Source of the DNA: Octopus vulgaris
Taxonomy: Eukaryota
Assembly (NCBI GenBank): GCA_951406725.2
Contig: OX597815.1
Coordinates: forward strand, 154,318,001 to 154,382,000
Reading direction: 5' to 3'
DNA: 64,000 nucleotides
The first letter of the stretch is position 1. Each line of letters starts with the position of its first letter. Both the position numbers and the translations under genes were made by a program. The notes beneath the pieces are model-generated. The model was given only the letters and a program-made list of their open reading frames with translations. It did no database searches and was not told the DNA's origin. This document shows positions 1 to 64,000 of this stretch, in pieces.

Positions 1-1122
1 GAGAGACGAGGGGATTTTCCTGAGAGAAGAGAGAAAGAGAGAAAATAAGAGGGAAAAAAAGAGAAAGGTGAGAGAATGGCAGGTCAGCAGGGGGAGAGTG
101 AGCGGGATAGAGGTGTAGTAGAAAGGGACAGGGTGGAAAAGTGAGACAAGAGGGTGGACCCTAGGGGGGGCAGGGAGAAGAAAGGCGGAGAGATAAAATG
201 GAGAGGAAGAGAGAGATGAAATGGAGAGGGAGAGAGAGAGAGGGCAGGATAGAGGTACCAGGGAGTGAAGTAAAGGGACAGAGAGGGTGGTGTGGAGGAA
301 GGAGACAGAGAGAGGAAAAAAGAGACAGGGGGGTGGTGAGCCTTAGAGGGAACAGGGAGAGGAAAGGTAGGAAGAAAAAAGGGGGAAGAGGAAGAGAGGG
401 GGCGCAACAAAGTGTAGTAAAGGGACAGGGAGGGTGGTGTAGAGAAAGAAATAAGGGGACAGAAGGGGAAGAGGAAAAGGGGTTTGACCTGTGAAGGAGC
501 GGAGAGGAAAGAGGCAGAGAGAGGGAGGGGGAGTAACAGAGAGAGAGAGAGAGAAAGAGGGCGGTATATAGATACAAGAGAGAATGAGTGAAGTTGAGGA
601 ACTGAGAGAGGGGGTGAGGTGAGAGAAAGTTGATCTGAGAGAGAGGCAGAAAGAGAAACGATTGCAGAGGGAGAGAGAGGGAGGAGGGGAGAGTGAGAGC
701 GGAAATAGAGGGTCTGGTGGATGGGGAGACAGATAAGGTATAAACTGTATGAGAGAGATAGAAATAGAAATGTAAGAAAGAGAGGGAGAGATTATAAAGA
801 TAGAATAGCGCGTATTTTTATATCTTTTTAATTATTATTTTCTGTTTGAAAGAACACTAATGATAACAAATAATAAAAATGTATGAGAGAGATAGAAATA
901 GAAATGTAAAAAAGAGAAAGAGAGAGTGCGTGGCAGGCACGAAATTATAAAGATTATAAAGATAGAATACCGCGTATTTTTTTATTTTTATATCTTTTTT
1001 TCTTTTTTTTTTTTTAATTATTTTCTGTTTGAAAGAACACTAATGATAACAAGATAAATAATATCTTACCTTACCGGCTGACATAGAGTACTTACGTGAT
1101 TCCTTTTTATAAGAAAGGAAGA
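1..1122 (-). mobile_element. Probable non-autonomous Helitron-like element (5' part) with GA-rich low-complexity interior
   Basis: Minus strand begins A|TCTTCCTTTCTTATAAAAAGG at 1122 (TC start after A). Diverged tandem duplication 746-880 / 880-1052. The 3' end lies outside the window. Confidence 0.35.
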
Positions 1123-1810
1123 TAGATAGACAAGACAGACCTTTTATATTCCTCCCCAAGCGCACTTTGTAAACAAAAGGGGTTTGAGTTTCGATTTAGC
1201 ACATGCAACAGTTTCACGATACTTTCTATATTTTCCTAAGCGATTTGGTATTAAGCAGCAAATTTTTCAGAGGCTTTTTTCAGAACACGCAGATATACAT
1301 CAAAACGAAAATATCCTTCTCAAAAATACTGTGTCTTGTTGATTCACAGACGAAGAATAAAATTCACTTCGATTTCGGGAAGTAACACACGTGCGTTTTA
1401 ACACGTGTATTCGCGAGTATGTTCTAGTTGCAAATACTACATCAAAAGCGAAAATATTCTTCTCAAATACAGTGACTTGTTGTACTATCACTTATATTCG
1501 CTTTGCAGACAATTTCGCTTCTGATAACATCAATCTCTGGAAGGACTTCTTTAATATTTAGGAGAGACACGTTAACACACTTGTTGTTAGTTCAGCGCCA
1601 TCTTATATGTAGATGTATATGCCATGATCTTATATGCCATCTTAGGTGTAGATGTATAATTAATAAATATTGCTATGGCTAAAACGCGTCCTAAAACTTG
1701 TGTAAATTTATATATGGGCCGACCAAATCCTTGTGAGTGAGTTTGGTTGATGGAAATTGAAAGAAAGCCTTCGTGTAAATATATATCTATATATATATAT
1801 ATATATATAC

Positions 1811-2183
<373 letters not shown>

Positions 2184-2821
2184 GTATATATATATATGGA
2201 TGTGTGTGTGTGTGTGTTTGTGTCTATGTCTCCGTAGCTTAGCGGATAGGCATGATTGATAGAATAAGTACTCGGCTTAAAACACAAGCACTGGGGGCAA
2301 TTCATTCGACTAAAAATTCATATGCCTGCGCATGTAAATGTATTTCGTTTTTTTGCTGGATTAAAGTTGTTTAATGAAATTACCACATATGTTACACAAA
2401 TATCTCTTGCATCCTCTGTAGCCGGTAACATGTTTAGTTCATAAGAACGTATGCAAGTTTTCAGTATCCTCGTCAGAAGAACTCGTCAAAACGACGAAGA
2501 GTAGTAATACAGGAATCTATTCAATCTGAAAAATTCTCCCCCACCCCCGTAATTTCACATTTCTTCCTTGTCTCTTCTTTCACTTCATTTACGTTAAGTA
2601 ATATATTTTCTTTACATATCTTTTTTTAAAATTATTTTCCAGTTAATTTTTTTCTCTTCTATTTAAATTTCTTTTCCTCTGCTACTCTGTTTTAAAATGA
2701 AAATAATATTCAAAAGGTTAAGTCATCTCAATAATTTCTTAGTTAGGAATCTGTCTATATTACAATTTTTCTTTTATTTATTACTGCTTTCATTCTTATA
2801 TCTATTCTGATATTAAATAAT

Positions 2822-2960
2822 TTCTTCTTCTTCTTCTTCTTCTTCTTCTTCTTCTTCTTCTTCTTCTTCTTCTTCTTCTTCTTCTTCTTCTTCTTCTTCT
2901 TCTTCTTCTTCTTCTTCTTCTTCTTCTTCTTCTTCTTCTTCTTCTTCTTCGTCTTCTTCT
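2822..2960. repeat. (TTC)n microsatellite
   Basis: Directly visible; source of the poly-K and poly-R ORFs. Confidence 0.98.
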
Positions 2961-3170
2961 TTTCCTCATTGTTATCAAAAATATTAATTTTTTGTTCTTG
3001 TACGTACCTCTGGTGTGTGTCACACTTCAAAGAAGTAGCAAAGCGAGAGAGAGAGCGAGAGTGAGAGCAAGAGAGAGAGAGAGAGTGAGAAAGCAAGAGA
3101 GATAGAGAGAGTGAAAGAGACAGAAACTTTAAAAATGCAAAAACATGGAAATTTAGGTAACTCTAATTTA

Positions 3171-3385
3171 GGTAACAGAATCGTTTGCGTGCCAGGGAAA
3201 ATGCTTAGCGGCATTTCTTCAGGTCATTTACATTATGAGTTCAAATTCCACCGAGTTCGACTTTGGTTTTCATCGTAGGGGTCCATAAAATAAGTACCAG
3301 CCCTGTACTCGGCTCGATATATTTGACTATAACTTATCCAAAATTTCAGGCCATGTGCCTATAGAGAAAGGATTATTATTATTAC
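3171..3385 (+). mobile_element. Decayed tRNA-derived SINE with Nin/Deu-type central domain
   Basis: GAGTTCAAATTCC B-box and TCGACTTTGGTTTTCATC...AAAATAAGTACCAG domain, shared with the copy at 56049; (ATT)n tail. Confidence 0.7.
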
Positions 3386-3926
3386 TATTAGTGAATGGGA
3401 AAGCAGTGCATGCCATCAAAGTGACACTGGAATAAAATATACGAAGCCCAATATACCCACCATGACCACCCGTCTGATAAGGGTACACCAGGAAAATGTA
3501 TCACAACTGTATGTGCATGACATAGTGATCTCATATCAAGATAAACAGCATATAACCTTGCAGGTGGGGTCCAGTTAGAATTTTCTTCTGTCAAGTAGCC
3601 TATCCCGCTCTGAAAGGTCCCTGAATAAGGTTTGTTTAAAGGTGTTGAACGAAATCCCCATGTTTCCAGAGGTGAATTATTCAAGCCCTCCCCAAAATTC
3701 CTTTCAGCACATGGCTACGTCTGCTCGTGTTCAGAGATGCACATATCGTCAGCCATTAAGGGACATGCTCGACTGCTTAATGTCAAGCAACTGACAAACA
3801 AATCTGTGATACTGAGCAGAATATTTACTGTAGCCCATCTTTTATACATAGACAAAACATGAACATGATAATGCTTCCAATCAGTTAAGATCAGAAGCCA
3901 TGAGAGCCACTGCCTGGTACTGCATC
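3386..3926 (-). mobile_element. Retroposon (SINE or LINE-tail type) with (AAT)n-like tail
   Basis: Its terminal ~110 nt match the plus-strand copy at ~29660-29768 (CTGGTGTA(C/T)CCTTATCAGACGGGT...). Confidence 0.55.
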
Positions 3927-4163
3927 GGATGCTGGCTCTCACTGACACTAATACTATTATTATTATTAGTTGTAGTAGTAAAAGAAGTAGCAACATCAGC
4001 ATTTCCGATTACCTTGTTTAATGGAAAAATTAATTTGTTTTTCTCTCGTTTGTAAAACCAAATATTCGTCTATCTGTTTCTCTCTCTCTCTCTCTCTCTT
4101 TCTTTCTCTCTTTCGCCCTCTATTTTTCTCTATTTCTCTCTCTTTCGCTCCCTTCCCCTTCCC

Positions 4164-4340
<177 letters not shown>

Positions 4341-4882
4341 TGTGAGCATGTGTGTCTTTGTGTGTAAATAAAAGGGAGCTCAGCACAATATTTTTATCAC
4401 TTAATTTCTTAAATTTTCTTATTACAATTTCAAAGGATTGCTACATTTTCGTTACTTAGCATCTCTACTGCCACTTCAAACGGATTTTAGATTCAGAATC
4501 AATGTTAATTACAACACTCAAAATATCATGATTTGAATGTAATAGTAAGAGTAGAAGCGAGAATATGTTTATCACAAAGTGAAGGACAAATATCTTTTCT
4601 TGCAAATGTGCTTTGTTTTAGCAGCTTCAACGAAAATATTTATATTAAAAGGAAAAATGTTTGTGAACACTAAATCGATGTAATAGTAAAGAATATTTGC
4701 TCGTCATTAGAACCCATTAAAACATTAAAAATGACATATATACACGGTGAGATAGGCAAAACACCGTATACAACAATTATATATTTAGCTATACATTCAC
4801 GTATAAATATTTAGGTAGACACATATACGTCCATATTAATTAATGCAGATGTGAACATATAGATATATATCTACTATATTCA

Positions 4883-4936
<54 letters not shown>

Positions 4937-5397
4937 TTAAAATGAGGGTGAAAAATTAGATATTAATTTAATTAACATCGATTTCACACCAGTGGTCTAG
5001 CGTATATAAAAACTGAAGGTTCAGTAAACTTGTATTATGTACATATTAGAGGGAAACCACAGCGGACCTATTTCTAGAATAAGGGTGTCCACATAGTGGT
5101 TTCCCTCTAATATGTATATATATATACATATGTACATACCTACATACACGCACACATGTATATACACACACGCACATACACGCACCCGCCTGAGGCCACC
5201 AACAACGATCTCCCGGCACTGTATGGACTGCGCAACGACAATAAAATGACCATTGACAGGACCACTGACGAGACCACTCAGCGGATCCATTGTTGCCAAC
5301 AACTACCAAATCTCCTACTTCCTCTCAATGATCATACGTCCTCTGCTAAAAATGTTCCCAGACGTGTGTGATAGCACGGAGAACCTCCTCAGTAGGA

Positions 5398-5429
<32 letters not shown>

Positions 5430-5624
5430 CGTTCAAGTATACATATACTGATATATAAACACAAGGCTTCCTGCATATGCATACAGATTGAGAATCTCTC
5501 AAATACACACGTAAATATACATGCTATCAAGACAAAGTATGCGTACACTACAAACATGCTCCTTTCACAAATAACGCATCCCTGCCTTGGTGTATGGCCT
5601 TCTCAAAAATGGAATATATTGAGA

Positions 5625-6309
5625 CTAGCTGAACGTGACCCACTCTACGAGCGGGTGAGGGTGTGGTTGTCACATTCTGTTTCTTAAATCTTGCCTTAAT
5701 TTTCAAAATTTCGAACCCATTTTCCACGCTTAAATTGCAAATCCGTCTCCACTTTACCATGTTGAAAATTTGATTGAAATCGGGCAAAAGGTGTCCAATC
5801 TAGACCCCCAGGTTTCCCCCAAAATCAATAAAATTCCCGTTTTCACAGCAAAGCAACCACTGTATCGCTCCAAAACTTTTCCCAGTCAATTTCTCACCTT
5901 AAGTTACCCCCTCCTGTAAATTTTAATTCCCTTCCAGCCCCATTTAACCCCTTTTTACATAAATATCCAATTTGTATCAACGTTCACCTTCTTCATTTTA
6001 TAGATTAGATTAAAGATAACCGCCTCTAGCCCCCGCAGCAACACGAAAAGTCACCATTATTCAAACAGCGCAACCTGTCTATCCCATAAACTCAATTTTA
6101 CCCATATTGCTCACCATAGCAACCAAACGGTAGCCCCGAGCGTCTTGCAACCGTTCTCACACCATTGCCCACCCCATTTTACCCCCCAGTGTAAATTTTT
6201 GCGCCAATCCGACCCCACCTACTGCCTCTTAAACCGTTCACATCCCAAAATGAGACAAACAACCACGAAATCAAACAACTTTTTCGCATTTCAGCTTTAT
6301 AGATATTGA
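5625..6309 (-). mobile_element. Non-autonomous Helitron
   Basis: Minus strand starts A|TC at 6309 and ends CTAG|T at 5625. Subterminal hairpin ACCCACTC-tac-GAGCGGGT (5638-5656). A related 5' end recurs at ~7190-7283. Confidence 0.7.
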
Positions 6310-6358
6310 TGATTATACACACACACACAGATATATGTATATATATATATGTACGTTT

Positions 6359-6674
6359 AAATATTTGTTGTGCAAGATTTTTTATGTGAAGTCGTGTGTT
6401 GAAACAGATATTGTTATATTTCGAAATGGTCATATTGCCAGTTTAGCCAATAAAAACACACGCACTATATATTTGGTGTTATTTTGCTTCAGTGTTATTT
6501 ATTTTTTACATTAATCTTAATCTTATTTTATATATATATAATCTTATTTTAATCTGGCCGAAATAAGATTAAGATCAATGTAAAAAATAAATAACACTGA
6601 AGCAAAATAACACCAACTATATAGTGCGTGTGTTTTTATTGACTAAACTGGCAATATGACCATTCCGAAATATG

Positions 6675-6681
<7 letters not shown>
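6359..6681 (+). mobile_element. Fold-back PLE terminus: decayed HHR followed by ~120-bp inverted repeats
   Basis: Arms 6408-6527 / 6561-6681. Stem I AAATAT/ATATTT and GAAA-CAGATATTG-TT are present, but the 5' core has decayed to TTGTTG. Flanked by (TA)n. Confidence 0.6.
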
Positions 6682-6747
<66 letters not shown>

Positions 6748-7544
6748 ACACATTATATATATATTTATATACACACATATATATATAATTAACACAATAT
6801 ATCTGATTAATAATATATGTTATGATTGTGCAATGGTGGTGGGCGATAATACGTCTCCGTTCTAAACGACCTGTGGCGGGAATATTTAAACTTTTGCGGC
6901 TGTCAACACTTTCTCCCTATAGATACGTAGAGACTTACAGTGAGAGACTTACAGTAGTGGAAGAAAGAGTGACAGAGAGACGAAGCTGTCAAACGTCAAT
7001 AAAGAGAGAAAGTAGGAAAGGAAAGAAAGAGGGTGATCGAGGAAGATAGGTTGATATCCGAAAAGAGAAATGACAAATACTTGTCAAAGTCTGGGTTTTG
7101 TTACCCTAGTAACCATAGCTTTTGCGATAGAGGTTTCTAACCTAGTTCACTCAACTCCTCGCATCTTTTTACATGTCCCTGAACATTTTGGAGCCAATCC
7201 GACCCCATCTAATGCTCCTTAACTCGTTCCAATGCTAAAATGAGATAAGCAAACTTTTCACATTTCAGCTTTATAGATATTGATGTGGCAAAATAAATAT
7301 ATCAGTCAAAAGCTAGGTAATATATAGAAAAAATAGGGGAATGTACGAAAGGTAATGCGTGCGCATTCTTAAGATTTAACTTAGTTAAATCAATAGACAG
7401 TAGAATGTTTTTAAACACATTTGCCAAGTAAAAGTTCATTATTTATAAGACAGACCACCACCACCACCATCATCATTATCATCATCATCTGCAGCAGTGG
7501 CAGTAGCAACAACCATCTCAGCAGTAGCATCTGTAATGTGTGTT

Positions 7545-7742
7545 TTGTAATATTGGCTTCAAAATTTGGTGCAAGGCCAGCAATTTCGGGGGAGGGAGAA
7601 AGTTGGTTTACATCCATCCCAGTGCTCAACTGGTACATATTTTATCGCCCCCAAAATGATGAAAGGGAAATTCGACCGCAGCAGCATTTGAATTCAGAAC
7701 GTAAAGACGGACGAAATGCCGTGGAGCATTTTGTCCAACGCT
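7545..7742 (-). mobile_element. Nin/Deu-domain tRNA-SINE copy
   Basis: Reverse complement of the 56049 family. Further copies at ~39105-39318, ~40920-41135, ~49340-49690 (minus) and ~50060-50262 (plus). Confidence 0.65.
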
Positions 7743-9522
7743 GACTTCGTGTTTTGCAAAATGAAAATGTTTTAACTTGCTTATGTTTGCAGTCTTCCAG
7801 TCATCTTATTTGTTTTATTTTTAAAAAAAATGTTCGTAAGTTAGTAATATCTCCAGAGCTCCGAAGGTACACGACTGATATTGGCACCTATCACCTTCAC
7901 AGCGTCAACGAGATTTAATTAATCCTTTCAAATTCAAAAGTGATGCCTTTAGATTGTGGCTTCCTAGAGATAACCAGTTAAAGAAGTATTATGTATTTAT
8001 TACAAGAGAATATTTGTGGGTATCCAATCCTAGTATGATAGAAAACTATTACCGTAAAAACTATAAAGTATCTAATTCTATAATGGTTTATAAGTGTTAT
8101 CTTTCTTGCACCGATTTTATGGAACAGACAATTATCAACACCAATATGGCGATAACTGTTTCATTCTTCATTATGTGGATTAGTGGACTGCGAGACTGTA
8201 TTGGCTTCGTGTATAATGACTTTCCACACTGGTATATTCCAAGGGTTACTGCGGAAAATGTTTGATAGAAAATCATAACTATACAAAGGCAGTTAAAAAA
8301 AAAACTCTCTTGTTATTGTAATTAATGCTGCAATTTCTTAAAAAAGTAAGTCCACGCTCAGTACTTATCACGACCTGGGCTCTAGAACCCGATTATCGAG
8401 AAAATATTTTTCGTTCGTCTTATAATGAAGACTAGATAAAATCAGTATTTACTCACACTTCAACAAATTCTTCCAACAGGAGGTTCATGAATGTTGATAA
8501 TATCATCTTATCAGCTACTTGAGACGTAGTAGTGTAAGTTGTAATTTATGTACATATAGAACGTACAGATGTGTGTATGTATATATGTAAGAATGAATGT
8601 ATGCATGTCAAAAATGGATGTATGTATGTGTGTATGTAAGGGTCAACATATTTTTATTAGTAGATGAATGCCTAAATATGGTAAAATACATTAACCATTA
8701 CTAAGATGAGGGCAAATTATGGTTAACTAAGGTTGGAAATTATTCATTTCAATTGATCTAGTTTATAAAAATAGAACGTATTTTGAGGTGTGGTCCGAAA
8801 ATGTGTTTAAATTTAAGGTCCAAAAGATTTATGTATGGTCTTTTGAACTTTTAACCCTATTTAAAAATTACAATAGTTCAATACTATCACTTGGGTTAAT
8901 CTTTATATCCTCAGCTGTCTGTTCTCTATTGAAGTTTTATTTCTATAATATTTTCATACGTTTTTAAAACTACGTATTTTAATATTTTCTACAACTACTT
9001 TACTTCCCCTTCTTATCCCTTCCTGTTTTTTGTTAGCATTATAGATGGCCAATTCCCTGAACTTAAATCCAGTACCTTAATTAACATGAAAGAAAATGTC
9101 TTTCTATTTTACTGATCATACCAAGCTAATTTTAACTCGCCCTGTTCTTCCCTAAATTGTATATATAAACAGAAAATTCCGTATGTCTATTTGGCGATGG
9201 AGCTTTGGTCTAACGTTGATGTTCTGGAGATGTGAAGGGCTAGATTTCTATATTTGCATTGATTTGTGAATATACAATTGTACTGTATAATACGTAGCTT
9301 GCATATCAGTGAAGACATGTAAACATAATTTGTTATGCGCTGAAATTGTTATTACATGTAGTAGGTTATTAAACGATTGTATTCTTAAGATTTACTAATG
9401 GTTAAATGAAAATATTCACGTCTCATTCATCCTAATGTTTTATGGTCTTCATAAATATTATATATATATATATATATATATATTTAAAAAAAGGAGATGT
9501 CGAACACGAGTGGTGATATATA

Positions 9523-9713
9523 AAAAAGGAAATGAAGAAAATGCTGACAAATAATTGAAGTAATTTAAGTAATTTAATTAGGTGAAAGTTCTTTTTACCG
9601 GTTGCGCATTTGTTATGCTTAAGCATAACAAATGCGCAACCGGTAAAAAGAACTTTCACCTAATTAAATTACTTAAATTACTTCAATTATTTGTCAGCAT
9701 TTTCTTCATTTCC

Positions 9714-9718
<5 letters not shown>
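9523..9718. repeat. Perfect spacer-less palindrome (98-bp arms) between (TA)n tracts
   Basis: Axis at 9620/9621 (GCTT|AAGC). The ORF track gives identical N-terminal peptides on both strands (9432-9659 minus, 9582-9866 plus). Confidence 0.95.
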
Positions 9719-9750
<32 letters not shown>

Positions 9751-9860
9751 GTGTGTGTGTGTGTATGTATGTGTGTTTGTGTATGTGTGTGTATCTGTAT
9801 ATATATATATATATATACATATATATGGGTGTATATAGATATGTATATGTATTTGTATGC

Positions 9861-9935
<75 letters not shown>

Positions 9936-9950
9936 ATATACATATATTTA

Positions 9951-9984
<34 letters not shown>

Positions 9985-10086
9985 GTTACGCATTCACACA
10001 AACACACGCACAACCAAGCTCAGAAATACAAAGTCGCTTACCAACAGCAGCACAGATGCATAAATTTAATAACCCACAGGGAATTC

Positions 10087-11880
10087 GGTCGCAGTAAACA
10101 AATTTATCCATTTTCAAGAATATTAGGAGGTGAACAAATTACATTGTTTTGAATAATTTATCTCTATTCTTTTAAACTATATTCACAGGTGTAAATTCAA
10201 ATATTTCCATTCACCTACTTTCACCATGGCATAGATGTACACTTACATATAGACATACATGCATTGGGACAGCCAGACATACATACATACATACATACAT
10301 ACATACATACATACATACATACATACATACATACATACATACATTAGTGACTGCCAACTCACTGTCGAGTATACTCAAAATTTTCTTAACTTCCTTTCTC
10401 TTAAAAGGCAAAACCTCCTGCTCACACCATAAACATACAACAGTGGGATAGCACCGAGATTATTTCTTCCAGATACCAACGGTACATCAATGAAGACGCA
10501 CCTCGACCGACAATCAGAGAATAGCATAAACTCTCGCCTATGGTGCATCTTCCGTATGCTCTCAAGAATGGAGAAACAACGAAAATAGTGTTATTTCATT
10601 GTCTTACTGGCGTAGTACTCAAATTGCACTTGCGAAACCTAGAGGTCGCAGTAAACAAATTTATCAATTTTCAAGAATATTAGGAGAGGAACAAATTACA
10701 TTGTTTTGAATAATTTACTTCTATTTTTTTTCACAGTATTCACAGGTGTAAATTCAAATGTTCCCATTTACCTACCTTCACCATGGCATAGATGTACACT
10801 TACATATAGACATTCATGCATTGGGACAGCCAAACAGACAGACAAACATACATACATACATACATGCATACATGATGGCTGCCCCCTCGTTATCGAGTAT
10901 GGCCATTGCACGAAGCTTAACTGCTATTGGTGCTGAGATCGAATGTGACTTTTATTTGCTTTTTAAGGCCACAGCCAGCTGTTCGGTTGAGACTCACAGC
11001 ACTATCAACAATCATGAACAATGTTGCTATCGTGCAATGCCTGTGCAAGAAGATTTTTTTAAAGTCAGGAAAGGCTGTGCACTGAGTCAATCCCACTCAC
11101 TAAGCAACAGCAGCCATAATCCGAAAAGAAGAACAAGTCAACATCGTCGGCAACCACTGAGCCGCAGGTTTTATATCGGAGTTATGCCAGTTACCTGAGT
11201 TACCTTCTCCTTGAAGGATGCCCTAACAAAGTCTAAGAGTCCTTCACTCCCAATGGTTTAACGGCGCGATCGGGTATTCAGTCCGATTATTTCTATGTTC
11301 CTGCGCATGATACAGCCTTAAGACATTTACTAGATGGCCGTTGACACTCAAGAGTTCCTCCGCCCTTTGACGGGTTTTGTTTTTCATCCCACAGGGTGTC
11401 CAATAAACATCCTCCTCACCAAGCAAACTTGGTGGGATTTCTGGTTTAGTCGCCGACGACCCGACTATGCAACAAGTTGTACTGGGTTACATGTTACCAG
11501 AAGCGCTGGAAAGTGACCTGACATAACAGGCATGCATACATACATACATACATACATACATACATACATACATACATACATGCATACATACATACATAGT
11601 GACTGCCAACTCACTGTCGAGTATACTCGAACTTTTCTTAACTTCCTTTCTCTTAAAAGGCAAAACCTCCTGCTCACACCATAAACAGTGGGACTGAACC
11701 GAGATTCTTTCTTCCAGATACCAACTGTATTTCAATGAAGACGCACCTGGACTGACAATCAGAGAATTGCATAAACGCTCGCCTATGGTGCATCTTCCGT
11801 ATGCCCTCAAGAATGGAAAATAGTGTTATTTCATTGTCTTACTGGCGTAGTACTCAAATTGCACTAGCGAAACTTAGGTC
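10087..11880. repeat. Tandem duplication of a ~557-bp unit; second copy interrupted by a retroposon
   Basis: Copy 1 at 10087-10643; copy 2 at 10644-10872 plus 11531-11880. Both start GGTCGCAGTAAACAAATTTATC and end ...AAATTGCACT(T/A)GCGAAAC. Confidence 0.9.
10873..11530 (-). mobile_element. Non-autonomous RTE-type retroposon inserted in (CATA)n
   Basis: Absent from the paralogous copy. Minus-strand 3' end ...GGCAGCCATCA(TGTA)n resembles the RTE end at 57824 (GGACGGCCATCA). Contains GGGCATCCTTCAAGGAGAAGGTAACTC, which resembles RTE 5' UTR motifs. No ORF. Confidence 0.55.
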
Positions 11881-12009
11881 TAACGATATGTGTACTTCCA
11901 CCAACTCGAATCTTCATTTAAAAAGAGAAGACAACGGGTCAAAAGTTCAAGTACATATAGTAACACGTGCTTGTGCACTGGGAATTCAAATCGGAACCTT
12001 TGAAGAACG

Positions 12010-12068
<59 letters not shown>

Positions 12069-13190
12069 CGCAAGCGCGCACAGACACGCATACAGACACA
12101 CACGCATATATGTGTGTGTACGTATAAGTATGTATTTATATATATATATATATATATATACATACATACTTTATGTATATATATATGTATATATATGTGT
12201 GTATATATATACACATATATATTTGTGAGTATATGTATGTGTGTAGCGATATATATGTACGTATGTGTGTGTGTGTATATAAATAAATATATATATATAT
12301 ATAATGAAATAATGAAATAAAGAGAATAAAAGATAAATATATAAACGAAGAACATGAAAGTAATCAGAAACTTTCTTCGATCGCCTCGAAAGTCGAACTT
12401 ATCATTTTTTGTGTAGACTTTTCCAGTGTATACTTAAATACGTATGCAGACACACACCTTCATGTACTTATATACATACGCACACAGTTCCATAGGTAAA
12501 AAAATGAATATTAAGTGAAAAACAGGGCATTGGTAAAATGGAATAATTTCATTTAGTAGTTGAGTTCTATAAATAGAGACCAATGGTTTCAAGTTTCATT
12601 AAAAACGTTCGAAATTATTCAATTTGCAATCTTTTGCATGAAACCCCTGGTAACAACATATGTATATGTATATATACATATATACCCAGTAATAAAATCA
12701 CACAGACACTCAAAAGAAAAAAACACATATACTCGCAATCCAAGCACCACAACAAACACTCACAAACATACATACACACAAGCATGCACACACACAATGA
12801 CACGCACCTCCCATACAAATACAAGACACAGACACACTCACACAAACACACCCAAACGTATACACACACACTGCACTAACAATACAAGCAAAACAAATCA
12901 CAAATGCAGCACACACGTATGTCCCCCCACCCAGAAACTACATAAACCGTACTCACACACAAACATATATACACACAGAAACGCATACTCAATACAAACA
13001 CGCACAAAACGCATATGCACACACATACACACCACCCAGATAAACGCAACACACATGGACACACAGAACACCTGATAAATACAACACACACACATATACA
13101 CATCCACACATACCCACACACATATGCACCCTCACCCACACATGCGGTTGCTCACATACACACACACACACCACAAGGACAATTAAAACA

Positions 13191-13705
13191 CATACTCAGA
13201 CAGACACAACACACACACTCACGTACACACATATAACATCCCCACCAACACAAAAACACACAAACATACACGCGCGCACACACACCCGCACACATACACA
13301 CACGAGAACGAACACATAGACACACACATACGCACACACAACACCATGACAAATACCAATCACACACATATATATATATACACACAACACCAAGACAATC
13401 ATAACAACACAAACATACTCAGACAGTGACACACACTCACGTACACACATAACATCCCCACCAACACAAAAACACACAAACATACACGCGCGCACACACA
13501 CCCGCACACATACACACACGAGAACGAACACATAGACACACACATACGCACACACAACACCATGACAAATACCAATCACACACATATATATATATATACA
13601 CACAACACCAAGACAATCATAACAACACAAACATACTCAGACAGTGACACACACTCACGTACACACATAACATCCCCACCAACACAAAAACACACAAACA
13701 TACAC
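13191..13705. repeat. CA-rich minisatellite, ~220-bp unit, ~2.3 copies
   Basis: CATACTCAGACAG recurs at 13191, 13414 and 13632 with near-identical intervening sequence. Confidence 0.9.
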
Positions 13706-13788
13706 ACGCACTCACAGACGCACACATACACACACGCGAACAAACATGTATTTATATATACATCCTTATATATATATATATATATATA

Positions 13789-14656
13789 CTAGCATTAAAG
13801 ACCCGTCGTTGCCGGGTCATAGTGCTAGTGCATGTATATATGTGTACATATTACATGTACATCTATATATATACATCTACACATAAAATGCAAAATACAA
13901 AGTTATATCTTGATATCGCTAGTGATAACAATACTCAAAATATATAACAGACTGGAATGTTTTAGCTCTTCTTTTTTCTCTACATTGTATACTTTATAGA
14001 CAATAGTCTTTTCTTTAATTCAGTTTTTTATTATTCATCTGGACTATTCCATTTCTGCACGCTAATTATATTTTTTATTTATTCCCATTCATGTGAAACC
14101 ACTTATTCAAATTCAAATCATTGATGCAATTTTATACCAATTGCTATTTTTACTTTTGTATGTTACGATTATATTATACTTTAGTTTGATTTTAATTATT
14201 ACTTACTACATATGATTCAATTGTTATTATTATTTTTATTGTTAAATTGAAAGCATCTGACATAAAATAGAGAAATATTTTTGTTTCACTTTAACACGTA
14301 ATACTGAAATAGTGGAGAAGATATGGTATTGCTATAGGCTCGCTCTAGGCAAGAAGTTGAACATTTCTTTTTGCCCATGAAACTACATGGACCCTAAGTA
14401 AGGCATGTGTAAAATTGGAATGAAATTGGTTGTGTAGTTCTAAAGTTTTAGGGAATCGTAGTGGTGAAGATATGATACTGCTGTGGGCTCGCCCTAGGCA
14501 AAAAGTTACTTTTTTTGCCGATGACACTCCCCGGACCATAAGTAAGGCATGTGTAAAACTTGAATGAAATTGGTTGTGTAGTTATCAAGTTTTAGGGAAA
14601 CACACATACAGACAGACACACACACACACACATTCTCAGTTTTATATATATAAAGA
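13789..14656 (-). mobile_element. Non-autonomous Helitron, complete
   Basis: Minus strand A|TCTTTATATATATAAAA...(TG)n start; GACCCG/CGGGTC hairpin (13800-13818); CTAG|T end; internal diverged ~150-bp tandem repeat (14310-14600). Confidence 0.85.
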
Positions 14657-14670
14657 TATATATATACATA

Positions 14671-14999
14671 AGAATTTTTGGCGTAATAAGATAAAAAACC
14701 AAAGCTGTGTAGATATTAGAGCACTTATAGATAGGACTTACAGCTGTTTCTAGGATATTAATTAATTATATCCCTTCAGCGGAGACGGTGTGAGAGGATG
14801 GTTAAGTCATAGTTAGTTTAGATGTGATACAAAATGGAGAGTGTATCGCATGTAAACTATGTCTTAACTACCCTCTCACACCGTTTCTGATGAAGGGACA
14901 TAATTAATAAATATCCTAGAAACAGCTGTAAGACATTCTATCTATAAATGCTCTAATCTACACAGTCTTGGTTTTTAATCTTATTACGCAAAAAATTCT
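14671..14999. mobile_element. Inverted pair of PLE pseudo-LTRs, each with a hammerhead motif
   Basis: Imperfect ~145-bp arms 14671-14814 / 14855-14999; (TA)n at 14645-14667 and from 15124. Confidence 0.75.
14883..14934 (+). ncRNA. Minimal type I hammerhead ribozyme (PLE-type)
   Basis: gttt-CTGATGA-a-GGGACAT..ATATCCT-a-GAAA-CAGCTG-TA-agac; palindromic stem/loop III; predicted cut after 14930. Confidence 0.75.
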
Positions 15000-15119
15000 C
15001 ATATACACACGCTGACATAGAACTAACGTTGAAAACTTTATTCGCAATATTACCGAATCTGGAACTTATAGAACTTGTTCAGCATTACTTGACACTTTTG
15101 GATCTCAACGACACCATTA

Positions 15120-15202
<83 letters not shown>

Positions 15203-15695
15203 TCTTGGTCTATATGTATATAAGGTATATATGGAAGACTTTGATAGTAAACGTAGGCAAAAATAATCGAAGAAAAGAAAAACCAAATAATCTAAAGTAT
15301 TTTTGAAAGCTGTGCAGAATAATGTTTGAATTTGATGATGATTTTTGTTGGGTACTGAGAAATTTTTATAATTTGGTGTTTTGCATATATGTGAGAACAT
15401 AGTGGACGAAGTAGGGTTGTTGGTATATAAAATACTCTTGATTTATAATAAATGAACATAGAAAACAGAAGATATGGTAAATATCAGGAAGTAGGTTTCA
15501 AAGGAAAAGTTCGGAAAAAGAGTTTATCGGTTTATAGATTTCTTTCGAGAAACCACCAATATGATGTGCTTATATGAGGGTATCAACCTACATTATATTC
15601 TTAGAAATAGAAAGAACAGAAGAGAATATTAGCGTTGAGAAAAAGTGTCGCCTTAACTCACAGGTTAACCTTTCGCACATTATTTGCTATCCTCG

Positions 15696-16030
15696 GGCTC
15701 AGTGGTTAGAGCGTCGGGCTCACAATCACAAGGTAGTGAGTTCGATTTTCTGACCGAGCTTTGTATTGTGTTCTTTAGCAAGACACTTTATTTCACGTTG
15801 CTCGCGTTCAGTCAGCTGTGGAAATGAGTTCCAACGTCATTCGTCACTGGTGTCATGCTGTATCAACCCTTGCTTATCCCATAGGCAAATCAATGGCATG
15901 AAGAGGGGAAGCTAGTACACAAATTTGACTGCTGGTCTTCCATAAACAACCTTGCACGGACTTGTGCCGCGGATGGTAGCATTCTAGGTGCAATCCCATG
16001 GTTATTCATGACTGAGAGTGATCTTTATCC
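15696..16030 (+). mobile_element. tRNA-derived CORE-type SINE
   Basis: A-box-like GGCTCAGTGG, B-box GAGTTCGATT, CORE-like GTGTTCTTTAGCAAGACACTT. Confidence 0.7.
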
Positions 16031-18028
16031 TAGTGTAAATCCTTAAACACTAGTGGGCAACACATAAATACGCATATATTTTAGAAGCTAAAGATACATA
16101 GGTACGTAAATTCATATGAAGATGCATGACTATACCTATTATTATGAACTGATACATGATACATACCTGCTTTCGCATATATCCCTATATGTGGAAGAAT
16201 AGAACATTTTCTACAATGATTCTTTTTTTTTAAATATCATTTTTTTCTTTAGTATTTATATTACTTTTTGTTCTGTCAGCAACCTTTATATAACATTATC
16301 TGATACACTCGTATAACCACGAAGTTGTTCTACTTTTTCCCGCAAAATGTTTGACCGATACTATAGTTTGAGACTTGTTCACGAAATCCTATTTCACGAC
16401 AAAATCTATATTTTCTATTATCTTCTCCTTGGTCTTTAATTACGAAGCACGAATACATATAAGCCTCATTTTATTTAATATGCTCATGCAGGCAAGTAAA
16501 ACACATGGGGCTACCTATCACTTAGTATCTAATCAAAGCTCAGCGTTAAATACATATACTCCCAGATAGAAATTCCTTCTGGGATTCTTTTGTTTGTTCT
16601 CCACATTTCCGCATTTTGCGAGTATTTTTCTGATGACAAACGCATATTTTTTTGTATTTTTCATACGAAAATCTATCTATATTGGTTTTAAATTTTCAAC
16701 CTCCACGACAAACCGAAGCAGGGAAACGCCTTATAAAGATTAGTAGTGATTTAAGTTTTCAAAAATAAAAAAAATCCGTTCCAAAAGAAGTTGTATTATT
16801 CATTGCTTTAAGAAACACACACACATACATACACACACACACACACACGCAAACATGTGCACACTCTCCACGTATATGCAGAGAAACGGAGATAGTTAAA
16901 GATACAAATATTTTTGCCTGGTGACTAGTGAAAATTTTATATAACGAAAGAAGTAGAATTTATGGATTATAGTTCAAAATCAAAGTTTTTCAAATCACAC
17001 CTTATTACTTTGGACTTGTGAAATCCCTTGGTAAGTCGTATATATCTGTGTGTATGTGCACCTGTCCGTGTTAGTATGGTTTGTCTGCGTCTGATTTTAT
17101 CCCCCTCTCTCTCTTCCTCTCACATACTCTCTCGCGCTCTCTCCCTGCCTATTTGTCTATCTACTTATCTGTCTCCCCCACTTCCTTCATTTCTCTTTCT
17201 CTTTGACAAAAAGCCAGTAGTATACTATAGAAATCTCGTTCACAATCATTTGCAAGCTGATGACATGATGCAGTAGAGATATATGCTTCAGGAATTCCAT
17301 AGTATCCGTTGAGATTAAATAAATGATAGAAAAGAGAATGTACAACATTTTTCATTTAAAACACTACAGTTCCTTCAACACATTTTGACACTCGTAGAAT
17401 ATTGGTGAGATGTTGTGCAATTATCATCATCCACCTAAGGTGTAAAATGCGTCTCCTCAGCTTATTATTTAAATTCGTTGTTATTAGATCCTACTTTCAT
17501 TTCACAGTTTGTGAGAAAACATACACAGAGCAGTGCGTCTCGAGCAATTTACAAACAAAACTAAATCCCATAGATATGATGAAAGACGAAACGCACTTAT
17601 AATCAAAAATACAAAATACAGAAATAAAGAGACTATATAGCAAGACTATAAATTGCCATAGTATAAAGAAGAAAGGGCAAAACAATAAGGAATAATATTT
17701 AATGTTTAGAAATAATAAAGTGACAAAATTATGTAGACTATTCTTCCTGTACTTATCAGCTATTTCTGTGTTCAGTTGAAGTATCTAAACTACACTCTGT
17801 TCTAGATTTTATACATATTTTTTGAAACAATTAAGCAAATAAGTTAGAAGGCATCTCTACACTCCCCCTACGCGTATATATGTATATTCTTCCATATTCT
17901 CAACTATAAGGTAGTGTATATTGCTTCATATATATACTCATATATATACTTATAATTCTGATATATGTATATTTGTATATATATATATATATATATATAT
18001 CTATATCTATATATATATATATATATAT

Positions 18029-18118
<90 letters not shown>

Positions 18119-18121
<3 letters not shown>

Positions 18122-18253
18122 AAATAGTTAAAAGTGAAAAAACTAGAGAAGGCTTGTTTTAAAAGGTTAAAAAATATATATTTGACTCAAATATATATTT
18201 TTTAACCTTTTAAAACAAGCCTTCTCTAGTTTTTTCACTTTTTACTATTTTCT
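18119..18253. repeat. Palindrome (67-bp arms, 1 mismatch) made from the PLE-terminus family seen at 21852
   Basis: Apex TTTGA-C-TCAAA at 18181-18191; arm sequence matches 21889-21958. Confidence 0.9.
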
Positions 18254-18288
18254 ATATATTCAACCACGCGCTTTCACAAACCAACTTT

Positions 18289-18333
<45 letters not shown>

Positions 18334-18340
<7 letters not shown>

Positions 18341-19485
18341 AATAAAATATATGCATATATATAAACATATATGTACGTACCTACCTCTACATGTACATAT
18401 ACACGCATATATGTGTACAGGACACCAAAAAGACGTCGAACACATAGAGAGACGAAAAACATAGACACAAACCAAGGAACAAGACAGGCAAAAAAAAGAG
18501 AGATACAGGACAATAAGCACAACGAAAAATCCCCTTCTTCAGTCGCTAAAGTTTCATCTACTAAACGTTTCGAAGGATAAAAGCGATATACTTCGAATGA
18601 AAAATTCCTTCCTGCGAAAAGCAAATCAATTAAAATTCTGAGATCTTTTCGCAGAGGGGTAAAAAAAGCAAGACGGTAACGACAGTACAAACATATAAAC
18701 AGTAAAAAATATATATATAAACAGTGGAAAAATAAATATATAACAGTGAGAGACAGGACAAGGAGAACAAAATAAGAAGGGCTGTTAACGCCAGACGAAA
18801 AAAGTATTGCAAACGCTGGATTATAGTGGACGACGAGAGAGGAAGATGTCGACCAGTGGCCTTAGAAGGCGGGCGAGAAAGGACAGGATAGCAGTTACGG
18901 CGGAAGTGTCGTCGCAGATGGACGACGGGAATGGGGGAGGAGGAGCAAGAGGAAGAGAGAGAAGAAGGGGAATGGTGCGAGGAGACCATGAAGAACAGTG
19001 AGGGGGAGAGAGAGAGGAAGAGACAAGTTAAGTGAGGGAAAAAAGACGAAAAAGGGAATGGGAGAGAAAGAAAGAAAGATGCAGAGTCGCGTGAGAGTTA
19101 ATATCAAGGCGAACTTGATAAACAGAACAATCTTACTTAATAGGGTGCGTGCGTTTAGTCGTATAATATGTTAATAAAATATATGCATATATATAAACAT
19201 ATATGTACGTACCTACCTCTACATGTACATATACACGCATATATGTGTACAGGACACCAAAAAGACGTCGAACACATAGAGAGACGAAAAACATAGACAC
19301 AAACCAAGGAACAAGACAGGCAAAAAAAAGAGAGATACAGGACAATAAGCACAACGAAAAATCCCCTTCTTCAGTCGCTAAAGTTTCATCTACTAAACGT
19401 TTCGAAGGATAAAAGCGATATACTTCGAATGAAAAATTCCTTCCTGCGAAATGCAAATCAATTAAAATTCTGAGATCTTTTCGCA
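18334..19485 (-). mobile_element. ORF-less element with 320-bp direct terminal repeats, each carrying an HHR-like motif (retrozyme or non-autonomous PLE-like)
   Basis: Repeats 18334-18653 and 19166-19485, offset 832, one mismatch seen (18620/19452). Motifs at 18529-18578 and 19361-19410. TA-rich flanks. Confidence 0.6.
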
Positions 19486-20751
19486 TATATGTTAGTTCAT
19501 TCTTCTTATTTCGGGTACTGGAAAGTACTTTTTGACGACAACTCAAATTCTTAAAATGCATTTATTACCTTTCTGTATGAAACCATTGTATAGCTACATG
19601 AATAAAAAAAAAAAGAGATCATCCATATTAGCATCTAATCTTCTGTATTTACGTAGAATGTGATTGAATTTGTTGAACTTTGTTTAATAAGTTAGATCAT
19701 ATACTTAATATACCTATACAACTTTTGATATCGACGCTAATTTACACCAGTAAATTGAAAGTAAGGTATGAAGAAACAACGTTAGATATCTTTTGGAAAC
19801 TACTCCAATTAAAGTACGAATTTCCATTCAACCTTTTAAAAGACATGTATATCAACGTATATATATATGTGTGTGTGTGTGTGTACAAATAATAAAATAG
19901 ATGGAATGTGTAATAGATTTCTTTAGGTACAGCACATGTTTCGACCTGTTCTGTGTCTCTTCGGGTACATCAATAAAATGTCTCACTAGTTTATATTCTT
20001 AATCGACGAGTAACATCACTGGCCGGTTTTATCTGGAGGCTCAAAGGAGCGAAGACAAAGTACGACCTTACATGGTCCATACTTAAACACGTAAGTCCCT
20101 ACAACACTATATCCCGCAAATGTTAGTTATGTTCCGAGGAGTCATTCTCGATAATGTTAACAAAGGTGCACTTTATAAATAAGTTCACTGAGCAATTACC
20201 CAGACGCCTCCACTTCGAAATTTTCTTGAACTATTCTACCTGGATTCTCTACATGGACTTTCTTCTGCTCTTCAGCTCTTGGACTCCCGCGCTTCGGCTG
20301 CACTCCTCTTACCCATGGATTACCCTGGACTCTTACTTTGATGAGAAATCGCTCCAGTACACCATGACGTTTGAACCATTTGAACATTTCTAAACTTTTT
20401 TGTACTTTCTGCTTTTTCCTATTGTCGTTTTTCTCAATCCGCACTTGTTACCTCCCCTCTCTTTCCCTTCCTTCTCTTTTTCCCTTTTGTCTTCTCTTCT
20501 CCCTTTCTACTCCTCTCTCTTTGTTCCTTCATTCCTCCTCCTTCTTTCTCTCCTTGATTTTAGTTTTCATTCTCCTCCCACCTCTTCTATTTTTTCTCCT
20601 TACGCCATTTGCATTTTTCTCCTCTCGCCTTTTGCATAGTTTCTACCTACACCTTTTGAATTTTTCATCCTCACGTCTTTATTTGCCTTTCTCTCTCTCT
20701 CCCCTCTATTTTCCTTTTTTCTTCTTTCTCTTTTCATCTCGTTTATCAGTC

Positions 20752-21200
20752 ATGCCCGAATACAAATCTTTCATCTTCCACATTCACCATCGCCTTAAAA
20801 ATGACCTTTCCACACTTCCACACATCCTTTCCGCTGCTTTCAACCTTCTAGTAACCTTCCCTACTAATTAAAAAAGACACACTATCTCAGCCACCTCTCT
20901 TTTCTCAGTCGCTGCCTTCATCACCGCCTCATCGCGAAAGGTTTCCAACTCCATTTTCACCCCATTCTACACTCTGCTTGAACCACCTTACCCATACTCC
21001 GTACTACATCCTACCACCTTATGCGCGCCACCATTCGTTCTAATCTCTCCAAAATATGTACCATCGACCACCTTCTCTCTCTGGCTTTTTCCATCTTCTT
21101 CTCTCAGTCACTCTCCCATGCCGTGAGCAGGTATTAATCTTCTCTCCACTTCTTTGCTCCACATGGGCTCAACTCGCCTTCCCTCTTCATGGCTTTGCTT
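20752..21200 (+). pseudogene. Penelope-like element N-terminal ORF fragment
   Basis: ATG MPEYKSF..., frameshift near 20860, then LKKTHYLSHLSFLSRCLHHRLIAKGFQLHF (20868-20957), resembling the PLE N-terminal HxxFLxRC...IPKGF motif. A decayed antisense HHR lies upstream at 19926-19968. Confidence 0.6.
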
Positions 21201-21713
21201 CAAATAAATCTTGATTTATGACTATGCCATTTAAATTGTCTATCTACTTTACCCCACCCCAAACTGATAATACACTCTGTCTTTTCTCAGATTTGATAAA
21301 CTAGCCTATAAAATTAAAAACTAACACCGCCCCCAAATTAAAATCTAAATAACAGAAATATTCAGGGAAAAGCAGTGTCTTTTCGGTTACAACTGTAAAA
21401 CATGTTCTTTGTCTTTCTCCTTATCCGCTTGGAGATTTTGGATGAAATTATACTAATGAGTCCTTCGAATTTAATTAAATTCTATGTTTTTTGTGCAGAT
21501 GAAGATTGCTCTACATTTTAAATTGATGTAATGTTTACATTGTTCAATTAAATGGAGTTGCATGAAATGATTGTACTGCCTTACCTCTGGATATCCTTGT
21601 TGATTAATTTGATTATAATCACCTTATTTTAAATTGAATGGATAATACCATACTAAATTCTAGTGCCTTCAACTTAAGTACCATATTCATATGAATCTCT
21701 CTCTCTCTCTCTC

Positions 21714-21763
<50 letters not shown>

Positions 21764-21809
21764 GAGGTATGTACGTATATTTATGTATATATATGTATCT
21801 ATCTATTTA

Positions 21810-21851
<42 letters not shown>

Positions 21852-21853
<2 letters not shown>

Positions 21854-22150
21854 TAAGAAAGTTGGTGAAAGCACGTGGTTGAATATATAGAAAATAGTAA
21901 AAGTGAAAAAACTACAGAAGGCTTGTTTTAAAAGGTTAAAAAATATATATTTGAGTCAATATGTCTGAAGAATGTTATAAATATTTTTCATACAATGACA
22001 TAGTATAGAAGAAATGACCGGTTTCGCGTTCAGCTTTTCAAATTTCTTAAAACGTTATGTTTACGTTGAGCGGTGATCGAGATAATAAGTGATTTCTTCC
22101 GGTGTAAGGGAGATAATCGCTTAAAATTATTTTTCACTTTTTACTATTTT
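21852..22150 (-). mobile_element. PLE pseudo-LTR fragment with short inverted tail, between (TA)n tracts
   Basis: Contains the HHR at 22009-22048; 22130-22150 is the reverse complement of 21891-21910. Confidence 0.7.
22009..22048 (-). ncRNA. Minimal type I hammerhead ribozyme with U3:A8 variant core
   Basis: Minus strand AAGAAAT-TTGAAAA-GC-tgaac-GC-GAAA-CCGG-TC-ATTTCTT; perfect 7-bp stem I; palindromic loop III. Confidence 0.75.
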
Positions 22151-22172
22151 ATATATATATATAAAAATATAT

Positions 22173-22224
<52 letters not shown>

Positions 22225-22228
<4 letters not shown>

Positions 22229-23842
22229 TTTGATACTTTGATACTTTGATAGGTTTCGGCCATTATTGGCCCAGGCCATGTCTAACTTAATAGCACCACC
22301 TGGTGAAGTCTTTCAAGTCAGAATTTGGGCACTATGGCCCACTCAAGTAGAGAGTTATTGTTTACAGAGACATATCCGGGTGTAGGGGGTTTATCCGGGA
22401 TTTCTTGAAGGAATCTGTCCAAAGACTTCTTGAACCCTATAGGGTCAGTTTCTGTTTTAATGTGTTTTGGTGTAATGTTAAAGAGAGCGGGGCCAATTGA
22501 GGTGAAATAATTGTGCCGTATTGTTGTTATGAGATGAGAGTGCGATTTTTGTTTTGGGCGGATGGCACGGGGCCCAAGCCTTGGATGTACCCTAAAGGTG
22601 ATGCCAACATCATTTGGGCAATGCTGATGGAATATTTTCCACATCATGCAGATGATGTAGCGCTCACGACGACGTTGGAGAGAATAGAGTTTTAGCTTTT
22701 CTAGTCGACCCCAATAGTCGAGGCCTGTCATGCCATCTATCTTTTTTGTGATTGCCCTTTGAGGTGCTTCAACTTTTATGATACCTTGTATTGTGTGGGG
22801 AAACCACAGTGGACAACAGTATTCAAGGTGGGGTCGGGCAAAGGTGGAGAAGAGAAGGATAATGGTGTGGATATCTCTCGACTGGAAAGTTCTGAGAATC
22901 CAGGAACACATTCTGCGGGCCATGTCAACTTTGGTGTTTATATGAGTGGCCCAGCTTACGTTGTTGTCCACAATTACTCCCAAGTCTCTGATGTTGTTGG
23001 ACGCTGCGAGAGTTTCACCTGAAGGAAGGGAGTATGGGAGTTTCAGGGCATCCTCTTTTCCAAAGTGGATTAGCTCAAATTTATCCTCGTTCAGCAGCAT
23101 ATTGTTTTTTTCTGCCCATTGGATAACAGCCAGTAGATCTGACTGAAGGCATGTCCGGTCACTCGCCTCATTTATGACCTTCTGTAGCTTGGAGTCATCT
23201 GCAAAGATTTTTATGTTGCTGTGCTTGATGATGTCATTAATGTCATTAATGTAAATGATGAAAAGAAGTGGGCCCAGCACAGTGCCTTGCGGAACGCCAC
23301 TACTGACTTTGGCTGGGCTTGATTTTACCCCTTCAACTACAACATGTTGAGATCTGTCTGTCAGGAAACACTTAATCCATTTCAGTAACTTTCCAGAGAC
23401 ACCAATGTTGGATAGTTTTTTCAATAGGATCTTGTGATCGACCCTGTCGAAGGCCTTACTGAAATCAAGGTAGATGACATCGGTGTTGGAGCCCTCTCCC
23501 AAAGCTCTCAAAATGTCCTCAAAGTGATGCAGGAGCTGCGTTAGGCAGTCCCTTCCATTACGGAACCCATGTTGGTTGGAGATCAGCCGTCTGTTGCTTT
23601 CCAGAAATTGGGTTATTCGAGATCTCACCACCCTCTCAAATACCTTGATGATATGAGAGGTGAGTGAGATCGGACGGTAATTCACTGCAAGGGACTTGTT
23701 TCCCTTTTTGAAAACTGGGACAACAGACTGGGACAGAAGGTTTTTTGGAATATAGCCAGCATCCAGTGAGTTTCTCCGCAGATTAGCAAGGGGAGATGCA
23801 AGTTGGTGTCGACACACCTTCAGGACACAAGCAGGGAACTTG
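22225..23842 (-). mobile_element. 5'-truncated CR1/L2-group LINE inserted in (TA)n
   Basis: RT ORF, short 3' UTR with GGCC-aataat-GGCC stem-loop, tail (CAAAGTAT)x3; TA repeats on both flanks. Confidence 0.92.
22318..23817 (-). CDS. Non-LTR retrotransposon reverse transcriptase (ORF2, 5'-truncated, no endonuclease domain)
   Basis: Motifs NYRPISLTS, QHGFR, YLDFSKAFDRVDH, SGVPQGTVLGPLLF, FADD, RDLGV, RPHLEYC, LQRRRER. Frame stays open to the truncation edge at ~23841; the listed start is GTG, not a true start. Confidence 0.93.
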   Translation of the reverse strand: MCRHQLASPLANLRRNSLDAGYIPKNLLSQSVVPVFKKGNKSLAVNYRPISLTSHIIKVFERVVRSRITQFLESNRRLISNQHGFRNGRDCLTQLLHHFEDILRALGEGSNTDVIYLDFSKAFDRVDHKILLKKLSNIGVSGKLLKWIKCFLTDRSQHVVVEGVKSSPAKVSSGVPQGTVLGPLLFIIYINDINDIIKHSNIKIFADDSKLQKVINEASDRTCLQSDLLAVIQWAEKNNMLLNEDKFELIHFGKEDALKLPYSLPSGETLAASNNIRDLGVIVDNNVSWATHINTKVDMARRMCSWILRTFQSRDIHTIILLFSTFARPHLEYCCPLWFPHTIQGIIKVEAPQRAITKKIDGMTGLDYWGRLEKLKLYSLQRRRERYIICMMWKIFHQHCPNDVGITFRVHPRLGPRAIRPKQKSHSHLITTIRHNYFTSIGPALFNITPKHIKTETDPIGFKKSLDRFLQEIPDKPPTPGYVSVNNNSLLEWAIVPKF

Positions 23843-23852
23843 TATATATATA

Positions 23853-23995
23853 TATTTCACAGATTGCCAACAATTAGTATTGGGGCTTGAAATACTTCGT
23901 TTATGACATTTCATTTCTGTTAAATTATTTATTTCCTTATTTATTTTACTCTAGAAATACGTTGAATTCTTTCTCACTGCACGCTAAATATCACC

Positions 23996-24093
<98 letters not shown>

Positions 24094-24188
24094 ATGTGTG
24101 TGTATGTGTGTGTGTATACACACACACACAAATGTGAGAGCGTGTGTATGTGCGTATACGTGTATATGTATATGTGCGTATGCCTGTA

Positions 24189-24229
<41 letters not shown>

Positions 24230-24415
24230 TTAGTGTATTTTAACCTTGTTAACAATTAACACGGAAAAAATAAATAAATAGTTACCAGGGCAGCAAATAT
24301 ATAAATATATATATATAAATAAAAAAATGGAGTTTGCTGCCCTGGTAACTATTTATTTATTTTTTCCGTGTTAATTGTTAACAAGGTAAAAATACACTAA
24401 TCTATTTATATATAT

Positions 24416-24458
<43 letters not shown>

Positions 24459-24536
24459 TACAGGCATACGCACATATACATATACACGTATACGCACATA
24501 CACACGCTCTCACATTTGTGTGTGTGTGTATACACA

Positions 24537-24633
<97 letters not shown>

Positions 24634-24776
24634 GGTGATATTTAGCGTGCAGTGAGAAAGAATTCAACGTATTTCTAGAGTAAAATAAATAAGGAAATAA
24701 ATAATTTAACAGAAATGAAATGTCATAAACGAAGTATTTCAAGCCCCAATACTAATTGTTGGCAATCTGTGAAATA
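23853..24776. repeat. Large inverted duplication (~445-bp arms, 35-bp spacer)
   Basis: Arms 23853-24297 / 24333-24776, near-identical except for microsatellite lengths; ORFs 23887(+) and 24422(-) mirror each other. Confidence 0.95.
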
Positions 24777-25899
24777 GATCGAGCGAAATAATATATTATC
24801 CTTTGACATTATCAGTATAAGATAAGTGGTATCTTTTCTTTTTATGTCTGTAAAAAGCCGATGGATTTCATATTAAAGAAATGGATTGTTGGAAATATAG
24901 GCTAAATTTTATGTTATATAAGTCTTCTTTTCTGGTAATAGCTTGATGCATTGCTGAACAGTCAACAGTGTTGAAGAGCATAATCATTAAAGTTATAGAT
25001 GCAGAAAAGCTTACTGACATGGAGGACTGGAATCAGCCTGAATATTGGAAAAGATTTAGCTCTTTCAAAATGACTGGCGCCGTTCACTGGCCCGTGAAAT
25101 CTATAAAGGTCCTAAAACTTTACATAGACCTCATGAAAAGCAAGTTATTCCGATCTGAGATCTGCGATGGTCTGTGTGTGCCGTAACGTAGCTCTACAGC
25201 TTTGAACATGGCCTTAAGTTCAATTCAGACGGATATGTGAAGTTGTTGGAGACCGTGGTCAATCCCTGACTATAGAGAGTTGCCACTGTAATGTGATATG
25301 TATAGCAACAGAATTGGACTCCTTGCCATAGCACCGGATAGAGTCAGAAGCGCTTGTTTCAGACTTTCTACGATTTTCTGGCCTCCTAAATACGATTGAT
25401 TACTATGTGGGGTGTGCGTTTTAGGAAGGGACCAACCGGTCTCATTGTTTCACCAAGGCCCAGCTTGTGGCCAAGAGGAAGGTAGTGATCGAAGATATTT
25501 TCCGGGACACAGCGAGGAGGAATGTATGCGTCAAGTTCCGGAGACGTCTTGAGACCACACGAACACATGAAATCGGCAATTTTCATGCAAACTGGCAAAC
25601 TTAGCCCATACATCCTTGTATATATTCATACGCATGAAAATCGCATACACACAAGCAGAAATGCGGGCATTCATGCACTCGCCTCACCACACATTTATGA
25701 ACATGAATACATACAGACGCAGAGGATACGGATACAGATTCACACACACACAAATAAATGCATATACACATATCCATACATGAATACACATACATAAATA
25801 CATGTGTGTGTATGTGTGTGTGTGAGAATGTCTGTTTTTATGTCTAATTATATATATATATATAAATTATATATCATTAACCTGAAAAAGCAATCGATA

Positions 25900-26990
25900 C
25901 TTTTATGTGGAATAATATTTATTTTAGTAGGAAACACTTGACTACGACTTCGAAATACTTGTGTATCAGCTCTGTGACTGTGGCTGTCGGTTTGAGAAAT
26001 AGAATGTTGAAAGTTTTCAAAGAGCAGGATTGGGTTCTCGTACAGTAAGAAGACTTCAAATGTTAACTGCGTAGTGTACTGTTGTGATGTTTGACATTAT
26101 TGGAAGAGAAGTTGCCAGAGTCGATCATCATGTTGTAGAAATGAGTAATATTTGTCGTATATAGGCAACACTTATCACCTCTATAGCCATACATCAGCTG
26201 TTTGTGAACGACGTGAAGCTATAGGCTTGGTTGTGTGAAGTATGTAAATGCTTATACCTAGCTGGAGTGTTAGCCTTGCTTATTTAACTAAACGATATGG
26301 TTATGTCGTAAGGTATACTTGGTAGGTTTAATCAACATAAGATTGGCAGAAATCGGGCCTTTCTATAATGTTAAGTACAAGAGGATTTGCTGAGTGGAAT
26401 TGCTGTATGGTATGTTTTAACGATTAAACAGGAGGCATTCTAGCTGGTGGGGAGACGGTGGTTAATGAATAGCTATGAATGCAATGTTTGCTTAGATTGT
26501 TTGGAGTAACACTCAACCAAGGGATTATAATAACTAGTGTACATAGCAGACATGCGATTCGATTATACCTTCGGATCCCTAGTGTATGTGTTATATTCAT
26601 AGACAACATGCAAAACCAAACTTAGTGGAATCTAGTTGTGAGACGCAGAGTAACTGAAATACTTCGATGTTGTGAGAGATGCTGCGCGATTTTTATGAAG
26701 GCGAAGACGCTATGTCTCATAATACAGCTGGAACATTGATTGTTGCATGGACTGTTGCGATAACCTAGATATAGCTGATGAAAGAATACAGTGCAATAGA
26801 ATAACGTAATGTGTGGTTGGTATGTTAGTAGATTGAGGTGGACCGATATTATTGATGTTTCTTTAGAGAAGGCAAATTTGTAGTAGATTGGTCATCAGTC
26901 TTCTTTGGTTTTAATATTCATAATGAAACTAGTTTTGGTAGAAGGAAGCAAATAAATTATGACATATAAGTAGGCATTAAAAACCTGTTC
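25900..26990 (-). pseudogene. Heavily decayed PLE 3' region (RT C-terminus plus GIY-YIG)
   Basis: Minus-strand translation AYSFTS..*C......AYIRQ at ~26150-26230 resembles VYxFTC..C...YIGQT; many stops. Confidence 0.4.
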
Positions 26991-27245
26991 GATACCTACC
27001 AACCACACGACTGGACATTATTTCCCGTATAAGCACCTTCAAAATACCAAACTTGCTGGAGTGATAGATGACAGCGTACAAAAAAACCCCCCAAAAAACT
27101 GGCGTATTTACTTATGCTGTTAATGCCGCTTGCCGGGGCATTTCCTACTGTTTTCGGGCATCCGATGTAAAAAGGACGGACACGCATATACATGCAACAG
27201 AGAAACAAAGAATAAACGTAAAAGAGAAAGCATAAATGCAATAAA

Positions 27246-27323
<78 letters not shown>
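27246..27323. repeat. (AAT)n microsatellite
   Basis: Directly visible. Confidence 0.97.
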
Positions 27324-27426
27324 CATATATACAACTACACACACACACACCCCACACTTAACTGTATCAAATACACTTAACTGTATGAAGCTTCTCACAC
27401 ATTTTCCAATATATATATATATATAT

Positions 27427-27966
<540 letters not shown>

Positions 27967-27981
27967 GGAAAATATGTGAGA

Positions 27982-28029
<48 letters not shown>

Positions 28030-28031
<2 letters not shown>

Positions 28032-28560
28032 GGAAATGATACAGTTAGGTGTATTTGAAAACAGAAAAGCAATGACTACACTGGTTCTAATGAGTTTAAT
28101 TTATAAATTTTTAATTGTTTAGTAATATACATTTTACACTTTAGTTCGTAGATCTAGTAAGTTCTTTGTTAACTTGGGTAGGAAGACTTTATAAAAAAAT
28201 TCCTTAAGCTTTCTGGAGAACTGTGTCGCGTTTGTTGTCAAACAGATCTGAGAGGTTGGGGCTTTGTAATTCTATATATGGGATTTTGGAGTGTTTGGGG
28301 TTGGGTTGAGGTTTTTTAATCAGTGTGGGAGTGAAAGGGTGTTGATGAATAAGAGCTGAAAGGAAATAGTGAATTGTTACAAGATACTTGATTGGCGAGG
28401 GGGGTGTTGGGAGGTGGTGAGGTGCTAAAGGAATGTTTTATAAAGCCATTTGAATAGTTGGCCTTTGGTGAAAAATATAATGGTCAGATGTGTTCCCAAA
28501 TTCTTTCTCTCAGTAATTTTCGCTGTTTAAGGCGTATGTCTGGGGGTGGTGGTGGTAATG
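28030..28560 (-). pseudogene. Decayed PLE GIY-YIG 3' fragment and terminus
   Basis: Minus-strand ...LRERIWEHI (~28490-28515) and KLKEFF...LPKLTK (~28175-28212) resemble the endonuclease C-terminus; ends in (TA)n. Confidence 0.4.
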
Positions 28561-28724
28561 AGATGTAAGATACATAAATTTGATAAAAATGTTTGTTGAT
28601 AAAAATGTTCTATTATATATTGGTTTGGGAGGGGATGTAGGGGAGATTATGCTATATCATATTTACTTTCCTACATATAACAGGCAATATATATGTACAT
28701 ACGTACATCTCTCGCTTTCTCAAA

Positions 28725-28793
<69 letters not shown>

Positions 28794-28893
28794 TATAAAT
28801 ATATATATATATATATATATACATACATACATAACATACACACACACAGATATATATATATATATATATAGATAGATATAGATATATATAAAT

Positions 28894-29445
28894 ATATTAT
28901 ATATTCTTTATAGAATTATGGATAAAAGCACTTTTATGATTTCATCAAGTGGCCAGCTTATAATTTTTATATACTATATTTATAATTACACACACAACTA
29001 CATCAAAGGGATCTGAAAACCTCTCCACACGCTAGACATAGGCGCCAAATAGCTCGAAATTGGCCCAATACACAATTAACTATATACTATATTTATAGTT
29101 ATATACATAGTTGTATCAAAGTGATCGGCGGGCATCTATAAACGCTAGACATAGACGCCAAAAGGAACTAAAAGCCACCTTATATCTTCCATAGCACAGG
29201 TTATAAACGGGCAAATGAAAAATAATAAATAAAATTTTCCAGTTAATTTCTGTATCGGAGGCCAATTTCGAGCTTTTTGGCGGCTATGTCTAGCGTACGG
29301 AGAGGTTTTCTGGTCCCTTGGATGTACTTGCGTGTATAATTAAGAATACAGTATGCTGTAATTACCTATGAGCTTCTTATTACACGCTGGTTACGTGATA
29401 AAATCAATAAAATTAATTTAATCCTTAATAGTATAAATAATATAT
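28894..29445. mobile_element. Non-autonomous element with long imperfect terminal inverted repeats (MITE-like; family not assigned)
   Basis: 28980-29070 is inverted relative to 29252-29342; a direct subrepeat ACGCTAGACATAG(G/A)CGCCAAA occurs at 29029 and 29141; TA flanks. Confidence 0.65.
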
Positions 29446-30907
29446 ATATAATCAGTATATGATTTAATTTATTAAACATGGTTCAACAAATTCATTCACA
29501 TTTATGTAATGAGGAGATTGGATGATAAAATGGATTGAACACATTATTACAATATGATTACTAAGAGAAAGTCTATGTACTTCTAACCTCTTTTTTCAGT
29601 TTTTATCCCACCTACCGACGAGTATAAATTTAACTATTCCGATTTTTCTAATTCACGTGTCTGGTGTATCCTTATCAGACGGGTAGTTATGATGGGTATA
29701 CTGGACTTCGTATATTTGTACACCAGTGTCACTTGGATGGCACGCGCTGCTCTCTCACTCAATAATAACATTTTCCTTATTCACCACAAAAATATTGGGG
29801 GAGAGAATAGGACAATACAATGAGGGGTTACAGGAAAACCAAGCAAACTGTGAGGAGGATAATAAAATAAATTATTTGAACAGTGAAACATTCCTCAACA
29901 TAGGAAGACTTTCCTGGGCTTCTCGTAGAGACGTCACATAACCACGGTTGCCCTCACTACTTGTGTACGTACTTTCTCCACATTGTTCTTTTTGTACTTA
30001 CATGCGCTTATTTGGAGCAGGCCCGTTCACTCGGGTCATTCTTACAACATTCACCTACCTTTTAACAAAATTGGAGGAAGTAAGCTCTTCCTAACCTAAA
30101 TAATGTGAAAGAAGTAAACAATCAAGCCATACTTCCAATTTGTTTCATCTTCGTGAGACAGCCCCAAACTCTTAAAACACTCATATTTTGATATTGCTGG
30201 CTTTGATTTTTTCCCTTTAAACTGTCAAATTAAACCAAACGTTTTGAATTATTTTGTGTAGATTTTCTATAAATATTTTTTTCAAAATATTTAATTTCGG
30301 CATTAGATATCGAAGCTTGAAAAAAAACCCCCATATAAACATACCAATAATGACATATCAAAAAATAATGAAATAGAAAATTGCGATAAATTATAGCATA
30401 ATTTCTAATTGATATCGAATCAACATGTACGGTGATGTACAAAATTGTTTATCATCGTACAAACATTTTAGGTTTTCTTTGGTGCTAAAAACACAGGCAT
30501 TTTTAATTTTCATGCGTTACCATTTAGAAATAGTAAAGGTCACATGTTGCGGAATTTTGCTGTTGCAATAAAAAAAAATTAGTAACAAGAATTTAAAAAA
30601 CTTTTTGAACCAGCCAAAACTAAAGTTGAAGCAAAAGAGCACCCATAAATGTATGAGAAACACGCTCAGACACACGCATACTCACACACACAGGTACACA
30701 CGCACACATACACACATACACTCACTCTCAAACGCTCTCATGCACACATATTTACACATACACACATGTAAAAAGGGATAGAAATCACTATACGTTAAGT
30801 CATGTTACTACCTGTAGGTTTAAGACTCATATATGGATATATGCATGAATCTATATATTTATGTATCTCTATCCCTCTTTATATTTGTATATACACTGGT
30901 ATATATA

Positions 30908-31200
30908 CATGTGCTTCCCAGAACCTTATCTATGTCCTTACCTGCTAAGGTTGTGGCCAGAATTATGTGGGCCAAACGAAACTTACTTTGAGACGCAGAA
31001 TCACATTGCATAAAGAATAGATTTGTTTTTCTCAATACATGCAGATGGTCATGAGGGAAGATATCAACAAATGCGCAAGAAATAAGACGCCGAATTTCTA
31101 AATCTTTCCATTATACCAATGCAAAGATTCAATCTCCTTACAAGAACGCCTAAACAAGGAAAACCTGTTCATACAAAAGTACAGACCACACCTTAATATA
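30908..31200 (+). pseudogene. PLE GIY-YIG endonuclease fragment (5'-truncated copy)
   Basis: TCASQNLIYVLTC*GCGQNYVGQTKLTLRRRITLHKE*...IFPLYQCK...ERLNKENLFIQKYRPHLN; homologous to ORF 60194-60529. Confidence 0.85.
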
Positions 31201-31357
31201 CAGACTAGACCACTTCAAAAATTATACTAAGGAGTTAGTTATCCTCCTTGCCACCTGTTGGATCCCTTGGTCCACTCTCTAGACTCATTATTATTTTTCA
31301 AGCACCCAAAATGGCAAGACTCCTTTGTTACAAGAATTGATTACTTCACAATGTCCC

Positions 31358-31391
31358 TTGAAAAGCTAATTTAATTAGCGAAAACCAGTTT
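31358..31391 (+). ncRNA. U3:A8-type hammerhead motif, partly decayed, downstream of the PLE endonuclease
   Basis: TTGAAAA-GCTAAT-tta-ATTAGC-GAAA-ACCAGTT; stem I poorly paired. Confidence 0.55.
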
Positions 31392-31691
31392 GATTTCACG
31401 ACATCTATAAAATATGTATATGTTTTTCTTTAATGTCTTTATAAAAAGATATTAAACTATGTGAAACGAAAGCATTTCTCTTTCACTTTTTATATATGGT
31501 TACCACATATTTTCAACTCATAATCTTGCTACGTGGTGTATACTGAATCTTGAGTACATTTGCTCATATATTCTTATATTTCTAATATATATATAGATAG
31601 ATAGAAAGATAGATAGAGTGAGAGAGAGAGAGAGAAACAAACAAAGAGAAACAAAGATAGAAAGAGAGATGGCTCTCAATCATGTGGCAGA

Positions 31692-31729
<38 letters not shown>

Positions 31730-31734
<5 letters not shown>

Positions 31735-32235
31735 AATCAAGGAACGGCCATAATAGGCCATTCACCCACTAGAAATAACAGCCAAAGCTTCAACCGCAAA
31801 ATAACATTAATTCCGTAAACCAGGAAATTTGGCGCGAGTGCGATGATTTGAAAATTTTAGGTCAGATATTGCCGAGGCAGGGACAGAAATGCCTCGTGAA
31901 AATATCTGTTCCGTTCTGGCTATTTCTTACTGAGGAATCTAAGGGCCTATGGAAGATTGGCTTGATTTAATTTAATCAGGTTAGTTTACCATTAAACAGT
32001 AGATGAAACGGTGCATCGTATAAGAAATTACAGGGTAAATGTTTTTTTTAATTTTCTCCTGGTTTACGGAATTAATGTTATTTTGCGGTTGAAGCTTTGG
32101 CTGTTATTTCTAGTGGGTGAATGGCCTATTATGGCCGTTCCTTGATTGTGATGTTGAACTTATAAATGGTCTATGGCTATTTAATTTTTTCCCACTAGGC
32201 CGCTGGTGGCAAAAAAATTCTACATATTGATTAAA
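31730..32235 (+). mobile_element. PLE pseudo-LTR with inverted 5' tail (96-bp inverted repeats) between (TA)n tracts
   Basis: Arms 31730-31825 / 32057-32152, no mismatch seen; HHR lies in the 231-bp spacer. Confidence 0.8.
31922..32028 (+). ncRNA. Type I hammerhead ribozyme, canonical core, extended stem II
   Basis: ATTTCTTA-CTGAGGA-ATCTA..(58 nt)..TAGAT-GAAA-CGG-TGCA-TCG-TA-TAAGAAAT; GUA site, predicted cut after 32020. Confidence 0.88.
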
Positions 32236-33350
32236 TATATATATATATATATATATAAATGCATGTGTGTATGTGTGTGCGCGCGCGCGTGTGTGTGTAT
32301 ACAAATATATATACGTATATATTTGCGGAAAATATATAAATATATAAACACACATGCACACACTTACACACGCACACGCACACACACATGGATATGAATA
32401 TGTATGTGCATATATATATATATATATATATGCCAACTGCTAAAATGCATTTGAAAAATTCTAATTATTTGATCATCACAGAAATATGACTGGTCCACTC
32501 GTTTCCATGTTTACACATCTCAGATTCATGACTGATTGAATAATTTTGTCATCCATTTTTCAAGCAAAATCTGCTTTCCGAATATTTAAAACTTCGCTTC
32601 CACGGTATGTAGGGAACATCAAAAGAAACCGTCAGCAATATATTACACTGCTTTTCCAATGTCTGACTTTCTCAACTATATCGAATTAATTGCTATGCAG
32701 GATGTGACAGAAAATATTGCGATATAACTTAGGCATCTATTTATCATTTCTGAATTGCTCCTCAAAAAAAAAAAAAAAAACCCAAAAAACCAGCTGTTTG
32801 CTCTTATGAAAGTCTGTAGGCGATGAGTTCTTTAAGCTGACTGACTATTTCAACATATTAACGATAAAAATGTTAGTGTTGACTCAATATTGCAATTTAT
32901 TGCTTTTTATGTTGAGAACGGTATTGTTATAGATATATATATTCTTAACTGTTAGAATAAGCAAGATAAACACCTGTAATTACATTGTTCTTAATGTATC
33001 ACCAGCAAAAGTGACTAGGTTGATGGTGTTCTGAACATCTGGTGGTGATCTGTATGCTTTAACTGAAGGTTTAATATTTTATTTACCAAGTTGGAAATGG
33101 CTGAATGACTTCCCCATAAAAAAGGTCGCGATGAATTCCGATTAACTACTGTAACTACAGCAACACCACAGAATAGGGTGTAGATTTCTACATTGCTGTT
33201 TACCTAATACGTGTGGCAGTAAGATTGAGCTTTCAAGTCGTACATCGGATCTTGCGTGATCTTTCTTTCTTTCTCTTCTCATTAGGTGGGAACCAGCATG
33301 TTGATATTCTGCTATGTTGTTTGTTTGGGATGTACAATACAATCACTAGC

Positions 33351-33680
33351 AAAATGGAACTGGTTTTGCTTGACGATGTCTGCTAATGATTGAGAACGTA
33401 CAATTTGTAGGAATTGCTCATTAAGGATTCTCTGTTTTTATATAAAGTAAACGATTCTTTACAGCCATAGTAAGTGTATGTTTTTCTACTTCAGTCATGG
33501 TAAATTACACTTGCAAAATGGAAAGTCCGTTGCTTTACAGTATCCACTAATGAGTGGGAATAAGTTCTTTGTAGGAACTTGTTATTAAGGCTTCTGTGCT
33601 TATATATAAAGTTAATTGTTTACAGAGAACAATTAAGTACTAGACGTATTATTTCTTGAAGCATGATGAATTACACGTTA
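33351..33680. repeat. Diverged tandem duplication, ~165-bp unit
   Basis: AAAATGGAA...CTAATGA...TTTGTAGGAA...ATTAAGG...ATATAAAGT...TTTACAG occurs twice. Confidence 0.7.
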
Positions 33681-34260
33681 GATATTTTAGCGTAGCTACA
33701 CTAAAAGAACGGACTTGTTATTTTCTTTTCTTAGCTTTCCGTAATATTGCCTAGCACTGTCACAATTCACATGATTCATACTGAGACATGTAGATATAAA
33801 GATATCGTCATAGATAGAACAAATCACCTAGAGTGAGACATACTGTATAGCCAGGTAATCAAAATCTTAACCGTTCTGATATTCTACGGCTCAGATATCA
33901 ATATTTTAATAACATATACAACCTAAGAGGCAAGACTGGTTTATAATGTTCTATATTAAACGTTCGACTTTTAGATTTATTCCCCATTTACAGAATTGAA
34001 TTTCCATAGTTTTCATTATAAACTTCCATTTTCCAAATTAGAAAAATATGAATGTACAAAAATATATTTTTCTATTTTTCCTTAAAATTTATTTCTCAAT
34101 ATATCATTCTAAAAACAATTTTTCATCTCCTTATCTTTCTAATCTTTGTTTATTCCTACTCTATCGTATTCAGAGAAAACAAAATTTTAAAGCATAATGC
34201 TTAAACGCATATTTTGGACAATAACTTAGTTGACAATGCAATATGTCATTAATACATACA

Positions 34261-34296
<36 letters not shown>

Positions 34297-34341
34297 TAAA
34301 TACACATAGATAATATATATATATATGAATACACATACATA

Positions 34342-34376
<35 letters not shown>

Positions 34377-35039
34377 TACATATATCTGTATGTGTGAGGT
34401 GAATGGGCGTGTGTGCGCGCATGTGTTTGTGTGTGTCTGTGTGTCTGTGCCTGTGCGTTTGGAAACTTAATATCATTTTGTAGTGAATGTTATGTGTCGT
34501 TTTATATTTAAAACTGTCAACGTTATATATTAAAATCCATTTACAGGTCTTCAAATGTAAGATTAGGTATGATATTTAACATTCAGCATGTCTTGAAATT
34601 TGATCGAATACTATCAAATAATATCGCATGTCTAATGAAGGAATATGTCATTATTGTTTGTTATCATTGAATACCGTAATATAATTGTTTTGATGCTGAA
34701 ACATGTGGTATTTCGCGCTCACGTTCCCTATTATTATTTCATTCATTTTTTTTTTTCTTCCAACCCGACATATTTAAACTTAATGACTTCGAGATAGAAC
34801 GGCAGAGGACATAATGCATTACAGGAACTCTGAGACTAGAATTAGGAAGGGAAGATGTTACCTTCAGCTTTGCATGAATGTTTGTAGCAGAGTGAATTCT
34901 GCTAGAGCCAGTTATTGATGTTAAACCGGTGCAAGGACTTCAAGTTTCTTCTATTTTAAATTATCTCCCCATAACCTGAAATTGATTGCATGTTACACCC
35001 GGAGATTGCCTGACTCTGGTTTCATATAGCGTTATTTTA

Positions 35040-35549
35040 CTACTATGAAATGACCAACCAGACCCTGGGGGAATTCGACATCGTTATCGTCCACCTTACT
35101 GGTTATCTGAACAGGATTTCAAGTTACTTGGTGTTAAGAGGAGGTGAGAGTAATGCTAAATCATTACACTAGGTGTTGGTAAATTAGCACCAATTTGTAT
35201 TTATTTATCTCAATATTTCCGACCAGTCACTTTTCTCTTTCTCTATACTTCTACACTTATCATGATTTCTTGTATCTATGATCATTTATATGTATGATCT
35301 TCTATGTACGATCGTTTACGATCATTTGTACGCATAATCTTGTACATATGATCAGTTATATACTTTTTTTACGTCACATATCTACTTAACGTTTCTTTCT
35401 CCATCACCGTTTCTCCTAATCTCGCCAATTTTGCCCTATTTTATCCCATCATGTGCTCATTTGCTTCCTTCCATATATTTAATCAATCCTCATCATTCTA
35501 TATTAGTATATGATATACGTTAAGAGCAACAAATTAATGCAAAATTACA
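35040..35549 (+). mobile_element. Possible decayed LTR-retrotransposon 3' end (polypurine tract plus LTR)
   Basis: AAGAGGAGGTGAG (35136-35148) followed by (A)GTAAT...ATTACA (35149-35549) inverted ends; internal (TATGATC)-like repeats. Confidence 0.35.
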
Positions 35550-36874
35550 GCTTGCACAATGTTATTTTCCTGGGAGCAACGGAAAGGAACTGAATTTGAT
35601 TCATGAGATTGTATACTCTATAGAGGACATTATCAACTAGAAATAGACATGCAGCTGAAAGTCTGAAAGCTATATGTTCACTTTTCTTCCTATCTAATAT
35701 TATTTCTATTCTATTGGCCATCAGTAGAATCAATCTTCTGAAACCCAATTCTCGGAAGTGGTTCATTTTTGATGTCTCACTTTATTTCGAAATAACAACT
35801 ACTCATTCCTGAAATCTCTATATTGATTTGGTATGAATATGATTTTATTTTTCCATTAGTGTTGAATATCATGTATTCCTTTTTGGTTGCTGCACCAACT
35901 ATTATCAAAAGATAATCCACGTAAAGTAATGTTACATCTTGTCAATCAATTAAATCGTACATTCTACGAAAATAGTGGCATAGAGGAGTAAAGAATTGTT
36001 TCTGTCTAAAACAAACGAAGCATTGTGAGGACTAGAATCCGGACACCAGGTATGCGAGAGGATATTCATAAACGGTCGAGGATATTCATAAAACGTCCAC
36101 ATAGTAACCTCAATACGTGTGTTAATGGATGTATGTGCGTATGCATATATATAATAGAAATGAAAAAAATATATTACATATCAAGCGTGTAATCTCATGT
36201 CAAAAAGAGTAAGGTTACTAATTTTACTAGTAATAAATATTTTCCTTTGCCGGAAATATGAAAATATGTAGATATGCACATACATGCATATATATATATA
36301 TACAAGTTTTTAATTTGAATTTTTCAATTCTTAAATTGTATTTCATAAATACAATTTATTTATCTATTTCTATAGATATCTATAATATTTATGTAAGTAA
36401 TAATGGACTAATTTATTTTAGGTTATATGTTTATACGCTTACTGATAGAAAAAAACTTTAGATTTCTAATTACTATATTTGTTGATTATAATTTAGACAC
36501 TTATTTTTACGTATTTTTTTATTTTATAATTATTATATGCAAACTAAAATCTAGAAATTTTAATAGTGATTAATTTGTTAAATAATTTGATAATTAAATA
36601 TTTGAGTATAACTGAGATAAAGATATTTTATAGTTTATTAATGTTTTTTAAGCTAAATTATATTTTCACAGATAAATACATATCTATTTACTCTATTTTT
36701 TTACTTTAAATATTAAATATTTAACATAATAAATGTGTTGTAGGAAATAATCCCAATGTTTTAAGTTTCAAATTTAGTTAATAGAGATTATTCTATAAGA
36801 AAAATTATTATTTTATTTATTTTTAAAATAAATATTTTAAACTCTATTTGCTTACTTGTTTAACTAGTATTGTT

Positions 36875-36974
36875 AACCCGAAGATTGACTATAATTTTAA
36901 ACTGAATGTATTAATTTAAATTCAGATTTAATTGTAATTCGAATTTAATTGTAGCCATGAAACGTACGTAGATT
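36875..36974 (+). ncRNA. Decayed hammerhead motif with long stem II in a very AT-rich terminus-like segment
   Basis: CCGAAGA-TTGACTATAATT...AATTGTAGCCAT-GAAA-CGTACG-TA-gatt; U4C change, weak stem I. Confidence 0.55.
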
Positions 36975-37224
36975 TTTTACTTAATATATATCGATTATTT
37001 ATTTTTATACTTCTTGAAATCTAGTTATATGTTTTATAAAAATATATTTTATCTGTTATTTATGTTTTGGCTTATGTCTATCACTGTTTGAGTTGCATAA
37101 TAGTGGTTTTATCTCTAATTTATATTTTATATTTTTATATTTTGAAATTCGATTTAATATTAAATTGAATTTTTCCCTGTAAGTTTGGAGTTATACTCCC
37201 TAATATTATTATTATATATACATG

Positions 37225-37259
<35 letters not shown>

Positions 37260-37305
37260 GTGAGTGTATGTATATATATATATATGTATATTTGCTTGTA
37301 TGTAC

Positions 37306-37358
<53 letters not shown>

Positions 37359-38017
37359 CATATATAAATAAAGGTAAGGTCCAAGGATCAAGGTGTAAGA
37401 AAATAGTAAGCTTCGAACAGTCCGTAGAAGGTAGGGAAAACAACTTCCAGAACGATAATGGTTTATTGACGTAGGAGGCTATAAGTTTTCCCGTATCGAA
37501 TTTCGATAAGCAGCAAACATTGTCTTATATCTTACGGTTTGTAGCAGGGGTTGCTGTGTATGCGAATAGAAGTCCAAAATTAGGAAATAGAGCAGCTAAA
37601 ATCCAGGTTATATATGTTTCATAGCTAGCAGACACTCGGAAGAAATAATTATCCAAACGAGGGTTAATCTGCTAGCTAGTCATCGGGCCAAAGTTACCTT
37701 AATCAAAAGAAGTTAACATTGTCGTCAAGGGATCTCATATTGATTCGCAGGAGATTCACTTGAACGACAATGATAACTTCTTTTGATAAAGGTAACTTAA
37801 GGTAACTAGTCCGAGAACCTTTTAATACCATCTCTTGCATGTATACTTATTCGAGGTAATGTATCCCAGTGTATTTTATCCAAAAGGTGAATCCTGGTTT
37901 TGCTTCATTACATTTTTAATAGTTTACAGTTTGTATATTTAAACTAATTTAATTAATAAGAAGAATAATGCATCTACACATTTTTTATAGTGAAGTATAC
38001 AGTATAAATAAATAAAT

Positions 38018-38230
38018 GCACCCTTTTAAAACCTAGCCAGGCTCAAGGGCCCTGTTTCCCGGTATCAATGGCGTATGTGTTCTCCATCTGGACGGGACGC
38101 CAGTCCATCGCAGCGTTACTCATTTTTGCCAGCTGAGTGGACTGGAGCAACGTGAAATTAAGTGTTTTACTCAAGAACACAACGCGTCACCCGGTCCAGG
38201 AATCCTAACCACTAAGCCACGCGCTTCCAC
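38018..38230 (-). mobile_element. tRNA-derived SINE with internal deletion
   Basis: Minus strand GTGGAAGCGCGTGGCTTAGTGGTTAG head, CORE-like GTGTTCTTGAGTAAAACACTT, and CTGCGATGGACTGGCGTCCCGTCCAG segment. Confidence 0.7.
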
Positions 38231-39751
38231 GAAGTATACACTATGTGTAATATAAATCAGTCCGATATATGTTTCTGCTGTATGAATATTTTGCATTGTG
38301 GTTGTTATGTTGCATACAGTTTTATCATTTGGTTAAGATTCTATGAAACTTTATTGGTGATGCGCACAGTTGAAGTGAACTAAATGTATGTTGATTTAGG
38401 TGGTATTATATTTAGTAGGGGAGGGTAGTGTTTGAATGAAAAGAATTAGAGAAACATTTAGAAACCTGATACGGTTATCAGGATGATCTTATGATGACCC
38501 GGAGGTTTGAAATTCGAATAATGAATACTAGGTCTTAAAACAACCCTCAATTGGACGCATCTGTCACTGAACTCTTTTCCTTTTTACTTCAATTAAGGCC
38601 ATTGGTCGAAACATATTGTGGCCTAGCTTTCTTCCGATAAAATGACGAAACAAAGAAATAGGAAATTGATAGTTTTATACACTTTAAACCTACTGACACA
38701 GAATAAAAACTTCAATATTCATTATACCCTCCATAATATATTCATTCTAATGTTCTACATAATGTTTTGAAACGAATTTGGCTAATAGCATTGAATCCTT
38801 ATAAAATATCCGTATCTGGCATTCAAATAATTTAACAGATACCCTGTTGAATGGATCGGAAACGTAACAAGTCACACCAGAAAACAAAACAAACGAGTTA
38901 TGTTATAAAAATTCTTTTAGGCCAAGGACCAGCTGTTTTAGTCCGATATCGAGTCAAGTGCGTCGACGCTGGTTTATGATTGGTATTTTTTTTATCGACT
39001 ATGAAATCCTGAAAGTCGATCTTGGAACAGCCGAAATGCCGCTAAGTATTCTGTCAGGTGTGCTAACTGTTCTTTAATCTTGTTGTTTTACGTTTAAACA
39101 GAATAATGGTTTCAATTTTGGGACATGGCAGGCAGTTTAGAAGAAGGAGATAAGTCAATTACATCTACCCCAGTGAACAACTGATGCTTATTTTATCACC
39201 CTCAAAAAGATGAAAGGCAAAGTCGACCTCGGTGGAATTTTATTTCAGAAGGTAAGGACGGAAAAATGCCGCTAAGCATTTTACCAGGTGTGTTAACGCT
39301 TCTACTGGCTCGCTACCTTCGTTTTGATATAATGGTAAATAGTACAAATACTCTTGATTATTAACTGGATACTTAGCTTTGAAATCTTTCCATTGCCGTT
39401 ATAGAATTTTAATGAACATCAACAGACTGAAATGAGATCACTAAGATCTTCTGTTGTTATACAATAAAAGATATATAAGAGATATTTATGAAAGGAAAAT
39501 AGCCATTGAATTTAACGATTGGAATTCAAACAACCGAAACAAAATGATGGTTAAGAACTTTAGAACAAAGAGGAAAAACATTGAAAAGTATTTCCCAGTC
39601 TATCTCTGATCTTTCACTTAAAACCCGACGTCTTTTAAATATTCCCTTAAACCAGTGATAATACTTGGAGACACAAAGATAAAAGAATCGTAGAGGAAAG
39701 ACCAACCAGTAAACATGAAAGACTAGAAAAACGTTATAAAGGAATGACGGA

Positions 39752-39823
<72 letters not shown>

Positions 39824-39843
39824 GTATATATGTTTATATATAT

Positions 39844-39893
<50 letters not shown>

Positions 39894-39910
39894 TGTGAGA
39901 GAGAGATTAT

Positions 39911-40054
39911 GGGCGCAGGCGTGGCTGTATGGCAAGATAGTTGCTTGCAACTATATGGACCCGGTTTCAGTCTTACTGCATGGGATGTTGGGAAACGTAT
40001 TCTACTCTAAATTCGGACCGACCAGAGCCTTGTGATTGGGTTTGGTAGAAGGAA

Positions 40055-40057
<3 letters not shown>
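39911..40057 (+). mobile_element. Diverged 5' part of the 27427/46285 SINE family
   Basis: GGCGCAGGCGTGGCTGTATGG head...CCTTGTGATTGGGTTTGGTAGA. Confidence 0.7.
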
Positions 40058-40085
<28 letters not shown>

Positions 40086-40136
40086 CCTGTACATCTGTAT
40101 GACTATCTATGCAAATATCATACTATATTCTGTGTG

Positions 40137-40181
<45 letters not shown>

Positions 40182-41783
40182 CCGTGTGTGTGCGCGCGTG
40201 TGTGTGTATATGTGTGTGCATATGCGTGTGTGTGTATGTATGTGTGTGTTTATTAAGCTTAATTAAGTTCATGAACCAGAGCAATATTTTTAATTACTTA
40301 TTGGAGAAATGTAACAATCAGTTATATAAATGCGATTCTGCAAGAAGCTGTTGTAGCTAATCTGCTCAATTTATATTATACTTAGTATTTATTCATAAAT
40401 TTCAGAGCACATTGAAAAGTTGGATAATCCATTTCTAATGTTTTCCAAACAAGCGTATGTTCAACGTTTCTCTTACATATGTAACGTTAAAATGTATTTC
40501 TACTTGAGTGATAAAGAAAGTGTAGGTATTTTTCTTTCGATGAGATACTAAATAGTAAGTATTATATCTTTCGAAAGTGCAACTGAGGAAATAGATACGA
40601 ACTTCATTCTGTATCGAAGAGTGGTATATATCGAGAGTGATTTTTATATATTAATACATTTGGATTTTTGCTCGATTCTATGCAAGCTAAATTGTGTTAC
40701 ACTGAGGAAAAAATATATCAGAAATGAAAATGTAACTGGATAAATTTATATCTGCCTCTCTGAGCGACTCTGTATTACATAAATACATACATACATACAT
40801 ACATACATACATACATACATACATACAAAGTCGCAGAGTATTCAGCACACCTCCGTACGGACACACACACACTCACACACACTTATAAATACTATAGATT
40901 CATATGCTTGTGTACGTATATTCTGGTTTCAAATTTTGGCACAAAGTCAGCAATTCTGTGGGAGGCGGTAAGTTGATTACGTTGACCCGAGTGATCAACT
41001 GGTACTTATTTTATCGAACCCGAAATTATGAAAGGTGTATTCGACCTCGGTGGAATTTGAACTCAGATTGTCAAGCTGGACGAAATGCCCTTAAGCATTA
41101 TCACTGTCGGGCTAACGTTTCTGCCAGCTGGTGCCTTACCTTTGTTCTAATATTGACTGGCAGAATGTGCGTATGTAATATGAAGACACATTTGGTCATA
41201 CATTGATACGTATACAAACGCGGTATCCGGACAACTACCCCACTGACATGAGCCCAACAGACAAGTGTCCGACGGACAATTACATTTTTCTTCATTAAAT
41301 CTTGATATATTTTCTTATTTTTGGGTGAAGGCTGATGTCCTGCCAGTATTTGGTTGATGATCGTGTCGTTAAGTGTTTGTTCCATCTTAAATACCTGAAG
41401 AAAACGCGAGATATTTGTAAGATTTGACGTTATATTCGCCTGTAAATGGTTATGACATGCCTCCAAGGAGGTACATTATTACATATGGGGTCGAACATGT
41501 TCTGCATACAAATAGGAAAACGGAGGAAAAATCCTAAAGTTTCCCACCAAAATATAATTAATATTTCTGGACACCACTACATAAAACGGATATTTTACAA
41601 ACTCATAAACTTCATAAATAAAATTTGCATGGGTGGACTTCTGTTTTGATGGGAACATCTATGACTAATGTGAAAAGTGATTATGTTTTCCGTCTTACTA
41701 ATATCTCCGAGCTAGCAGTAGAAAAGCAAGTACAGGATAGAGCAGAGAGGACGGACATTTTTGAAATAGCTGTTACTCAGCTC

Positions 41784-43063
41784 CAGGGTGAGGGATATAT
41801 GTCCGACAGGTTCCAATCGGTCCATGGTGTCTCAAAAGGTTTTGTTCTTTTCAGGTGAAGCCATAGTGCTGTGGATGATAGAGCATCGGGTGTTTGCCTA
41901 CGACAGTTACGTGAAGAATAACGATTGTGTCACAGCAGTTCAGCGAGAGTTTCGGCGCCACTTCAATATTCACCGAAATCAGGCTGTTCCCACACGTAAC
42001 ACAATCTTACGTTGGGTGAACGCACTTCGTACACGAGGTATACTAATGAATAGGAGACCGATGGGGGCGCCCCCACTAGTCTCCTATTCATGTGGAACAC
42101 GTCAGACAAGCTTTGATACGGAGTCCGAATGTCTCTACTCGGAGGCATTCCACTGAACTTGGGATCTGTAATCGATCGGTAAGGCGCATTTGGCATGAAA
42201 ATCTGCATTTCCACCTGTAAAAATTGGTCATTGAGCAACAGTTGACACCATGGGACTATGCACAAAGGCTTAACTTCGCACATTAGATGGAAGCAATTTT
42301 TGTGGCAAATGACAACCTCATTTTGTTAATGAGTGATGATGCTCTTTTTCATCTCAATGCCATGGTTAATCAACAGAACTGTCGTTATTGGGATCTTGAA
42401 AATCCGAGAGAACTGCACGAAAGACCACAGCACAGCCCAAAAGAGACGGTCTGGTGTGCTGTTAGAAAAGCTGCTGTCATTGGCGTCATTGGTCCTTACC
42501 TTTTTGAAGACAATAATGGAAATGCTATTACTGTGAACTCTGAACGGTACATCGAGATTATAAACAACTTGTTTGTGCTTGAATTGCGACGAAAACGTAT
42601 GTATATTCGGCACATGCGGTTTCAGCAGGATGGGCGGGACACACAGCCAGAGCATCAATGGATTTTCTTAGCTTTTTCTCCGATGACCGCATTATTTACA
42701 GCTTTGCTGACATTCCTTAGCCCCGTCGGTCCCCTGGTTTGTCCATGTGTGATTATTTTTTCTGGAGAAAGCTTAAATCATGTATCTATAAGCCCTGTAC
42801 ATTGGACGATTTGAAGGAAACTATTCGCGTGGAAGTCACCGAAATCGACAGAGCAGTGCTGGAGAAATTGGAGGGCAACTTCCAAGAATTCCTTTAGAAA
42901 TGTATCAATGGAAACAGACATACATGATGGATGTTGTTTTCCACACTTAATTTTGATAAATGTTAATTGAATACAAATATATCGATGTCAAAATTTGTTT
43001 GCAGCTAAAATTAATGATTTTGTGAAGTTTTAAAAAACATCTGCCTTCTCTTATCTCACTCTG
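41784..43063 (+). mobile_element. Tc1/mariner DNA transposon with frameshifted transposase, DD41D (rosa-like) spacing inferred
   Basis: HTH region (VTAVQREFRRHF..PTRNTILRWV), MSDD, VNQQNCRYW, VWCA, IGPY, FQQDG, RSP(G)LSMCDYFFW; ends CAGGGTGAG / CTCACTCTG-TA. The second and third D are 122 nt apart with an apparent 4-nt deletion. Confidence 0.85.
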
Positions 43064-44055
43064 TACGAATTTTGCAGGAGCATGATAGATCGTAGAATCT
43101 TTAGAAGACAATAGGCTTTAATGATGGTAAGGCAGTGAGTAAAACATGTAAAGTAAAGCGGGAAAGATAGGAACAGAGAAGGATGGAGATGTAAAATAAC
43201 TGATTCATTTGGTTATGGCTGTTAATGAGTTTTATGTTTGTATTCGTCAATTTATGCCATTTTAAGGGTTAAAATTTCTTAAAGTTTACATTAAATTATT
43301 CTGTTTGCTGCTAAGAGTTAAAATAAGCATAAAACAGTTTTCATAATTATATGCTTCAGAAAAATATTAGTCATTAGTGTAGTTATTTCATGCTTCTTAT
43401 ATTTTATTTTGGTAATTGGAAAGTTCAAAACTTAACACAGTTCATTCCGATGACTTCCGACCCGCATCCCCGCTTGGGATGAGAATAATCAGACTGTTAT
43501 GCAGTATTGAACTAAAACAGAGGGCGACACTAATATTTAGTGAAAGAGTTAAGTTATACACATTTCTAAAAAGGATTCATTATATTTATTCTGTATCAGT
43601 TGGATTTTTTATGTCAAAACAATATCTTCATATGTTATGTTTAAATATATTGTCTAGAGGAAATATTTTGTTTCAGAAATGTGAGTAAATATCTGCAGTA
43701 TAACCATTTAAACAGTTAAAGAGAAGACATATTCAAGAAAGATGGAGGTGTTAGTCAAAAGGGACAACTTTAACAGGAAGTTAGGTAAGGCGTTTTAGTG
43801 GCAGGGGTGTTGCAATGGAAGAGGCTTAATAAGGAACTCGCTTGGAGCAACAGATGTAAAATAAGCAAGAATAATTTGTGTGTGAGAGAGAGAGAGAGAG
43901 AGAAAGAGAAAGAGAGAGTAGGAAAAGAAAGAAGAGGGAGGAAGAGATGAAAGTGAGTTTATATAGACAAATCAAAGAGTAATGGTAAATTCACAGCATT
44001 AATTTATGTATTCGGCAAGTATATTCCATTTGCAACATTATGAGAAATTAGCCTC

Positions 44056-46109
44056 TGTTGTGTGGAGGCCCCCAGACGATGAAGTACGCTAGCCCAATAC
44101 GTAGATATAGTGGGAGATGTCTAGACGTCAGAGAGTAGAGTCGAGTCGAGTTTTTGGTAGTCGAAAGCGTTATTTTTGAAGTTGAGCTGTTGAAGTCGGA
44201 GTGTTATTGTGAGTAGTGCGTAAATTAATTGTTGAACATTGCCGTTTGTTATCATTGTGAATTTTTTGTTGCGAAATTTTGTTGTGTTAATTTTTCCCGT
44301 TGAGGAAAATGGAGACGGCGCCAGCGAGCGGCCTTAGTTATGCAGCCGCAACTGGAAAAGGAACAGAAGAGAAGATGTTAGAGACCTACGAGATCAAGGT
44401 TGAACCAAGAAAGATGAAGGCATGCGAGAAGTTGCTAGAGAAGGAGGGCCAGACGTTGAAGTTGACGTCTCCGGCTGAGCTGACAAAGAGCATAGTAAAG
44501 TGAACTGTTACCTACAAGACAATGAGAATCGATACAAGAAAAATAGAGTTTGCATCTGTGGAAGAAATAGAAAAAGTATTGGAGAACATGAAAAAGCTGA
44601 TAGAATGAGAGGAAGAAAGTATGCCACGGTGGATGTACGCTTCACGTCGGAAGAGGAGGCAATTAATCATGCAACGGAGGCAATTCGCTCAGAGGAATGG
44701 ATACTTTTGCCGTCGTACTGTGGCAAACGCGTGGCTAGAGTACGAGTAGGACAAGTACCCCCTGAACTGGAAGAGGCATGGCTCATGACAGCCATAATGT
44801 ATAACAAGCAGGACGGAGCCAAAATATTAAAGGCCACAAGGACCAATAAACTTGACTACTGGGTTATGGGATAGAACTTACTAGCCAAGCAACTGTGGAC
44901 GATCTAAATAGGATTGTGGAAGAAATAGTGCTGCCTCACGGCTTTGCACTGAGAACTAAAGTGGAAAGCAGGCCGCCTGTATGCTTTGGATGTGGAGAGA
45001 AAGGCCACATGAAGGCGAGTTGCCCACAGAGAGAGCGGAAAGAGACACAAGTAGGTGTGGAACAGGCAATACAGGTGGAAAAGAAGAGGGATTCACTCTG
45101 GTTGAAAGAAAAAGGAGAAGCGGAAGAGTACGCCCGCCACCGGCTAACCAGAAAAAGAAGAAAGAAGAGGTGGAAAAGAAAGGTGAGATGTGAAGGAAAG
45201 CTGACAAAAGTATGGTGGAGAAAGAAAGTGGAAAAATACTTAGTAAGGTGTGCGAGAACGAATTACAGGAGCAAACAAGGTTGAAGACGTCAGTAGATTT
45301 GGCGAAGGAGAAAGATTCTGGAGCGTAACTACACGATGGTGAGATGGAAAAATTGTTCACAGCTAGTGACAGAGAAGGAGACGATGTCAAAACCGGAGGG
45401 AGAGAGTTCTCAGCAGATATATACAATAAGAGAGATGGAAAATACAGAAAAGAGAAAGCCTAAAAGAAGGAAGAACAGGTGGAATTTCGTAAATTATGTC
45501 AAAAACAAGGAAGTTGAAAAAGGAATTATAAAATTTAAACATATCATAAGAGTAAAATTACCCAGCGACACATACTCAGGAAACGTCAAGGCCATTGTGG
45601 TCGATAAAGAGACTTATAAGAGACTCGTAGAAATGTGCGGAAGTATGATTGACCCAGCAGGAGTATTGGTGGAGTTCGACGAACTACCACCAGTAATCGA
45701 ACTTACAGATCTGGAGCCTTGTATTAGGCATTAAAAAGAGTAAGTAAAGTTACTTTGTTTAAAAAAAGGAAAAAAGAAGGGAAAAAAGTGCTTCGAAGGA
45801 AAAAGAGAGAAAAAAACGTTAATTAAGAAAAAACAACAGACAATATAACATGATTGTAAGAACAGTTTGTACTAATGTTCAAATGGTACTGTATGAGGAG
45901 TGGGGCCCATGCAGCCATTCATCTTACATTTTTATATAATTCATATTCATTCGTTATACGTTTATTGTCCCCCTGTTGTGTTGTGTCTGTCCTAGTAGTG
46001 TCCCCTCTGTGTTAAGTGGCCTGAGTGCCAAAATAAAGAATGAGTAGCAGTCGTAGTAGACTAGAGAGAGCAGAGTTGAGTAGAAGACATCCGAACGTGC
46101 GACATAACA
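44056..46109 (+). mobile_element. Probable short solo LTR interrupted by a gag/ORF1-only element
   Basis: Outer ends TGTTGTGT...ACATAACA. Inner element ~44144-46040 ends in AATAAAGAA; GAGTAG(C)AGTCG occurs at both junctions (44133, 46042). Confidence 0.45.
44309..45734 (+). pseudogene. Frameshifted gag-like ORF1 with CCHC zinc knuckle (L1/Tx1-like)
   Basis: METAPASGLSYAAAT start, RVRVGQVPPEL, CFGCGEKGHMKASC (44982-45023), GFTLVERKRR; split over several ORF-track entries; no RT follows. Confidence 0.75.
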
Positions 46110-46284
46110 GTATCATTTAATTGACTCATTCTAAGTGCATTTAACTGCCAGATTGAGCAAAAGGCTGTTTTTGATAATCAAATATGCCACCCATTCCTCA
46201 TTGTATTATTATTATTTTGATATTCATATTATTATTCAAGTACTTAATGATTTTCTTAACATAAACTATGTAGAGATTGTATTA

Positions 46285-46657
46285 GGCGCAGGAGTGGCTG
46301 TGTGGTAAGTAGCTTGCTAACCAACCACACGGTTGCGGGTTCAGTCCCACTGCGTGGCATCTTGGGCAAGTGTCTTCTGCTATAGCGCCGGGCCGACCAA
46401 TGCCTTGTGAGTGGATTTGGTAGACGGAAACTGAAAGAAGCCTGTCGTATATATGTATATATATGTATATGTGTGTGTGTTTGTGTGTCTGTGTTTGTCC
46501 CCCTAGAATTGCTTGACAACCGATGCTGGTGTGTTTACGTCCCCGTCACTTAGCGGTTCGGCAAAAAGAGACCGATGGAATAAGTACTAAAAGGTGGTGC
46601 TCCAGCATGGCCGCAGTCGGGTGACTGAAACAAGTAAAAGAGTAAAGAGTAAAGAGT
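46285..46657 (+). mobile_element. tRNA-derived CORE-type SINE (same family as 27427)
   Basis: GGCGCAGGAGTGGCTGTGTGGTAAG head, GGTTCAGTCC B box, (AAAGAGT)n tail. Confidence 0.9.
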
Positions 46658-46879
46658 GTTGGCAGGAGGATATAATAAATTTATGTGTAAAGTTGAGAGG
46701 AAATAAATGGAGCAACGTTCAGTTAGTATTAAATTATACCTAAATATTTTCATAATTCTTAGTGATGGCATCATTTACATATTTGCTATAATTGATTATC
46801 AATATTTTTCTAATGTCCCTAGGCAGAGTTGAATTGGTGTATAAATATATAATGAAGATTCTTAGCATTGGCAGAACTT

Positions 46880-47450
46880 TGATGGAACTGGAATACCGTA
46901 CAAGTCAATTCAAAAATTTAAAGAGCCAAGGAAATAATTATTCACACAGATCCTACCTCTTCACAGGAGGAGTCATGTTGTGGGCTAGTATCTTGGTGAC
47001 ACACTTGTTGGCTAAATTAGAGTGTCTGAAGAGATTAAAGTGACCACAGCCGCCTACTGCAATCTCCTGAAGGAGGTCTCGGATCCCTGGCTAGATGACA
47101 TACGGCTCTTATTTCTAAGTAATCTCGTATTCGTGCAGGACAACGCTCCCTCCCACTCTGCTAGTACTACTCAAACATTCCTAGGGTCTTACGGCATACA
47201 AGGTGAAAAGTTGACGGTATGGCAGCTAATATCTCGGATCTCAACCCTATCGAAAATCTTTGGTCCATCATTAAACAAAATGTTTATGCCAATGGACGCC
47301 AATTTACGTCGAAAGATGTCTTATGAGTGACCATCAAAACTGCAGCAGAGACACTCCAACCTGCTACTATTAAGGAATTGACAGATTCCATGACCACTAG
47401 GGTATTTGAAGTTGTCCGTCGAAATGGCCCTTATGTGATTAAATAATTCA
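46880..47450 (+). pseudogene. Tc1-like transposase catalytic fragment, DD37E (TRT-like) spacing
   Basis: GGVMLWA, FVQDNAPSHSA, W.AN..DLNPIENLWS; 37 residues between D and E after correcting one frameshift. Confidence 0.8.
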
Positions 47451-50400
47451 TGATGTTATTAAATGTTATAATATGATGGTTTTCTGTTATATATATATAT
47501 ATATATATATATATTCATTCTTGTTGCTTATTTTTTTGATTATATATATATATATATATCCAATGTATGCTTAATATGTATCATTACCCTTCATTTTCTG
47601 AAAACAAAATGCCTAGATGGGCTATTTTCATTCAAAAGCTATTAGCGTGGTTCACGCCAAAAAAACTGAAGAATCTGAAATAAAAAAGAAAGAACGTGAC
47701 ACAGAATAATAAAAACTACAATAGTGTTGCTATAATGTACAAATCAGTTGGGAATAGGTTTAGCAAAATCGATTCACAGAAAATAGAGACACCCTAAATT
47801 TCAGTCCTAAGCTATTAGTGTCTTTCTGGGTGTAAATAAGAATCTAAACAAAACTTATTTTTCACGGCACATGAAATAATATATCATTATTAATTGAAAG
47901 TTAAAGAAAGGAACAAACGAAGGGAGAATGGAAAAATATTGCAATGTTTTCTTTTCATATTTTTTGTTACTTTGTTACAGATGTTTTTCTTCTTTACTTC
48001 CTAGAGGAGGGGTGGTGTTCATCATCACCTCTGGAGATCCTCCGAGACAGGTGCTTTGATAACATCAATGTTCTGTTTAAATTATTGCGGGCCATCACCT
48101 ACAAGAAATATGTGCTGGAAGGAGATTCCAGAGGTACAATGATCAGGGAGGAATGGCTATGGATACTAATATGGGCAGTGTGGGAAATAGTGTGGACATA
48201 AGAACAATGACGCAAGTTGCGAGTGACTGAACCGACAAATTACAAGAGCAGCCAGCTCCAAAGAACGGTTGCCGTTTTAGTAACTATAGAAAAAATTTAG
48301 TGACAGCATCCATGCAAACCACAGAATGGAGTGTTTGTTAGTGTTTTATTTACAATCACTCAATTGGACATTCTCTGGATGCCTGCGGAAATCGGTATTT
48401 TTACAACGTGTCTTTGATTTATTCTGGGCTATACTTGAACTTTGCTGCATGTCAGCATATGTTGGGGCATACTGAAATATTTTTTGATACAGATGAGTAA
48501 AATCGATTTGGCTATCCTCACTAAGTTATAGTGCGTTCGCTATAGTAATAACGACGCTTTGAATTTCGATCGACCGCAAGGATTCCAGCTACAGGCATTA
48601 CCTGTTAAGGATATGAATGAGGTGTGATGGTGTTTTCACCGTCTGTTTAGCGATTGTTTATATTTTTGCTGTTAAAAATGACAATGTTGGCATGGTCTGC
48701 TCCGTACATCAAATCGATGCTGGTTTGGAGTATGATGTTTAGGTTCAGTGTAGATATTTCATGTTTGGAAAAATTTAGGGAGTATTGAAGTAGCATATCA
48801 TATGTAGAAGTGGGCGTGAAGATAGTACTTATAATTTCCTATAAATGACGACTGGTTGATTCAACGTAAAAGTAAGATAATTTTTCTCATTCAGCATTCT
48901 GGAATAACACACAATATATTTGTTTTGAGGCGTTGTGAAAGATAAGTAAATATATCTAACAACATGTATAATATACACACGTTACATATCATACAGTGAT
49001 GCATCATTATTAAATATGTACCTATGAAACTGTTAGAAATTGAGTTGTTAATCATGCGAAGTTGAACGAATATATGAAATCACCTAAGTAGTAAGGATTC
49101 AGATTACTTTAGAATCACAAACCTATCACTCAGTAAAAGGCACATATTCGCACGTGGCAATATATGTAACAGCTATATACAGAACTAAATCATTATATAA
49201 GATTCATTGAGGAAAATTTACCTTAAAACACACTATAACATTTTAGAAGTGAGAAAATTGAAGATCAGAGGTTTGTATGAGACTGAAATTACAATTTAAT
49301 ATTAATAGGAATAGTAAGAGGATACGCTTTACCCTAATATTGGTTTTAAATTTTGAAACAGGGTCAGCATTTTCGGGGTGGGGGAGATATATTGATTACA
49401 TCGACCATAGTGGTGAACTAGTACTTATTATATCGATCCCGAAGGGATGAAAGCCAAAGTCAACTTCGATGGAATTTGAACGCAGAATATAAAGGCGAAC
49501 GAAATACCGTTCAACATTTCGCCCGCTTTACCTTTACCCTCATATTAGCTGGTATTTTAGTTTATCGACCCCTACAAGAATGACAGGTAAGTTTCATCTT
49601 GGTAAGATTTGAACTCAGAATATATGGAACCAGAACAAATACGGCAATGAATTTGGTCCGACGCTCAAAACATTTAACTATCGTATTGCCTTAAATGAAT
49701 GATCTAGATTAAAAGGTATACATCATTAATCAACTGTAAGAAATGACACGGCATGTTAAGATGAACGTTATTCGCGGTCTAAATAATCTGCAACGGTATT
49801 GTGTTCAAAGTTACAATATATCTATAGATAGATATGAGCGTAAAATTTATAGTGGATAAAGGTAATTCAGTTTAGTAGTGTATGGTTTACAACATGAAAT
49901 TTAATTGTAGTACTATAAAATTTGTAATATTAATGTTACAGTGCATTATGCCGAGGTGGACTTTGCCTTTCGTTAGTTGATCATTAGGATCTATGTAATC
50001 GACCCCGAAATTGCTGGCTTTATTCCAAAATTTGAATCCAATATTAATGTTACCAAGTAAGGCGGTGAGTGGACAGCATGGTTAGCATGCTGGATAAAGT
50101 GCTTAGCGGCATTTCATCCGTCTTTATATTCTGGATTCAAATTCCGTCAAGGTCGACTTTGCCCTTCATCCTTTTTGGGTCGATCATATACGTACCAGTT
50201 TAGCACTGGCGTTGATGTAATCGACCTGTCCTCTACCCTGGACTTGTGCCAAAATTTGAAGCTGATTTAAATGTTACATTGAGAAGTATCTATTTAGTGG
50301 TATATTGGAAATGTTGCCTATATTAGTAGATTCCTTTCAGTTACGAAAAAGATTACAGCGACAGATGTTTGATTTACTATTCCTATAATTAGTTGTTGCA

Positions 50401-51260
50401 GAATTCTGTTTGATGTTGTAGATTCTATGATAAAATCCATTTCTATGCAAGACCCCTATTCATTAGTAGCAATATCATGAAATATTTGTTCATTTGTGAA
50501 GATACTACTTAATCTAAACATTGCCGTGACTCATATAGCCTTTTTATATTTTTACTATGAATAACCCTAAAATATTCTGACACTTGGCTGCAAATTGAAT
50601 TGGTTAATGTAATTTTAAAATTAATTACACTGTTTCAAATGGAATATAATTATCCAATACAAAAATAAAGTTTGTAATAGCCATTGCCAAAGGAATCAGT
50701 CCTTTGACGTCTCCACTTTTCTCTTCCCCCTTCTCCCCTTCTTTGCTTTATAATCTTCATTCACAGCCACCCTCATTAAAGCCTTTTCTCTCCTACAGAT
50801 TCTACGACCTAATATGTTTTCACCTAACTTGCTGCTAAATTCCTCCTTTCCTCCATCTATCCTCTCAATAGCTAGTTAAACGATTTTCCCCGATATACTG
50901 TCCTTTCTCATCATTTTGGCATGCTGCCTCCGAGCTGTGAAATACATTATAACATGTACGCTATTGATTTAAAAAGAAACAACAATAGCAACAACAAAAG
51001 CAATCGCAGCAGCCACAGAATCAATAAAATGACAAGAACAATAGCAATAATAATAGTCTCTGATTCAGGAACATGGTCCGCAAGTTTGTTTGGACAGGAT
51101 GTCCGATAAAAGCAAACCCATACATGTCTAGCCCTTTCTTTTATCGATCCCGATAACGGGTTTGAAACGCAAATTCGTGAAGTGTTCCATATTTTTTAAC
51201 AAGGTGGTGCTCCAACATGGCCGGAGTTTAATGACTGAAACAAGTTAAAGATGAAGTAAA

Positions 51261-51298
<38 letters not shown>

Positions 51299-51299
51299 T

Positions 51300-51506
51300 T
51301 TTGTTCGGTTACTAGCTTTTGTCATAGGACTGCAGCCATGCTGCAGCATGGCTTTAGGAATTTATTTTAGTTGAAGATATCGACGGCAAGACTTTGGTCG
51401 GCCCGAGGCTATAGTAGCAGACACTTGCCCAAGATGCCACGCAGTAGGAGTGAACCCGGAGCTATTTGGATGGGAAGAAAGCTTCTTACCACACTGCCAC
51501 GCCTGC
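51300..51506 (-). mobile_element. Internally deleted copy of the 27427 SINE family
   Basis: GACACTTGCCCAAGATGCCACGCAGT...CTTACCACACTGCCACGCCTGC. Confidence 0.75.
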
Positions 51507-51512
51507 AGGATT

Positions 51513-51576
<64 letters not shown>

Positions 51577-51713
51577 TTCGCTTAAGGAGAGAATGGTTTA
51601 CTCCATTAAGATCCTTTTCGTGAGCGCCATCTGGGGTTCTGTATGACTGAACTCTTTCCGTGACTTCCTGAGATTGCGCTCTATTCATCTATACGAATTT
51701 ATTATACACATAT

Positions 51714-51750
<37 letters not shown>

Positions 51751-53379
51751 TACATACGTACATACATACATACATACACACACATATACATACATACATA
51801 TATACATACATACGTACATACATACATTGATACAGATACACACAAACATACGTATATAGGTGAATATACATATGAGTATTAATATTTCTATTCATAATTC
51901 CTGTATCATAATGATGCACGTTGAAGTTTTTTGTTTTATACATATATATGTGTGTGTGCTTATGTGGGTATGTGTGTATATGCATGTGTGTGAGTCAAAA
52001 ATGCACATGCTGTCTTTGTTTTTCCATAGCAAACTTCTCTAAGCATTTAAAATTTTTTTATCACTCTCTCTTTGTGTGTGCGTGCGTCTGTCTGTCTGCC
52101 TATCTGGGTGTATGTATATGTGCGCGCACATATGTTTCAGTGTGGCTGTGCGTTTGTGTGTGTATTATTTTTAGGAGGGTGACTGTCTTCAGTTCACTGG
52201 AACAACATCTGAATATATTACGAATAATCGAAATATGTAGATGCCCTGAAAGGTGAATTGTGCTAACAACTCCACATCGCCATTATGTATGCCTCAGCAC
52301 CTGCCTATTGTTGTGCAACGACAATCAAAATATAGGTCTCACATTTATACTTATATAACCTATCATGTTTATTTTAATGTCATGAAATGTCGACCTCAGT
52401 CTAGCATTCATGATCAAGTAAGAATTTACAACCGAGCTGAAACAAACTTCGAATACCCATTGGTTAGGTTTGACCTTGTACGAGAGTAGTAGGGCAGTCA
52501 TATTCGTTGACTGGGACCCTATGTGGATATTTTGTATGTTTTAACGTACTGGTAAAAGTTCATGGTCCAGTGGTTAGTGGGGTTAATAATATTTTCATTT
52601 CTGAATATTTTTTGATTTCGGAAAAATGTAGGAATAGTTGCTAATTCTAAACTTGAATAAAAGAAGCCATGACAATGAAAAACAAGTGTTTGTATTTGTA
52701 TGTGTTTTGTTTTGTGTGTAGGTTTGTGTTACTTGGTGTGTGTGTGTGAGTTTTCGTGTATGCGTGTAAATGTATTGGTCAGTGTGTATATGTATGTAGT
52801 CTTGGATTACTTCATTTGTACAGCGAGTAACGAAATATGAGTGTAAATATATGGTTAACAAAAACAATAAAACAAATGAATTGAGTGCGATGAATGGGCG
52901 CGGAGGAAGACAAGGAAATTATCGCGCTGTACTTGAAGGAAGATACACAGACAACACTTGTAAATCAGACAATGTATGAAAAAGAATAAGAAGAGACAAA
53001 CAGACCAAAATAAACTGCCAGAAAGTGAAAAGATTATATAACAAAGAAACTGTAGGAAATAGTTATGAATAAGTAAAGGAAACTAATAGGAGAACCTATA
53101 AAATATTTAGTGAAGCTCAGTTAGTAAACTTTTCGAAAACATAACGTTTAAATTAGAATAAGAATTGTTCACATGTATTCATTTTCGACTTAGATGTGAC
53201 GCACATAAGAGCCAGGGTTTGAAATAGTAAAGCATCATTCTTCAAACCAAACCATTAAATAAAATGACTTGTCTAATTTACAGCCAACGTAAACACGAAC
53301 AAATGTTTCTTCTTTGAAAACGTTCAAATGGTCTTCAACTTTTTTCTCGCTTTCTTCTTTGCCGTTCTTTGTTACTACT

Positions 53380-53830
53380 GTTCCAAATAAAATACATGGG
53401 TACTTCAGCTTAAATTAATGTTTTTGCAAAGTCATCATTGATACACGATCAAAAGAACTTTGCCAATATTGTTTTCATATGTTGTTCATTGACAGCCATA
53501 TATACATCCTCATTATTTCTGAGCAATATTCTTTGTTCATCTGGTAGATGAACTTGCAGTGTCACTATTGCAGGTGCTCTTTCATGAATTGAAAATCCTA
53601 AAATAGATGTAACTGCTTTGGATGGTCCAATAAACCTACCCATTAGATATTGACTAATTTCGTTATTATTGTTTATTTGAACAGCAGCTTACTAATTTCC
53701 TTTTAAGCATGTTAGTGATTACGTATTTAACTGACCTCACTAAGGCAACGATTTCAACGTTGTAGTGGCATTTAAATGCTCTTAATATAGTTTCATCATA
53801 TGGTAGTGCTCGGCAGCTTTTTCATTTGCA
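53380..53830 (-). pseudogene. Helitron Rep (HUH) domain fragment
   Basis: LRAFKCHYNVEIVALVRSVKYVIT followed by EISQYLMGRFIGPSKAVTSILGFSIHERAPAIVTLQVHLPDEQ, resembling Helitron HINVE...KY..KY and downstream motifs. Confidence 0.8.
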
Positions 53831-54399
53831 GTACATTTGTATTCTTTTCAAAAAATCGGCGGAACACTTGAACTAAAAATATAACTAAAAAGTATAGGGT
53901 AAAAATAATGTTCAGATTACACTGTGGCACACCTAGCATCTTCTCGTGGAATACCAATGCGCCGGAGCACTATTATAAGGTACAGGCCATTTGTTGTTAA
54001 TTATTTTTCCATTCGTATGAGATTCAGCACCTAACATTGTAACTGATATTCGTCTACAATGTTTTCCTGCTGTTTGATTAAGGTTATAACCTTATTCAAA
54101 CAGCAGGAAACATTGTAGACGAATATTTTATTTTTAAAAAGAGTAATTTTCCCAAAAATAATAAGTACCCGTGAATCAAAAAATATAAGGACTTCGATAG
54201 TTGTATCAATGTTCAAAGGAAAACAAAAGAAAGTAAGGAGAAAGTAAAGATAAAAAACGGCCGGCGGTAGCTACGGCGACACTAGTAAGAGTCGACATTT
54301 TCGATTTCATTTTTTTGTTATTAAAGGGAGAAATGACTATTTTATTTGTAATATTTATCTTAATCAAATGGCAGGAAAATCAGGTTTGAGTTTTAGTAT

Positions 54400-54560
54400 T
54401 ATTTTTTCTCTCCTTGTTTTTTTCTGTGTCCCTTTCTGTAGAAGAGTGTAGGTTCGAAACGTAAAAGTCTCTTTCAATTCCTGAGCGTTATATTAATACA
54501 CCTGTTTGTTTTTATACACCACCTGTCTTCGTCCTTTGTTTTTTCGTGAACTTCCCCTAC
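54400..54560 (+). mobile_element. Short PLE-type terminus with HHR-like motif, ending in (TA)n
   Basis: CTTT-CTGTAGA-A-GAGT-gtag-GTTC-GAAA-CG-TA-AAAG at 54432-54467; non-canonical A6U core. Confidence 0.5.
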
Positions 54561-54607
54561 ATATATATATATATTTATATATACATATATATATATATAT
54601 TTTTATA

Positions 54608-54666
<59 letters not shown>

Positions 54667-54919
54667 ATATATATACACATGTGTGTGCGTGCGTGTGCAT
54701 TTGAAAAAAACTATTCAAAACATGAATGTGTCTGCTGAGATTATGATTGGTGACTTTAGTATCTTTTGGTATCACAGAAAGTTTACAGAAAGAGAACTGC
54801 TGTAATATGCAGTTGTGTAGGATACAAGTAGATGAAGTAGATGTATATAAAGAAACAGGTAGTAGCACTAGCTTATCTGGTCATGGTATAAAAAATTTCA
54901 ATTATCGATGACCGTTGAT

Positions 54920-55800
54920 ATATAACGTATTCCCTGTGGATCTTCAACTCTTCTTAAGGTCAATTAAATGCATTATAAGTGACTGATGCAAACATCCAAA
55001 TGTGAATGATTACATTTATAAATCAAAATATCAAAGAAAGTTGAAGATTTTAGAGTAGTTTCAACACGTCATTAATTAAATTCCTAACTTGAACATCAAA
55101 ATCATTACTGGAACTAAACTGTTATACAAGACAATTTGTAACAGCATTAGAAACTAAATACAATGTAAAAAAGCAGGATGTTATTTTGAGCTTTAGAAAT
55201 CTTGGATATTTGAAGTATCTTTCACGCCCACAAACATTGAAGACACCACAGAGACTTGCAAAGAAGGAAATTAGTTCAATTTATATCAGGGAAAAGTAGA
55301 AATCTGCAAAGAATTGAGATTCTATGGTAGAACTGACGTACGAATTACTATCTCATGAACTTGGAAAATAAACCACCCAAATCTTATAAGAAATACAAAA
55401 TAAATTATACAACTAGTATGTGCAATGAGATACAAATCTTAGAAACTTATTGAACTTACTGAGAGGTCTAGAAAGAGACCGGGTATTAATATTTTGTAAA
55501 GATCAATGGAAATTGCTAAGAACATATTAAAGTACTCAAAAGAACTGCTGGCGTTGGGATAAAACAATAGAAGCAACTAAAGAATGAATGATAGCAACAA
55601 TTTCCCTGAAAAATTGACAGCAAAAACGAAGTCGACCAAAATTAATTGGTTGAATTATAGAACATAAGGCAGGAAACAACGGACTGAAATACGTCGAGTA
55701 CAAAGATAATCTAGTGAGCAAACAAATTTATGAGCATTACATTCCTATTCGAGAGATAAAATAATTATCCAAATGATGAACACTGTCCAAGAAGAGTTGG
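54920..55800 (+). pseudogene. Very decayed LINE RT remnant (tentative)
   Basis: Ordered traces resembling SPxLFN, xxDD, LNI and FRxLG motifs; many stops. Confidence 0.3.
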
Positions 55801-56048
55801 GGGAGCAACCACGAAATTTAAATTAAATTAGTTCACAATAAAGTGTAAGGATACTACGAAAAATGGGACTAATCTTTCGCAATAGAATGTGATAAAATTC
55901 TATATTGTCCGATCTCCTCGGTAAATTAATGACTAATCATGTCATAAAATACCATAAATTAGCAAAACTAATTGCTTACCCGTATCACAATTAAGTAGAT
56001 CAGGTCAGGTGCTGAATTCACCATTTGTCGGTATATGTCTGTGTCTAA

Positions 56049-56285
56049 GGCGGCGAGCTGGCAGAATCGTTAGCACGCTGGGCGAAATGCTTAGCAGTAT
56101 TTCGTCTGCCGCTACGTTCTGAGTTTAAATTCCGCCGAGGTAGACTTTGCCTTTCAGCCATTCGGGGTCGATTAAATAAGTACCAGTTACGCACCGGGGT
56201 CGATATAATCTACTTAATCCGTTTGTCTGTCCTTGTTTGTCCTCTTTATGTTTAAACCCTTGTGGGTAGTAAAGAAATAGGTATA
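56049..56285 (+). mobile_element. Nin/Deu-domain tRNA-SINE, best-preserved copy
   Basis: GGCGGCGAGCTGGCAGAATCGTTAG head, GAGTTTAAATTCC B box, GACTTTGCCTTTCAGCCATTCGGGGTCGATTAAATAAGTACCAG domain. Confidence 0.8.
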
Positions 56286-57307
56286 TTCCCGAGTCCTCCG
56301 GGTGATCCGTGAAACAAAGGCCCAGTCAGTCCCCATCTTCATCTGTTATGACCTTGTGGCATGTAGTCGCACAACACGAGCCGTCATCCCACCCGGATAC
56401 TAGGTGAAGAGAACACGGTAAGCAGGTTATAATTCGGAAAATCGAGCAAAATGTACAGAAAGTCAGAGCTACCGCTCAGGAATCATACAGGTGACAAGAC
56501 GCATCCAGTCTCGGAGTAGAGTCGTTTGTTGGATACGAGACCGACCATTGGTAGCCTATAATCCTGCGAAGCGTCCTGTTAGCAAAGGCATTCTGGTGTT
56601 TTTAAGCGACCAAGTCACACAACTATAGAGCAGTAACTGGAAGACCAGAGACGTAAAGACCCGAAACTTTGTCCTCCTGCACGGATATCGGCAGCGCGCC
56701 AAATTCCCTTGTCCAATGAAACCACAACTGCAGCAGCTGGTCGGAGTAACTTTAGAAGTTAGGGCTGGCAGGTACTGCCGCTATGAATCTCCCTGATGAT
56801 TAAGTAGGGAAGACTTACAATGTTGTTAAACAAGATAAGAAAAGGCTTTATTTCATTCGCCGCAATCCCAAAGATACAAAATAAGATTCTAGTATTCTTA
56901 TCAATAAAGAAAAAAGGGGAAGAAAGGTAAACATATACTTATGACAATTGTTTCGAACTTTGGTACAAGGCCAGCGATTTCGGGGAAGTGGGTAAGTGGC
57001 TTACATTGAGTTCAGTGCTCAGTTAGTATTTATTTCATTGACTCCAATTCCACCAGCTCACTGCCACGTGACATATAAAATACAAAATGGGCAGAACAGC
57101 TTCCTCTACATATTTTATTTTGAACAGAATATTGACGTAATCTAGTTCAAATTAGTAGTTAATCTAGAAGTTACGCTATTACTGAATATGGAGGAGTCAC
57201 AAATATTACTGATGAGTGTGCCTAACGGCAGCTTACAATGTGGAGGCGACATGGTTAGCAAAATTAACTAAAACTAATAACTACAAAGTACAACTACTGT
57301 TGAACGT

Positions 57308-57672
57308 GGCGGCGCAATGGCCCAGTGGTTAGGGCAGCGGACTCTCGGTCATAGGATCGCGGTTTCGATTACCAGACCGGGCGTTGTGAGTGTTTATTGA
57401 GCGAAAACACCTAAAAGCTCCACGAGCCCCCGGCAGGGGATGGTGGTGATCCCTGCTGTACTCTTTCACCACAACTTTCTCTCACTCTTACTTCCTGTTT
57501 CTGTTGTACCTGTATTTCAAAGGGCCGGCCTTGTCACTCTCTGTGTCTCGCTGAATATCCCGAGAACTACGTTAAGGGTACACGTATCTATGGAGTGCTC
57601 AGCCACTTACACGTTAATTTCACGAGCAGGCTGTTCCGTTGATTCGGATCAACCGGAATCCTCGTCGTCGTT
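57308..57672 (+). mobile_element. tRNA-derived SINE of a further family
   Basis: GGCGCAATGGCCCAGTGGTTAGGGCAGCGGACTCTCGGTC...GGTTTCGATTACC tRNA-like head followed by a non-tRNA body. Confidence 0.8.
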
Positions 57673-57823
57673 GAACATAGATAATATTCTCTACTTCATA
57701 TTAATAAATATATCTATACATATTTTCTGTTGAGAGATAATAAAATAAATTTTGTATAAGTTGTTTGTTACACACACACACGTACACACAACCAGACACA
57801 CACATACATAGATAGATATATAC

Positions 57824-59349
57824 TTGATGGCCGTCCATTGCACTCTATGAATAACTTATATTTTGAATTTGCGGGTTCTTTGGTGGCTAACGAGCCTTGC
57901 TCTGGACAAGCATACACGACTGCAATCATTGCAAACCAAGCTTTTCCTATTCGCAACACCAGCAGTGCGCTTTCGGGCAGCACGTTTAAGTTTTTCATGC
58001 AGAATACGAGCTCTCTCAAAGGTGCTTAACCTTCTTCCTCCATCTTTGGCGATGACAGGCATTGGTCTCCTAGTCAGTCTCCTGCATATTATAGGCCTTT
58101 AATAAGGACTTGATACAGTCCTTAAATTGCAGCCTTGGTTTCTGCTGGGGTCTCTTTCCACCAACAAGCTCCCCATATCGCATCTGTTTAGGGATCCTGC
58201 TATCATTCATTCTCATAAGGTGTCTAGTTCAACGTAACCGGTGTTGTCCGCCATCGCTTCAATATTAAAGATATCAGCTGTTCTCAGGACCTGTGAGTTG
58301 GAGTTTTTTTTAAATCTAGCCAACATTCAGAATGTTTCTGAGACATCTCCGAGGATAGCGTTCAAGGACGCTTACATGACGTTTGTAAAGGGTCCGTATC
58401 TCACATAAGTAAAGGAGCGATGTCAGTACACAAGCACGGTACGCAATAATTTTTGTTTACTTTGTGATGCCATGCTGGAAGAAGACATGAGACTATAGAG
58501 ACCGGAAGGAATCAGTTGCTCTCTGCAGCCTGAATGATATTTCATCCTCCAGAGAGCAAGACCGGCTCACTGTGCAGCCCAGGTTGACAAAATTGTCTAC
58601 TATTTTCAGAATTGTTCCTTCAACCAAGACAGCTCGTTCCAGATATGGATTTCCTGGTGCATGCTGGAACATTACTGCAGTCTTGTCCAGGCTAATGCTG
58701 AGTCCAAATGCCTTGCAAGAAGCAGAAATACGATTCATAACTATTTGCTTGTCATCCTCTGTATGAGTGATTAAGTCACAGTCATCTCCATAAAGGAGGT
58801 CACGAATAAGAGATTTGAAAACTTTTGAATTGACAGCAGATCGGCACAATTTTAAGAGGCGGCTAGAAAATTGATATCTGACGTATATTCCCCGAGAGCT
58901 AACCTTAGCAAAATTATGAGGAAAAGCAGTAGTAAAGTATAAAGTAAAGAGAGTTGGGGCAAGGATATCACCCTACTTGACACCATTATCTACCGGAAAG
59001 TTCCCACCATGCCACCACCAACATTGACCCAAACCTCCATCGTATCGTGAAATGATTCAATTATAAATACAAAGTGATCCGGACATCCAAGTTTGCCAAG
59101 TATTTTCCAATGCAAGGCCCTATTCACAGTATTAAAGTCTTCGTTAAATCAATGAATACCTAGACAAGATCCATATTCTGCTCACAGCACTTCTCCATCT
59201 GTCTTTCTGTGAAAATCATATCCATTGTCCCTCTACCAGATCGGAAGCCAAATTGAGATTCAAATAGGACATCATTTCCGAGACACCCATTCAGACGGGA
59301 AAGAACAATATTTGCAAGAACCTTGCCAGCAGATGAGAGTAGAGCAATG
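57824..59349 (-). pseudogene. RTE-clade LINE, 5'-truncated and frameshifted
   Basis: IALLSSAGKVLA, ESQFGFRSGRGTMDMIF, IRDLLYGDDCDL, FGLSISLDKT, C-terminal CNDCSRVC...LVSHQR zinc finger, microsatellite tail. Confidence 0.9.
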
Positions 59350-61022
59350 GGTACGAGAATGGCCCCCTTTTCTAACCTAGTCATGGGATATCTAGAAATC
59401 AGATACTAGAAAAATACAGCAACCCATTCTCCCCCTACATAGAAAATAACTGGAAGAGGTATCTGGATGACTGTTTCATTCTTTGGCATGAAAGTATACA
59501 GAGACTTAAAGAATGTCAAGCACATATAAATGAACTTCACGTAAACGTTTAATTCACGCTGGAATATAGCCATCAGCAACGTCCTTTCCTCGACTTCCTC
59601 ATAAAGAAATCTAACAACAAAATAGAAACAGATATATAATATAAGACCGCGGACTAAGCATTATCTACCATTCAAGTCATGCCACCCCAGACACACTAGA
59701 ATGAATATTCCTTTCAACCTAGCAAAAAGGATCTGTACTATAGCTTCTAATACAAGCACAAGGGACACACAACTACATGAACTAAAGGATGCACTCATCA
59801 CCAGGAGCTACCCACCATCATTAATTGATATATGCTTTCAACTTGCCCTCCGACTCAACATCCACGAACTCGGGCATCCCAAATTAAAAAAGGATTCACA
59901 GCCAAAAGCTCTACTATACATCTCCACACACAACCCTCTTAACAATGAAGCCTTCGACACCATCTTCGAAAACAATCCCCTGCTAAAAAGGGAGGGACCA
60001 CAGAATGAACGCACACCATCATAAAGATCAAAAGACAGCCAAAATCTATAAAAGTCTCCTATCACAAGCCTGAATACACGCGACAACAACACTGAAGCTG
60101 TGAGTAAAAAAATACGGAAGACCTAACTGTAGTATATGCGTCAATCTAATTGATGGATAAGAGTTCTCTTTCAAACAGGGTCAACGTTTTACAGTGAAAA
60201 ACACCTTCACGTGTGCTTCGAAGAACCTGATATACGTATTAACTTGTTCTGCGTGTCGAGAGCAATACATAGGCCAAACCGAAAACAGTCTATGTCAAAG
60301 GATGTCTCTGCGTAGACCTCAGATCAAAATTCGGAAATACAGAAAAATAGCATTCAGCGAACACATCGATATTTGCACCAATAACAACCAACCGAGCATC
60401 AGGATTTTCCCCCTCTATCAACATGCAGTCATCGCATTAGTAAAGAGTCAATATAAACCCCTTTTGAATGTGTCCACCACAAATGACACTATTACAAGGG
60501 CCTTAGAACAATACACACGCAAATATTAAAAACGATATATTCAGAAGAGTGACTACTCATGAATTTATTAAGAACAATTCCAATCACCACTATGACAAAC
60601 GTAACGGGACACTTTTAAGTCACTTGACCATTTAAGAGGAATTCCACCAACATCCTGCTATTGTCATACCATTCCTGCATTCGTCTTCTTCCTCTTCTTG
60701 TTGTTCTTCTTCTCCTTACTCAACCACTACTGCTGCATAAACAGTCAAAAACAAGAATTCATATCAAACTATTACTATCGGCTGCCTATTACCTAGGACT
60801 CACATGAGTAAAAAAGGTAGACAGAGACGGACAGAAAAAAGGAAAGTGTCCCTTACATTTGAAAATTATAGGAATCCTATGAAAAAACATTTAATTTAAC
60901 TTTTCCAAAATTTGATTGTTTTCCATGCTTTAAAAAAGTCTGAAACCGGTACTAAAATGTTCTTCATGATAAAGTTATTTTAGCATTTCCTACCTTGTCT
61001 TATTTTCCTTATACGTATCAAC

Positions 61023-61026
<4 letters not shown>
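59344..61026 (+). mobile_element. Penelope-like element, 5'-truncated and decayed (RT plus GIY-YIG plus terminus)
   Basis: AMGTRMAP, WKRYLDDCFILW, PFLDF, NIPFNLAKRICTI, FTCASKNLIYVLTCSACREQYIGQT; HHR remnant GAAA-CCGG-TA at 60942-60951; ends in (TA)n. Confidence 0.9.
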
Positions 61027-61082
<56 letters not shown>

Positions 61083-61084
61083 TA

Positions 61085-63075
61085 AATAACTGTGTTAGGA
61101 GTGCTTCTGCCATCGGCCTATGGCGTAACGCCAGCAATGTCATAACATGGTTTAAAACCTATATTGAAATGGGAAGAGGAAGGTTTATCCAATTCGATAT
61201 AGTGGACTTTTACTCATCTGTATCGAGGGGCCTCCTTTGTAAGGCACTTGATTGAAGTGAGTGAGGGGGACATACACATTATCATGCACGCCAGAAGGAC
61301 TCTACTATTCAGTAAGGGGTCGGTCTGAGCCAAACAAACTGTCTCAGAATGCTCCTTCAACGTAATAATCGACGCTTTTGACATTTGTGACATTCGTCCT
61401 TGATTTACTCTAAAGAAGTTCCCTTGCAGTAGCTTTGGCCTCTACGGGGATGATGCACTGATCATATGAAGACAGGTAAATGGCCACACGCTAGATAAGC
61501 TTAGAAAGGTCCTCACCAGTACCATGAATTCTCTTGGACTTCATGTCCTGAGAGAAACCAACCTTAAAACGGTGGATTTCCTTCATGTGACCCTGGACTT
61601 CGAGTCCGATGCCTATAGACATTTTAGGAAGCCATATGAGAAGCTATCATATAGGTACCAGGATTTTTGATGTTGCCGCTCCACATTATAACGAGGCCCC
61701 GGCGCCAACCGTTTCAAGGAAAGTATTTGTTATACGGCAGACCCTAACCTCTCTTAGAGAAAACACCACCGGAAAGTGTTGTGGTTTGCACTGCCCTTTA
61801 GTTTAAATGTTAAAATTCGAGTACGTAAGATTTTCCTTAGTTTAGGAGACAAACACTTCCCTCTTGCACATAGTTCCAGTAAAATATTTAACGGGCACAC
61901 AAAAAATACCTTAGAAGGTTGGCTGAAACTTGAGAATGGGGCAGGATGTCCATATAGGGGTAACCAACAAGTTCGCTGAACGACCACTGTAATACGGAAA
62001 CCGTCATATACAAGGCTTAGGTAACAGCAATAGGACCAAATGAGAAACCAAACTTGCGAAAGTACGTGGAAGCAGCTGAATGTCCTTTCAGAACCCGTTA
62101 TACCAACCACATTTCCTTCTTCAAATCTCAGAGAGATGCAACGCCACAATTCTGACAAAGCAGGCATAGTCATTGACAGAAAGCACCACCGGGGACAGCA
62201 TAACCTGGAGGATTCTAGAGATATGTATAGCGTACTTCAGTAGCAGCAGGAAGTGCAGATTATACCTGGCTGAGAAAGAAAGCGATTTTATAGAGCTCTC
62301 AGCACTCAGACATCTACCTGAACAGGAGACATGACATTTTTAATCTTTGCTCACATGAAAGGAGGTACATCCTATCATAGCTACGTGCCCCATCGCGACT
62401 GTAATCACCACTACCTCAGCTTTGCTGTTTATAGCTGGAGATCCGACAAAGAGTTTGACCAGACCATACACAAACTCACACGCCCTAACACGCACTCACA
62501 AACTCACACGCCCTAACACGGCGGACATCCACTCAATAGACCATTTTCTACCCCACCGCGCAATATAATACCCCACACATATTGTACCCCTATACACATC
62601 GCATACATAGATAAACACCACAACAATTTAACCAAATCATAACAGAGAGAAAACACACTAACGAACAGTGATGTATATGCGGACGTTGGACCCCCTCACC
62701 CGCAAACGCTATACATATTCCAGTACACACATTCCATTTTTACAAGAGCACCAACCTTAAAGGTAAATACATTTCCCATAATCTCTTTTCCAGAAAACTC
62801 TTGCCAACTTGCAACAGCCGCTTTCAGTGCCAAGGGACATAACTCTTAACTAACACTTGCTCAGTTCGTTTAATCGTTTTTTTTATCACAGCAACCACAA
62901 ACCAGATGTATCTGTTCACGTTCAATATTAGAGAACAGTCGTCATATGACATTTCATAACTGCTATTTCTGAAGAGTATAGGGGTACATAACTGGACAGT
63001 TACCTAACATTCCGTTGAGCTCTTAGTGCGAAATCGATTGGCAAGATCGACCGTAATGGATATATAATACAGTAC
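61085..63075 (+). mobile_element. Second Penelope-like element of a different clade, decayed with deletions
   Basis: LWRNASNVITWFK, FIQFDIVDFYSSV, GLYGDDAL, VDFLHVTLD, CPYRGN...VIYKA; HHR remnant near the 3' end. Confidence 0.82.
62963..63059 (+). ncRNA. Hammerhead motif with long stem II, probably inactivated
   Basis: CTGAAGA-GTATAGGGGT...GCTCTTAGTGC-GAAA-TCGATT-ggcaa-GATCGA-CC; U16.1 replaced by C and stem I damaged. Confidence 0.65.
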
Positions 63076-64000
63076 GATTCGATTAATATATGCATATATA
63101 TATATCACCGGCATGCACTTATATTTCCTACCTCAAACTTAAATAAATTTCCAGTAGTATACGAGAGTTTCTTGCTAGTGACTATAACTTCACCACGGAT
63201 ATTTGCAAATAGAAAAAATAAAATTTATATCGAAGACGAAATATATTTATGATTGACCGAAATAATATCAAAAATATTTTAAATGTAGATTTCATGTCCA
63301 TACTGTTTACTTTGAGGATTGAGAGAGGAGTTACGTACGCGTATAACAATGAATGCTTTCCCGTTTCGTCTCAATATAGAGATATTCCAGAAATTGAATT
63401 TGCAGGATTTTGCTTCGAAAATGAGAATATAAAACATGAAAAGAATAAGAGACTATAAAATTTGGTCTACCATTTACAGATATCAAATTAAAGATATTGA
63501 TTGTACGCGTGAATAAAGCCTTGTCACATTTTCATACGAATGTTGCGGAGACAAAGCATTTTAAAAGACTGGAATAAGGAGTAAGGAATCTCGCAGCAGT
63601 GTATACGAAAAATATGTAAAAATATAGAAAGAACAGGGTTAAATTAATTTGCCTTCTCACATGCGCGCGTACTCACACACAAATGTAAGTATGCACATAT
63701 GTACACACACAATTATATAAGGAAATACATACGTGTAACACATTTAATCACATATAGAAATATATTCCTATACGTACGTGTACATTTATATATACTTACA
63801 TAGTCATATGTACATGTATGTGTGTGAGTGTATGCGTGTGTGTGAGTGTATGTGTGTGTGTGAGTGGTGTGTGTTTGTGTAAGCGAGTGCAAGTATAGGT
63901 TTTAAAATATGTTTTCGTAAAACTACGAATGTCATAACACTACGAACATCGAGTAATACACTCAGTAGAAGTGCAGAATTTAATATTTATCACACATCTT

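Follow-up and report, generated by a model that had tools for sequence, protein, structure and literature searches.

The hammerhead at 22009..22048 and its host element

The window analysed here, a stretch of 64,000 nucleotides of the Octopus vulgaris genome (contig OX597815.1, positions 154,318,001 to 154,382,000), carries on its minus strand a minimal type I hammerhead (22009..22048), which was identified on basis of a descriptor match, the counts within its family (family A) and the fold of a dimer. The core reads UUGAAAA (22035..22041, minus strand), with U3 at 22041 and A8 at 22036. Stem I is made up of AAGAAAU and AUUUCUU (7 bp) and stem II of 2 bp only (GC-5nt-GC), and the latter is followed by GAAA, CCGG, UC and the 3' strand of stem I. 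All parts of a type I three-way junction were recovered, i.e. stem I, the core strand, stem II, GAAA, the A15.1-U16.1 pair and H17, and the cut is predicted after C17 (22016). The self-complementary ACCGGU that runs from A15.1 to U16.1 (22017..22022, minus strand) is predicted by the minimum-energy fold of two copies to form helix III between them, and would represent the short palindromic helix III with which a double hammerhead is possible. The literal CUGANGA consensus is absent from this site, where the core fits the published U3-A8 variant. An earlier note on the window had claimed a hammerhead with this core, a 7-bp stem I and GAAA-CCGG-UC, in which U3-A8 preserves the 3:8 pair; both claims hold, as the motif has a Watson-Crick U3:A8 pair, and the strand, which the note left unstated, is the minus strand.

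With positions 3 and 8 left free and a stem I of at least 5 bp, the descriptor gave two matches within the window, namely this motif and a loose A+T-rich one at 54333. In an Rfam scan of the window the hammerhead was absent among the best 150 of 187 matches (E <= 5), and the matches listed were nearly all microRNA models on microsatellites. Two points weigh against the interpretation preferred below: stem II has just 2 bp, and A1.1 is missing from many family A copies (L001, L006, L010, L018 and others), where one surplus U separates stem I from U3.

The motif lies within the 5'-truncated 3' end (3' UTR/pLTR plus tail) of a PLE of family A (21835..22132, minus strand), which ends at a (TA)n run and is 96% identical over 303 nt to L005, a copy that has a GIY-YIG upstream. 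Part of the family A ORF is found in inverted orientation at 22259..22324 (plus strand; 98% over 66 nt to L005), as is usual for the 5' inversions of PLEs. The fragment is adjoined by an ORF of 512 aa (22318..23856, minus strand), which appears from its translation to be of LINE type. This ORF was rejected as the parent of the hammerhead, considering its RVT_1 domain (Pfam, E 2.7e-31) and the lack of a tblastn match to the PLE ORF; the motif in the window does not follow an ORF of its own, and the one upstream encodes an unrelated RT.

In fuller copies (L006, L024, L025, L027 and L033) the distance from the end of the RT and GIY-YIG ORFs to the core downstream is 55-120 nt. Family A has a single ORF, with the RT followed by a C-terminal GIY-YIG and a Cx4CxxC linker, as in endonuclease-positive PLEs, and its homologues carry PF00078 and PF01541. 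In one locus (L185) two pLTR copies of the hammerhead, 3,468 nt apart, flank the ORF; such a partial-tandem pLTR with a hammerhead, together with the inverted 5' pieces in the window, is characteristic of the Neptune type. The same domain order, linker and hammerhead in the pLTR are given for Neptune PLEs in the available text of Craig et al. 2021 (PMC8557442). On basis of domain order and linker motif the host is best described as a Neptune-type PLE, with the related Nematis clade as a possibility. A non-LTR retrozyme, which is a non-coding tandem unit of 150-400 bp without an ORF of its own, is not what we found, as family A has its own RT and GIY-YIG ORF. The site is an ordinary member of a known hammerhead class.

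Three further sites in the window

The earlier note had connected the motif to sites at 31358, 60930 and 9621. Each was searched genome-wide and aligned with its 12-15 best relatives, and all three are damaged (decayed or truncated) copies. The first follows a broken GIY-YIG endonuclease remnant of family B (30904..31197, plus strand), which is 51% identical to the family A endonuclease. An alignment of 15 copies identifies it as a decayed U3:A8 hammerhead (31351..31396, plus strand), with the extra C before U3 and the extra A after GAAA that are traits of family B. In this copy the palindrome has been lost by a change of CCGG to CCAG and the 3' strand of stem I is damaged. U3 is present in all 15 aligned rows, and stem II has 4 bp in most of them and 6 bp in two, each via a different single change. 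The core that had been claimed here is therefore present, and the 6-bp stem II that had been claimed with it is copy-specific.

The second site belongs to family C and is a hammerhead remnant with an internal deletion of around 18 nt (60930..60959, plus strand), as established from 15 aligned copies and the family counts. It follows a broken remnant of the RT thumb and GIY-YIG (59344..60475, plus strand) that is homologous to the one beside 31358, so that both motifs do follow homologous GIY-YIG ORFs, as had been noted, albeit broken ones. The reading AG-t-CT proposed for stem II was mistaken, as the 15-copy alignment reveals copy-specific damage; in 8 of the 15 relatives TTGANAA precedes a stem II of 4 bp. 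The family C tail is immediately followed by a decayed RT of a different PLE type (61090-62300, plus strand), with a weak match to the RT of L199.

The third site is part of a perfect palindrome (9523..9718), in which two family E PLE tails are paired in inverse orientation, with arms of 98 bp. The family E hammerhead at 9620..9651 (plus strand) is truncated, starts at position 7 where the copy ends at the centre of the palindrome, lacks positions 3-6 and has C13 (9637) for A13. The suggestion that the same core might occur here is right for the family, which has U3:A8; the copy itself is truncated, and the family reads GCAA and not GAAA. Tails of family A form a further inverted pair at 18119-18311, whose truncation lies downstream of the hammerhead.

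Abundance of the U3:A8 core in the genome

The earlier note had called for a genome-wide count of the core. We searched the genome (2.8 Gb) with the pattern TTGAAAA-N6-22-GAAACCGGTC, taking the reversed pattern as control, and obtained 1,407 matches (control 5). When the CCGG tail was combined with the canonical core, there were 140 matches (control 18), mostly from a tandem repeat of around 360 bp, and with TA/TT tails this core gave 68 matches (control 26). A looser U3 pattern with TA/TT tails yielded 11,188 matches (control 1,702), with A8 in around 85 of the first 100 matches listed (counted by hand). Since CCGG-tailed U3:A8 cores are around ten times as frequent as canonical ones, CUGANGA descriptors and Rfam miss most hammerheads of the U3:A8 clade, and it was rightly predicted that CUGANGA-only searches would pass over the motif. 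Canonical minimal hammerheads of other families are nevertheless commoner overall (16,259 matches versus 934). Within these matches are two very abundant canonical repeats (L265-L294), for which a PLE ORF was not seen within 1.5 kb in 30 loci and which are likely non-autonomous elements. Evenly spaced samples totalling 600 kb contained 12 matches (7 U3:A8, 3 C3:G8, 1 G3:C8 and 1 U3:C8; reversed control 2), and five of the seven U3:A8 matches were of the U3-A8 retrozyme type.

The 19 family A copies without U3 have G (9), A (6) or C (4) at position 3 and A8 throughout, and in family C we counted 3,327 U3:A8, 28 C3:A8, 31 U3:G8 and 3 C3:G8 copies. Contigs of four other sequencing runs had no letter but U at position 3 and none but A at position 8. 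In families A and C the master state is U3:A8. A revertant C3:G8 subfamily may exist in family C, where such copies exceed expectation (3 versus 0.31, p ~0.004), but they are of mixed age, and two that were aligned (L330 and L378) had no obvious diagnostic changes in common by eye. The idea that UUGAAAA is CUGANGA decayed by A+T bias in dead copies, or a chance match, may appeal to the A+T richness of the genome and to the decayed or truncated state of the three further window sites, but it is already refuted by the family C counts, by the A8 that all 19 non-U3 family A copies have kept, by controls of only 0-5 matches and by copies that are 91-98% identical, and we give it next to no credence.

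Phylogenetic origin of the U3:A8 pair

Trees (LG+G4) were based on tblastn matches of individual copies, projected on one family E ORF with stops as X. In the tree of the Octopus copies, the U3 families A-G are separated from family I, which has C3:G8, with a support of 100/100 and at 35-75% protein identity. Two candidate C3:G8 outgroups were discarded: L241 proved to be a U3:A8 family and the ACGCGTG-CTGAGGA family has no linked ORF.

We also scanned 97 foreign PLE loci, some of which have two pLTRs or a common contig, with positions 3 and 8 free, and found 42 matches on the sense strand and 7 on the antisense strand. Positions 3 and 8 form a Watson-Crick pair in 37 of the 42 sense-strand matches (32 C:G, 4 U:A and 1 G:C) and are unpaired or wobble in the other five. 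Swapped G3:C8 cores were observed at L197:3848, L496:117 and L256:348, in the Octopus genome and one foreign PLE, the L256 match being doubtful. PLE ORFs with hammerheads were also seen in bacterial MAG assemblies (L537-L554), which likely represent host-animal DNA in the bins.

A tree of 43 rows includes 30 foreign loci with a called motif, the other foreign loci having been left out. It is midpoint-rooted, and row L396, whose own motifs are single mutants, was given the state of its family; the family D ORF lies around 2 kb from its motif, and the motif families A2, E2 and J, which have no linked ORF, fall outside the tree. The 11 Octopus rows with U3 form one clade (100/100) among C3:G8 elements, which places the core on a PLE phylogeny, as the earlier note had proposed to do. 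Among the foreign loci, L466 is the closest relative by identity (52%), and it combines CUGACGA with an identical CCGG. The U3 label requires five changes on this tree, at least four of which are forced by the starred branches, and a single U3 origin is rejected (p-AU 1e-6, for a group defined by its motif and in a test run after the tree had been seen). In independent pairs U3 goes with A8 in 4 of 4 cases (p = 0.125), a number of pairs that cannot reach significance.

The four families of the window descend from one U3 ancestor and have inherited one swap; the 'repeated double change' that had been put forward for the window sites does not apply to them, and separate U3:A8 origins, at least four, appear only in distant PLEs. 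The proposal that the core recurs as a lineage was right: seven U3-bearing families form the one clade, and their helices have been turned over. Across families A-F, at 43-75% protein identity, UUGANAA and the CCGG-U tail are retained, with one-off decay in single copies. Stems I and II differ in sequence and yet remain paired in families A-D, F, I and the foreign loci; in families E and G stem I has just 2 bp next to the core. A surviving U3·G8 intermediate towards U3:A8 was considered and rejected, as family G, the family with U3·G8, is nested as the sister of family A.

Families with deviating cores

Several related families have cores that are expected to be weaker (U3·G8, C4 and C13). In family G (L353-L377) U3 occurs in 21 of 25 copies and G8 in 23 of 25, which gives a wobble; this family also has a stem II loop of 3 nt. 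Family I (L398-L457) is young and abundant, and its youngest subfamily, with many open frames of 775 aa, has C4 (CCGAAGA) in 30 of 30 loci; in the older subfamilies the core is canonical and helix III is GTAC (1,146 matches versus 79).

Family E (L108-L154, L186) is very young, with around 2,000 near-identical copies. Relatives of the 9621 copy that are intact read UUGAUAA in the core, with a stem II of 4 bp and GCAA for GAAA, and a 6-bp part of stem I is displaced by 5 nt. GCAA, and thus the absence of A13, is the rule here (2,085 matches versus 28), and 99 of the first 100 GCAA matches listed belonged to family E. Among its 18 copies without C at position 13 none had A, and four other sequencing runs contained no letter but C at this position. 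Mutations of A13 slow hammerheads 10-100-fold, according to the available part of PMC4075628. A natural A13C hammerhead was not found in the literature searched, including the accessible part of PMC3088659, although Lunse et al. 2017 and Hammann et al. 2012 may list U3:A8 or C13 PLE variants. Compensation between positions 13 and 17 (C13 with A17) was considered and is unsupported, as families C and E2 combine A17 with A13.

The 5' ends of family E were inspected in 20 stretches that were picked by hand, mainly for a missing core match or close inverted pairs. Family E sequence sets in precisely at the predicted cut in two independent events, namely in an inverted pair (L593) and in a chimera that is present in duplicate (L586/L587). 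Two of around seven events at one of 37 positions corresponds to p = 0.014, or 0.10 when one base on either side is allowed. In the chimera (L586/L587:68-171, G000:C1:1715990-1719740) a retrozyme-related hammerhead ends at its GUC, and nucleotide 1.1 is the first of family E; the retrozyme-related part is 90% identical over 41 nt to L066/L067, and the two copies of the chimera, which have the same flanks, lie 3,580 nt from each other. These starts are suggestive of cleavage and may hint at it. Most other 5' ends of the family fall between -25 and -37 relative to the cut (L585-L604) and possibly reflect the transcription start of the pLTR or microhomology to (TA)n. A TATA-like box is seen around 25-30 nt ahead of the family E 5' ends, with CCAAT-like and GC-rich motifs upstream. 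As a tentative and rather doubtful reading, the spreading family E might use an A13C core with a displaced stem I that still cuts in vivo after A17, and L586/L587 might be the fossil of two ribozyme-cut RNAs that were joined end to end by ligation or by RT jumping. If true, this join would show how PLEs mobilise retrozymes.

Folding, cleavage and selection

The monomer of the 22009 motif has a minimum of -3.0 kcal/mol and reaches +3.5 kcal/mol when A15.1-U16.1 is forced, meaning that helix III is unclosed in one copy, and within 86 or 141 nt of context the hammerhead shifts or is lost. The minimum-energy fold of two copies is a double hammerhead through ACCGGU (-13.3 kcal/mol), in agreement with the dimer model for PLE hammerheads. 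Residue 8 acts via its 2'-OH, and what counts is therefore the 3:8 pair alone. The literature suggests that a U3:A8 core would be active. In the model that we propose, two copies would pair through ACCGGU into a double hammerhead, the second copy being supplied by tandem pLTRs or by a second transcript, and the RNA of the element would likely be cut slowly after C17. Weak in vitro cleavage, even as dimers, has been published for the minimal hammerheads of PLEs. As hypothesised in published work, such cleavage would likely process the precursor RNA of the PLE.

The 5' ends of 30 family A copies, picked by a motif downstream of the cut, lie at least 190 nt upstream (15 copies), at -42 to -56 (7), at -17 to -30 (3) or at -4 to +4 (5). 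When inversions are counted once, 4 of 13 events are near the cut, with p = 0.002-0.008 against 200 nt and 0.21 against the nearest 70 nt, a background with which the excess at the cut disappears.

Selection on catalysis, which the earlier note had read from the repeated core, can be argued from a core that has persisted as stems I and II were turned over, and from the separate swaps in distant PLEs. The fixation of U3·G8, C4 and C13 in sister families, however, makes the constraint on the rate look loose. Alternatively, the fold could be kept for a role that is not or barely catalytic, such as RNA dimerisation, RT binding or definition of the template end, with U3:A8 as a tolerated founder state and a core that drifts or is attenuated. 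The C13 (2,085 matches), C4 (many intact 775-aa ORFs) and U3·G8 families have indeed spread well, copies reach around 170 nt past the cut site, so that their 3' end is not determined by the cut, and Naiad PLEs thrive without canonical hammerheads, as stated in the part of PMC8557442 available. Such a role leaves unexplained, however, why the catalytic positions stay across around 50% protein divergence while the helices turn over, why positions 3 and 8 are Watson-Crick paired in nearly all foreign matches and why some insertions start exactly at the predicted cut, and we regard it as unlikely. We thus consider it highly probable that the 22009 motif is the pLTR hammerhead of a Neptune-type PLE, with U3:A8 for C3:G8, a predicted dimer through ACCGGU and a likely slow cut after C17.

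The swap of the 3:8 pair as a unit in several separate PLE lines adds comparative evidence to a tertiary pair already seen in structures, and the natural C3:G8, U3:A8, U3·G8, C4 and C13 cores form a panel for the question whether PLE retrotransposition needs efficient cutting.

Comparison with known hammerheads

The U3:A8 variant itself has already been published, so that the gain is modest; what we confirm is its inheritance within a lineage. Presented as a discovery in the earlier note, the covariation is already in print. In the available text of Cervera and de la Pena 2014 (PMC4209133) U3-A8 replaces C3-G8, with around 1,300 matches in S. mansoni; the alignment, as far as accessible, has a row with exactly UUGAAAA (S. 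mansoni(4), Cercyon PLE), a relative from S. japonicum with CUGAAGA and a row with U3·G8, and all of its 56 rows have GAAA and none GCAA. Perreault et al. 2011 (PMC3088659) describe, in the portion available, several natural examples of C3/G8 to U3/A8 covariation that are active in vitro, as well as insertions near position 3 (2a, 2b) and U4C. In that portion the variants are neither linked to PLEs nor placed on a phylogeny, unlike the U3:A8 pair here.

As described in the accessible text of PMC4209133, PLE hammerheads share with the 22009 motif the type I topology, the location in PLE terminal repeats, the palindromic helix III and the dimer mode. Compared to the variant in that text, family A differs in its Neptune-type host, CCGG helix III, 2-bp stem II and 7-bp stem I, and in lacking an extra nucleotide after A9. 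With the Neptune clade, as far as covered by the available part of PMC8557442, the family has in common the domain layout, the inverted 5' pieces, the insertion at microsatellites and the pLTR hammerhead. Unlike the non-coding tandem repeats of metazoan non-LTR retrozymes, the motif sits in an autonomous, ORF-bearing family. Retrozymes with tandem hammerhead repeats of 350-360 bp occur in the same genome with C3:G8 as well as U3:A8 cores, and the available text of a preprint (10.64898/2026.07.22.740005) argues that tandem hammerhead retrozymes derive from the pLTRs of PLEs.
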